Positions 1 through 64,000 of a stretch of 64,000 nucleotides of DNA are shown in pieces. Within the stretch, counting starts at the first letter, position 1. Every line of letters begins with the position of its first letter. Under the pieces are notes generated by a model. It saw nothing but the letters and a program-made list of their open reading frames with translations, had not been told where the DNA came from and made no database searches. Source of the DNA: Eledone cirrhosa. Taxonomy: Eukaryota. The translations under genes were made by a program, and so were the position numbers. The DNA is taken from the NCBI GenBank assembly GCA_964016885.1, contig OZ024743.1, positions 176,762,001 through 176,826,000 of the forward strand. The letters run 5' to 3'.

Positions 1-1689
1 GCTGAACATGTTGACCATTAATTAAATAGACTTACGCAGCATCATCGTGCGGTTTTGTTGTTTATAGCCTAGAATGAGGGCCGGTTAAACGCGGCAGAAA
101 AATAACGCATGCTGATGATGTTTAGGCGCGTCGCAGGGAATAGATGCGGCGTTGTGAGTCAATTGTGAGGACAGTGGAAGGCACGCTGATCGCTTGAGAA
201 GACGCGATGCTACACAGGATGCTTCTTGGCCATAATTGACAGAAAGGCATGTCAGGAGAAATGAAAGCGTTGCTATTCATCCTTTGCTTAACATGATGAA
301 CATGTAATTAAAAAGCTATACCATGGACTATCGTGCACGTTGGTATTGTATTTAACCTGCGAAAATCGGTGGTCAAATGGGGCAACAATAAGCCATGCTG
401 ATGACGTTTAAGCAGGTAGCAAGGAATTGATGCAGCATAGATAGCCGAATGGGAGTCTTGAAGGAGCACAGTGATCAGGAAAAAGAAAGGGCGGAGGAGG
501 GGATGACGATGCAGTGGGACGACCGCCAGTAGGCAAGGAAGAGGGCAGGGGTGAACTATATTTTTTTTAATATTGGGCATTTTTATGTTTCGCAAACAAT
601 TCATTATTTTTTCACTTTTTTTCACTTTTTATTTTTCACTTTTTATTTTGTATCTAGTCCTTATCCTTAGGACTCATGAAGTTTTGACTTATATATTTAT
701 AGTATATATCTATTAAATTATATATTTATAGTATATATGACTTATATATTTATAGTATATATCTACTAAATGATCCTTTTACAATAATTGATCTAAAACA
801 TTAATTTTTAACAATATTTTCAGTAACTTATTTACTATATTGTATTATATTATGTATATTTGAAAGGTATCATCTTAAGTCTTTAGACAATATAATCTTT
901 GTGTATTTTCTTTTGATAAACACATATATGTAATTTAAAATTCAGACCTTTTTAAGTTTAATTATAAGGCCTGTTGATCCTTTAGGCACTCAAATTGTTA
1001 ATCATAAATTCTTTAAAAAGTATAACTGTAATTATTTTCTAAATTATATTATATAAACTGTTGTCAATATTATAAATAATTTTGGTAAAGTTTACCTTCG
1101 TGAGGTTGTAAAAACATTATGTTTTCTTTCTCGTGTTTGTAAATCCTTTAAATTTGATTTCATAAAATTTGATTTTCGAAATTAAATTTGATAGAATACT
1201 TTAATATTAATACAGATACCTATTAACTTTTAAAACCTAAAATATTATTCATTACTCTGAACTAACTTAAATTAAATATTTTGAATATTAACGGTCAACC
1301 AGATATGTTTAGATATATATTGTATATATGGATAATTGTCTAAAGACTTGAACATAAGTTATTCATAAGTTATTCCTATTTATCTCTCTCTGTAATCAAC
1401 TCTCTTTTGCTTTTCTAGGCCCCTACTAACTATATTATCCCCTCATCTGTCTCGTCCTCTATGTTTTCTTTTATTTCCTCTTTCTTCAGTAATTTAAATT
1501 ATGTAACAGTTATATTGATGCCAAGTATATTTTAAGCTGTCTCACACGCACCCTCTCTTTTTATGTTTATATATTTTTCTCATGTTTCTCAATATTAAGG
1601 TGTATAAATATTGAGTTTTGTCATATATTACTCACTACCATGACTGAATCTTAACCATCTACTATGTCAGGGTATGTCATGCATCATCT

Positions 1690-1756
1690 TATTTTATCTG
1701 ATGAGGACGTACTGTTGAAGTTAAGTCAGTACCTCTGAAATATGTATAATAAAATA
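1690..1756 (+). ncRNA. Type-I hammerhead ribozyme motif (minimal, Penelope/retrozyme-like)
   Basis: tattttat-CTGATGA-[gga c gtactg...cagtac c tct]-GAAA-tatgta-TA-ataaaata. Stem I is 8 bp (tattttat/ataaaata), stem II is paired, and the core is canonical. Confidence 0.65.
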
Positions 1757-2282
1757 TACTTGATCACAAGAATATCTATTTTGTTAATATTTTGAATTTA
1801 TATATATATATATATATATACATACATATCTATACATAATGAGTATAACCGAAGTTGCAGCTGCACTATACCAAATTTACATCTAATTATATGAGTGAGG
1901 AATTGATTTATTTCCTCCCAGAGCAAACACAAAATGTTAAAGAATTGTGACACGAAGAATAAAGAGATCAAACTCATATCGCTACAATACTACAACATCG
2001 ATATAGACAAACGGGTGGAACACTTACCTAGACAATCTCGAGTGGACTATATATATGTATGTATCAAGGTACATATGTGTATGTCTGTATATATATGATA
2101 TATTCTAATGATACAAACTAAACACAGACAGGTTTCGGAAGATGTTGACATTTATCAAAACGAACGATCAGTGTAAATTAAAACTTGTCTAACATAACAT
2201 TTGACAAACAACTTGTTCAAATTGATGTTAGTACATTGATAACCACTGTTAGTTGTCTACTTGTCTACTGGTTAAACATTTT

Positions 2283-2357
<75 letters not shown>

Positions 2358-2406
2358 AGTAAGAATATTTTCGAAACACCGAGTTGATTTGAAATTATTA
2401 GAAATT

Positions 2407-2614
2407 TAGCTATCGCCGTATTTTGACTAAAGAAATTAAAGAAATTATTTAGCCTGATAGTGGGGTTAAGAACCCTCGGAGAAATGGAAAAAGATGAGTA
2501 TTGACGTACATAGGAGTCAATACTCATCTTTTTCCATTTCTCCGCGGGTTCTTAACCCCACTATCAGGCTAAATAATTTCTTTAATTTCTTTAGTCAAAA
2601 TACGGCGATAGCTA
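2407..2614. repeat. ~100-bp-arm inverted repeat (fold-back insertion between (TA)n tracts)
   Basis: 2407-2507 is the near-perfect reverse complement of 2516-2614. Confidence 0.9.
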
Positions 2615-2622
2615 ACATTTCT

Positions 2623-2679
<57 letters not shown>

Positions 2680-2681
<2 letters not shown>

Positions 2682-2875
2682 AAAATGTTTAACCTCGACG
2701 GCAGAGCTGAAGCCATTTCGTCGGCTATTTCTGGACTAAAGTCCAGAAATAGCCGACGAAACGGCTTGAGTTCTGCCGTCGGGGTAAACATTTTCCTATT
2801 ACCCACTCTACTACGCTAAGTATTGAGTACTCTGGTGCGTTATGGTCCATATGGTTCCTTACCACACCCCCTTCG

Positions 2876-2877
<2 letters not shown>
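2680..2877 (+). mobile_element. Short fold-back element, family H1 (3' half of a hammerhead plus a conserved tail)
   Basis: Palindrome 2680-2796, then the tail tattacccactctactac...ggttccttaccac; contains GAAA-cggc-loop-gccg-TC-ggggtaa. Flanked by (TA)n; homologous to 4855, 6523 and 54870. Confidence 0.85.
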
Positions 2878-2909
<32 letters not shown>

Positions 2910-3189
2910 TTTTAAGAGAAATATAAACAAATAGATAAATATATACTCAATAACAACAGACACATATAAACACACTCTAGTAAACTAAGATAGAATACAA
3001 TAACCAAAACACAGTCATCCAAATGCGAACACACATACCAAACACTATAGACACATGCAAGCGCATACGCAGAGAAGAAGAGAAAAATAAATAAATAAAT
3101 AAACAGATAAAATAAAAATGGCGTATACATACAATACAACAGGAGGAACATAATAGTACCACTGATGATGTTGCTGATGTGTAACGATT

Positions 3190-3746
3190 ATGCAGAGCGG
3201 TTGTTGGTCAGGCAGAAATTAAAAATTAGAATTGTAGCTCTGAAATAGCAATATATATATGGATGTACATATATAGTATTTTGCAATACACTTTATGATT
3301 AATTAAAAGCATTTTGAAGACCGTAAGCTATTGTTTTAAAGTAGTGACAAATTCACTCACTTCGATCTCAGCAAACAGGAGGAGATAAGCCGACATGACA
3401 TGTTTCGCTTTTGTTGAAGCTTATCAAGGCCAACTACCCCGCCCGTCTGCAGAGCTACAATTCTAATTTTTAATTTCTGCCTGACCAACAACCGCTCTGC
3501 ATAATCAGCTCCTGATTATTTACTAGATTTCTATAAGAATATAACATCATTGATCTCAGCAGACGGGCGGGGTAGTTGGCCTTGATAAGCTTCAACAAAA
3601 GCGAAACATGTCATGTCGGCTTATCTCCTCCTGTTTGCTGAGATCGAAGTGAGTGAATTTGTCACTACTTTAAAACAATAGCTTACGGTCTTCAAAATGC
3701 TTTTAATTAAGCATAAAGTGTATTGCAAAATACATTATATTTACAT

Positions 3747-3752
<6 letters not shown>
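3190..3752. mobile_element. Nested double inverted-repeat element carrying two opposite hammerhead copies
   Basis: ~3190-3242 is the reverse complement of ~3449-3505, and ~3254-3449 is the reverse complement of ~3559-3752. Confidence 0.8.
3576..3623 (+). ncRNA. Type-I hammerhead ribozyme, U3:A8 core variant (mirror copy on minus strand 3386-3433)
   Basis: ggcc-TTGATAA-gctt(caacaa)aagc-GAAA-cat(gtc)atg-TC-ggct. Stems I, II and III all pair; GUC cleavage triplet. Confidence 0.7.
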
Positions 3753-3782
<30 letters not shown>

Positions 3783-3796
3783 CCCTCCCAAAGTAT

Positions 3797-3914
<118 letters not shown>

Positions 3915-4042
3915 TACCAAGAATTTACGGTAGTGTCCAATCCGTATGAAGAACTCAATGTAATCCAGATATCATGAAAAGAGAAGATGCATTCAAAAAC
4001 TATTTTCGATGAAAATTAACGGAAAACAGAGTCAAGATAAAT

Positions 4043-4401
4043 TAATAAAATAATGAATAAACAAAGAAACAGTCCCTTATATTAAAAAAATTCATCATTT
4101 TACGATCGTTTCTAGGATATATAAGTGTTAGAGTTGGTATGCATATTCTATAGATCTATGTACAATATTTATACAAACTATCAGAGGGAATATACATACC
4201 TACATATTATTTCTGAAGACAGCATATATATGTGTAGGTATGTATATTCCCTCTGATAGTTTGTATAAATATTGTACATAGATCTATAGAATATGCATAC
4301 CAACTCTAACACATATATATCCTAGAAACGATCGCAAAATGATGAATTTTTTTTTTTTTTAATATAAGGAAGTGTTTCTTTGTTTATTCATTATTTTATT
4401 A

Positions 4402-4405
<4 letters not shown>
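4043..4405. repeat. ~165-bp-arm inverted repeat
   Basis: ~4043-4207 is the reverse complement of ~4230-4405, with a few mismatches. Confidence 0.85.
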
Positions 4406-4465
<60 letters not shown>

Positions 4466-4854
4466 AATTATTAATAAAACAGATAGACATCATAAAAAGG
4501 TGATTTATTCCACGTGTTTACAAAAGATTTGGTGGTACGAACAGCATTTGAAAATTGAGTATCTGTAAATTAATAACTACCAATTTGCATATAGCATGAC
4601 TAGGCTGTGTAACTACTAAAGAAACATTTGTAAACACTTGGAATAAATTACCTTTCTATGATGTTTTATTAATCATTCTTTATCTACACTCCGGAATATA
4701 GAAGAATCGGAAACCAAGTTTCTTTAACTGTTCTTTTGTAACTTGTTGCGTAACCCCTCACCGTACGTGGACTCTATCTAATGTAGTAATTAACCATTAC
4801 TACATTCAGGACAATCCTAAGCATTTCTTGCACGACCTAATATATATATATATA

Positions 4855-5053
4855 GGAAAAAGTATGATCCCGACGGCGGAGCACAAGCCGTTTCGACGGC
4901 TATTTCTGGACGGCTATTTCTAGAAATAGCCGTCGAAACGGCTTGAGCTCCGCCGTCGGGGTCATACTTTTTCCTATTTCCCACTCTACTACCCTAATTA
5001 TTGAGTACTCTGGTGCGTTATGGTCCATCTGGTTCCATACCACAATTCCTTTG

Positions 5054-5055
<2 letters not shown>
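4855..5055 (+). mobile_element. Fold-back element, family H1
   Basis: Palindrome 4855-4974 plus the same tail as the 2680 copy; (TA)n on both sides. Confidence 0.85.
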
Positions 5056-5127
<72 letters not shown>

Positions 5128-5129
<2 letters not shown>

Positions 5130-5239
5130 TGGTAAACGGAATAGAAAATGCTGACAAATTTTTCACTGTGAACAATTTGTCAGCATTTTCTATTCCGTTT
5201 ACCAATTATAATAACTTGTGTGTTACACCTCGATTCTTT

Positions 5240-5243
<4 letters not shown>
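5128..5243. repeat. Short hairpin insertion within (TA)n
   Basis: attggtaaacggaatagaaaatgctgacaaatt pairs with aatttgtcagcattttctattccgtttaccaat. Confidence 0.8.
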
Positions 5244-5328
<85 letters not shown>

Positions 5329-5348
5329 ATGTGTGTGTATATATATAT

Positions 5349-5382
<34 letters not shown>

Positions 5383-5383
5383 A

Positions 5384-5469
<86 letters not shown>

Positions 5470-5545
5470 CAATAATAATGAGTTCAAATCTCAGGCGATC
5501 ATTTACAATGAAATAGCTCGAAGAAAGACTATTCTGAGCCGTGTA

Positions 5546-6253
5546 ATATAGGTTAACACAAATCAATATATTTGATAAACAAATCCTCATATTTATGTAT
5601 GTATTGTAAATGACCAAGTTAGCTAGATAGAAATATACTAATAATAATATTACAGTTTGCCTATCATGACTTAAGATAATACATCATAAATCAACAAAAA
5701 CAAATTGTATTGGCAATGGCCGTGGTGGTTGGACAAATTTAAATTTCAAAATCAAACCTGTTCCGTAGACAGGTTTAAACCTTAAAATCCAAATATGTTT
5801 CGAATAATGAAAAAGTGGAAGGAATACCGCATTTTGATCTCCTCAGCAAGCACTATAAAAATTGGTATGTTCCACTTCAAAATATTTAGGAAGACTGTTT
5901 AACGCACGAGGTAACCTCATGCGGTTATCCAGTGTCTAGCTAGTCACATACTCGTGCTGCTAGAAATAACAGCCGTTTGTATGGGGCTAAAATCAGCTCA
6001 ACGAAACATATTTGGATTTTAAGGTTTAAACCTGTCTACGGAACAGGTTTGATTTTGAAATTTAAATTTGTCCAAGCACCACGGCCATTGCCAATACAAT
6101 TTGTTTTTGTTGATTTATGATGTATTATCTTAAGTCATGATAGGCAAACTGTAATATTATTATTAGTATATTTCTATCTAGCTAACTTGGTCATTTACAA
6201 TACATACATAAATATGAGGATTTGTTTATCAAATATATTGATTTGTGTTAACC

Positions 6254-6258
<5 letters not shown>
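5546..6258. repeat. ~255-bp-arm inverted repeat with a ~200-bp spacer
   Basis: 5546-5802 is the near-perfect reverse complement of 6002-6258. Confidence 0.9.
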
Positions 6259-6284
<26 letters not shown>

Positions 6285-6419
6285 CAAACTCTGCTAAGAG
6301 TATTGAAATCGCTTGTCAGATTACAGAAAATGGTGTACTTTACAGCCACACGAACCTGTAACATATCCTGAACAATCAATGCCTGCGCTTTGAAGATTTT
6401 TTAAGTGGGGAAAGGCCTT

Positions 6420-6771
<352 letters not shown>

Positions 6772-6795
6772 ATATATGTATATATATACATATAC

Positions 6796-7407
6796 ATGAT
6801 GGCTGCCCCTCATTATCGAGTATGGCAATTGCACAATATACCATTATTAATAATAATTAATTAATTCTATCGTGCAATGCCTGTGCGTGAAGATATTTTT
6901 TAAAGTGAGGAAAGACTGTGCACTGAGCCAATCCCACTCTCTGAGCGACAGTAGCTATAACCCGAAAAGAAGAAAAGATCATCATCATCGGTAACTACTG
7001 AGCCGCAGGTTTTATAGCGGAGTTATCCCAGTTTCCTGAGTTGCCTTCTCCTAGAAGAATGCCCTGACAAAGGCTAGGGCTCCTTCACTCCCAGTGGTTT
7101 AACCGCGCGATCGGGTGTCCAGCCCGATTATTTCTATGTCCCCGCGCATATACATACACATGCACCCATGCATGCATATATACATACATATGTACATGTG
7201 TATATACATATTTACACACTTTTGGATGGCCGTTGACTCTTATGAGTTCTTCCACCCTTTGTCAGGTTTTGTTCTTTGTCCTGCAGAGTGACCAAAATCA
7301 CCCTCCTCACCAAGTAAACTTGGTGGGGTTGCTGGTTTAGTCGCCGACGACCCGACCATGTGACTGGTTGTACTGGGTTACATGTTACCAGTAGCACTTA
7401 AGTGTGA
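6796..7407 (-). mobile_element. ~610-bp non-autonomous interspersed repeat (RTE-5'UTR-like motif), copy 1
   Basis: Reverse complement of 12689-13302 at high identity. Contains ctaggagaaggcaactc, similar to RTE leader motifs (from memory). Confidence 0.7.
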
Positions 7408-7495
7408 CCATACATATATATACATACATACATATATACATAAGTCTGAATATACAGCACACAAAAATACGATCAGTATATGCATCGTTCGCTGT

Positions 7496-7548
<53 letters not shown>

Positions 7549-7978
7549 TCGCTACAGTTTACATTCATAAGTTATAGTTTATCATGAAAAGTATTCTGTG
7601 TATGACTATACAGTATTTATTCCCAACGTGAGGGCTTGTACTTCTATGCCGATAGTACTGAGGACCTGTGAGTTATGTTCAAAATCTCATGTAGTTTATT
7701 AAAAATATATGCACATGCTATTGAGTAATCATTCCTCTCTAAGTATAAACATATATCTCTTTTGTTTGTTATTCTTCCTGACGTATAACAATCTGGTAGA
7801 GAAGTAATTGCCGTGGGTGATGTGCTTTCAAACACCTGGGCTTCGTGAAAATTCTCATTTAAGCAAAAGGGGACGCTATACATTCTTTTGTACTTTCTGA
7901 CAACGTTACTCTGGACTACGTAACCTAAGGTAACCGTCATCATATTATCCCTTTTCATCAATGTATTTCTAATAAAAT

Positions 7979-8530
7979 ACACTCTATTTCAATTAATTAG
8001 TGAAGTAATTTGACAGATTTAGAAAAATTATTAATTATATCATTTCTAAGATAGTAACTTAACATATGGTTCTGATATAAAATCTTGTTGAAAGATCTTA
8101 ATTTAAATAAGACCCCTTTAAATGTGGTGGTTTTCTTTTATAGAACCAGAGCCTGTTTGAACTGAGTTGGGCCGGTTTTGGCTGGGTCGGTATCAAAGGG
8201 GTCTGTGGGTGATTTGACTGCTAGTTTTAACACGGCAAGCGACTATGTTGCTGCTAGTTTGTAGGAATACATGACACACTGGGTCCTTTTTTCCTTTAAC
8301 CCTTTATAACGAGATATACTCTATTGCAATTAATTCATGAAGAATTTTGAGAGATTTACAGAACGTTATAAATTATTTCATTGCGAAAGTTATAATGTAA
8401 CATATGACCTTCATTTTTAAAGATTTTAATTTAAATAGGAACTCTGTAAATGTGGTGGTCTTCCTTCATAGAAACAGATCCTGTTTGAACCGGATTGGAA
8501 TGGTTTGAGCCGAGTTAGTAGCAATTGGGT
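7979..8530. mobile_element. Two diverged tandem copies of a piggyBac-type MITE-like repeat
   Basis: 7979-8200 resembles 8317-8530; ttaacccttt end at ~8296; related in reverse orientation to 60295-60735. Confidence 0.5.
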
Positions 8531-8902
8531 TTGAGAAAGATTTGACTGCTATTTTTAAGACACAAATCGACCAGGTTGTGTCATTCTAACTAAACGAGCT
8601 GGCAGAAATATTTAGAAAGGGGTTGTAATTTTTATATTGTTTTACAACGAGCTTTCCTTAACATTGCAGCAACATCACATTTCAAGGAACGTGTATCTAG
8701 GTATATGTGTATGTGTATACATGTATACATATATACTCATATATATGTACAGTTTTGTACAGAAAGAAACGAGCTTATTGAATTATAGTGATATGTTCAT
8801 GTCAATGGCGATATGAAACGTTATTCACGTGTGTGTGTGCCTGTATGTGTGCGTATATGCATACACACAAACACATATCTGGCTATGTATATATATATAT
8901 GA

Positions 8903-8979
<77 letters not shown>

Positions 8980-9494
8980 TATATATATACGTATATTATA
9001 TTATATATACATACAAACACATATATACATACATACTTACGCACACACACACATACATACATCATATACATACATATATATAATTATATTGATTCCTCAG
9101 TATTGTTAACGACGTAGTGTTGTTGTTTTAGTAGAACATGTTAGAATGTGAGCTGAAATATATTTCAGCATGATTAATGACTGATTATTATAATTAAAAT
9201 CTAATGTATTTTCTTTTATTATCTTTTTCTATTAAAACGTGATGAATATTCATTAGAATTTATTCCATACATGTTTATGTATTGCTTTTATCCTTTTTTG
9301 CCGGTTGAAGTGTCTTCGGAATAAGCTGTGAAGTGAAGTTACTTTAACCTTAAAGAAAATAAGAAATAGAATTACAGATTGTGTTCGATATCCATCGGTT
9401 ACGACGATGAGGGTTCCAGTCTTTTGAACAACCAAACAGTTCTCGGAAACCATGTGAACTAAATATGCCTATCTTCAAAACTAAGAAATACATG

Positions 9495-9680
9495 GGCTTG
9501 TCAGGCCGCTTCCTCTTGGCACCTGTCGCCGTCTAGACTTCATGTGTCCTCGGATCCTGTACTGTCCAACTCCTCCGTAAAATCAGAACGTCAGGAACGA
9601 GTTGGGGTGGCTATTGCAGCGTGTGTCGCTGGATATTGTCCGTGGAAATTCCTTTGCGGTTTTGTCCGTGGGGCACAGTC
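9495..9680 (+). mobile_element. 3' fragment of a CRE-like (restriction-like endonuclease) non-LTR retrotransposon
   Basis: Translates in pieces to PVAV*TSCVLG...LLQRVSLDIVRGNSFAVL, matching the CRE C-terminal QRxSxxIxRGN motif. Confidence 0.55.
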
Positions 9681-10587
9681 GAAACACCAGCCCGCCCTAG
9701 ACATAGAGCCCATCACATCCGCACCCATCCCTTTCTTCCGTGGCCTAATAGTTTTGCTTATTCCCCCTTTTACCTCTCATGTATGGCATTTATAGTCCTT
9801 TCCTCTACTTTCCTATTCAACCAGATCTCCCCTTCTTTACCCCTTCCCCACTCTTTTCATTAATTTATTTTGTTTTTATCTTTCTTTTTCATATTTCCGT
9901 CAGTGTATAACTTCATTTTGTAAAATATAGTTGACATAAAATGTTTATGTTTAATCATTTGTGGATTTGAAAATCAATCACACGCTTATAAAATTCCCGT
10001 TGTCACCTTCAGCTGAATTTCACATAAAACAAATAAATACCAGTATTTGCTAAAACAAGTTTTGCTCATTTCCTGGATCTGTAAACACGGATTCTCAACT
10101 CTAACAAATATAGATTTCTAACTGAGACACAAGGCCAGCAAATATTTGGGGTAGGGTGAAGTAAAACCTGTCATTGAGTAACGTAGACGATGAATAGGGA
10201 AACATGTCCCTGATGTTTATGACATACATTGGCAATCCGAGTTCGAATGTTTGACAGATAGAGGTCAAGGCAGATAGAGGTCAAGGATACACGTGTCTGT
10301 GGAATGCTCAGCCCCAGGTCATCCACCAAGTTGTGCGATGCTCGTTTCTTGTTATATTTGTTAGAGCTTCGGACTCTTAGTAGTCAGAGTTTAAATACCA
10401 CCGAGATCAAGTCTTCCTTTCATACTTCAAGAACTGGGGCTGATTTAATCAACTTTGACCCCCGCCACCCGCCCTCCCAAAATATCTGCTGAATTTGTGC
10501 CTGAATTATAAATCCATGTTCACAGATACAAGAAGTGGGAACTGGAGGAAAATTTGCGGGTATCGATATTTTAATGGTTATTCAGAA

Positions 10588-10935
10588 GGTGTTTGGATTA
10601 GTGGTTAGGGCATCGGGCTTGCAATCATAAGGTTGTGAGTTTGATTCTCAGACCGGATGATGCGTTGGGTCCTTGAGAAAAACACTTTATTTCACTGTTG
10701 CTCCAGTTCACTCAGCTGTAGAAATGAGTTGTGACGTCACTGGTGCCAGGCTGTATCGGCCATTGCCTTTCCCTTGGAAAACCCCGGTGGCTTGGAGAGG
10801 GGAGACTGCTGGTATGCATGGGCGACTGCTGGTCTTCCACAAACAACTTAACTCGGACTTGTGCCTTGGAGAAGAAAATTTTAGGTACAAATCCCATGGT
10901 CAACCATGATCGAAGGGGGTCTTTACTCTTACCCA
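10588..10935 (+). mobile_element. tRNA-derived SINE, family B
   Basis: A/B-box-like head (tagtggttagggc...gagtttgattctc), then gtccttgagaaaaacactttatttcac...cagctgtagaaatgag; homologous to 27640 and 54236. Confidence 0.75.
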
Positions 10936-11371
10936 TTCAGAAGGTGATTATGGTAACTTTATCAAACTTCATTATAAGGATGTGATTGGTTTTCAAATCA
11001 ACAAATTCTTCTTGGTCTTGAAGTCAGTCATGTTTCATGAAGTCAGTCATGTTTCGTTTACATACTCTCTGAGAAAGGGTATATATCCAGTTGTTCTTTT
11101 GATTTCTAAGTTCGGAAAGTACTATTTCAAGTGACTTTGACTTTTCACATTTTGCAGTATAGCAAGATTCAGATTCTTTTCCCCTTTAGGAAAGAGAGAC
11201 ATATCTGCTCTACCCCTCCTAAAATGGAAAAACCGCACTGGTATTTTATCATGGAGAGAAGAAATGTTGAAAAATGAAGCTATGTTCTCCATTGGTCTTT
11301 GTTAGCTAGGGTTGACTTTCTTTATGTGCTCAAATATATCGGCTTTTACGAGATGTTAAGAGTTGAATATA

Positions 11372-11968
11372 TAAATAATTGTTTCTACTCTTGGCACAAG
11401 GCCAGCAATTATATCAGTCCATTACTGGTACTTTATTTTATCGATCCCATAAGGATAAAAGGCAAAGTTAAACTCGGCGTGATTTAAACTCAGACCTTAA
11501 AGCGCCGTAACTCTATGCTGCAAAGCATGGCGTCCGACTATCTACCGATACTGCCAATGCAATATATAAATATAAATATATAAATAATTGTTTCTACTTT
11601 TGCCACAAGGCCAGCAATTATTACAGCACATTACTGGTACTTTATTTTATCGACCCCGTAGGATGAAAGGCAAAGTTAACCTCGGCAGGATTTGAACTGA
11701 GACCGCAAAGGGACGTAACTCTATGCTGCAAAGCGTGACGTCCGACCCTCTACCGATACTGCCAATCCACCAGTTGGAATATATAAATAATTGTTTCTAC
11801 ATTTGGCACAAGGCCAGCTATTACCCCAGTACATTACTGGTACTTTATTTTATCGACCCCGTAAGGATGAAAGACAAAGTTAACCTCGGCGGGATTTGAA
11901 CTGAGACCGCAAAGGGACGTAACTCTATGCTGCAAAGCGTGACGTCCGACCCTCTACCGATACTGCCA
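11372..11968 (-). mobile_element. Three head-to-tail copies of tRNA-derived SINE family A
   Basis: Units at ~11372, ~11583 and ~11785. The minus strand reads A box tggcagtatcggtaga, B-box-like (c/g)agttcaaatcc, core gcctttcatccttacggggtcgataaaataaagtacc. Confidence 0.85.
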
Positions 11969-12159
11969 AATACATTATAAGACAATCGTTTGGAGCATCT
12001 CGGTTATAGTGTGGAGGTTGTATGTGTATATGTAGTACCACTGATTGTGCTGTATTTGTGGTTGGGTGTATGTATATTTGTGTGCTCGTTGTGTATTATG
12101 AAATAATTCAACAGTCTATAGAAGAGCAAAGACATAGTTAGAAATGAAAAGGAAAAGGA

Positions 12160-12190
<31 letters not shown>

Positions 12191-12264
12191 TGTATGTATG
12201 TATGTATGTATGTATGTATTCATGTATGTATGTATGTATGTATGTATGTATGTATGTATGTATG

Positions 12265-12666
12265 ACCCCTTAGCCTTTGTAAAGGCAGAATTCTAGGAGA
12301 AGGAAAACTCTGATATAACACCTGCAACTCTGATGGTATCCAATGATGTTGACTTGTTCTTCTTTTTGGTAAATATCATCTTAGTTAAGAGAGTGGGACT
12401 GGCTTTGTGCAGTGCCTTTGCTCACTATAAAAGCTTCACGGCACAGTAATTGCTTTATATCTGGAGATCTCTCTGCACTTGTCGTCACATGGTACCATGG
12501 GCCCAGCACTATGTGTCAATAATTGTCACAAGTGTAGTGTTTGTACCAGAGTTTTCAAGTCGTTGGCTGGACTAAAAAGTCACACTCGTTCAGCGCATCA
12601 GTAGGGGTTCTCCTACATGGATATAAAGTAGTGGCCGTACTCAAAAACGAGTTGGCAGCCACCATG
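12265..12666 (+). mobile_element. Diverged relative of the 6796/12689 repeat
   Basis: tagcctttg...ctaggagaaggaaaactc...gagagtgggactggct...; ends ggcagccaccatg like the other copies. Confidence 0.55.
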
Positions 12667-12688
12667 TATGTATGTATGTATGTATATA

Positions 12689-13302
12689 TCACTCTTGAGT
12701 GCTACTGGTAACATGTAACCCAGTACAACCTGTCGCTTGGTCGGGTCGTCGGCGACTAAACCGCCAATCCCACCACCCCACCAAGTTTACTTGGTGAGGA
12801 GGGAGATTTTGGACACCCTGCAGGACAAAAAACAAAACCTGACAAAGGGCGGAAGAACTCATAAGGGTCAACGGCCATCTAAAAGTGTGTAAATATGTAT
12901 ATACACATGTACATGTGTGTGTATATGCATGGGTGCATGTGTATGTATATGTGCGGGGACATAGAAATAATCGGGCTGGACACCCGATCGCGCGGTTAAA
13001 CCACTGGGAGTGAAGGAGCCCTAGCCTTTGTCAGGGCATTCTTCTAGGAGAAGGCAACTCAGGAAACTGGGATAACTCCGATATAAATCTGCGGCTCAGT
13101 AGTTACCGATGATGTTGATCTTTTCTTCTTTTCCGGTTATAGCTACTGTCGCTCAGAGAGTGGGATTGGCTCAGTGCACAGTCTTTCGTCACTTTAAAAA
13201 ATATCTTCACGCACAGGCATTGCACGATAGAATTAATTAATTATTATTAATAATGGTATATCGTGCAATGGCCATACTCGATAACGAGGGGGCAGCCATC
13301 AT
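12689..13302 (+). mobile_element. ~610-bp non-autonomous interspersed repeat, copy 2
   Basis: Reverse complement of 6796-7407. Confidence 0.7.
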
Positions 13303-13848
13303 ATATTATGTATGTATGTATATATTATGTATGTATGTATGTATGTATGTATGTATGTATGTATGTATGTATGTATGTATGTATGTATAGAGAGAGTGAA
13401 ATAAAGAATAAGAAAGAGGACGAGAGAATGAAGCTGAAGATGGACCAAACGTATTTGTATAACAATTTCTATTACAGATTGTTCCTCTATAATTGCTTTC
13501 AATTTTATGCTGGCTGCATTTCTTGTTTGGAGTAAATGTTCTTCTAATGAACCACATTTACTTCTCATTAATTTATTTATTTACTTGTTCTTTTGTTCAC
13601 ATTTTAGTTTTGTTTTTCTGCATATATATATATATATATATATAAGAGATGTATATATGTGTGTGTGTGCGCGCGTGTGTGTGTATGTATATATATATAT
13701 ATATATACACATATATATATATGTATATGTGTATATATGTGTCTGTGTATATATGTGTGTGTGTGTATATGTGTCTGTGTATATACACACACATATATAT
13801 ATATATATACATACACACACTCATATATATATATATACATACACACAC

Positions 13849-13900
<52 letters not shown>

Positions 13901-14316
13901 CTCGTGAATCTGGTGCTATTTTCTGGTTGTTTTATAGCTGTTGGCAATCTGAATACATGCCAAGTGAATACAATTCCACCCACACAAATCCACCCTAGTT
14001 TGTATATGAAAATTATTACTATCATGTTGTTGTTGTTGTTATTTTACCAGCATTTTCATGCAAACAAAAGAATCTGCACTATATCGCCCTTGTTTTTTTT
14101 TTCCTTTTCGTTTATTTTTATGTTCCTGTTGTTCTTGCTGTCGTTCCTTTGTTTTCCTCCTGACACCAACAGGGAGCAGTGTGGCTTCTACTGTAACGTA
14201 CTAGTACTCACTACTGATTTCCTGAAGTCTTATTACGAAAAGCTCAGAAGAGAGAGATACATACACACAAGCGATTTGATAACTATTCAAATATCCCTAC
14301 GACATTTTAAGAGGTA

Positions 14317-15240
14317 GAATAAGGGAGTGCTAGGGAGAGAGTAAGGGAGAGTGAAAGAGAGTACCGGGATAGTAGGAATGTGGGAGCATGTGTGGGGGGA
14401 GGGGAGTAAGGAAGGAGAATAAGGGTGTGCTAGGGAGAGAGTAAGGGAGAGTGAAAGAGAGTACCGGGATAGTAGGAATGTGGGAGCATGTATGGGGGAG
14501 GGGAGTAAGGAAGGAGAATAAGGGAGTGCTAGGGAGAGAGTAAGGGAGAGTGAAAGAGAGTACCGGGATAGTAGGAATGTGGGAGCATGTGTGGGGGGAG
14601 GGGAGTAAGGAAGGAGAATAAGGGAGTGCTAGGGAGAGAGTAAGGGAGAGTGAAAGAGAGTACCGGGATAGTAGGAATGTGGGAGCATGTGTGGGGGGAG
14701 GGGAGTAAGGAAGGAGAATAAGGGAGTGCTAGGGAGAGAGTAAGGGAGAGTGAAAGAGAGTACCGGGATAGTAGGAATGTGGGAGCATGTGTGTGGGGAG
14801 GGGAGTAAGGAAGGAGAATAAGGGAGTGCTAGGGAGAGTAAGGGAGAGTGAAAGAGAGTACCGGGATAGTAGGAATGTGGGAGCATGTGTGGGGGGAGGG
14901 GAGTAAGGAAGGAGAATAAGGGAGTGCTAGGGAGAGAGTAAGGGAGAGTAAAAGAGAGTACCGGGATAGTAGGAATGTGGGAGCGTGTGTGGGGGGAGGG
15001 GAGCAAGGAAGGAGAATAAGGGAGTGCTAGGGAGAGAGTAAGGGAGAGTGAAAGAGAGTACCGGGATAGTAGGAATGTGGGAGCATGTGTGTGGGGAGGG
15101 GAGTAAGGAAGGAGAATAAGGGAGTGCTAGGGAGAGTAAGGGAGGGTGAAAGAGAGTAAGGGAGGGTGTGATTGAGGGAGAATAGGGGAAGGAGGGAGTG
15201 CTAGGGAATTTAAGGGAGAGTGAAAGAGAGTAACGGATAT
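14317..15240. repeat. Purine/G-rich minisatellite, ~99-100-bp unit, ~9 copies
   Basis: Unit gaataagggagtgctagggagagagtaagggagagtgaaagagagtaccgggatagtaggaatgtgggagcatgtgtgggggg... recurs at 14317, 14417, 14516, 14616 and onward. Confidence 0.95.
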
Positions 15241-15262
15241 TATGCGTGTGTGGGGGGGGATC

Positions 15263-16237
15263 GTCATCACCACCATCACCACGATCATCATCATCATCAC
15301 CATCACTACTATAATCACCACCATCACCATCACCACCATCACCATCATCAGTATCATCATCACCACCATCACCATCATCACCATCATCAGTATCATCATC
15401 ACCACCATCACCATCTCCACCATCAACATCATCACTATCACCAGTATCATCATCACTATCACCACCACCATCACCATCACCACTATCATCATCATCGCCA
15501 CCATCACCACAATCACAACTATAATGACCATCACCATCACCACCACCACCATCAACACCACCATCATAACCACCACCACCACCACCACAACCATCACCAC
15601 CACCATCATAACCACCACCACCATCATCACCACCACCACCTCCACCACCACCACCATCACTAACACCACCACCACCGTCACCACCACCACCACTACCACC
15701 ACCACCACCACCACCATCACCATCACTACAACCACCACAACCAGCACCACCATCACAACCATCACCACCACTACCATCACCATTACCACCACCATCAGCA
15801 CCACCACCACTACCAACACCACTACCATCAGCACCACCACCACAACCAACATGATGGTGATGGTGATGATGATGATGATGATGGTGATGATAATGTTGAT
15901 GGTGATGATGGGTATGGATATGGTGATGATGATGACGGTGATGTTGATGGTTATGGTGATGATAGTGATGATGATGGTGATAGTAATAATGGTGATGATA
16001 GAGTTGATGGTGATGATGATGATGGTGATGGTGTTGATGATGGTGATTGTGATGATAGTGTTGACAGTGATGATGGGATGGTAATGGTGGTGATGATGGT
16101 GATGATTGTGATGTTGATGGTGGTGATGGTGGTGATGGTGATGATAGCGCTGATGATGGTGATTATAGTGGTGATGGTGGTGATGATGGTGATAGTGATG
16201 ATGGTGATGGTTATGATGGTGATGATGGTGATGGTTA
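15263..16237. repeat. Degenerate trinucleotide tract: (CAC/CAT)n switching to (GAT/GGT)n at ~15850
   Basis: Direct reading; source of the spurious poly-H/T/M/V ORFs. Confidence 0.95.
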
Positions 16238-16249
16238 TTTAGGAGAGAT

Positions 16250-16672
16250 GGTCACCAATTTTAGAAGGCTGCGTTGTTTTACGATTTAGAGGGGAGTTCG
16301 TTGCCCTAACTTGGCTACTAGATCATCTCTTCTATTGTTCTAAGGAGTAGGTAAACAATTAAGTAAAAAGAACATACCTCCAGATTATATGTACATGAGC
16401 ATTTTAATGAGAGCAATAAACAAAACAGGTTATCATATCAGTTGCTCCATCATTGCTAATTCGTAATTAGCATTTCGTGGTGGTGTTCAAATATCCCGTG
16501 ACCGCATGGTGCAATATCGCTGTTTCGCCACAGTGAAACGTGTCTGCTCGCATCAACACACGAAGTTGAAAAGAGAGTGTATTCAGCTAATGACGTCAGA
16601 ACGTGACGTCAGAACTAAGGGCAGTTAATCGACTGCCTCCAAAATCAAGGCTAGGTGGCGTGATCTTCTACA
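16250..16672 (-). mobile_element. Possible LTR with PBS remnant (Gypsy-like)
   Basis: Minus strand starts TGTAGAAGATC, has an ATTAAA signal and is followed by TGGTGACC; interrupts the (GAT/GGT)n tract. Confidence 0.35.
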
Positions 16673-16675
16673 GTT

Positions 16676-17025
16676 ACGATGTTGATGATAATGGTGATGG
16701 TTATGATGCTGATGGCGATGATAGTGTTGATAGTGGTGAAGGTGGTGATGATGATGGTGATGATAGTGGTGATAGTGGTAATGGTGATGGTAGTGGTGAT
16801 GATAGTGGTGATAGTGGTGATGATGATGGGGATGATGGTGATGATGATGATGATGATGATGTTGATGATGGTGATGAGGGTGATGATGGTGGTGATAGTG
16901 GTGAAGGTGATGATAGTGATGGTAACGATAATGTTGATGGTGATGGTGATGGCGATGATAGTTGGGCTGGTAGTGTGTTGGTGGTAGACATCGTCGTAAT
17001 TATACAGTAGTGATTATGGTGATGA
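16676..17025. repeat. (GAT/GGT)n low-complexity tract
   Basis: Direct reading. Confidence 0.9.
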
Positions 17026-17241
17026 CTGTCTTAATTGGCGGAATGTTTTAAAGACATTACGCAAGCTACATTTGTTTAAGAGCCATCTCTTTCATTTCTT
17101 TTTTTGTTATTAATTTTATGCATTAACGTTGCATTAATTTTCAAACATTCTACGAAGTGAACGATTAGTCTACAACATAGAACGATGAGACGATAGTGAG
17201 TGTTACCATTGTTTTACTAATACCACTTGACGGTATAAATA

Positions 17242-17638
17242 TACGAGGGTAATCCCAAAAGTAAGGTCTCCAAAGCGATGGGGACGCAGAGAAACTGTCC
17301 GTACGGCTGTTGGCAACACTGTTGTGATTGGTGCGTCCTTCACTCCCAAACAAGCATGTGCGCGCTTCGCTGGGATGCTCAATCTTGGCTTGGCAGCCGT
17401 TGAGAATGGAGCTCCCGTTGAACGCTACCGCCAAGAGCGAATTTCGCGCAATTATTATATAGAGGGCAATCCCAAAAGTAAGGTCTCCTACCGAGGAAAA
17501 CATGCGTAAAGATCGGCGGATCACTCTGGATGCTCTCTGCATTTTCCTTCCTGAGGTTTCCCGATGCACCATCCACAGGACTTTAACGGAAAAGTTGCAA
17601 TATCGGAAGGAGACCTTACTTTGGGGATTGCCCTTGTA
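17242..17638 (+). mobile_element. Mariner-derived non-autonomous element
   Basis: TIR tacgagggtaatcccaaaagtaaggtctcc at 17242, repeated at ~17460 and inverted at 17609-17638 ending in TA. Internal RKDRRITLDAL...VSRCTIHRTLTEKLQYRK resembles the mariner transposase HTH. Confidence 0.8.
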
Positions 17639-19029
17639 TAATGGACACAGCATGACCGACTGGTTAAATAGTTCACTTCACAATCATTAGGTCCCGAGTT
17701 CGATCCAAAGTGTCATTGCCTCGGAGCGACACAAGCATTGTAACTGGAAATGGGTAGATGGAAATAAAAACCAAATCAACCTCAAATCACAGTACCGTCT
17801 ATAAGTTGAAACTACGAAGTCACTGCTACTTATCTATTTAAATAAATGTCTACAATCTACCCACAAGTATTGTATGTGATTTATGTGAGTGTGAGAGTGT
17901 GATGTATATATGTATAATACATAAATATCTCCATGGTCATACACCAAACAAGTATTGTGTATAGATTAGAGCGCAGCACAGACTGTAGTGTAGGCCATGG
18001 AGACCGCTAGTGTATATATAAAATAAACATTGTTGTGTTAAACTAAATAAACTGCAAAATCTCATATATTGGTGTGAGTTTAATTTCATTCACACGTCAA
18101 AATTATAGTTTTCACTTTTCATTCATTTTTCTACCCCAGTGGGTGGAATGAACCTCCACTGGTTTCGACGACGAATGTTTCAGGAGTTTTATCATCCTGA
18201 ATTTGACTGAGCATTCCACAGATGTACCTTTAATTTAATTCTAAGGGAGATTCAATGTGATACAGTGCGTGACAAGGCTGGTCTTTTGATTTCCATCCTT
18301 CGGGTTTCCGATCAGCTTGCATCTTTCCAATTTCACTCACAATGTTTCGGTGAGATCATGGTAAATTTCAATTGTTCAAGATGTCCCGCAAGGGAATCGA
18401 ACACGAGACTATATAATCGTGAAGTGAACTTAAGTGTTAGGCCATGCTGCCTTCACTATACACTGATATATACGTTACGAAACCCATAGCCACATTCACA
18501 CATTATATAAACTAGCAGAGAAGTAACGAACCCCAAAAGGTGATGTTTCATCTAGTTTCCAAGTTGTTCTTTTACAAGTTACATATCTTCTGTCAAATGC
18601 ATTCACTGTTAACACATTGAAGAAATGTTGAAATGCAGTAGAAACTGCTTAATTTTTTACACCAAACATATCTGAAAATGTTGGCAACGTTCAGCAAGAT
18701 ACATTAAAATATAAAAAGTATGTATTTTACAATATTTCACCTTCTTTTATAATATTTTGGTGAACATTCAAAGAACCTGTTTATTTTTCTTTCTTATTGA
18801 CTACCTTTCAAAAATAAGTTAATGGCATTATTATAATTTTAAAGGGCACTAAATGGAAAATAAAATATTTAAATGTGTAATTTTCATTGACCTGTACTAT
18901 TCTGTACCCAGAAAGTACAAAGAACAAAACAAATACTGCCAAGTATCCTGTCCGACATTATATCGACTCTGACAATTTCCACCTATAAGTTTTATTACAA
19001 TTTCAAAAGGTACTAAATAAAAAATAAAA

Positions 19030-19185
19030 TATGTGGAGACTTCTGGCCCTAGGATCACCTCTCTATTTTCCACCATCGGCACGGAGTTGGCTACTCGCAG
19101 ATGTGAGTCTTGCGAGCTGGTATGGCTCTTCCAATGCGTCTCCCTCTCCATCCTCCGGGAAACGCCTTCTCTATTCTGTCCACCA
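19030..19185 (+). mobile_element. 3' fragment of a CRE-like non-LTR element
   Basis: VETSGP...WLFQCVSLSILR, frameshift, then NAFSIL. Confidence 0.5.
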
Positions 19186-19868
19186 GGGCCAGAACGTGGG
19201 CCCCCATTTGTATACAATAGTGAGAGATGATGAGAGCGAGAGAGACGAAGGCAGTGAGTGAGAGAGAACATCAACACTTATTCACTTATTTATTTATTTG
19301 TATTTACCAATATAACATTGTAAATGATAATTGTTGCATGTTGAAGTTTAGAAAAATGTGAATGAATAATTTTCATTGAACTGTGCACATTCTGTACCAC
19401 TTAAACATTACGAGGACATACTCACAGATACGATACAGTTTCAATAGGGAAGATGTATATATGGACCCGTTATTATTGCTTGCGTTGAGGGGTGCTGTTG
19501 TCACATCCGCATGTCCTGGGCATTTAAAACCTGGTGGAACCCATCCTCTCTCCGGGTTTGAACACAGCCTAGTTCTTCCAGAGAAGGAGAGAGAATCAAG
19601 AACTGTGAAAGAGATATAGAGAAAGAGTCGAGCCCATTTCGCTGCCTTCTGTTTTGGGGGTATATGTGTGATATATATTGTAAAATGTATATATAACTAA
19701 TCAACTGTATATATAAAAATCTTTCTTTTAAACCAATTTAGAAGGTTAGAAAGAGGGGACCTGGAAATGTCAGTGATGGATGGTGCTTTTCCGGATACAG
19801 GTGGGGAGGACGATTATATATATATATATATATAAACAGAGAGAGAGAGAGAGTGAGAGTGAGAGAGG

Positions 19869-19922
<54 letters not shown>

Positions 19923-19977
19923 ACGAAAGAAAACAGAAAGAGATATCTCACGGAATTGTTTTTCTATAGTGACTGAA

Positions 19978-20162
19978 TAATAATTGTTTCTACTTTTAGC
20001 ACAAGGCCAGCAATTATCCCAGTACATTACTGGTACTTTATTTTATCGACCCCATAAGGATGAAAGGCAAAGTTAACCTCGGCGGGATTTGAACTCAGAC
20101 TGTAAAGGGACGTAACTATGCTGGAAAGCATGTCGTCCGACCCTCTACCGATACTGCCAATT
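19978..20162 (-). mobile_element. SINE family A
   Basis: Same sequence as the 11785 unit. Confidence 0.85.
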
Positions 20163-20483
20163 CCTCGCCCTGAATAGTGACTGAATAATAATAATAGGAA
20201 ATCGACGATTATTCATACGCATCACCGTTATCAATTTAATTTAATTTCCATATCATTTGTTAAACGCCATTTTACATGACGGTGAATCAAATCAGCAATA
20301 GACAAATGGATAAAGTTCCGGCCATTGTTATATGCAGCAGATTTATTTCAGATCACATTAAAATAATCTTATAGCTGTATTAGATTTCTTGCGGAAAGTA
20401 GTTTAAAGTTTACCAAAGTGTAATTTAGTTTTTTCAATAACATAATTAATTTTAGAGATGTAATTGTTGTTGCTGTTATTATA

Positions 20484-20815
20484 GTTGATGGTGGTGGTGG
20501 TGGTGGTGTGGGAATGGTAGTAGCGGAAGTGATAGTGGTGGTGGTGATGTGGGGATGGTCGTAGTGGTGGTGGTGGTGGTGCGGCGTTGGTAGTAGTAGT
20601 GTTGGTGGTGTGAGGATAGTAGTACTGGTGGTGGTGGTGGTGGTGATGCGAAGATGGTAGTAGTGATGGTGGTGGTGATGTGAGGATGGTAGTAGTGATG
20701 GTGGTCGTGGTGATGGGTGTGATGATAGTGATGATGAGGATGGTGGGGGTGGTGGTCGTCACCGTGATGACGGTGTTGGGTATGATGGTAGTAATGATAA
20801 TGATGGTGATGATGT
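20484..20815. repeat. (GGT/GAT/GTA)n low-complexity tract
   Basis: Direct reading. Confidence 0.9.
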
Positions 20816-21089
20816 TCAAGAATCTGGTGGAGCAGACCTTTGTCAAATATATTCCAGTCATGACCATCCGGTTCTACCCTCATGTATTGCGTACCTCCTT
20901 CCTTTTGATTACCTTTCCGCCCCGTACTGCACATGGGACCGTATTGAACGATTCTTGTAGCATCGCAGTTTTCTTTTTTTCTGTGAGATTAGGTTGCTAG
21001 CCCCTCGCTAGACCCTTTAATTTTTGTGGAGAGAAGAGATATTGTAAGCGGTCTTCCACGACCCTTCTTACATCGTGATGTAGACGATT

Positions 21090-21140
<51 letters not shown>

Positions 21141-22184
21141 GGAGTGAGAGAGAGAGATAGAGAATAGGAGTAAGAGAGAGACAGAATGGGAGTGTGAGAG
21201 AGAATGAGGGAGGGGAAAAAAGAGTAAGAAAGCACCGAGAGGTAGAGAAAGAAGAATTGACCACAGTACTTGACTGGTACTTTATTTGTCGACCCTGGAA
21301 GGATAAAAGGGGTACGAGAGCCGAAACAAATACTGCAATGTACTTTATCTTATCCACTAATGATTTGCCAATCCTCGATCTTATTACATATTTAGGACTA
21401 TATTATTCGAAAGTTAATTTATTAACAAAAAAAAACAAAAACACGCAGTGAAAACGTCAACATATCCTAAAAAGGAGATACAAAGATTCAACGTTTCGGA
21501 CAATTAGTCTTTTGTCAAGATGGATAGATAAAGAGGAAGAGAAAAATTAATTGGAAACCAAAAATATGGGTTTAATTTTTAAAAAAATACCCCATGATAT
21601 TTCATGTGCCCCTCCTTTTTAAAGACGTCATGGTCTAATTTAAAGTAGATTTATTTGTTATTTCCAGCAAATCGAGGGATGGCAGAGATATTCGCTCTTA
21701 TTTGATTGTTGTTGTTTAGCAGTTCTCAAATAATTCAGTCATAAGCATTTCGCACTTTTCTGGGTTTCTAGAAATACGTTATCAAAGTTATCTTTCTTTG
21801 TAGATGACTGTAGAGTGTGATTTAATGAGGATTTGGTTGTTATTTTTAGCAAGTATAATGCCAACGTAAAAAGTCTCACATAATAACATTAATTGAAGCT
21901 ACATGCTGGTAAATTGGATAACTGATAGACAAGTAGATAAATTCCAATGTCTGTATGCAGACAATTATTTCAAATTACATTAAAAGTATCTATTGCAGTA
22001 TCTATATAATTCCAACGATATATCATGACATCTATTTTAACTTTACATCAGCCTGTTAGCTTGTGTGGCTATGGCGAAAGACTGCTTTCCCGTAAAGAAA
22101 TAAAAAAGAGTGACATACGGCATGTCTTGTCCATTTAAACATGGCGGAGTACATACCTCTTCGGGTCCGAATTCTTCCGGAAAA

Positions 22185-22221
<37 letters not shown>

Positions 22222-22609
22222 AGAGAGAGAGAGAAGGATGGAGATAGAAGAGAAAGTGAGAAAGACAGAAAGAATAAGAGACGAAAATCAACCCAATACT
22301 AGACAGGTACTTTTTGCATGGACCTCGAAAGGATGAAAGACAAAGTTGGCACCAGAACTCAGAAGGTCGAGCGAATACCGCAAAGCATCATGTCGAGTTT
22401 TCGATTCAGTTATACCAATCATCAACAAGTGGTATATGTGTTCGATTCTCATTAGACGCCTCCCTTTTTGTTCTTATAGGAATACACATTCGCTTTGTGT
22501 ATTTTTACAATAATTATAAAAAATTGCGATTTTTTTTCCTCTTAGAACACATTTACTGTTCAATCGAAGCTTAACAACAATCGAATTAATTAAAATATAA
22601 ATTCAATTT

Positions 22610-22778
<169 letters not shown>

Positions 22779-23144
22779 CATGTCAGTGTGTGTGTGTATT
22801 GTGCGGTTGGTTAGAACACCATATGGTATTGACAAGTGGTTGAAATAGAATTTAGAAGAAAGCATGGTTTTGTTCAGTGAGTCATTTGAACAGTAGAATC
22901 GATTCCATTTGTGAAACAAGTGTAATGATTGAAATTCACCTTTGGTTGTTTAACAAAATGCCTGGAGCAATGCAGGAGACAAAATTGAGTATTGATTAGG
23001 TAGAGAATATATGAGAATAGATGAGAAAACAGAATGATAGAGCAGAAAGATTGAAAGTAGTGAAAAGGTTTGGGAGGAAGAGATGTGGATAAAGTAAGGC
23101 TGATATTAGTAAACGTTGTGATTAAATGATCAATCGAGACAAGA

Positions 23145-23203
<59 letters not shown>

Positions 23204-23204
23204 A

Positions 23205-23482
23205 AGTCTAAAGTCTGTCTTAAGCCAGAAGGCTAATTTGGCCGGTGCTTATCCCGGTTTCATGGCGTCAAGCGACTGAGAGTACAAGACTCACCCCTGG
23301 TCAGGACGCCAGTCCATCGCAGGGTTAAACCTCCAGCTATTGCTAGTACTCATTTTCAGTTGAGTATACTGGAGCAGCGTGAAATGAAGTGTTTTGCTCA
23401 AGAACACAACACGCAACCCAGGAATCGAGCCCACGACATTATGATCGTAAGTCCAACACCCTTACCACTAGGCCACGTTCCC
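23205..23482 (-). mobile_element. tRNA-derived SINE (family B-related subfamily)
   Basis: Reverse complement of 30848-31130; head gtggcctagtggtaagggtgttggacttacgatc...ggctcgattcc. Confidence 0.8.
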
Positions 23483-24074
23483 CCACTCTCTTTATATATA
23501 TTCGCAACAACACAGCGCGCCATTTTTCATTCCTATATGCTTTCCCCTTCGCTGTGACCTTCTTTTTCTCTTCCCTTACTGCTATTCTCTTTCTCTCTCC
23601 TTCTCTCTCTTACTTTCATTCACCCCCCTCTGCTAGTCACCCTCTCTCGGCTAGCCTCTTCCTCACAGTTTCACTCACTCACTCTCTGCTACTCACCCTC
23701 TCTCTCACTTCCTCCATCGTCCCACACCGTGCGAAATTCTTTTCTCGTTTACTTTCGCATGATTGGGATGTGTCTCTCGTCTTCTCGTCAACATTCGCAA
23801 GTTCTTATGTTCAAATGAATCATTGACTTGATTTTATCATTTTTTCCTCTCTTTACGTTGCCTCACCATTTGTGTTTGTTTACCTGTCTCTCTTTCTCCA
23901 CCCAATTCTTTTTATCCCAATAACTTATTTTAGTTATTGTTCGCTCTAGCCTGAGGTATCTGGTCTTTAATGATGGCTAGTAGACCACTGGTGATGGATA
24001 GTCCTATTTCTAATTCTTCATTTTAATTTGTATATCAAACATGCAACAATACAGCACGCCATTTTTCATTCCTA

Positions 24075-24646
24075 TATATATACATACATGCACACATATA
24101 TATATGTACGTATGGATTCACCAAACATTTATTATAATGCTCGGTGTGTTTGTAAACAAACATCCCGTATTAATCCGTAGTATCTAGCAACCATCGTTGC
24201 TCATTTGTTCAAAACTGACAAAGGAACGCCGTACTAGTTTCAAGCTTATTAGCTATCGTCAGCAACGTATACCTTCCTGCCAGATGATTGAACGTCTGAA
24301 AGTATATACTTTCCTTATGCATATTAACGGCTGAGCAGCCTAATTTGCATATCGAGTGAGTTAATCGGCCGGGGTACCGAAAACGATAAACGGAAAAAAT
24401 TAAACGAAATTTCATTTCTCACTCTTAGTACGGCTGTTACTTAAATATAAGTATATATACGTACATACATATATGTATACAGACGTACAGTAGTATGTAT
24501 ATATATATACATGTATGTATATACATACATGTATATATACTACTGTACGTCTGTATACATATATGTATGTACGTATACATACTTATATTTAAGTAACAGC
24601 CGTACTAAGAGTGAGAAATGAAATTTCGTTTAATTTTTTCCGTTTA
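24075..24646 (-). mobile_element. ~445-bp hammerhead element (family H2), minus-strand monomer plus inverted arm
   Basis: 24075-24515 is homologous (reverse complement, permuted) to 56268-56917; ~24388-24515 is mirrored at ~24516-24646. Confidence 0.85.
24222..24277 (-). ncRNA. Minimal type-I hammerhead ribozyme
   Basis: Minus strand: cgttg-CTGACGA-tagctaataagctt-GAAA-ctag-TA-cggcg. Confidence 0.75.
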
Positions 24647-24657
24647 TATATATATAT

Positions 24658-27592
24658 CCCCATCCATCAATGCACAGAAATGGAAGATCCAATTCATTGA
24701 GGATTGGGTTGGTAACCATGCATTTCACACCCCCTTCTTCATACTTACTGAGACCCACCTTAACAACTCCCACTTGGAGGCCGAAGTAAGATTGAGGAAT
24801 TTCACAACCATCCGTGCGGATCGGGTTGGCAGAAGGAAGGGTGGAACTGCCATTTTTCTGCATGATTCCTTTACAGCAGATGGTAACAAAACATTCTCCA
24901 ATGGCTACTGTGAATCAGTCACTGTGCACAACAAAGCCAATGACCTGACATCAGTTGGGCTCTATAGGCCACCACAAACACACATAATCTGCTTCAATGA
25001 ATGCCTCAACAGTATTAAATGCTTTATTAAACAGCGCCATTCTAGCAACATACTTTTGATGGGAGACTTTAATCTATCCTGTGTCGATTGGTCTACATGT
25101 AGTTTGAAACCAGGCACCCCAACCTCTACCACTGACAAAGAAGTAGTCGAGTCACTTCTTGACTTCATGAATAAGATTTTCCTGTCCCAACTTGTCCTTG
25201 CACCAACAAGGTATCAGAAGAACATTCTGAATCTAGTGTTTAGTAACCACACTAACACTATCCATAATATTACAGTGGAAAAAACCCTTCTCTCAGACCA
25301 TGACATCGTTCTTTGTAACCTGAACTTCCACCAGCCGAAAGCTAATCCCAGGGTCCCCTTTCCAGCCCACCCATTTGATAACATGGATCTCTACAATGCC
25401 AACTGGGATGCAATTATGAACGAACTATCACATGTTGACTGGTCTTTTACACACACACACATTTTCACCAATATAAAAACATCTTGGCAGATCTTTGTAA
25501 ACACTGTCACAAATATATGTGTAAAACTCACCCCACCAAAACCTGTGAACAAAACCAAGTGCAGTATCCTCCAAAACAGAAAAACAATTATCAGAAAAAT
25601 AAAAAGAACAAACAAAAAAATTAACACACTAAAATACTGCCAACAGCAACACACATTCGATGGCTATCACCCTGCTTGAATCAAAAAAATATAACCTCCA
25701 GCAATGCATGATGACCATCATCAATAACCAGAGAACAACGGAACAGAGGTGGGCCATTGAGAAAATCAAACTCAACTCCAAAATGTTCTTTTCATTTGCT
25801 GAAAAACACAAGGTCTCCACTGTTGGCCCTCTAGTTGATGAAAATGGCACACTCCAAGATAATGCCAAAACCATGGGCGAGATACTGCAGAAACAATACT
25901 GCTCTGTTTTCAGCAACCCTGATATGGTTGATCTGGGCCGTATCAGTGATATTAACCCCCAACACACTATATCAGACATAACGTTTGGCGCCCCTGATGT
26001 CTTAGCGGCAATAAACGAAATTAAACACAATTCAGCAGTAGGCCCCGACAGGTTCCCTGCTTGTGTCCTGAAGGGGTGTCGACACAAACTTGCATCTCCT
26101 CTTGCTAATCTGTGGAGGAACTCACTGGACACTGGCTATATTCCTGAAAACTTTCTGTCCCAGTCCATTGTCCCAGTCTTAAAAAAAGGGAAATAAGTCC
26201 CTTGCAGTGAACTACCGTCCGATCTCACTTACCTCTCATATTATCAAGGTATTTGAGAGGGTGGTGAGATCACAAATAACCCACTTTCTTGAAAGCAACG
26301 GCCTACTGAACTCCAACCAACATTGGGTTCCGCAATGGAAGGGACTGCCTAACGCAGCTCCTGCATCACTTTGACGATGCTTTGAGAGTCTTGGGAGAGG
26401 GCTCTAAAACTAATGTCATCTGCCTTGATTTCAGCAAGGCCTTTGACAGGGTTGATCATAAGATTCTACTGAAAAATCTATCGAATATTGGTGTCTCTGG
26501 AAAGTTACTAAAGTGGATCAAATCTTTCCTGATTACTCGAAGAAGTAAAATCAAGCCCTGCCAAAGTCAGCAGTGGCGTCCCACAAGGCACTGTGTTGGG
26601 CCCACTTCTTTTCATCATCTACATTAATGACATTACTGACATCATCAAGCACAGAAACGTAAGAATCTTCGCAGATGATTCCAAGCTCCAAAGAGTCATC
26701 AATGAGGTGGGTGACCGGACTTGCCTTCAGTCAGACCTATGGGCAGAAAAGAATATGCTGTTGAATGAGGATAAGTTTGAATTAATCCACTTTGGAAAAA
26801 AGGATGCCCTGAAACTACCATACTCTCTTCCTTCGGGTGAAACTCTAGTGGCATCCAATAACATCAGAGAACTGGGAGTAATTGTGGACAACAACATAAG
26901 CTGGGACACTCATATAAACAGCAAAGTTGATATGGCCCGCAGAATGTGTTGCTGGATTCTCAGAACTTTCCAGTCGAGAGATATCCACACTATTATCCTT
27001 CTCTTCCCCACTTTTTCCCGACCCCAACTTGAATAATAGTGTCCACTCTGGTCTCCCCATACGAAACAAAGTATCATGAAAGTTGAAGCACCCCAAAGGT
27101 CAATTACAAAAAAGATAGATGGCATGACAGGCCTTGAGTATTGGAGTCGATTAGAAAAACTCAACCTTTATTCTATCCAGTGTCGCAGTGAGCGCTACAT
27201 TATCTGCATGATGTGGAAAATATTTGATCAGCTTTGTCCAAATGATTTTGGCATCACCTTTAATGTACACCCAAGGCTTGAGCCCCGTGCTATCATCCTA
27301 CGACAAAAGTCTCACTCGCATCTCATAAAACGGCACAATTATTTCACCTCAATTTCCCCCGCTCTCTTTAACATTACACCAAAACACATCAAAGCAGAAA
27401 CAGACCCCATCAAGTTCAAGAAGTCTTTGGACAAATTCCTTCAATAAATCCCGTATAAGCCTCCTACACCCAGATATAACTCCGTAAACAATAACTCTCT
27501 GCTCAAGTGGGCCATGGTGCCCAAACACTGATTTGTAAGACTTCGCCATGTGGTGCTATTAAGTTAGACATACTGGCCGAAACCTATCAAAG

Positions 27593-27593
<1 letters not shown>
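24658..27593 (+). mobile_element. CR1-like LINE ORF2, frameshifted/decayed (APE endonuclease + RT)
   Basis: ILTETHL, GLYRPP, MGDFNL, SDHDIV (APE); CLDFSKAFDRVDH, LGPLLFIIYINDI, FADDSK (RT); YWSRLEKLNLYS C-terminus; split over at least 5 ORFs. Confidence 0.9.
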
Positions 27594-27634
<41 letters not shown>

Positions 27635-27639
27635 ATTAA

Positions 27640-27915
27640 TGGTTAAAGAGCCCCCCTCGGTCACGAATGACCATAGAATTTGCACCTAGAAAGCTCTCCT
27701 CCGTGGCGCAAGTCCGGGCAAGGTTTTTTGGTCGAAGACCAGCAGTCACCCATGCATACCAGTCTCCCCTCTCCACGCCATCGATGATGTCCAGGGGAAA
27801 GACTATGGCCGATACAGCTTGGCACCAATGACGTCACAACTCATTTCTACAGCCGAGTAAACTGGACCAACGTGAAATAATGTTTCCTACTCAAGACCGC
27901 AACGCATCGCCTGAT
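27640..27915 (-). mobile_element. SINE family B
   Basis: Reverse complement similar to 10650-10935. Confidence 0.75.
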
Positions 27916-28167
27916 CTATTATGCATGTATGTGTATATATATATATATATTTCTTTATCATTTATTTTATTTTGTTTTGACCTGTTTAGCTTGTTTTGCT
28001 TTTTGGCTTAGGTGGTTGACGCTTTCTTGACCACTATTTCAGTTTTGTATGGCCTCTTAACATATTGTTTAGCTTTAGATTTTTAACTATCGAGCGCTTG
28101 CCAGTATCATATCTGATTTTTGCGTTTCGTTTCGCCTTTTCTACCCGTCGAAATGCGATTCTCGCTG

Positions 28168-28201
<34 letters not shown>

Positions 28202-28699
28202 CATATATATATGGTAGATCACTTAGTCCAAAGGACGAGTTCAGTATACAGTTAGTTCTACAGTAAATTGGCATTAGCAAACCATATTCGTGGTCGTGGA
28301 CACGTAATTCACCGGAAGGAATTTCAACCCGTGTAAGGTTACGGTGAGAACGGAAGTGTGTATGAGCTTACTGGATTCATGTATATATAATACAGTTATA
28401 TGCATACAGTGGGTAACCGAGACTGTACCAATGTGTATATAAATATACATATATCTAATATGTAGACATGCAAACTGTAAATTGAAAAAATGTTATACAC
28501 CTTCAATCGATTTTGGAACTAATTGGGCCCTCATGAGATATGTATATCAACCAAACAACCAGAAGGAAACATGTATTTGATTGGTGTATATACCCATTTG
28601 CTCTTAGTATTATTCTGAAATAGACGTACACATTTATAATTAGTGTTCGTGATGGTAATTAATTAAGGCATACACTAAGAAGTGCCGTAGGTAGTAGGT

Positions 28700-29625
28700 C
28701 CTTTTTGAAAAATATACTGCAGTCTTCATTGGGTGCTGTAAAAACTGGCGATGGGCCTGCGACCTGTTCTGGGAGGCGTGGGATGGACGCAGAAAGATAG
28801 CGTATCCCACGACCCCAAAGAATGTTCATAAGGGAGCAAACCTTGACAGTTGGAACCTGAAACATCACAACTCTTACAGGTAAGGAGCAGGAACTAGTGG
28901 AGTAGGTTGGATGCTACCAGCTAGATATCGTCGTGGTATCCTCAACAAAGTTCCGTGGTTCTGATACTGTAGATTTGGATGGAGGATAGTAACTCCATTA
29001 TTCAGGTGTGGCGCCAGAAACGACTGCACAGGTGGTAGTGGGGATACTCCCAAGGCCCCGGCTGTCAGAATGTGTTATGAACTGGATCCCGTTAGGAGGG
29101 AGGATTTGTCTCTTGAACACCTTTTTCCAGCACAGACATCCATAAATATACACGGTATAAGGGGAATCAGAGACAGAGATCAATAATTGATTTTGTTATT
29201 GTTTCTGATCTTTTCGATTCTGTGCTGGATATTCGTATTAAGAGAGGGGATGAGCTATCAACTGGTCTCCATATAGTTATCTACAGCTAAATCCAGGGAA
29301 GCCCACAAACCTGACAGGTCCAGGTCGACCTACAGGATAAAGAGGGAAGCTTTGGTGGATAAGGAAGTCAGGACCAGGTATGTGAATACTATGTGGATAC
29401 TCTTTCTATCAGGAAAGCGTTGGGGTTCTCTCTTCAGAGAAGTGCATCCTCGTGAGGTGGAGTAAAAATTCTGCTGATCTCCTAAACCCCGTTACAACAG
29501 CACCTTCTGATGTACAGAGGTGCATTTGGGAGCGATGACTAATCTCTCGAAGGTTGAGGTCACAAGAGCAATTAATGAGCTCAAATGTGGCAAGGCCTCT
29601 GGGGTGGGGGTGAAATTCGAGATCA
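28700..29625 (+). mobile_element. Decayed RTE (Expander/Rex3-like) 5' APE region
   Basis: LTVGT*NITTLTGKEQELVE*VGCYQLDIV...LHYSGV...RSIIDFVIVS...VLDIRIKRGDELST, with stops and deletions. Confidence 0.7.
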
Positions 29626-29932
29626 ATAAATAGTTTGCCCGTCCCGTACAGGGGTTGGTTCTTCTATTTCCCTTTACCGCTTTCTCTCTTTCTTTCTCTG
29701 GAAAAAATAGGTTGTGTTCCAATCTGGAGAGGGGTGGGCTCCACCGGCTTTACACTGTCTAAGACACGCTGTGTGTCAGGACAGTGTTCCTACAACTCCA
29801 AGAGTTAAGGACTATTTATTTATTACTTTATTTTTACGTTCTGACTTCAGATTTTGCCTCGGGTGACTTTGTCTTTCACATTTTTTTTAGTCAGAGGCAA
29901 AAATACACTATTTGATGATTTAAAAAAAAAAT

Positions 29933-29968
<36 letters not shown>

Positions 29969-30847
29969 ATATACATAGTTGCTTGACCTGTTCGAAGTCG
30001 CCACCAAATCTTTCTCAAATGGCATCCTTCTATTTTTAAAACAAAAACAAAAAAAAATAAACCATACATTGGATAATGTAGTGCTAATATGCAAAATCTG
30101 AATAAAAGTTGGGACGATCACGGCTGGAATGACTTTGATTATAGGTTTCTCTAATCAGTTGCTAAACAACAACAATCTACCAATTGCCACTGTATTATTG
30201 TTTAGTTGTTGTTTTAATTTAAAGCTACATTTAACCAGCCTCCCAACATCTGCATCTATTTCCGACAAATATATTTTCAGTCTTATTTTTATTTTTGTAT
30301 TTATATACACAGTTTAATTTATTTTCAACATTGTCTGCATAATTTGTACATGGGCAGCTTAAGAGGAAGATTGATCGCTAAAGATAGTATTCTCAGCATT
30401 AAAGGATTGTCTTTTTCTTTCTATTTCAAACAGCATTAAATATTATTTAAATACCCGATCACTAGAGAAAGTATTATTCTGTCACCATTATATCCTAGAA
30501 GCTAATTCTAATGAAAGCTAAGGCAATTAATACGAAGTTTTGCATTGACAATGGGTTATTGATTTCTTAGATTGGCACAAGACCATACAATTATTTCTTC
30601 AATACGTTTTGTCCATTTAATCAACGCAAGTATACACTTGTTCAGTTTAACACGCCACACCGTTGCAAACTCACTAACAGTGAAGTGGTTTAAAGGATCT
30701 TTAAGGGAACCCACTGAAGTTTACGGAAATGGTAACGTCATGTGGTATCTAGTTATGCCCTTTTTGATCTGATTTTGAATCCTGCCACGATCAATTTTCT
30801 CTGTCATCATTACGGAGTCGATAAAATAGAGTACCATTTTTGGATTA

Positions 30848-31130
30848 GGGGGCGTGTGGCCTAGTGGTAAGAGTGTTGGACTTACGATCATAATGTCGTG
30901 GGTTCGAATCCTGCACTGGATTGTGTTTTGTGTTCTTGAGCAAAACACTTAATTTCATGCTGCTCCAGTATACTCAGTTAAAAATGAGTAGTAGCAATAG
31001 CTGGGGTTTTACAAATGCGATGGATTGGCGTCTTATCCAGTGGAGAATATCTTACTCTCAGTCGCTTCACGCCACGAAACCGACAGAAACACCGGCCTGA
31101 CAACCCTTCGGACTTGAAACAGTCTTTAGT
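30848..31130 (+). mobile_element. tRNA-derived SINE
   Basis: ggcgtgtggcctagtggtaagagtgttggac...gggttcgaatcc A/B boxes followed by a non-tRNA body. Confidence 0.8.
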
Positions 31131-31304
31131 TTTGAACTAGGATAGATCGACTATTTTAATCCAGCCATTATCGATCACTGCAGGATAAAGCCTCATAACT
31201 AAACTGGTCTATTAACTATAACCTCCCTATAACTGTGAGACTTCGTACGTACGTTACAATGTAGTAATTATACTGGGATTGATTCGACCGATTGCGAAGT
31301 CATG

Positions 31305-31595
31305 TGTCTTAAGGGTTAGGATGTCAGATTCAAGATTGTAAAGTCGTGAGTTTGATTGTCATGTCGGAAGGCACGCTGTGTCCTTCAGCAATACACTTTA
31401 ATTCAAGTTGTTCCAGTTCACACAGCTGGAAAAAAATTAGTTGCGACACGAGTGCTGTCAAGCTGAATAAGATTTTGTAATTTCCTTGGGCAACATTCAT
31501 AGCATCGAGTAGGGAAACTGGCATGCATGGGAGACTGAGTTGGTCTTCCACAAAATCGTTTGTGCAGGCTTTCGCTTCGGAGAACTTTTTGGGTA
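31305..31595 (+). mobile_element. Diverged SINE family B
   Basis: gtgtccttcagcaatacacttt...ccagttcacacagctg...gcatgcatgggagactg...tggtcttccac. Confidence 0.6.
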
Positions 31596-31604
31596 CACAC
31601 CAAT

Positions 31605-32270
31605 GGTTATAATTCTCTTCTTCCACTTATTACAGAGAGGGTCGTGGGGGCAGAATCCTCAAACATTCCTTCCAGCGGACCCTGATAGAAGCAGCCATCT
31701 CCAACTAATCTGGCTGGACCCCCAAGCGTGACCAGCCAAGTTCATGTATGTTAACCAGCCATCTTGCTAGGGGTCTACCCCTGGGTCTCCTGCTGGCTCG
31801 TTTTGTCCGTAAAATCTGCCCAGTGATTCTTTCCTGAGACATTCTAACCACATGCCCATTGTATCGGAGCTGTGCATTGTATCGGATCTGTGATATCTCA
31901 ATTCGAATAAGTAGCGGCTTTACTTGGAGTTATTCTCTGACCTCCGATGTAGGCACTTTATCAAGTAACGTTACTTCAAAGACCCCCCCCCCCCAACCGA
32001 TCGTATTCTTTTAGTCATTACCCAAGATTTATGAGCATAAGTTGGGTTGGCACGAATACCGAATTGAAGATAGTGAGTTTGGCTTTTACAACTATCTCCC
32101 TTCTTCTGATTACCACGAATGCTGAGGCTGGCGCATTACTGTACCAGCTCCTACAACTCTTGCACTTCTTCACTTGCTTCAATGGAACTCTACATTCACA
32201 TGTAAAGTGCACTGTGCCATCTTCTTTGAGAGGACGAGTGTCTCAGTTTTCGTACCACTGATTTTCATTC
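31605..32270 (-). mobile_element. Decayed RTE (Expander/Rex3-like) 3' end
   Basis: Minus strand: KAKLTIFNSVFVPT...QLRYNGHVVRMSQER...RRPRGRPLARW...WSRLGV...WKECLRILPPRP. Confidence 0.7.
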
Positions 32271-32552
32271 TAGCTATGCAGCACTCGGCATCAAGCCTAT
32301 GTAGGGTGCATCAATAATCATGGAAAGCAAGAACATATATTTTTGTGAAGAGGGGGTGGGGTATTTTGATACCAGAAAAACCTTTTTAAATCTACGAAGA
32401 AATTTCAGGCTCAGAACCCACAAAGTTAAAAGAAGTTTAGTGGTAAGAAACAATCTATGCTTAATGGTCTTTAGTTGACACATTAGTGAAAAGGAATTTG
32501 TAATATATATATTTAATGCATATTTGTATATATATATATATATATATACATA

Positions 32553-32610
<58 letters not shown>

Positions 32611-32624
32611 GTAAACAGAAATAA

Positions 32625-32773
32625 CAACACGATCGGTACAGTATATGAAAGGAATATACTAGGTTAACGCTTGAAATAGCAGGAAGAGGGTCTTAATGTT
32701 TCGGATGCTAGTCCTTCATCAGAAGAAAGAATGAGAAATAAGATAAGAATATGCATTAAATAATCGCCGTCCA
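32625..32773 (-). mobile_element. Short hammerhead-bearing repeat, family H3 (second copy on + strand at ~56085-56245)
   Basis: Minus strand tctt-CTGATGA-a-ggactagcatcc-GAAA-catt-aaga (32691-32726); flanks match the reverse complement of 56085-56245. Confidence 0.65.
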
Positions 32774-33480
32774 CCAGTGGCAGCTCGTGGCTAAATTGTT
32801 ATATTTCAAGCTTGATCAATTTATTTAAAAATGAAATGCATTCTTCTTGTTTTACTTTGACCTAAAATGTTAATTTTCTCCTTGACCCCTTGATGACTTT
32901 TGATGAATTTACTGGATTTACTGAATAATCTTTTTGAACATGTTCACGTAACGGAGTTTCAAAATTTCCCCAAAATAAAATGCAGTCTATTATTTTGGAT
33001 AAAATATCACGGTTGTTTTTAACCTTCATGTTATGTTCATTGATTGAAAGTCTGTATGCCTCACTAAGTTTCTCCTTAATATTTGTGTTTCCTAAAAGTG
33101 ACAGTGAAACCACATTTTCAACATGCTTCTTTGAATTCTCATGTTTTTTTCTTTCATTTTGTTTATACTTCTAAAACCGTCTTTTATCCATGTTACATTA
33201 CCTCCAAACAGCAAACATGGGAAGCAACACAATACATTTTTCGCTTCTCAGCCGCAGAGCCAACTTTTCCGATGGTAACATTCAGAATTAAAGCCATGAA
33301 TATACCTCTTGTTGCTTATTCCTGGTTGAGATGTTTGGATATCATGTGTTAAACAGTCTCTTTTCTTAACTGTAACTTTCTCATGGAGAGATAACTGTAA
33401 CAACTTAAGCAGTTGAAGTTCATTTACTATCACAAAATGTATTTCTTGGGGATGCAAGGAGGTCGTGGTTAAATCACTTA
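32774..33480 (-). mobile_element. hAT-superfamily (ZMYM/DUF4371-like) transposase remnant
   Basis: SLSLLGNTNIKEKLSEAYRLSINEHNMKVKNNRDILSKIIDCILFWGNFETPLREH and HRKSWLCG; TIR-like cagtggcagctcgtgg at 32774. Confidence 0.7.
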
Positions 33481-34879
33481 AATTTTCTATACAATAGAAT
33501 AACCGAAAGAAGAAACTATGAATTAAATAGAGTAGCTGGAAGCATGGTAATTATCTACCATTTATCACATTCAAGAATATGGTACACGGTTTTTAAACAC
33601 AACACACGTTGAGTCAAAAGTAAAAACACTGCCTTACACTCGGACAACAAGACCGGCACAGCGAAAGTGAAAGTGCACTCTATAACCAGCGCACAACAGC
33701 CAAACGCAACATCTGTGAAGCACACAATTCCATAGAAGGACTTTAGTAATTTTTCATGATCGAGGGGCTGGTTACTGACATTAGCTTAACGATTATATAA
33801 TGTACAAGTGTAAAGAAAGAATTAAAGACAAAGAAAAAAGACTCATTATATTGAATGTTATCGATAATATAGAATGAAAATAGCGGGTGCTGCAGTTCCG
33901 CAATGACTATACAGGGGTTGCCTCTGCCTTCTACACATACGAGATGGCATATTTTCAAACAATTTTCTTATAGGTAAGCATTTAATTTAATATATCAGCT
34001 GAACGAACTAATAAGTTGAAGATACTGAAGATATTTCAATGTATTCAAATAAAATTACTGCTAATTGAAATTACAACTATTTACCACATTCTTCGTACTT
34101 TCTATTGAGATATATTATATGAAACATAGAAACTTTCTCTTTTCTCTGTGTGTCGTATTCTGCAGAGATTTACATTGAATTGTCAATAGAAATGGCTGCA
34201 ATCAATTATTGGTGATAGTTCAATAGTTGGCTGCTTGAAGGTATTCTTATGGCATTAAATAAAACCAAACATTCGTGCACGTTCATTTGCAACATGTTCC
34301 AATAAAATCTCTGGCTTCACATTGATTATATATATATGAACAAATATATGTATATATATATTTATATATATAAACATATATGTGTGTGTGTATATATATA
34401 TATATATGTGTGTGTGTGTGCACGCGATTACAAGTGGTTCTCTAGCAGGCGGCGAGATACTCAACAAGAAGCTTTGGACGGAATATATGAGGAAATATTG
34501 AATTTTTATATTGGCACAAGACTAGTTTTATAGAAAAGCAATTACAAAAGATTCAATGGATAACAATACCTGACTATTTCTTAAACGACATCGGAGGGAT
34601 AAAGGCAATATAAACCAGAAATATATAAACAGTTACTAATAGAACAAAGGCAGTGTTGAATGAATTACTTGTGTGAGGTGATTCGAGTTATCACTGCATT
34701 CTGCAGTCCAGTTTTTTGCTTAGATGTTAGCTTTTTCTCAATACTTTTTTTAATAATCATAAGTAATTTCAGTCAGTGTTTTGTATTTGTTGGCTTCCTT
34801 GAAGGCAGAAAACAATATTTTTTAAATTTTGTTCATGTTTCGTAGCTAATGCAGAAATTCCTGGATCTATCAAACAATA

Positions 34880-35055
34880 ATTTTTTCCTGTCTGTGTCGT
34901 TTGGTGGAGTTGGGCCGCTGACAGCGAAGTTCTTGTCATCGCTGGCGGCTCGCCTTACTGAGGTGTCAGGTGATGCCTGTAAGGGCGCTTGGTTTCAACG
35001 CCGTAGACTCGACATCCTTGGTGGTAATGTTGTGAGCATGTTGGCTTGCCTCAAA
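34880..35055 (+). mobile_element. 3' fragment of a CRE-like non-LTR element
   Basis: FGGVGPLTAKFLSSLAARLTEVSGD...AWFQR..LDILGGNVVSML. Confidence 0.55.
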
Positions 35056-35861
35056 ATATTCCGTTGACATCTGTGATGTGCGGCCGATTGTCACACTTGG
35101 TGTTAAATTGATGATCGTTTTCGATTTTGCAACCCCTTTTCTTCTTTCTCTCGCTCTAGTCATATATTTTGGTGTTATATTTGTGAGATTCCTAGCAATG
35201 GTTAATTGTATTTGTTATATGTGTTTATCAACATTATATTTGGTTCTCTTTCTATTAACTTTCAATTATTAGTTACTATGTATTTTTCTAGCCTTTCAGT
35301 AGATAGTTTATAATAGTGTTCTCACTAAATAAGTATTAGTGCTAAATCTAATCTTTCTGACGTTGGTGTATTCTAAATTGTCATTATTCTGTCTTGTCTT
35401 GTTAAATTGTTTAGTGTCTAATTAAGAATATTACACCTGTAGCTTATTACTAAAACACCTAGAGCATTGATACATATTAACTTATTGTTTGTATTTAGCT
35501 CTGTTTAAAATATAAATCTAATCCATCTACGATATTCCTGGACGCTGCATGGTTGAATGGTGGAGTTGGCTTCACAATCATTAAGTCTTGGGTTCGATCA
35601 TACTGCGTGTGGTGTTGAGCAAGTGTCATTTATCATAGCCTTGAGACAACCCATGTCTTGTGAGTGAAATTGGGTTGGCAGAAATTGTTTGGGATCCTAT
35701 TGGATGGACTGTACCTGTAATTGATAGAGCCAGCCAGATCAAACACTGTAGCGATGAAACTCCCAGAGAATTAGTTAAAGGTACACGTGTTTGTGTACCT
35801 CAGCTACTTACACGCTAACTTCCTGAACAGGTTGTTCCATTGATCAAACAACTGGAACACT

Positions 35862-36256
35862 TGTAGTGACCTACATTCCGCGGGCTCACATACATTCTCT
35901 GTGCGTGATTTGGCTCAGTTCAGCCAATCAGCGCCAGTAGAAGAGGATGTATCCCTACGCGCCCTGAGGAAGAAATTCCCCGCGAAGATTTGAAGAATCT
36001 CTCTCTTGTAGCGGAATCTTCAAGGCAGCAACACGCATAATGTAACGGTGACATATTGCCCCTAGCCTCGCCGGCTTAACGGCGCATTCCCTTTTGTAAC
36101 CTCTTTTTATCTGTAACTTCAACCATATAAGTTAACAAACATTGTTTGTGCTACATCAAAAATAGACACATTTCATCTCTAATTACTGCTGTTGAAATCA
36201 TTATTATGTTACTCGTGTCTCAATAACATCTATAACCCATGCTGGAATTGGCGACC
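35862..36256 (+). mobile_element. Possible LTR with PBS remnant (Gypsy-like)
   Basis: Starts TGTAGTG; agccaatcag promoter-like motif; followed by TGGCGACC at 36249. Confidence 0.35.
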
Positions 36257-36494
36257 TGATAAAAGGAATATTGTAAATAGATGGTAAATAGATCGAGGGA
36301 CCTTCCCTCACGTCTATGTCGACAAGATAATCCAACGAGGATACTATCACTTACCACACTGGCAACTAACGACCTTCAATCAATCTACCACCCTGCTAAA
36401 CACTCATTGTCGAAACCAACAAAGGCTCATTTTACTATAATAGCCCTCCCTAATCTTTTCTTAATAATCAATGTTTACAAGTAGCACTTACACA

Positions 36495-36775
36495 CAGGGC
36501 CAGATTTAATGGGGGGAAATTGCCCCGTGTCCCCTGCAGCGGGTGGGGGGCTTCCACCAGAAATGACTGTAGAAATTTATTCGTGACCTCAGCTGTGTTT
36601 TTTAGTTTCAGGATGGTTAGAATTTTTTAATTTAATACTTGTATGTATAACTTTTCAATTCCAATTACTTGCAGCAAGCTAACTTTGATGTGGGAAATTG
36701 GGGGAAGGAGGTTGCTGTGTATTCTATTTTTTGTGTATGAGTCCTTGCCCCCTTCAAGGTCTAAATCCAACCCTG
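36495..36775. mobile_element. hAT-type MITE
   Basis: TIRs cagggccagattta / taaatccaaccctg; 8-bp TSD cttacaca / cttacata. Confidence 0.75.
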
Positions 36776-37086
36776 CTTACATAGCATTTCTACCTTGATG
36801 TGTGTGTGTGTGTCTTAATCATTGTTATTTGGGACGTGTCCTTCTGTTTGTGCTTAGTATCAATCCACTTCACTATTTTCTCATTGTTCCTTACACACTG
36901 ACTGCATATGCAACTTGTGACACATATGCACATTGCAACTTGTGACGAAAATTGTTTTATCTGAAAGACACAAGCTATACATACAATAAATTTTCAGATA
37001 GAATGTAATGCAATATTTCTACTGGCACACTGCATTCTGAGTCCAAGTGTAGCTGGGATCAATTTTGCCTTTAATCATTTGTGGAT

Positions 37087-37447
37087 ATCATCATCATCAT
37101 TTTACACCCGCTTTTCCTTACTTGCAAGGGTGGGACGGGAACTGATTCTGGCTTGATTTCTACAGCTGGATGCCCTTCCTAACACCAACCTCATTTACAG
37201 TGAGTGCATGGTGCTTTTTTTCCGTGGCGCCTACACATCCACTTTACAGTGAGTGCTTTTTTTCCGTGGCGCCTACACGTCCACTTTACAGTGTGGGCTG
37301 GGTGTTCTTTTGACGTGGCACCACCACGACCAGTTTTCAGTGGAATGATAGGGACCCCAGTCCCAATTATCTCATTTCTACAGCTGAGTAAACTGGAGCA
37401 ATGAGAAATAAAGTGTCTTGCTCAAGGAAACAACACATCACCCGGTG
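37087..37447 (-). mobile_element. SINE with RTE-derived 3' tail
   Basis: Reverse complement of 43582-43806; the tail matches RTE 3'UTR 52590-52697; (CAT)n end. Confidence 0.8.
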
Positions 37448-37654
37448 TTAAATGACTAGACCATAGTTAATGACTCCTTTTCCTCTAGCTGTCACAATCT
37501 GGATGTTCCACCGGATCAAGAGTAGGAAGGTGTTTGTCTCTGCTTACAGCTATATAGGCATCAAAAACTAAAGCAAATGCATGATGTATTAATCTTTAGC
37601 TGTTTAGCTATTGAATAGTAACTTACACAGCAATTCTGTATCCAAATTCCAAAT

Positions 37655-38140
37655 CTCATAACAGCAATGATTGTAGCTCATCATAAGTGTATGAGTTCTC
37701 TCATAACAGCAATGCTTGCAGCTCATTTTAAGTGTCAGATTTTTATCATAACAGTAAAACAAAGCCTGTAACTCATCTTAAATGTTAGAGCTTTCATCAC
37801 AGCAATGCCTTCTTAAATGTTGGAGCTGTGTCATAACAGCTATGCATGTACATCATCTTAAATGTTGGAGATTTATCATAACAGCAAAACTATGCCAGTA
37901 GCTCATCTTAAATGTTGGAACTTTATCATAACAGCTATGCCTGTACATCATCTTAAATGTTGGAGCTTTATCATAACAGCAAGGTCTGTAGTTCATCATA
38001 AGTGTCATAACATTATTGCATGTAGTACAACAGTATTAGAGCTCTATTATAACCATAAAGCCTGTAGCTCATGACAAGTGTTGGACCTATATCATAACAG
38101 TAAGACCTGTAGCTAATTATCGGTGTCAGAGCTCTATGAT
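37655..38140. repeat. Degenerate ~40-bp minisatellite
   Basis: Recurrent tcataacagc...gcctgtagctcatcttaaatgttggag; resumes after a SINE at ~38355-38420. Confidence 0.8.
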
Positions 38141-38142
38141 AA

Positions 38143-38352
38143 TGATTTCGGAACAAGGCCCACAATTTTCAGGGGGAAGGGACAAGTCAATTAAATCGAC
38201 CCCAGTTCATTACTGGTGCTTTATTTTATCGACCTTGTAAGAATGAAATGCAAAGCTAACCTCGGCGGGATTTGAACTCATAATGTAAAGAGCCGTAACT
38301 ACATGCTGCAAAGCATATTGTCCAATGCTCTACCAACACAGCTAATCCACTA
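38143..38352 (-). mobile_element. SINE family A inserted in the minisatellite
   Basis: cattactggtgctttattttatcgacc...ggcgggatttgaactc. Confidence 0.8.
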
Positions 38353-38737
38353 CCTTCATGGAACTCTATAATAATAGCAATGCCACCAGCTTGTCATAAG
38401 TAGAAAGGCCTGTAGCTCCTCTATATTAAATGAGTTTTTGTTTGTGAAACCAAAATCTACAAACTAGTCTACTTTTTGTTTCAGCCAATATATACAATGT
38501 TCAGTGTGTGCATGTACTGTGTCGTTTGCTTTGTTATTTCTGTTTATCTTATACATACACACACACACACACAGGGAAAAGCGGACGTAAAATGATGATG
38601 ATGATGATAATACACATAAACAAGACCGTCATTGCTCCAACTAGCTTATTCACTATCAATAACTACCTGAAATATACACTACACATATAATTAACCCATG
38701 GTAGTGAGGAAAATGTATGTTAAACGATGATATATAT

Positions 38738-39340
38738 ATCATCATCATCATTTTACGTACGTTTTTCCCTGCTTGCACAGCATCTCTCCATTCATCACGG
38801 TCCTTTGTCATCTCCTCCGTGAGCTTCAGCGATCTGAGGTCTGCTCTCACCACCTCTGCCCATGTTTTTTGTGGTCTTCTTCGACTGCATCTTCCTTCTA
38901 CTAGGATTTCTTGGCACTTCTTTACCCAGCGGTCATCTTCCATGCGCATCTCATATCCATACAAACGCAGTCTTCTCTCCCGCACACTACAGCCTATCTC
39001 TCTTATACAGAATTTCTCTCTTAACTCGTCTATGCTTGGTCGTTCAAGTACATTGACATTGCACATCCAACAGAGCATGCTTGCTTCATTTCTCTCCAGC
39101 TGTCGCATATCTTCTACAGTTGCTGCCCATGTCTCACTACGATGCAGCATCGCACATCTCACACAGGCATCATATAACCGGCCTTTCTTTCGTAGGGAGA
39201 AACCCTTCTTTTTCAACAGAGGAAGCAGCTCCCTAAACTTCTTCCAACCCGGCGTCCTTATTCTAGATACTATGGCCTCAGAGCACCCTCCTCCCTTACT
39301 AATCTGATCACCTAGGTATCAGAAGCTATCAACCACCTCA
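38738..39340 (-). mobile_element. 5'-truncated RTE LINE
   Basis: ORF 38656-39216 (KGRLYDACVRCAMLHRSETWA...ERRLRLYG) is homologous to the C-terminus of the 49392 ORF; (GAT)n tail. Confidence 0.9.
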
Positions 39341-40002
39341 TGCAAATAAGCAGGTAGGACCATCAAACACTCAAATACGAATGTAGACACACCCTTATAT
39401 ATGTCTGTCATAATTAATCCCCATAATTATACACAACATTGAAAGAGCTGCATTTTATAAGAACCATTGATTTATATCCCGTTTGTTTGCTTACTCTTGC
39501 TTGAATGGCTGCTTTGATAACCTGAGACATCACTGAAGCTCTGATCAGTCATAATCAATAATTGATTATTATTCCTAATACCTGCTACAAAAAATAAGAA
39601 GAAATAAATAAAACAATGCTATTTATTTCAAATATTGCTTTTCTTTTCAAGAAATTTTATGGAGTGTGAGTTATGATTTATATAAAAAAAACAAAAAAAC
39701 AGTTACATAAAATAATTAAATGCTATTGAAATACATTTATACAGGTAGTTATTTAGTTATACAATTTCTTTAGAATAGGTACACTATATCTCCTGATATG
39801 TTTTACATGACTAAAAGGGTTGATGTCAGGAAGAGCATCTGACTGTAAAACATAGCTTCAAAAAAGTCCCATCTACCCCATATCAACATGAAAAAATTGA
39901 CTTAAATGTGATGATGATGATGATGATGATGATGATTGATCGATTGGTTGTGTGCATAAATATATTCACAAAGATAGGTGCATAGCCAGAGTTTCTCTCA
40001 GG

Positions 40003-40569
40003 TATGAGTGACGGCTGAAAAGTTCATAAGCTGACTATGAATGACTGATACAAGTGCTGTGAAATCTTGCATGCATTAATTTCAACTCTTTTTATTAATG
40101 ATTTCTAGTATAGGCACCAGGCCAGTAATTTTGGAGCAGGGGAATGTCAACCTCAGTACATTACTGGTGCTTTATTTTATTGACCCCGTAAGGATGAAAG
40201 GCAAAGTTAACCTCAGCGGGATTTGAACTCAGACCGTAACTCTATACTGCAAAGTATAGTGTCCAACTCTCTACCGATACTGCCAATCCACTGCTCTAAC
40301 ACTTCTTATTAATAACTGCATTGTTTCTTTCCAGGAACTATGTTGAAAAATAAACTTCATTTGGTGATTCCACAAGAGTATCTTGGCCATAAGCTGACTA
40401 TGAAGGAGTGATGTTAGTACTGTGAAATCTTGCATGCATTAATTTCAACTCTCTTCTTATTAATAACTGCACTGTTTCTTTCCAGGGACTATGTTGAACA
40501 ATAAACCTCATTTGGTCATTCCATGAGAGTACCTTGGTCAGACTATGAACCTTTCAGCCGACCCTCATA
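40003..40569. mobile_element. Mariner-type MITE with an internal duplication and a nested SINE A (~40097-40292)
   Basis: Ends tatgagtgacggctgaaaagttcata / tatgaacctttcagccgaccctcata; ~40026-40100 duplicated at ~40388-40465. Confidence 0.75.
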
Positions 40570-41136
40570 TAGTGTAGAGGAATGTGTAGCTGAGTACACA
40601 TGAAACTTAACTCAATTTGTTCTGTTTTTATTTAATTAATTATATTTTCAATCTTACAATTCTGGCAATATTTATGGTACATCTGGGGTGATTTTGAACT
40701 ATTTCTGTATTAGAATACACAACTGCCTGCAATATCATTAATTAATAAATGTGGATATTTATATTCATTAGATTTCATTTAGCTTGGTTCTATTCCCAAA
40801 CTAATTCTACCTAATAAAGGTTGGTTGGACAATTTGACAATTAATTGAAATACTTGGGTAGTTGTGTATTTTATGAAAATCTCTTCTCTGTGGTAAGTGG
40901 AAAGGAAATATTTCATTTAGTTCTTCTGGCAGGATTATCATATTAAAGTAGTTGATTGCATCAATTTTAAATGGCTCTTTCTAAGATTTCATTTCCAAAT
41001 ATATCACTTTATTCCATTATTTTTCATTTGTTCAGGTTAGAAATTTATTCAAAGTGAAAAAATCAAAACACCTAGTGCTGAAATGATATGTATGTGTATA
41101 TATCATCATCATCGTTTAATATATATATATATATAT

Positions 41137-42643
41137 AAAAAACGTGAGGTGCTCAGGATTGCTAGGCAATGTGTCAAGGAAAACCGTGATATTGTCGGGG
41201 AGAAGTGTGTCCTTAATGATGATGGTGTACTTGCCATCACTGACGCTGATAAGAAGGTAGCTTGGAAGTGTCACTACGAAAGGCTGCTAAATGAGGAGAA
41301 TAAATGGGAGAAAGATAGTCTCCCCCACATCGATCCAATAGAGGGACCAGCAGTGCAAGTTGAAGGTAGTATAATAAGTAAGGCGATCAAAGATATGAAG
41401 ACAGGCAAAGCAGCTAGGCCTTCGGAAATAATTGCTGAAATGCTGAAAGCATCTGGAACGGTGGGACACACTATGGTCACCTGGATAGTAAACCAAGTCA
41501 TACAGAATGGGGTCGTTCCGAAGGACTCGCATAGCAGCATCATCATTAACTGCTACAAGGGTAAAGGAGATGCCCTAGATAGGGGAAACTATAGAGGCAT
41601 TAAATTAATTGACCAGGTCATGAAGGTCACAGAAAAGTAATAGCGCAACTAATCAGAGAGCGAATTGATCTAGATGAAATGAAGTTCGGGTTTGTGTCAG
41701 GTAAAAGTACGACAACTACAGAAGTACCTAGCTAAAAGTAAACCCCTATACTTAGCTTTTGTTGACTTGGAGAAAGCCTTTGACAGAGTCCCTGCTCCAT
41801 TATCTGGTGGGCTCTTAGAAAACTAGGTGTTGATGAATGGCTTGTGAGAGCTATACAAGCCATGTATAAAGAAACAGTCAGCAAGGTTAGAATTAACAAC
41901 GAATATAGTGAAGAGTTTAGCGTAAAAGTTGGTGTTCATCAGGGCTCCGTCCTTAGCCCCCTACTATTTATTATTGCCCTTCAGGTTATAACAGAGGAGT
42001 TCAAGACCGGCTGCCCATGGGAACTCCTATACGCAGATGATCTAACAGTCATAGCTGAATCAATGGCTGAACTAGAGAAGAAATTCCAAACATGGAAGCA
42101 TGGCCTAGAATCAAAAGGCCTTAAAGTTAACTTGTCTAAGACTAAAGTTCTAGTTTGTAGGAATGAAAATAGGACACTGGTCCCATCTGGGAAATGGCCA
42201 TGCTCAGTGTGTAGGAAAGGAGTAGGCAGAAACTCCATTTTATGTTCCAAATGCAAAGTATGGGTGCATAAAAGATGTAGTGGGATCATAGGTAAGCTAA
42301 CTAAGAATATAGATTTTATATGTGGCCGGAGATCAGGTGCAATAAGATGTAAAGTTATGTTGGTACCACAACATCCAGTCCGAAATAAATGAGGTCATGT
42401 AGGTGTCACGACAAAAAAAACACACAGTCCACGCTGTAATGTGGCCGTGTAGGTAACACGGTAAAAACCTCCCAGTCCACACTGTAAAAGTGGTTGGTGT
42501 TAGGAAGGGCATCCAGACGTAGAAAACCCACCAGACAGTCCTATACGAGCAAGACAACCAATCTTGCCTCAAGTGGGAAAATTCCCGTCCAAACCCATGC
42601 AAGCGTGGAAGATGGACGTTAAACGATGATGATGATGATGATG
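41137..42643 (+). mobile_element. Truncated, internally deleted RTE LINE
   Basis: ORFs 41083-41640 and 41844-42392 match the 49392 ORF; sequence jumps from the PHD-like finger to the 3'UTR at ~42345; (GAT)n tail. Confidence 0.9.
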
Positions 42644-42749
42644 TATGTATATATAAAATAAAATTAGAATTTTATTTCCCACCGTAGCACAGCTGATACA
42701 TAAATGTAAGTATGCACACGCACAAACACTTATATATATATATCGAACA

Positions 42750-42954
42750 TTAACCCTTTAGCATTTACATTACTCTATATAACCTATTATATTTTCATGG
42801 TAAAGGCTTTACCTCACATAATATCGAATCTATGAGATTTTGAAAGTATTTATTTTGAGAACAATACCTTAACATCAGTTTGAGTGACCAATTACAGCCA
42901 GTTTCAACAGAAAAGGGTAGAGAAATCTGGCCAGTTTGAACATTAAAGGGTTAA
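42750..42954. mobile_element. piggyBac-type MITE
   Basis: TTAA-cccttta...taaaggg-TTAA; related in reverse orientation to 60412-60616. Confidence 0.75.
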
Positions 42955-43137
42955 TAATAATTGTTTCTACTTTAGGCACAAGGCCAGCAATTACCCAGTG
43001 CATTACTGGTACTTTATTTTATCGACCCCGTAAGGATGAAAGGCAAAGTCAACCTCGGCGGGATTTGAACTCAAATCGTAAAGGGATGTAACTATGCTGG
43101 AAAGCATGGTGTCCGACCCTCTACCGATACTGCCAAT
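42955..43137 (-). mobile_element. SINE family A
   Basis: Same consensus as the other copies. Confidence 0.85.
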
Positions 43138-43581
43138 GTTTGATTCATTTGTAAACAAACGGTCCAATTTGAAGCTGTTCCGTGCCTGTGACCGATCGTC
43201 ACCTGCTTGTTCAACACTGGCTTTGAGGAACAGTCAGCATGTTTCTGGGTCATTACACTTTATCAGGACTGTATACCTCTGCCAGTCTGTTGTCGTTGAA
43301 AATATATAGTATTTTCTTAAATACAAATCAGCTGAGTAGCTTCATAAGCATACCGAGCGAGTTACGCTGGCTTGGCCAAATATTAAAAATGAAATTAGAA
43401 TTTTATTTCTTTCCCTAGCACAGCTGATACATAAATGTAAGTATGCACATGTACACACACACACACCACACACATATATATAGTTATAATAATAAATGTG
43501 AAGACTAAAATCCAAAGAGGGCTCAATAAGGATAAATATATATCAAATATATATATATATACACATATATATATATATTAG

Positions 43582-43806
43582 AGCATTGCTCCAGTTTACT
43601 CAGCTGCAGAAATGATATGATAGGGTCCCTATCATTCCACTGTAAAGTGGATGTGTAGGCGCCATGGACAAAAAGCACCCTGCACTCACTGTAAATGAGG
43701 TTGGTGTTAGGAAGGGCATCCAGCTGTAGAAATCAAGCCAGAATCAGTTCCCGTCCCACCCTTGCAAGCAGGGAAAAGCGGACGTAAAATGATGATGATG
43801 ATGATA
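43582..43806 (+). mobile_element. 5'-truncated SINE with RTE-derived tail
   Basis: SINE-B core, then cactgtaaagtgga...gttaggaagggcatccagctgtagaaatcaagccag, then (GAT)n. Confidence 0.8.
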
Positions 43807-43912
43807 TATATATATATATGAAGTATTTCCGTAGAAAGGGTAAAGGAATGGAGAGTGCTCTATGTATGCTACAGAGCTATTTAAATATGTAATAAACAAC
43901 ACAATACAATTA

Positions 43913-43984
43913 TCCCATTTACCAAAGGTTTCACGAAGACAGGCGAGCTCAACAGAGACGTCTGAAATCGTTCATCAGAAGGAA
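43913..43984 (-). ncRNA. Type-I hammerhead ribozyme inside inverted repeat 43920-44081
   Basis: Minus strand: ttcctt-CTGATGA-acga..agac...gtct-tcgt-GAAA-cc(ttt)gg-TA-aatggga. Confidence 0.65.
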
Positions 43985-44406
43985 ACATTTTATAATTTGA
44001 AATATATATTAAATGTTTCCTTCTGACAAACGATTTCAGACGTCTCTGTTGAGCTCGCCTGTCTTCATGAAACCTTTGGTATATGTATATATGGTATATA
44101 TGGTATATACATATATATATATCCGAAATATATAGGGACAATTAAATCTCTCCCAAGGTAACTCTTTCTCGTGTTGTTATTTTTATTTTTATCCTTTACG
44201 CTCATTCCTTCATTCCTCTACACATTACAATCTTATACACGCCACGCATCTCAACGTACACCCACTTACATCTCTCTCTCGACCACCGGATCTTGTTACC
44301 CGGAGATTTACCCATCTGCATTGTCGAGGCTTCCAAACAACTTAAAGAAATTTACCTTATTATTCCACAATGCTTCAAGCAAATTTCAATACTCTCATAT
44401 ATATAT

Positions 44407-47400
44407 AGCGTTAAATTTTCCCTGCTGTATTAGCGATAAATTTTCGAGGGTTTCTCTTAGTAGCTTTTTCATGTCGTTAATATTATGATGTTCCCTGCTG
44501 TATTAGCGTTAAATTTTCCCTGCTGTATTAGCGATAAATTTTCGAGGGTTTCTCTTAGTAGCTTTTTCATGTCGTTAATATTATGATGTTCCCTGCTGTA
44601 TTAGCGTTAAATTTTCCCTGCTGTATTAGCGATAAATTTTCGAGGGTTTCTCTTAGTAGCTTTTTTTCATGACGTTATTATTGTTAATTTTACTGATGTA
44701 GTATTAACTTATTAACTTGGATATTTACCATGCGGTATTCTAATCCTATTGTATCTCTCTCAGTTATTTACCATGCGACCCTCAGTTCCCCCCCCCTCTA
44801 TGCACTTCTTTAAGGCTTACTACCCTGTCTTTAACCTAATTCATTTTCAATCTGAAAATATTGAAGAGATAAGACACTTTGCCATTCTTCTCTGCTAAAA
44901 TGTACCACTAGAGCTGATTCAAATTTTCCCAGCCAGCCATCCACCTAATCTACGAAGGTATTTTAGCCTACATATTGTCGTTAATATTATGATGTTCCCT
45001 GCTGTATTAGCGTTAAATTTTCCCTGCTGTATTAGCGATAAATTTTCGAGGGTTTCTCTTAGTAGCTTTTTCATGTCGTTAATATTATGATGTTCCCTGC
45101 TGTATTAGCGTTAAATTTTCCCTGCTGTATTAGCGATAAATTTTCGAGGGTTTCTCTTAGTAGCTTTTTCATGTCGTTAATATTATGATGTTCCCTGCTG
45201 TATTAGCGTTAAATTTTCCCTGCTGTATTAGCGATAAATTTTCGAGGGTTTCTCTTAGTAGCTTTTTTTCATGACGTTATTATTGTTAATTTTACTGATG
45301 TAGTATTAACTTATTAACTTGGATATTTACCATGCGGTATTCTAATCCTATTGTATCTCTCTCAGTTATTTACCATGCGACCCTCAGTTCCTCCCCCCCC
45401 CCTCTATGCACTTCTTTAAGGCTTACTACCCTGTCTTTAACCTAATTCATTCAATCTGAAAATATTGAAGAGATAAGACACTTTGCCATTCTTCTCTGCT
45501 AAAATGTACCACTAGAGCTGATTCAAATTTTCCCAGCCAGCCATCCACCTAATCTACGAAGGTATTTTAGCCTACATATTGTCGTTAATATTATGATGTT
45601 CCCTGCTGTATTAACGTTAAATTTTCCCTGCTGTATTAGCGATAAATTTTCGAGGGTTTCTCTTAGTAGCTTTTTCATGTCGTTAATATTATGATGTTCC
45701 CTGCTGTATTAGCGTTAAATTTTCCCTGCTGTATTAGCGATAAATTTTCGAGGGTTTCTCTTAGTAGCTTTTTCATGTCGTTAATATTATGATGTTCCCT
45801 GCTGTATTAGCGTTAAATTTTCCCTGCTGTATTAGCGATAAATTTTCGAGGGTTTCTCTTAGTAGCTTTTTCATGTCGTTAATATTATGATGTTCCCTGC
45901 TGTATTAGCGTTAAATTTTCCCTGCTGTATTAGCGATAAATTTTCGAGGGTTTCTCTTATTAGCTTTTTCATGTCGTTAATATTATGATGTTCCCTGCTG
46001 TATTAGCGTTAAATTTTCCCTGCTGTATTAGCGATAAATTTTCGAGGGTTTCTCTTAGTAGCTTTTTCATGTCGTTAATATTATGATGTTCCCTGCTGTA
46101 TTAGCGTTAAATTTTCCCTGCTGTATTAGCGATAAATTTTCGAGGGTTTCTCTTAGTAGCTTTTTCATGTCGTTAATATTATGATGTTCCCTGCTGTATT
46201 AGCGTTAAATTTTCCCTGCTGTATTAGCGATAAATTTTCGAGGGTTTCTCTTAGTAGCTTTTTTTCATGACGTTATTATTGTTAATTTTACTGATGTAGT
46301 ATTAACTTATTAACTTGGATATTTACCATGCGGTATTCTAATCCTATTGTATCTCTCTCAGTTATTTACCATGCGACCCTCAGTTCCTCCCCCCCCCCTC
46401 TATGCACTTCTTTAAGGCTTACTACCCTGTCTTTAACCTAATTGATTCAATCTGAAAATATTGAAGAGATAAGACACTTTGCCATTCTTCTCAGCTAAAA
46501 TGTACCACTAGAGCTGATTCAAATTTTCCCACCCAGCCATCCACCTAATCTACGAAGGTATTTTAGCCTACATATTGTCGTTAATATTATGATGTTCCCT
46601 GCTGTATTAGCGTTAAATTTTCCCTGCTGTATTAGCGATAAATTTTCGAGGGTTTCTCTTAGTAGCTTTCTCATGTCGTTAATATTATGATGTTCCCTGC
46701 TGTATTAGCGTTAAATTTTCCCTGCTGTATTAGCGATAAATTTTCGAGGGTTTCTCTTAGTAGCTTTTTCATGTCGTTAATATTATGATGTTCCCTGCTG
46801 TATTAGCGTTAAATTTTCCCTGCTGTATTAGCGATAAATTTTCGAGGGTTTCTCTTAGTAGCTTTTTCATGTCGTTAATATTATGATGTTCCCTGCTGTA
46901 TTAGCGTTAAATTTTCCCTGCTGTATTAGCGATAAATTTTCGAGGGTTTCTCTTAGTAGCTTTTTTTCATGACGTTATTATTGTTAATTTTACTGATGTA
47001 GTATTAACTTATTAACTTGGATATTTACCATGCGGTATTCTAATCCTATTGTATCTCTCTCAGTTATTTACCATGCGACCCTCAGTTCCTCCCCCCCCCC
47101 CTCTATGCACTTCTTTAAGGCTTACTACCCTGTCTTTAACCTAATTCATTCAATCTGAAAATATTGAAGAGATAAGACACTTTGCCATTCTTCTCTGCTA
47201 AAATGTACCACTAGAGCTGATTCAAATTTTCCCAGCCAGCCATCCACCTAATCTACGAAGGTATTTTAGCCTACATATTGTCGTTAATATTATGATGTTC
47301 CCTGCTGTATTAGCGTTAAATTTTCCCTGCTGTATTAGCGATAAATTTTCGAGGGTTTCTCTTAGTAGCTTTTTCATGTCGTTAATATTATGATGTTCCC

Positions 47401-49144
47401 TGCTGTATTAGCGTTAAATTTTCCCTGCTGTATTAGCGATAAATTTTCGAGGGTTTCTCTTAGTAGCTTTTTCATGTCGTTAATATTATGATGTTCCCTG
47501 CTGTATTAGCGTTAAATTTTCCCTGCTGTATTAGCGATAAATTTTCGAGGGTTTCTCTTAGTAGCTTTTTTTCATGACGTTATTATTGTTAATTTTACTG
47601 ATGTAGTATTAACTTATTAACTTGGATATTTACCATGCGGTATTCTAATCCTATTGTATCTCTCTCAGTTATTTACCATGCGACCCTCAGTTCCTCCCCC
47701 CCCCCTCTATGCACTTCTTTAAGGCTTACTACCCTGTCTTTAACCTAATTCATTCAATCTGAAAATATTGAAGAGATAAGACACTTTGCCATTCTTCTCT
47801 GCTAAAATGTACCACTAGAGCTGATTCAAATTTTCCCAGCCAGCCATCCACCTAATCTACGAAGGTATTTTAGCCTACATATTGTCGTTAATATTATGAT
47901 GTTCCCTGCTGTATTAGCGTTAAATTTTCCCTGCTGTATTAGCGATAAATTTTCGAGGGTTTCTCTTAGTAGCTTTTTCATGTCGTTAATATTATGATGT
48001 TCCCTGCTGTATTAGCGTTAAATTTTCCCTGCTGTATTAGCGATAAATTTTCGAGGGTTTCTCTTAGTAGCTTTTTCATGTCGTTAATATTATGATGTTC
48101 CCTGCTGTATTAGCGTTAAATTTTCCCTGCTGTATTAGCGATAAATTTTCGAGGGTTTCTCTTAGTAGCTTTTTTTCATGACGTTATTATTGTTAATTTT
48201 ACTGATGTAGTATTAACTTATTAACTTGGATATTTACCATGCGGTATTCTAATCCTATTGTATCTCTCTCAGTTATTTACCATGCGACCCTCAGTTCCTC
48301 CCCCCCCCCTCTATGCACTTCTTTAAGGCTTACTACCCTGTCTTTAACCTAATTCATTCAATCTGAAAATATTGAAGAGATAAGACACTTTGCCATTCTT
48401 CTCTGCTAAAATGTACCACTAGAGCTGATTCAAATTTTCCCAGCCAGCCATCCACCTAATCTACGAAGGTATTTTAGCCTACATATTGTCGTTAATATTA
48501 TGATGTTCCCTGCTGTATTAGCGTTAAATTTTCCCTGCTGTATTAGCGATAAATTTTCGAGGGTTTCTCTTAGTAGCTTTTTCATGTCGTTAATATTATG
48601 ATGTTCCCTGCTGTATTAGCGTTAAATTTTCCCTGCTGTATTAGCGATAAATTTTCGAGGGTTTCTCTTAGTAGCTTTTTCATGTCGTTAATATTATGAT
48701 GTTCCCTGCTGTATTAGCGTTAAATTTTCCCTGCTGTATTAGCGATAAATTTTCGAGGGTTTCTCTTAGTAGCTTTTTCATGTCGTTAATATTATGATGT
48801 TCCCTGCTGTATTAGCGTTAAATTTTCCCTGCTGTATTAGCGATAAATTTTCGAGGGTTTCTCTTAGTAGCTTTTTCATGTCGTTAATATTATGATGTTC
48901 CCTGCTGTATTAGCGTTAAATTTTCCCTGCTGTATTAGCGATAAATTTTCGAGGGTTTCTCTTAGTAGCTTTTTCATGTCGTTAATATTATGATGTTCCC
49001 TGCTGTATTAGCGTTAAATTTTCCCTGCTGTATTAGCGATAAATTTTCGAGGGTTTCTCTTAGTAGCTTTTTTCATGACGTTATTATTGTTAATTTTACT
49101 GATGTAGTATTAACTTGGATATTTACCATGCGACCCTCAGTTCC
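44407..49144. repeat. Higher-order tandem array: runs of a 98-bp monomer (~2.7, 3, 7, 4, 3, 3, 6 copies) separated by six ~307-bp blocks
   Basis: Monomer starts at 44473, 44571 and onward; blocks start at ~44671, 45273, 46269, 46971, 47576 and 48180, with a shortened block at 49077. Confidence 0.95.
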
Positions 49145-52100
49145 TACCTCACAATTTCCCTCCCCCCCACCCCCACACACCACCATAGTCTATTCGACCA
49201 ATCAAACCTAGCATGCCATTTCCACTGCTGCTGCTGCTACTACCTGCCTAACTAACTCTCTCCTCCTCTGGCGCATCCCAACACACCCTGCCATTACCCC
49301 ACCACCACTGTCCTTCTAGCCCTCAATTTTCCCACCGTTAGGGATGGATGAGCTGGGAATACACGAGCAACTCTGAATCAATAGATGAAATATGAATCTG
49401 CGAGCTACCAAGCACCCACGTGAAGCGCCAACCCAGAGACCCTCCCCTACGAGTGTCGACAAATGCCCAAAACTCCGAGTTGGTACCATCAATGTAGGCT
49501 CAATGAAAGGAAGAGCAGGAGAAATCGTAGAAATGCTAGAGCGAAAGGAAGTTGATGTATGCTGTGTGCAAGAGACTAGATGGAGAGGAGGGTCTGCTAG
49601 AGTCCTTGTAGGAAAAAGCCAGTGCTACAAATTTTTCTGGGTGGGAAATGACGATGGGATGGGTGGTGTAGGTATACTATTAGCTGACAAGTGGGTAGAT
49701 AAAGTAATCTCAGTGTACAGGGTAAATGCAAGAATCATTAAACTCAGACTAGTCCTGAATAAGACAATTACCACAATAATATCAGCTTACGCACCCCAAT
49801 CGGGGCTGCCAGACGAACTTAAGGATAGGTTTTACGAGTCCCTAATACACACTACTGCTCTAACAGACGACAAGGACTTCCTAATCATTGCAGGAGATTT
49901 TAACGGACACGTAGGTAAACACTGCGACGGCTTCAATAGAGTACATGGAGGCCATGGAGTTGGCACAAGGAATGAGGAAGGATTCAGACTTCTAGAATTC
50001 TGCGACGCCAATGACATGTCGATATGTAACACAAACTTTAAAAAACCCGACAACCACCTGATCACCTATAGATCAGGGGAGCACTCTAGTCAGTTAGATT
50101 TTATCCTCATCAGAGGACGTGACAGATGGACGGTCGTAAACACAAAAGCCTTCCCTAGTGAGGAATGTACATCCCAACATAGCTTAGTTGTCAGCGACCT
50201 CACGGTCAGAACTAGACGAGCCCTGAAACAGAGGCCAACCTGGAGAAGAAAGATCTGGAAGCTGAAAGTCCCCTCAACCAGTAACAGATTTAAAGATATT
50301 TTACTCAACGCCTACGACAGTAAAGAAGAACAGATAGAGACATTTAACGTAGAAGAGAACTGGGAGTTCCTAAAAAATAACTTACTAGAGGCGACGGATG
50401 AGGTTTGTGGCTGGAGTAAGACCTCAAGCAGGAGGAGAGTGACTTGGTGGTGGAACAATAAGGTAGATGAAGCAGTCAAGGCCAAGAGACAGGCATGGAA
50501 AGAATGGAAGAACGGGGGGAGCAGGGTACATTACATAGAGACCAAGAGGGAAGCTAGGCGACAAGTATACTTAGCTAGGAGGGAAGCAGAGGATAGAAAA
50601 TTCAAGCATGTTTTACAACGTGAGGACCAGAAACAGGAGGTATTCAAGATTGCGAGGCAGTGTGTCAGAGATAGTTGTGATGTCATTGGAGAGAAGTGTA
50701 TCCGGAATGATAAAGGTGAGCTTGCCCTCACAAGTGCTGAGAAGAAAGATGCATGGAAGAGTCATTATGATAGATTACTAAATGAGGAGAATGCATGGGA
50801 AGAAGAGACCCTACCCCACGTAGACCCTATAGAGGGACCAGCAGTACAAGTCAGCGGCAGCGTAGTAAGTAAGGCAATCAGAGATATGAAGATAGGGAAG
50901 GCAACCGGTCCATCGGGTATAGCTGCCGAGATGCTGAAGGCATCTGGGTCTGTAGGTCACACTATAACCACACGTATCGTTAACCAGGTAATACTAGAGG
51001 GGGCCATACCAAAAGATTGGTGCAGTAGCATCATTGTCAACTGCTACAAAGGTAAAGGCGATGCACTAGATAGAGGAAACTATAGAGGTATAAAGTTGAT
51101 GGACCAGGTCATGAAAGTAACAGAAAGAGTTATAGCACAGCTGATTAGGGACCGGGTGAATATAGACGAGATGCAATTTGGGTTTGTCCCAGGGAAAGGC
51201 ACCACTGATGCGCTCTTCCTTGTGAGGCAATTACAGGAAAAGTACCTAGCTAAAAGTAAGCCACTCTACTTGGCATTTGTCGACCTTGAGAAAGCCTTTG
51301 ACAGAGTTCCACGTGCAGTAATCTGGTGGGCTCTTAGAAAACTAGGAGTAGATGAATGGCTTGTGAAAGCGGTACAAGCCATGTATAGGGGAGCAGTCAG
51401 CAAAGTTAGGATTGGCAATGAGTATAGCGAGGAATTTAGCGTACAGGTTGGGGTCCACCAGGGCTCTGTTCTTAGCCCTCTCCTGTTCATCATAGTCCTG
51501 CAGGCAATAACGGAGGAGTTTAAGACCGGATGCCCATGGGAACTCCTGTATGCTGATGACCTCGCACTCATAGCTGAATCTATGGTAGAACTAGAGAATA
51601 AATTCCAAACCTGGAAGCAGGGACTAGAGAGAAAGGGCCTCAAAGTCAACATGACAAAGACTAAGGTCCTTATAAGTAGACGAGAAAACAGAACCCAGAT
51701 CCCCTCAGGGAAATGGCCTTGCTCAGTATGTAGGAAAGGTGTAGGTAGGAACTCCATTCTTTGCCCCAAATGCAAACAATGGGTACACAAGAGATGTAGC
51801 GGGATCTCAGGAAGCTTAATTAAGAATGTAGGATTCACATGCAGCAGCTGTGCTGAAACAGCAAGCAAACAGCCACAGGAAACAAGCACCACCAATCTCT
51901 GGGAGGGCCCTGTAGAAACAGTAGACAGCTTCTGCTACCTAGGTGACCGAATTAGCAACGGAGGTGGGTGCTCAGAAAGTACAATAACTAGGGTAAGAAC
52001 GGGATGGAAGAAGTTTAGGGAACTACTACCACTGCTAGCTGCAAAAGGCTTCTCCCTCAGAATGAAAGGCAGACAGTATGATGCGTGTATCCGAACAGCG

Positions 52101-52809
52101 ATGTTGCATGGTAGTGAGACCTGGGCGCTGAAGGTGGAAGACTTACGTAGATTAGAGAGAAACGAAGCCTGCATGCTCCGATGGATGTGTAACAGTAATA
52201 TACGTGAACGACAAAGCATAAATGAATTGAGAGAGAGACTGAGCATAAGAGGAATCAAATGCTGCGTGCAGGAGAGGCGGTTACGCTGGTATGGACATGT
52301 GATGCGTATGAAGGATGACAGCTGCATAAAAAGGTGCAGAGCACTAGAAGTTGATGGAAACCGCGGAGTGGGGAGACCCAAGATGACTTGGGATGAGGTG
52401 ATAAAAGCCGACCTTACCCAACTACACCTCTCAAAGTCAATGACACACGACCGTGACTTCTGGCGTCACGCAGTAATACAGGGTACCCGACCTCCCATGG
52501 GTACATGCTGAAGCATATAAACGATATGCCCCCCCCCCACCGCAAGGTGGTCATGGAGGTGCCACGGCAAAAAAGCACCCAGCCCACACTGTAAAGTGGA
52601 CGTGTAGGCGCCACGAAAAAGCACCCAGCACTCACTGTAAATGAGGTTGGTGTTAGGAAGGGCATCCAGCTGTAGAAATCAAGCCAGATCAGTTCCTGTA
52701 TGAGCAAGGCATGGTCAGCCGACCAGACACTGCCCACAACAGGACAACCCGTCTAACCCATGCTAGCGTGGAAGAACGGACGTAAAACGGTGATGATGAT
52801 GATGATGAT
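49145..52809 (+). mobile_element. Full-length RTE LINE (leader, ORF, 3'UTR, (GAT)n tail)
   Basis: ORF above; 3'UTR shared with the other copies and with SINE tails; ends ggtgatgatgatgatgatga. The 5' boundary is uncertain. Confidence 0.9.
49392..52511 (+). CDS. Intact RTE-clade LINE polyprotein: APE endonuclease + reverse transcriptase with a PHD-type C4HC3 finger
   Basis: 1039-aa open frame; GTINV, CVQETRW, SAYAPQ, AGDFNGHVG, LDFILI (APE); QFGF, DLEKAFDRV, GVHQGSVLSPLLF, LYADDL (RT); RRLRWYGHVMRM C-terminus. Confidence 0.95.
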   Translation: MNLRATKHPREAPTQRPSPTSVDKCPKLRVGTINVGSMKGRAGEIVEMLERKEVDVCCVQETRWRGGSARVLVGKSQCYKFFWVGNDDGMGGVGILLADKWVDKVISVYRVNARIIKLRLVLNKTITTIISAYAPQSGLPDELKDRFYESLIHTTALTDDKDFLIIAGDFNGHVGKHCDGFNRVHGGHGVGTRNEEGFRLLEFCDANDMSICNTNFKKPDNHLITYRSGEHSSQLDFILIRGRDRWTVVNTKAFPSEECTSQHSLVVSDLTVRTRRALKQRPTWRRKIWKLKVPSTSNRFKDILLNAYDSKEEQIETFNVEENWEFLKNNLLEATDEVCGWSKTSSRRRVTWWWNNKVDEAVKAKRQAWKEWKNGGSRVHYIETKREARRQVYLARREAEDRKFKHVLQREDQKQEVFKIARQCVRDSCDVIGEKCIRNDKGELALTSAEKKDAWKSHYDRLLNEENAWEEETLPHVDPIEGPAVQVSGSVVSKAIRDMKIGKATGPSGIAAEMLKASGSVGHTITTRIVNQVILEGAIPKDWCSSIIVNCYKGKGDALDRGNYRGIKLMDQVMKVTERVIAQLIRDRVNIDEMQFGFVPGKGTTDALFLVRQLQEKYLAKSKPLYLAFVDLEKAFDRVPRAVIWWALRKLGVDEWLVKAVQAMYRGAVSKVRIGNEYSEEFSVQVGVHQGSVLSPLLFIIVLQAITEEFKTGCPWELLYADDLALIAESMVELENKFQTWKQGLERKGLKVNMTKTKVLISRRENRTQIPSGKWPCSVCRKGVGRNSILCPKCKQWVHKRCSGISGSLIKNVGFTCSSCAETASKQPQETSTTNLWEGPVETVDSFCYLGDRISNGGGCSESTITRVRTGWKKFRELLPLLAAKGFSLRMKGRQYDACIRTAMLHGSETWALKVEDLRRLERNEACMLRWMCNSNIRERQSINELRERLSIRGIKCCVQERRLRWYGHVMRMKDDSCIKRCRALEVDGNRGVGRPKMTWDEVIKADLTQLHLSKSMTHDRDFWRHAVIQGTRPPMGTC

Positions 52810-52874
52810 ATATATGTATATATATGTGTGTACATGTGCATACTTACATTTATGTATGTATATATGTATATATG

Positions 52875-52911
<37 letters not shown>

Positions 52912-53133
52912 TCAAATATAATCTGATCCGAATATAAACAAACACCCCTTATTTTATGTCAGAGAAATGGGCAAAAATCCAACCACGTATATAAGCCAAG
53001 GCATCTAATCAATATATAGTATTTAGATGGTACAGTTTTTAAATTCCATGAGTGGGGAATATATTTATGAAGTTTTAATATTTTGATATTTCAAATATTT
53101 TAAATGTCAGTTAGAGTATAGTTTTTGTTTCAG

Positions 53134-53384
53134 AACTCCATTATGTAATGATTTTTTTACCGATATCTGGTCAAATTGAGGGTAAAAATACATATAAAAA
53201 CAATAGGAAAAAGGAATTTCACATCAAAAGTGAAACTGGTGTAATATTCACCTCCAAAGCTAAAATAATTTTGCACTTCGTTTATGTAGAATTTGAAGTT
53301 GGTGATAATCAGCAAACTATTGACCTCTGGTTCCAAGCATTTCAGATAAAGGATTCTCAACCTGCAACGGAATCTTTTAGCTGA
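53134..53384 (+). CDS. Candidate terminal coding exon of an unidentified gene
   Basis: Acceptor gtttttgtttcag, then ~83 open codons in AT-rich non-repetitive DNA; no homology recognised. Confidence 0.25.
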
Positions 53385-54235
53385 ACATCTAATGACACTA
53401 ATGCCTTCAGTTATTTAATAGATTATAAATACTATCATGCTGTGCCCCAGCTTGGCCACAGCCGGATGGCTGGTACAGGTAAATGAGTAAAAGACTATAT
53501 GATAAAAAGAGTCACATGAAAGCTTCTTTTTTTAGAAGATGCCTAAAGTATTCCACACTACTATGATGAGTTTTTTTTTTGTGAATGTCTCTTAAGCTAT
53601 AAAACTATTGGTTTTATACTTAAATGCTTATTTTATTAGATTTTGATTTTTCACCAAAGATGTTCTGTAAAGCTTCAAAGATTCCTTTCCTCACAACCAG
53701 ATACACTTAACTTTCGCAGCTGGTGTTCTTCTTTAGCATGGAACTTTTATTTTAATGATATAATCATAAATATATTGTTTTCAGTTTCTGCTATAACAGT
53801 ATGTTCTATGTTTCATCTCCACAGGCAAAGTTGCACAAGTTATGTTTATGATCTTGTCTCAGGAAGCATTCATTCATATCTGATATTGTTTGAATTGGAT
53901 AAGTAACTATGTTCTACTATTCCCCTAGTCATTATCTGGTTTTTCTTTCAATAACTCTACGTTGATATTACTGATAAGTTATTGCTTTCAAATATTGACT
54001 TGTTATTAAATGTATCTTTCTTGTTCGGCTTCAACTGAGAGAATAAAAAAGTAGACTATTAAGTTGAAGCAACAAACAACCTGCTAGACATAGCTGTCAA
54101 ATCTCTCTGAAATTACACTCCATTATTTTAAAAAGAAAGATACGTTAGATAACATGGTCCTAACTACGATGTCTGAAAAACATGTAGGATGGCCATAGCT
54201 GGAACACTTTTGATCATAGGTTTGCTCAATCATGA

Positions 54236-54547
54236 GTAGGGTACATGGGATAACGGGCTTGCAATCAGGAGGTTGTGAGTTTGATTCTCGAACCGGGTGA
54301 TGTGTTGTGTCCTTGAGGAAGACACTTTATTTCATATTGCTTAAGTTTACTCAGCTGTAGAAATGAGTTGTAATCTCACTGGTGCCAAGCTGTATCAGCC
54401 TTTACCTTGGACAACATTGGTCGTGTGGAGAGTGGAGACTAGTATGCATGGACAACTGCTGGTCTTACACAAATAACCTTGACTTGTGCCGCAGAGGGGA
54501 GATTTCTTGGTGCAAAATCATGGCCATTCCTGATTGAAGGGAGCCTA
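54236..54547 (+). mobile_element. SINE family B
   Basis: Homologous to 10588-10935. Confidence 0.75.
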
Positions 54548-54869
54548 TGAAATATATACTGTCTATAAAAACACAGAATAATGAGACTGGAGGGCCTTTG
54601 ATCAAATGTTTAGTCAATCAGGGCTGACCTGGGGTTACAATAACACATAACTATTATTCTATTATTTTATTGGTTTTTATCCTTAAACAACAGATCTGCT
54701 ACTCTCCTCCGCTTAAGGGATTTAGTGAATTATATCAACCCCCAGTACTTAAATTTCAAGTCTGGTACCTATTTTATAGATCTTTTTCTGGGCAAACTAG
54801 CAGCAAACATAAATGCAGATACACACCCATTGATATTTGGTATAGTATATATATATATATATATATATA

Positions 54870-55743
54870 GGAACAAGTAAGACCCCGACGGCTGAGCTCA
54901 AGCCGTTTCGACGGCTAATTCTGGACTGAATGAAAATTTATTCTGGTATTATTGGGGCAGAAACCTTTATTATTTTTGTGGCAGTCTCTTTAGTATTTTA
55001 GCCCCCCCCCCCTCGTTGACCCGTCACCGGTGACGGCTCAACGTGCGGGGGGGGGGGGGGGGGGCTAAAGTACTAAAGGTTTCTGCCCCAATCACAGGGC
55101 CGGCAGCCACCCAGAGCAAGAAGGTGAACTGGTACGAGAATATAATTCAGGGTCCCGCAAAGGAATGCTCGTGCTGGCTCTAAGGGTGCCGCCACGAAGC
55201 AGAGGGTCTTATACAAGCTGCAGGAGGGATCGTACGAGGTAGAAGTGGAGAACGGAGGATTAATACAGAAACACCCCCCCCCCCAAAAAAAAAAAAGAGA
55301 GAAGAAGAGGAAGGAAATGGTGGATAAACGAGAAGTTGAAGCAGGGATGTCACTAAGAGGTATGGAAGGCACGGAAGGGAGGGACAGCGGTCGGAGAGGG
55401 GGGCAAGTGTCCGAAGTCTAACACCCCTGCTATAAAAAGCGGAGTCAGCCAATTCTATCAGCTACCCCTTCCCCCACCAATTTGCCATCACAGATTTACT
55501 ACTAACTTGTGATGTGACCAATCCTGGTGATTATCTCTTTGACCATATATGGAATTACCCCTTGATAAGCTCGGCTATTTAAATACCAGAATAAATTTTC
55601 ATTCAGTCCAGAATTAGCCGTCGAAACGGCTTGAGCTCAGTCGCCGGGGTCTTACTTGTTCCTATTACCCACTCTACTACCCTAAGTATTGAGTACTTTG
55701 GTGCGTTATGGTCCACCTGGTTCCTTACCACATTTACTTCGTT
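54870..55743 (+). mobile_element. Long copy of family H1 with ~80-bp inverted arms, an internal GC hairpin and a complete hammerhead
   Basis: 54870-54950 is the reverse complement of 55582-55662, followed by the family tail; hammerhead at 55555-55650. Confidence 0.85.
55555..55650 (+). ncRNA. Type-I hammerhead ribozyme, U3:A8 variant (cleavage triplet mutated to GCC in this copy)
   Basis: acccc-TTGATAA-g..cggcta...tagccg.c-GAAA-cggc(ttgagctca)gtcg-CC-ggggt; sister copies read gccg-TC-ggggt. Confidence 0.65.
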
Positions 55744-55887
55744 ATATATATATATGTATATATAGATAGATAGATAGATACTCTACTATACCAAGTAACA
55801 ACTCCTCTGCTGAATAAATGGTCTTACTAATCAGGGTAATCCTGATCCCTCTCTCTCTCTCTTTATATATATATATACACATTATAA

Positions 55888-55990
55888 AGGTGAGGACCGA
55901 CAGCTGAGCTCTTGCCGTTTTAACAGCTAGTTCCGAACAACCCAGAACTAGCTGTTGAAATGGCAAGAGCTCAGCTGTCAGGTCTTAACT
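55888..55990. mobile_element. Diverged H1 fold-back
   Basis: gacagctgagctcttgccgttttaacagctagtt pairs with aactagctgttgaaatggcaagagctcagctgtc. Confidence 0.7.
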
Positions 55991-56267
55991 AGTTTTAAAC
56001 TGGTTCTATCCTCATATATATGCAAAAGATGTCAACAATGAATGGATCTATTATTTTTATCTAAAGACATTTAGATAATAATTCCATCCCGCCCGTCCGT
56101 TTAATCTATTTATTTCTCATTCTTTCTTCTGATAAAGGACTAGCGTCCGAAACATTAAGACCCTCTTCCTGCTATATCAAGCGTTAACCTAATATATACC
56201 TTCCATATACTGTACTGATTGTGTTGTTATTTCTGTTTACCTTTTACATACATATATATATATATAT

Positions 56268-56915
56268 TGTTTACAAACAAACAAACCGAACATTATAATA
56301 AATGTTTGGTAAACTGATACGTACATATATATATGTGTGCATGTATGTATATATATAAATACTACTGTACGTCTGTATACATATATGTATGTACGTATAC
56401 ATACATACTTACATATCAGCCGTATCAGCCGTATTAAGAGTGAGAAATTAAATTTGGTTTCATTCTTTTTCATTTATCGTTTTCGGTGCGCCCGGCCGAC
56501 TAACTCACTCGATATGCAAATTAGGCTGCTCAGCCGTTAATATGCATAAGGAAAGTATATACTTTCAGATGTTCAATCATCTGGCAGGAAGGTATACGAT
56601 GCTGACGATAGCTAATAAGCTTGAAACTAGTACATCCTTCCTGTATCAGTGTTGAACAAAAGGGCGACGATGGTTGCCTGAACACTGTACGGTGTAATTC
56701 GGGCTGTTTGTTTGTTTACAAACAAACAAACCGAACATTATAATAAATGTTCGGTAAACCGATACGTACATATATATATGTGTGCATGTATGTATATATA
56801 TATATACATACTACTGTACGTCTGTATACATATATGTATGTACGTATACATATATACTTACATTTAAGTATCAGCCATACTAAGAGTGAGAAATGAAATT
56901 TCGTTTCATTCTTTT

Positions 56916-56917
<2 letters not shown>
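56268..56917 (+). mobile_element. Family H2 hammerhead element, ~1.5 tandem monomers (period 445 bp)
   Basis: tgtttacaaacaaacaaaccgaacattataataaatg occurs at 56268 and 56713. Confidence 0.85.
56587..56641 (+). ncRNA. Minimal type-I hammerhead ribozyme
   Basis: ggaagg-tatac-gatg-CTGACGA-tagctaataagctt-GAAA-ctag-TA-catc-cttcc. Confidence 0.8.
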
Positions 56918-56963
<46 letters not shown>

Positions 56964-57174
56964 ATATATATATACATACACACATACATAACTGGCTTCC
57001 ACACAGTTTCTGTCGACCAATTTTCACTCACAATGCACTGTTCAATCAAATTTTATGCACTTAAATGCCAGTACTTCCCTCTATCTAAGCAAAAATAACG
57101 ATGCAAATCTATGAGATTGCCCATTCTGCAGAAAACCTGTGTAACTTTATTTATTGTTCACACCAGTAAATTGT

Positions 57175-57858
57175 AAATAATTGTTTCTACTATTGGCACA
57201 AGGCCAGCAATTACCCAGTACATTACTGGTACTTTATTTTATCGACCCCGTAAGGATGAAAGGCAAAGTTAACCTTGGTGGGATAATATTAGTCATTTGG
57301 AGTCAGTAGTGTTTATATCAGTAGTTTTTGTTGTAGTAGTTGTAGTAGTAATGGCGGAAACAGAAATAATGGTTTCAGATCTAGGCACAAGGCCAAAAAT
57401 ATTTTTTTTTGCCGTGGGGAAAGTCGATGTAATCACCCCCAGTACATTACTGATACTTTATTTTATCAACCCTGTAAGGATGAAAGGCAAAGCTAACCTT
57501 GGCGGGGATTTGAAATCAGAACATAAAGGGCTGTAACCATATGCTACTAAGCATGTTGACAATGATCTACCAATACTGCCAACCCACCACTCTGGTAGCA
57601 ACAGAAATAATAGTAACTGTAGTATATCTTTGTAGTGATGGTGGTAGTCCAATAATGGTGCCAATGATAATAATTGTTTCTACTTTTGGCACAAGGCCAG
57701 CAATTACCCAGTACATTACTGGTACTTTATTTTATCGACCCCGTAAGGACGAAAGGCAAAGTTGACCTCGGCGGGATTTGAACTCAGAATAGAAAGGGCC
57801 GTAACTCTATGCATTAAAGCATGACGTCCGACCCTCTACCGATACTGCCAATCCACCA
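57175..57858 (-). mobile_element. Cluster of three SINE family A copies
   Basis: Copies at ~57175-57283 (partial), ~57365-57590 and ~57668-57858. Confidence 0.8.
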
Positions 57859-58876
57859 ATGCTAATCTGCCAATGATATTAATGATGGCATATCATGGTA
57901 GTTGTAGTAGTACTTCTTGTAATGTTGATAAGAGCTGTGGCTCTGGCTTTTTCCCAAACCAAACATTTAGACATTGGCATCCTCTTTTAATTTTCATCTA
58001 CTTTATGTCAATAAAGGGCAGGTTGCAAGTTACAATATATCTAAGAACCAGAATTACTATAATGAATTTCAGCAGCAACAACAGAGGAATTATTACTATA
58101 TTATTATTGAAAATAAAAAGACCATAATTTAATGAAGCATTTGTGCAGAAGAACTTAAACGGAAATTATAAATATGAGCATACACAGACACACACTCATT
58201 CTCTCGTACACCTCTCTCTCTCTCTCTCTCAAACAAACCCACATACATAAACATGCATGGACTGTATTTTAATCTTAGCCAAAACGTCGACATATTGTTA
58301 ATATATATATGTATGTAATTATATGTATGTATTTGATCTAACCCCCAAAGCATATACTATGTGTGTGTGTGAGTGTGAATAACAATACATTTACAAAAAT
58401 ACGTACACATATATATGTATACATACACACACACACTCAGTTACAGATATATTTACATGTATATTTGTTTGCATGTACATATGTATGTGAATAATGAGCA
58501 TAAAGCATAGAGATTCAATTCTGGGTAAAAAGAACTTCCAGGATGTTTCTGCCAACAGTAAACCATAGCAGAATGATGTACTATTCCTTATAGCAGATGC
58601 AATCGATTAAATAATAAGGTTTAATTTAAGTTATCTTATTAACTTTACATAAATTTGAAAGTAGAAGATTCAGAGCTGGATTTGGTCCAAGGCTATACAT
58701 ACATTATTAAACTTGCAGACAGCATGAATAAATATGATTAAACTAAAGATATATGCCTGGAACATCTAGAAGGAATCTAGTTTGTAAGGGAACTATTTTA
58801 GTGCCAGTGACATGATGAAATATACCGTCGCAGCTGTAATGTAATTGGTGGGAAGATGGCGAGTTAGGGCACAGTA

Positions 58877-59322
58877 TCATCATCATCACTGTTTAACGTC
58901 CATTTTCCACAGTAGCATCGGTTGTCAAATTTGAGGCAAATCGAGGTCAGATGACCATGTCTTGCTCATACAGCACTGATTTTGGCTTGGTTTCTACGGT
59001 TGGGAACCCTTCCTAATGCCAACCATATTTACAGCGAGTACTGGGTGATTTTTGTCTTGACACCTACACAATCACTTTACAGTGTACTGGGTGATTTTTG
59101 TCTTGACACCTACACGATCACTTTACAGTGAGTACTGGGTGATTTTTGTCTTGACACCTACACGATCACTTTACAGTGTGGACTGTGTGCTTTTTGTCGT
59201 GACACTTACAATACCACTTTACAATGTGGGCTGGGTGCTTTTTGTCATGACACCTACACAACCACTTTACAGTATGAACTGGGTGCTTTTTGTCATGTCA
59301 CCTACATGACCACTTTACAGTG
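58877..59322 (-). mobile_element. RTE 3'UTR-derived element with ~7 tandem ~41-bp units
   Basis: (CAT)n tail at 58877; ctgggtgatttttgtcttgacacctacacgatcactttacagtg repeated over 59030-59322. Confidence 0.75.
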
Positions 59323-59993
59323 CTTATATATACATACATATATATATGTATAGCACTTAGAGAGAGAGAGAGCACTTAGAAAGGGATTGGCAGCACATAT
59401 GACATTAGTTTTTCAAGGACTCCAAGGCTGGTGGGAAGACGGCAGGACATTTATCTCAAAGTAGAGATCTGGTCCGAATGAGTGCAACAGAGTGAACTCT
59501 GCTAAAGGCACCTGGGGATTAGGTGGCGGCAGTAACCTGGGAGATGGATTAGGTCTAATATTAAGTCTACCAAAATAATATATGGAAGTGCAGAATAGAA
59601 TTAATATTTAGGGGTCGACTTAAATAACTATATAGGGTTTTATATGTAGTGAACATGTAGACTTTAACATTGTTCTAACATGTAGGTTTCATCATGAGAT
59701 TTTTTACAAGTAGGTTTTAAGGTTTCCACATGTATCATCTGACTTGTGTAAGGTTGGTATGTAGGACTAGTACATTGGATCAATGTATAAGTATCATATG
59801 TTATAGTAACATGTAGGAGTGACACATAATATCAGTATTATGTAACAGTGGCCTGTACTATAGACATGTATGGTTGAAGTGTTTAGGACTCACATGTAAA
59901 TTTACTTCTATACAGGCTTGAAAGAATGAAGCAAATAGTAAAACTTGACTAATGTTTCCTGTGTTATTGCCATCTTCAGTGTGAATTGCCCAG

Positions 59994-60168
59994 TCATGTG
60001 GTACTGATATTAGATGTGCTGGAAGAATTGAGGTTGAAAAGGATCGAGCGCAGGTTCAATTCTAAGAATGGATGGTCTTGCTGATTAGAACCACTTGTAG
60101 ATGTAGAACGACTCAGCTCCTGTATTAATGATGTGATGGAATAAACATCAAACAGTTTCTTGTTATTT
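59994..60168 (-). CDS. CCDC138: Terminal coding exon of a CCDC138-like (coiled-coil domain-containing 138) gene
   Basis: Acceptor ttttatttccag; frame NNKKLFDVYSITSLIQELSRSTSTSGSNQQDHPFLELNLRSILFNLNSSSTSNISTT*. Resembles the vertebrate CCDC138 C-terminus as I remember it (SNKKLFELFTIHLMLQEIQR...HAFLCINLNSTLFNL). Too short for the ORF track; upstream exons would lie beyond the window. Confidence 0.75.
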
Positions 60169-60411
60169 CTGGAAATAAAAGAGCATAAACAAAATATTAT
60201 ATATATATAATTGTGTGTGTATATATATATATATATTATTTTTAGTCTTTATGTTTCTTCTTCTATCATACTTTGTTTATATCATATATGTTATTTAACT
60301 TTTTTGATACTAAACCACCTCAAACTGCCCTTGGTTCCATGACATGAATCTGAGTATTCTAAAGTGTTTATATTTATATCTATATCTAAGAACCTTCCAT
60401 CATAATCTTAT

Positions 60412-60616
60412 TTAACCCTTTACCAGAATTCTCTCACCACTTTCTGTTTAAACCAGCCATAACTGGCTGCTCATACTTACTTTGAGGTATTGCTGTCAAA
60501 ATAAATAATATCAAAATCTCATAGATTCGATATTATGTGAGATAATTATGTGAGGTAGAGCCTTTACTGTGAAATACAATAGTAAATATAGAGAAATGTA
60601 AATGCTAAAGGGTTAA
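60412..60616. mobile_element. piggyBac-type MITE nested in an older similar MITE (~60295-60735)
   Basis: TTAA-cccttta...taaaggg-TTAA. Confidence 0.7.
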
Positions 60617-60964
60617 GAGGTTCTTAATTTATGTTCTGAAAATTAGCTTATAATAAATCCTACCAAATTCTTGATCATTTTCAAAATTATTTGAAAATCA
60701 TAGGCAGACTTTCATTAGAAATATAGTAATAAAAGGGAGCAATAGGTTGTTACAGATGGAGGAGCTGCTTCTTCTATGGGTATGTGGTTACAACAGCAGT
60801 ACATTAACAAAGGATTTGTTATTGTTAGTGTCATTGTTGTTGTTGTTGTTGCCCCAAGTCAAAACTGATAGAAAATACTTATGATCAAAAGCATTCTAGT
60901 CATGGTGATACTGTCATTTTGTTTTTCCAGGCTTATATCTTATGTGTCCTTCCTCCTCCTCCTC

Positions 60965-63900
60965 CTTGTCACCATCGCCGTCACCATTTAATTCCATCTT
61001 CCACGCTAGCATGGGTTAAACGGTTTTGTTCCATTTGATGCAGGAATGGCCGGGAGACCATGTCTTGCTGGCACGGAAGCGTCTCTGGCAGGTTTACCAA
61101 CCACATTTACAGTGTTGACTGGGAGCCTTTTCACCGTGTCTCCTACACGGCCACCTTACAGTGTGGACTGTTGTGTCATTGACACAGAGGACGGAACGGG
61201 AGAGGGAGGATGGGGTAGGGTGTGGCGATGGGGTATACATTGAGTTAAGAGGTGCCTACTGACTGTAGGTTTGTATGCAATGGTAGTCAGGTCTTCTGTA
61301 CAACTGCATGGCACCAAAGTTCTCGATCCAGTGTCATTGTCTTAGAGAAGTGTAGGTAGGCAAGGTCAGTTTTTATCACCTTGTCCCAGGTTTTTCTTGG
61401 TCTACCCACTCCGCAGATTCCATCAATTTTCATTGCCCTGCACTTTTTTTATACAGCTGTCGTTTTTCATATGCATCACATGTCCATACCAACACAACCT
61501 CCTCTCCAGAACACAACATTTGATACTTCTTATGCTTAGTCTCCTTCTTAATTCGTTTATCCTTCGTCTTTTGCGCACATTACTATTACACATCCATCGG
61601 AGCATGCAAGCTTCATTTCTTTCTAATCTATGCAGGTCTTCAGCACACAATGCCCAAGTCTGACTACCATGTAATATCGCTATTCATATACAAGCATCAT
61701 ACAATCTGCCTTTCATTTTTAGAGAAAAATCCACTGTGGCCAAGAGCGGTATTAGCTCTCTGAACTTTTTCCATCTCCCACTAACTCCTCCACTGCTGAT
61801 TTTGTCACCCAGCTAACGGAAGGTGTCTACTATTTCTATAGAATCATCTGTGCAGTTGAAGGAGATATCATCCAGTGGGTCCTTGCTACTTACTGCACCT
61901 GATCATCAGCCACATATAAAATCTACATTCTTAGATAGCTTACCTCTGATCCTACTAAATCTTTTATGTACCCATAGTTTGCATTTGGGACATAGAATGG
62001 AGTTTCTGCCTACTCCTTTCTTACACACAGAGCATGGCCATTTCCCAGAGGGTACCTGTGCCCTATTCTCCTTTCTGCATACTAGAACCTTAGTCTTAGA
62101 CAAGTTAACTCTAAGGCCTTATGATTCAAAGCCATGCTTCCATGTTTGAAACTTCCTCTCTAGTTCAGCCATAGATTCAGCTATGAGAGTTAGATCATTC
62201 GCATATAGAAGTTCCCATGGGCAGCCAGTCTTAAACCCATCTGTTATAGCCTGTAGGACAATAATAAACAGGAGGGGGCTAAGAATGGTAAACTCCTACC
62301 ATTACGCTAAATTTATCACTATATTCTTCGTTAATTCTAACCTTGCTGACTGTATCTCTATACATGGCTTGTATAACTCTCATAAGCCATTCTTCCACTC
62401 CTAGTTTTCTAAGAGCCCACCAGATTAAGGTGCGTGGGACTCTGTCAAATGCCTTCTCCAGGTCAACAAAAGCTAAGTAGAGGGGTTTACTGTTAGCCAG
62501 GTACATTTCCTGCAAATGTCATACAAGGAAAAGAGCATCCGTGGTACTTTTACCTGGCACAAACCCAAAATGCATTTCATCTAGATCAATTTGGTCTCTA
62601 ATCAGTTGAGTAATAACTCTTTCTGTGACTTTGATGATTTGGTCAACTAATTTAATACCCCTATAGTTTCCTCTATCCAGGGCGTCTCCTTTGCCCTTGT
62701 AACAGTTGATGATGATGCTGCTACGCCAGTCATTTTGTATGACGCCATTCTGTATTACTTGGTTTACTCTCCGGATGACCATAGTATGTCCCACCATTCC
62801 AGATACCTTCAACATTTCAGCAACTATCCCCGAAGGCCCAGCTGCTTTGCCTGTCTTCATATTTTTGATTGCCTTACTTACTACACTACCATCAACTTGC
62901 ACAGCTGGTCCTTCTATTGGATCGATGTGGGGCAGACTATCTTTATTCCATTCATTCTCCACATTCAGTAGTCTCTCGTAGTGACACTTCCAAGCTACCT
63001 TCTTATCACTATCAGTGAGGGCAAGTACACTGTTATCATTACAGACACTCGTCTCCCCGACAATATCACAGTTCTCCTTGACACTTTGCCTCGTAATCCT
63101 GAATATCTCACATCTTTGGTCCTCCCGTTGTAGTATATGCTTGAACTTACTATCCTCTGCTTCCCTCTTTGCAAGGTATACTTAGCTACACGATAGTGTT
63201 CTCTACTACCCCCGTCCTGCCATTCTTTCCACGCCTGCTTTTTGCCCTTGATGGACTCCTCCACCTTACTGTTCCACCACCACTAAAGGCCTGCTCCAGC
63301 GACAGATTTCATCAGTCTCCTTCAACAGGTTAACTTTCAGGAATTCCCACTGTTCCTCTATATTGTATGACTCTTGTTGCTCTTCCTTACTATCAAAAGC
63401 ATCAAGTAATATGCCTTTGAATTTGTTACTGGCTGCGGGGTTCTTCAACTTCCATAATCTTCTCCTTAAGGTATTCTTCTGCCAGCAATTACCTCTGGCC
63501 CTGACTATGAGATCACTTACTATTAAATTATGTTGGGAGGTGCATTTTTCGCGAGGGTGGGACTTATTGTTCAAAACAGATACTTTGTCTCGTTTCCTAG
63601 TAAGGATAAAGTCTATCTGGCTGGTGTGCTCCCCTGATCTATATGTGATCAAATGACTGTCGTGTTTTTTGAAGTTTGTGTTGCAGACAGTCAGGTCATT
63701 TACATCACAGAATTCTAGGATCCTGAAGCCTTTCTCATTTCTAGTACCAAATCCATAACCTCCATGGACACCATCATAGCCATCACAATGTTGTCCAACA
63801 TGACCATTAAGGTCACCAGCAATAATTATATAGTCACTGTTGGGTATCTGGGAAGTAGTAAGCATTAGAGTCTCATAGAACCTGTCATTAGTAACATCTG

Positions 63901-64000
63901 GTAATCTGGATTGGGTTTCATAAGCAGAAATAATTGATACAGTTGTCCCATTTAGTATTAATCTTATTTTAATGATCCTGTCATTCACTCTATCAACGGC
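60965..64000 (-). mobile_element. Decayed near-full-length RTE LINE (intronic to the CCDC138-like gene), runs off the window
   Basis: Fragment ORFs 63266-63988 (APE), 62519-62962, 62279-62515, 61906-62103 (PHD-like) and 61423-61650 match the 49392 ORF. Confidence 0.92.

Follow-up and report, generated by a model that had tools for sequence, protein, structure and literature searches.

Hairpin copies of a repeat family in a stretch of 64,000 nucleotides from Eledone cirrhosa (the window, that is, the whole stretch of DNA analysed) are read here, with a probability of roughly 0.75, as stubs left by a reverse transcriptase that started from the two nicked strands of a (TA)n tract at two sites of an RNA and ran off the capped 5' end of that RNA. 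The fuller account, in which integration by double priming on a capped RNA yields strong-stop-like cDNAs joined at the cap, the promoter lies within the hammerhead ribozyme, and the enzyme jumps onto ADAR-edited antisense RNA, is given slightly better than even odds. The clade, the ribozyme variant and the overall architecture had been described before; new here are the controlled evidence for an extra G, the arrangement of TATA and initiator motifs within stem II, and the make-up of the long copy. The inverted copy, the one-sided tail and (TA)n targets of Penelope-like elements are on record (PMC8557442, PMC3846280), and the origin of their inverted ends and tails is called open in the available parts of PMC8557442 and PMC11167929.

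The proposed course of events is as follows: A promoter consisting of a TATA box and an initiator in stem II would start the RNA at +1, so that the 5' end of the message would be half a ribozyme. The enzyme would bind near the RNA 5' end and start two cDNAs on a single RNA, one of them at the tail end and the other 80 nt inward of it. The two cDNAs would then extend 58 and 138 nt to the cap, with a C gained opposite the cap, and their ends would be joined head to head, often with trimming of up to about 10 nt. If a read-through RNA is primed at its downstream pseudo-LTR, long and full-length copies would result.

Hairpin copies and the parent element

The copies at 2680, 4855, 6523 and 54870 are each composed of (TA)n, an inverted arm, a direct arm, a tail of 80 nt and again (TA)n; the coordinates of all features are collated in Table 1. 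A sequence-only reading of the window had described a family of five copies. Its four members named above have the anatomy described, with a shared arm start straight out of (TA)n and the 80-nt one-sided tail, whereas the fifth, at 55888, is a diverged sister (76-81% over the 3' half of the ribozyme) without the fixed start and without a matching tail. An assembly artefact, named in the same reading as a possible refutation, is contradicted by the recovery of apex joints in contigs of a separate public run (possibly of the assembly's own sample); the best-supported joint, from 54927 to 55605 with the same A on both arms, was present in 31 contigs. About 10 insertions were found in a blind sample of 200 kb from the six largest contigs, which by rough extrapolation to the 3.0-Gb genome corresponds to ~10^5 insertions, and a query of 196 nt (ribozyme plus tail) returned 2350 candidates in the genome.

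Table 1. Coordinates of the hairpin copies and of the parts of the long copy (positions in the window; negative values are element coordinates).
Feature	Position	Strand	Remarks
Short copy	2680..2879	+	Both arms reach +1 (left arm ends at 2737, then AA, right arm starts at 2740); tail, (TA)n
Short copy	4855..5057	+	Small templated duplication at apex
Short copy	6523..6717	+	Right arm gets to +1 at 6577
(TA)n target tract, left flank	54846..54869	.	From sequence
Tail-less inverted arm, -83 to -163	54870..54950	-	Starts at putative inner priming site; 100% to genomic unit, no private changes
Direct 3'UTR piece, -776 to -694	54951..55029	+	Fold-back copy of adjacent edited strand; edited sites shared
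Inverted 3'UTR piece, -694 to -1141, with 23-nt deletion	55030..55460	-	A>G tract 55068-55460
Direct pseudo-LTR, -285 to 0	55461..55745	+	98% to many copies; no A>G among 67 A
Type I hammerhead motif	55557..55650	+	U3-A8 core variant, long stem II, palindromic loop III; triplet 55643-55645 is GCC
TATA-like box TATTTAAA	55576..55583	+	29 nt before putative start; putative function
Initiator-like TCAGT	55603..55607	+	A at 55605 is the arm end of short copies and the putative capped +1
80-nt tail between two putative priming sites	55663..55742	+	From sequence comparison
Diverged sister hairpin (55888 copy of the earlier reading)	55895..55984	.	From sequence comparison

Element coordinates were counted from the tail end of one genomic unit (locus L031), in which an inverted arm, a pseudo-LTR, the ORF, the 3'UTR and a second pseudo-LTR with tail follow one another. 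The tandem unit at this locus measures 3631 bp, and the ORF lies 3' of the tail; in five copies the ATG was located 84-91 nt past the tail end, and several of the five ORF copies read carry frameshifts in homopolymer runs. Homologues of the ORF (n=209) were found in the genome. The structure of the ORF product was predicted with a model built on 90 sequences (pLDDT 84.7). A Foldseek search with this model returned telomerases as the best three matches (E about 4e-8), with other reverse transcriptases close behind, and the reverse transcriptase is telomerase-like in its predicted fold. A C-terminal GIY-YIG endonuclease was recognised by inspection from its VIY..YIG, R, E and N motifs, which are conserved in 90 aligned sequences; a Pfam search with the ORF gave no match, GIY-YIG included, and a PDB sequence search with the ORF gave none either. 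Partial tandems, pseudo-LTRs, an inverted 5' copy and a one-sided tail, as in EN+ Penelope elements, were observed at L031 and at other loci.

The Hydra clade is defined in section 11 of PMC8557442 by DKT, an RWK-type motif, CxCX5C, the lack of CCHH, and (TA)n targets. DKT (a changed DKG) is present in the ORF and in its homologues; the RWK-type motif was read as KRLRWR in 5/5 copies; the CxCX5C linker was found in 17/21 among the rows listed, in which some loci overlap; and the ORF contains CNLC and CKH (the flanking CxxC and CxH) and lacks CCHH. TA is entered by 273/300 fixed ends. By these clade motifs and by the (TA)n target, the hairpin copies fit stubs of a Hydra-clade Penelope-like retroelement. 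The same source gives for the clade an N-terminal RW-type motif, CxxC with CxH, a hammerhead, an inverted 5'-truncated copy and a one-sided tail, all of which are shared by the present element. It differs from the clade as described there in its unit length (3.6 kb vs generally under 3 kb), its tail (80 nt vs 30-40), RWR in place of RWK, and a hammerhead with U3-A8 and long stem II; the available account of the clade describes neither a start site inside the ribozyme nor hairpins of capped ends. The Neptune clade was rejected, neither the CX2-5CxxC linker nor CCHH being present in the ORF. Other Penelope-like ORFs were found inserted near copies of this element at loci L041, L043 and L045, and at loci L113, L114 and L117 a long inverted ORF piece is joined to a short direct end, resembling 5' inversions of the L1 type.

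Outer ends, apex and extra G

The ends of 331 fragments were distributed over the tail end (185), positions -79..-84 (115) and other positions (31), one of two sites being the end of 300/331 fragments. Most loci were picked with queries from the tail or the ribozyme, which inflates the number of tail ends; the number of arm ends was free of such selection. TA follows 107/115 of the ends at -79..-84 and 166/185 of the tail ends. In the blind 200 kb, six arms end exactly at -80 and two diverged arms at -94. The sequence-only reading was right to see in the arm start a point fixed throughout the genome and the mark of a stereotyped step of integration. Exactly 80 nt separate the two outer sites. 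After both comes TAT, a possible pairing partner for a (TA)n primer, and a hairpin-like motif with a GAG loop lies about 20 nt downstream of either site.

The same point had been taken as the end of a fold-back, and is better read as the second priming site on the RNA. Because of the known anatomy of Penelope elements and of the tail of Poseidon_Ac, which is bounded in vitro by two internal starts of the reverse transcriptase (PMC11167929), the fixed arm start is most simply, and by this analogy likely, the inner of two priming sites, i.e. the inner boundary of the tail. According to the available text on Poseidon_Ac, the target is likewise AT-rich, both of its strands are nicked and extended, and ribozyme cleavage is unneeded. 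The starts of Poseidon_Ac lie in the ORF and 30-40 nt apart, unlike those considered here, which are 80 nt apart and about 90 nt upstream of the ATG, and the inverted arm and the apex are not explained in that account.

A variable turnaround had been proposed for the inner ends; the apex was found to be stereotyped instead, both arms stopping at the A of T[C/T]AGT. In subfamily B, the long form of which is known, the A of TTAGT (+1) is itself the most frequent stop, and 35/37 truncated tail-bearing arms and 31/32 truncated tail-less arms extend at most 1 nt upstream of it. This motif, T[C/T]A(+1)GT, sits inside stem II of the hammerhead, and a TATA-like box precedes it, beginning before +1 by 29 nt in the subfamily of the window and by about 31 nt in subfamily B. 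From their consensus, the two motifs in stem II are presumably a TATA box and an initiator. The apex is likely the transcription start of a promoter of this kind inside stem II, as judged from the motifs and their spacing. Many apexes are asymmetric or placed 1-10 nt inward of +1, and the birth structure of the hairpins is blurred by later palindrome deletion. The pLTRs of Adineta vaga Penelope elements (PMC3846280) are similar in that an inverted pLTR, an optional tail, palindromes at pLTR 5' ends, and a putative TATA box with initiator were described; copies are few there, and initiator, apex and extra G are not linked in the accessible part of that work.

The base at the apex was evaluated in subfamily B only, as the subfamily of the long copy has a template C at this position and is confounded. 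Where a one-base gap separates two complete arms, the gap is G/C at 137 loci and A/T at 12. Among the long forms listed, of 1446, the template base at the gap position is T in 99/100; C is found there in 19 long forms. As a control, a position 6 nt further in was checked, and 49/50 among the loci listed, of 123, had the templated base. Placement of the G was determined for 40 of the 137 loci: 24 had it on the tail arm, 12 on the tail-less arm and one had tails on both arms, with three ambiguous. The extra G was seen in more than ten subvariants and in either orientation. Among the 2-5-nt loops listed, 10/50 read C..G, that is, G on both arms; many loops of this length are A/T-rich or read GAAAT/ATTTC and fall outside the account of capped run-off. 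The occurrence of an extra G on either arm fits run-off of cDNA at a capped RNA 5' end, and whatever the nature of the RNA 5' end, addition of an untemplated C there would leave the identical signature.

That the apex marks a stall of the reverse transcriptase at stem II or an uncapped processing site, the G being supplied by terminal-transferase activity, is considered unlikely. The position of +1 inside stem II agrees with such a stall, and untemplated base addition is common to many reverse transcriptases. The edge is nevertheless base-exact at an initiator-like A ~30 nt past a TATA-like box in both subfamilies, the control position is without extra G, and the ribozyme cut site (-100), 41 nt downstream of +1, forms no boundary, only 3/331 fragments ending within -106..-99.

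Capped run-off of two cDNAs, the preferred reading, can be compared with L1, in which an extra G at complete 5' ends has been ascribed to the cap and in which twin priming likewise makes use of a second primer on the same RNA (PMC11702581). The arms of L1 are described there as derived from adjacent, non-overlapping RNA at variable sites, whereas here both arms cover the same 5'-terminal stretch from fixed sites. A search of the open-access literature returned neither a cap signature in Penelope copies nor an account of these hairpins. With a base-exact apex and the extra G, thousands of stubs would read out an RNA 5' end and two priming events, and if the reading is true, the genome holds on the order of 100,000 cap-joined products.

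The long copy, its ribozyme and its A>G tract

The motif of the long copy has the core positions 3-9, the GAAA and stems I-III of a type I hammerhead; among long forms, position 7 is variable. The sequence-only reading had ascribed the full ribozyme to this copy alone. Within the window the 5' half, ACCCC-TTGATAA (55557-55568), is indeed confined to it, and the short copies hold the 3' half of a type I hammerhead only, as had been stated; elsewhere in the genome full motifs are common, with 1446 matches for one subfamily. The cleavage triplet of hammerheads follows the NUH rule. The triplet of the long copy departs from it, with GCC where most family copies have GTC, and its ribozyme is therefore likely inactive. 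The minimum-energy fold of the region differs from the hammerhead fold, and Rfam gave no hammerhead match for this family, the hits listed being miRNA look-alikes below the gathering score. The U3-A8 variant is known from other Penelope elements (PMC4209133). As in the minimal hammerheads of that source, U3-A8 covariation, a long helix II and a short helix I are found, and motifs on opposite strands lie close together; unlike them, most copies keep the 3' half alone and a promoter-like pair is located inside helix II. A promoter inside the ribozyme, if true, would explain the dominance of ribozyme halves and spare the message from cutting itself; only read-through would rebuild a whole ribozyme if the message starts with half of one.

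The long copy is a mosaic of four pieces, alternately inverted and direct (Table 1). In 55068-55460, 41/47 private changes are A>G on the plus strand, and the flanking parts are without such changes. A 5' G precedes 0/41 of the A>G sites and 27/127 of the unchanged A (Fisher p=3.8e-4); enrichment of a 3' G was not found at these sites (p=0.66). ADAR enzymes avoid a 5' G neighbour. Among 228 segments scanned, the long copy alone was hypermutated. Pieces of the inverted 3'UTR piece were matched by three contigs of the separate run with no other letters, the edited tract being covered by 1-4 reads at 90% likeness. The tract was rejected as a subfamily, the best other copies being 86% alike and nearly all without the G. 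From the pattern of changes and of their neighbours, editing of an RNA by ADAR before it was copied into DNA is the likely origin.

The edits lie on the antisense strand of the element, with the adjacent sense part unedited; for this reason the edited piece was likely templated by an antisense or hairpin RNA to which the enzyme had switched. The direct piece 54951..55029 mirrors the edited sites, so the fold-back came after editing; it is the one true fold-back, at 55029 inside the long copy and away from the fixed point. The long copy would be a product of priming at the downstream pseudo-LTR of this kind of read-through RNA; during its synthesis the reverse transcriptase likely moved over to an ADAR-edited RNA of antisense polarity, with a single fold-back at 55029.

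Misincorporation of G opposite U by the reverse transcriptase on sense RNA, or errors of the polymerase-eta type at WA, would give the tract without editing, and this too is held to be unlikely. The antisense A>G polarity is that expected of U:G mispairing on sense RNA, 40/41 sites are WA, and over all loci of the family private T>C on the sense strand is three times as frequent per base as A>G (7.9 vs 2.6 per kb). This background T>C is, however, without neighbour bias, whereas the block excludes a 5' G completely, and about 24% of the A were changed in a single block of 390 nt with sharp edges. If ADAR editing is the true origin, an enzyme that jumps onto edited antisense RNA fixes edits in inherited DNA; no account of ADAR-edited retrocopies was found in the open-access literature.

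Pairing of the arms and further repeats of the window

The two arms belong to the same subfamily in 24/25 classified hairpins (29 found), compared with a mean of 6 and a maximum of 14 after shuffling; gene conversion could also produce this concordance. At 36/40 loci one arm has a tail and the other has none, which suggests coordinated use of one RNA as opposed to two independent choices. At locus L031 (5912-6419 vs 1612-2200, compared by eye) the inverted arm has variants in common with the 3'-most pseudo-LTR that are missing from the pseudo-LTR next to the arm; the locus suggests that both of its outer ends came from one template.

The model of the sequence-only reading, in which a cDNA primed at the tail end snaps back and serves as its own template as far as a fixed stop at -83, is quite unlikely. 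The arms share their subfamily and at times private variants, as such self-copying would require, and a fold-back with shared edits is present inside the long copy. Self-priming accords poorly, however, with the extra G on the tail-less arm in 12/36 oriented loci, with the C..G loops (10/50 among those listed) and the one-base loops, and with L031, where the inverted arm exceeds the adjacent direct arm. Both arms are tailed in L005/6, L007 and L009, and the fixed point corresponds to a start site of the reverse transcriptase of a related element in vitro, according to the available text of PMC11167929. Re-copying of the short hairpin as a whole, as a non-autonomous element, from a few master hairpins is very unlikely, since the recurrence of some apex junctions and the very high copy number are outweighed by the diversity of the junctions, the sharing of a junction between different subfamilies, and the presence of the extra G in either orientation and in more than ten subvariants. 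Under double priming on a capped RNA, MITE-like palindromes in such genomes would be retro-products, which bears on repeat annotation.

Further repeats were noted in the window. At 2270-2284 a lone tail-less end of 15 nt of the 2680 subfamily runs into (TA)n. A second, unrelated hairpin family occupies 3251-3758 and has complete type I hammerheads (U3-A8, short stem II) in both arms; weak matches to Rfam HH9 were obtained within it at 3369-3446 and 3563-3640. More long inverted repeats lie beside (TA)n at 2440-2610, 4037-4407, 5130-5205, 5546-6258, 24386-24647 and 43878-44121, and a loose scan gave hammerhead-like cores at 1698 (+), 5183 (-) and 43978 (-). A tandem array at 44244-49178 has a subunit of 98 bp and a higher-order period of about 604 bp, its copies being 97-100% alike. 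Three related LINE-like copies, with endonuclease and reverse transcriptase recognised by inspection, are located at 41000-42500, 49600-52400 and 61300-64000; one has an open frame of 933 aa, and two are inverted relative to the third.

Follow-up and report, generated by a model that had tools for sequence, protein, structure and literature searches.

Non-LTR retrozymes are short non-coding tandem units that bear type I hammerhead ribozymes, and their circular RNAs have been shown in coral, mussel and axolotl (PMC7229834). Penelope-like elements (PLEs) have been called a strong candidate for copying them, still as a hypothesis (PMC7229834), and retrozymes have been proposed to be non-autonomous PLE derivatives through a mechanism described as yet to be elucidated (bioRxiv 10.64898/2026.07.22.740005). 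PLEs themselves are marked by 5′ truncation, partial tandems, an inverted 5′ copy, a tail at one end and a bias towards (TA)n (PMC8557442, PMC3846280), the tail being carried by one of the inverted pseudo-LTRs (pLTRs) (PMC3846280, PMC8557442). The protein of an anole PLE, predicted to act as a dimer, cuts and extends both strands in vitro; reverse transcription (RT) begins at two positions within the RNA, which bound the tail, and the main substrate is reported to be uncleaved RNA, with no reads ending at the cut (PMC11167929). For retrozymes, the available parts of two accounts (PMC7229834; bioRxiv 10.64898/2026.07.22.740005) give no insertion ends, fixed 3′ ends, tails or inverted arms.

The H2 repeat of Eledone cirrhosa is a new family that fits an established class, the non-LTR retrozymes of animals. 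Like the described members (PMC7229834; bioRxiv 10.64898/2026.07.22.740005), it has a type I hammerhead, a non-coding unit of low GC content, copies ranging from monomers to multimers, high self-pairing and PLEs in the same genome; its palindromic 1-bp stem III is similar to that of axolotl HHR_Amex1, and its stem II starts on a U.U much as in HHR_Amex2. The H2 units lie at or above the 150–450 bp quoted for invertebrate retrozymes, and the copies are mostly dispersed and one-core, unlike those of animal non-LTR retrozymes. Circles have been shown for the known animal retrozymes and are predicted for H2; the haplotype variety of its subfamily C is reminiscent of the heterogeneity in mussel retrozyme circles. 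Plant LTR retrozymes carry a type III hammerhead in LTRs that flank a unique internal region, in contrast to H2, with its type I hammerhead and no internal region.

With endonuclease-positive PLEs (PMC8557442, PMC3846280, PMC11167929), H2 shares 5′ truncation, partial tandems, an inverted arm, a one-end tail, (TA)n targeting and two internal 3′ ends downstream of the hammerhead, here called E1 and E2; unlike them, it has no open reading frame (ORF) and its unit closes on itself. The tail measures about 56 nt in H2 and 30–40 nt in these PLEs, and its presence at one end, worded as ‘often' or ‘optionally' in the PLE literature, holds for 49 of 49 classifiable H2 cases. The anole PLE shows no strand difference in start site in vitro (PMC11167929), whereas inverted H2 pairs split between E1 and E2. 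The non-autonomous elements of Chlamys such as MRC1 (PMC8557442) are, like H2, non-coding PLE parasites with pLTRs that form head-to-tail multimers; they belong, however, to a clade without canonical hammerheads and generally match their autonomous partner at the 3′ end, a match that was not found for H2 in 11 PLE 3′ regions. The main text of an octopus repeat annotation (PMC13282606) mentions neither hammerhead nor retrozyme. Neither the H2 family nor a one-tail rule backed by counts is described in the main texts of the literature searched, with Repbase and Dfam outside that search.

The window (the whole 64,000-nt stretch of DNA analysed) contains an H2 insertion at 56 kb and a second copy at 24 kb (Table 1). 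Since the first 210 bases of the 56-kb insertion recur 445 bases later, it comprises about 1.46 units with a single ribozyme, in agreement with the roughly 1.5 head-to-tail monomers of the original prediction, which had also correctly recognized the GTTT/AAAC hairpin, the ACTAGT palindrome and, at 24 kb, a copy with an inverted arm. The insertion contains no ATG-initiated frame longer than 68 codons. The position of the predicted cut and the hammerhead numbering follow the general hammerhead rules.

Table 1. Features of the two H2 copies, in window coordinates.
Feature	Position	Strand	Description
H2 retrozyme insertion	56268..56917	+	~1.46 units, 5′-truncated; 3′ end at the downstream fixed site E2 (tail present)
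Direct repeat, copy one	56268..56477	+	91% identity to 56713-56923, period 445
Type I hammerhead motif	56596..56638	+	stem I 56596-56601/56633-56638; core CTGACGA 56602-56608
Hammerhead stem II	56610-56613/56618-56621		AGCT/AGCT, 4 bp, U.U at its base; GAAA 56623-56626
Hammerhead 3′ part		+	palindromic loop CTAG, then TA; GUA triplet
Predicted self-cleavage site	56632/56633	+	also the predicted circle junction; from hammerhead rules applied to the sequence
Extended stem I arm closing the ribozyme	56571..56656	+	three further helices
GTTT/AAAC hairpin	56706..56731	+	region hypervariable between young-subfamily insertions
Long TA-rich hairpin	56760..56850	+	directly 5′ of E1; TA tract length differs from unit to unit
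Upstream fixed 3′ end site E1	56860..56866	+	read through in the 56-kb copy; putative first RT start
Tail between E1 and E2	56861..56917	+	~56 nt; contains GAAATGAAA/TTTCATT hairpin
(TA)n target tract	56918..56978	.	directly 3′ of the insertion; a further TA stretch at 56250-56267
Second copy, main arm	24073..24527	-	different subfamily; core start 24262, predicted cut 24232/24231
Inverted arm of the 24-kb copy	~24500..24647	+	end at E2 ahead of (TA)n

The main arm of the 24-kb copy, which runs from 24527 down to 24073, shares 86% identity with the 56-kb copy over 477 columns. It halts about 170 nt past its predicted cut, before E1, and is an exception to the two-end rule described below. As each window copy has one ribozyme, neither could yield unit-length RNA by self-cleavage alone. 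A LINE-type endonuclease frame (24615–25676, plus strand) starts directly after the inverted arm. Elsewhere in the window, a second LINE-type frame (49389–52508, plus strand) is uninterrupted over 1040 codons, with endonuclease, RT and PHD-finger matches, and a tandem array at 44406–49088 comprises about 47 copies of a 98-bp unit.

The hammerhead claimed in the original prediction is present. The MFE fold of 56575–56650 has hammerhead topology (z −2.4; 5 of 200 shuffles equally good). Rfam gives no match in the whole window at the gathering threshold, and at E≤5 it gives 14 weak matches on 56400–56800, none of them to a hammerhead. Over 40 aligned copies, 98.5% of cells in the named structure pair, a value reached by 0 of 500 shuffles that is not to be read as a probability, the aligned rows being related; the helices of the extended stem I arm are paired in 97.5–98.3% of cells. 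The covariation is real but thin, because only 2 of 32 pairs vary on both sides, one in stem I and one in a downstream hairpin. The stem I pair is G.U in 19 copies, A-U in 10, U.G in 9, C-G in 1 and G-C in 1, all 40 rows being paired, and the covarying stem I that had been predicted holds for this one family-level pair; the other stem I difference between the window copies is a one-sided U.G present in 1 of 40 rows. A C.C mismatch (56597/56637) lies within stem I of the 56-kb copy, and the 1-bp stem III and the U.U (or C.A) at the base of stem II are features expected to weaken the ribozyme. The subfamilies share the catalytic nucleotides and differ at N7, loop II and H17. A compensatory change from U.U to C-G at the stem II base was considered and rejected, C-G being a rare variant. 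The unit RNA is predicted to be strongly folded (z −8.4), and in models folded as circles 64–71% of it is paired and the hammerhead is predicted to be accessible, its stem II appearing in 6 of the 7 models. At 1698–1760 on the plus strand lies a third hammerhead-like motif, which has a long stem II and relatives in two other loci (L184, L197).

The family is large. The 31-nt core has 10,046 exact matches in the 3.0-Gb genome and the 24-nt post-cleavage motif has 28,116, the reversed-pattern controls giving 0 in both cases; a variant core adds 942 matches (loci L209–L236), and nearly all of the 100 listed from this subfamily combine C.A at the stem II base with a GUU cleavage triplet. At least four subfamilies are visible. 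Unit length ranges from 418 to 516 bp among arrays, so that the 445-bp monomer of the original prediction stands for the 56-kb copy and not for the family; unit GC content is 35–38%, and there is no long ORF. Most core-bearing arms (79 of 88) are dispersed one-core insertions, 9 of 88 have 2–5 exact cores, and arrays reach 7 units per arm. In subfamily C, a hairpin region at unit positions +85 to +130 is hypervariable (L237, L131, L125, L154, L151, L155), each insertion having its own haplotype while the stems are, by eye, apparently kept. The variable positions of H2 recur in three sequencing runs (one sample, contigs).

Insertion ends were mapped on the first 100 listed core matches of contig C1, taken as an unbiased sample and corresponding to 80 loci after removal of 6 overlapping ones. 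The 3′ ends of the 88 core-bearing arms fall at E1 in 37 cases, at E2 in 40 and elsewhere in 11, E1 lying 205–225 nt and E2 260–282 nt past the cut (about 215 and 270). Together, the two intervals span 10% of the unit and hold 77 of the 88 ends. A larger anchor-based set of 164 loci (34 overlapping loci and 20 short-flank plus 20 long-flank GIY-YIG loci excluded) gives 99 E1, 111 E2 and 5 other ends among 215 terminal arms, a count that misses arms ending before the anchor, such as the main arm at 24 kb. A TA tract follows 187 of the 210 E1/E2 arms in this set; target-site duplications are unreadable inside (TA)n. The 5′ ends are scattered and variable. Mapping of starts and ends thus contradicts the ‘permuted' copies of the original prediction: with 3′ ends fixed at E1/E2 and 5′ ends that are truncations, the copies are not free circular permutations, and random permutation was rejected on account of the two fixed sites far from the cut. 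Fixed 3′ ends combined with 5′ truncation are the insertion signature of Penelope-like elements. Neither this signature, nor the (TA)n target, nor the meaning of the inverted arm figured in the original prediction.

The two sites are used in a strictly paired manner. Among 50 inverted insertions, 49 combine E1 with E2, one combines E2 with another end, and none is E1/E1 or E2/E2. All 49 classifiable pairs are therefore E1+E2, against 50% expected if the arms were independent (p 2e-15); one locus (L165) gives four of the 49, apparently two duplicated insertions. All short inverted E2 stubs that were found stand in front of main arms ending at E1 (10 of 10 rows, made up of 8 true cases and 2 false matches). 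This rule is a strict form of the one-sided PLE tail. E1 and E2 sit at AU-rich motifs and their junction letters vary by a few bases, which suggests priming through short AU-rich matches to the TA target.

The reading that we favour, with a probability of about 0.6, is that H2 is a non-LTR retrozyme mobilised in trans, via circles, by a PLE reverse transcriptase with GIY-YIG endonuclease. Arrays with at least two ribozymes would be transcribed, and the transcripts would self-cleave and be ligated into unit circles. The PLE protein would then nick both strands of a (TA)n tract, and each DNA end would prime RT internally: E1 would serve one of them and E2, some 56 nt farther downstream, the other. 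Short stretches of AU-rich pairing with the TA primer would probably help. Both cDNAs would run 5′-ward across the cleavage junction, over a fraction of a turn to several turns, and their joining at the truncated ends would produce a main arm and an inverted arm, only one of which has the tail. The 11 of 88 arms, and the 24-kb main arm, that end outside E1/E2 count against this circle and PLE model.

What kind of RNA served as template can be addressed at the cut. In copies bearing the post-cleavage motif, 98 of 100 run upstream through the cut with a junction that neither gains nor loses bases, and only 2 of the 100 begin close to it, no more than a few bases away; no pile-up of 5′ ends at the cut is seen among these 100. 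A cleaved linear monomer primed at E1 or E2 would allow at most 215–290 nt and would leave a 5′ pile-up at the cut, which disagrees with this read-through. The second-turn stop rate at the cut is 7 of 26, versus 16–27% at neighbouring landmarks (first-turn rates being biased by the choice of loci), and 61 of 215 arms attain the same landmark one unit upstream, some exceeding three turns. Of the 9 multi-unit insertions in subfamily C, which is young, 8 have a single insertion-specific haplotype throughout their units, and in both arms where present; the exception is L118, whose arms differ by 5%. Over all subfamilies, median divergence is 1.8% between tandem neighbours, 4.5% between opposite arms and 11.8% between different loci, and in only 10 of 50 arm pairs is the opposite arm as close a match as the best copy elsewhere. 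Read-through and homogeneity favour a continuous RNA as template, probably circular; on these sequence patterns, we would put circular over linear at about two to one. The rolling RT of a circular RNA that had been proposed thus retains its continuous template (98 of 100 copies reading through, arms of up to 7 units, homogeneous young arrays) and loses its argument from permutation.

The most serious competitor, which we consider unlikely, retains the same Penelope-type insertion but takes as template an uncleaved, linear RNA transcribed from a tandem array in the genome. The hammerhead would then be slow or dispensable, and long arrays would derive from long source arrays or from later duplication. 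This competitor predicts read-through of the cut equally well, possible sources exist in the 9 of 88 arms with two or more exact cores, and the weak stems of the ribozyme agree with it, as does the finding that insertion of the anole PLE is unaffected by hammerhead mutants (PMC11167929). The alternating unit variants of two arrays (ABAB in L061; also L237) are another point in its favour, and imply either DNA-level duplication or dimer circles. However, many haplotypes are fixed, each throughout its own array of up to 7 units and in both arms, which calls for repeated single-unit bottlenecks such as a monomer circle would give; 5′ truncation would erode arrays unless there were rolling or template jumps; and the catalytic core is kept in four subfamilies that differ at N7, loop II and H17.

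As for the enzyme, the Eledone genome is rich in PLE-type enzymes: a GIY-YIG search left 150 of 150 scored matches above the cut-off, out of 10,596 candidates. PLEs that bear CxxC are known as Neptune-type. One locus (L187, G000:C1:145869000-145877000, minus strand) is a PLE of pLTR-ORF-pLTR layout with a 938-codon frame and RT and GIY-YIG matches; copies of its family end 3′ in (TA)n at either of two sites, separated by about 70 nt, and a pattern search of the locus found no canonical hammerhead. Comparison of three parts of the H2 unit with 11 PLE 3′ regions (33 comparisons) gave no significant link, the two best, equalled by 0 of 200 and 1 of 200 shuffles, being brief and AT-rich; the small similarities around TTTCGTTTCAT were discounted as a partner link, as they are not significant over 33 tests. 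The lack of a significant partner link, the weak ribozyme, the ABAB arrays, the closeness of only 10 of 50 arm pairs, the divergent arms of L118, the four pairs that come from L165 and the use of uncleaved RNA by the anole PLE were all counted against the circle and PLE model.

The H2 unit could instead be the pLTR of an autonomous Penelope-like element whose 5′-truncated ends are the observed copies, which appears very unlikely. Such an element would leave the same ends, tail, inversion and TA signature, and the adjacent H1 family is such a pLTR. Long H2 arms, however, wrap back into the H2 unit with no unique internal region, unlike the H1 family, which in L244 continues upstream into GIY-YIG-like sequence. 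The 188 5′ flanks of H2 have no non-unit sequence in common, and their 9 pairwise matches comprise 8 unrelated repeats and 1 residual unit sequence; an ORF with RT and GIY-YIG between pLTRs is absent from the H2 copies examined, and the short frames of the window insertion also speak against a coding parent. Among 40 GIY-YIG loci sampled from the 150 scored of 10,596 candidates, none has the H2 unit as pLTR, a sample in which a rare full-length parent could be missed, and two carry it as a separate insertion. Copies that are LTRs of a longer coding element, one of the outcomes named in the original prediction as refuting it, were not seen among these loci.

H1 is a hammerhead-bearing 3′ end of a Penelope-like element, present in the window at 56024–56247 (plus strand) and about 32620–32730 (minus strand). 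It has 2,889 exact cores and a fixed end about 85–90 nt past its cut, and the GIY-YIG-like coding sequence in L244 lies about 400 bp upstream. The 56.1-kb copy, whose core is changed to CTGATAA, holds the H2 insertion within its TA tail. A near-perfect palindromic element (CCGACAGCTGAGCTC...GAGCTCAGCTGTC) at 55897–55983 recurs beside TA tracts in L002, L006, L008, L068, L160, L196 and L257, and is possibly another non-autonomous Penelope-type element.

Copying of self-cleaved linear monomers with repeated template jumps, or satellite-like unequal crossing-over, in either case without a circle, is scarcely credible. Template jumps have been proposed for PLEs (PMC3846280), and L061, L237 and L165 could plausibly reflect DNA-level duplication. 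Against this reading stand the 98 clean junctions, with only 2 of 100 starts near the cut, the copies that are mostly dispersed and one-core (79 of 88 arms) and the inverted arms that share haplotypes.

Returning to a circular template copied by a PLE enzyme, a tentative extension, which we hold at somewhat less than even odds, is that a PLE RT-endonuclease dimer bound to one circular RNA primes both sites, one for each strand of the (TA)n tract, and rolls out both cDNAs. If so, paired priming would always produce the one-sided tail, and H2 would be direct genomic evidence that circles of animal retrozymes serve as Penelope templates.

The element itself is not surprising, because its class is already known. 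H2 ties retrozymes to PLEs through insertion anatomy instead of co-occurrence and names two candidate priming sites. Its rule of one arm per site is one that any model of Penelope transposition must explain, and its tens of thousands of copies, together with the private haplotypes of a young subfamily, make the choice between circular and linear templates testable.
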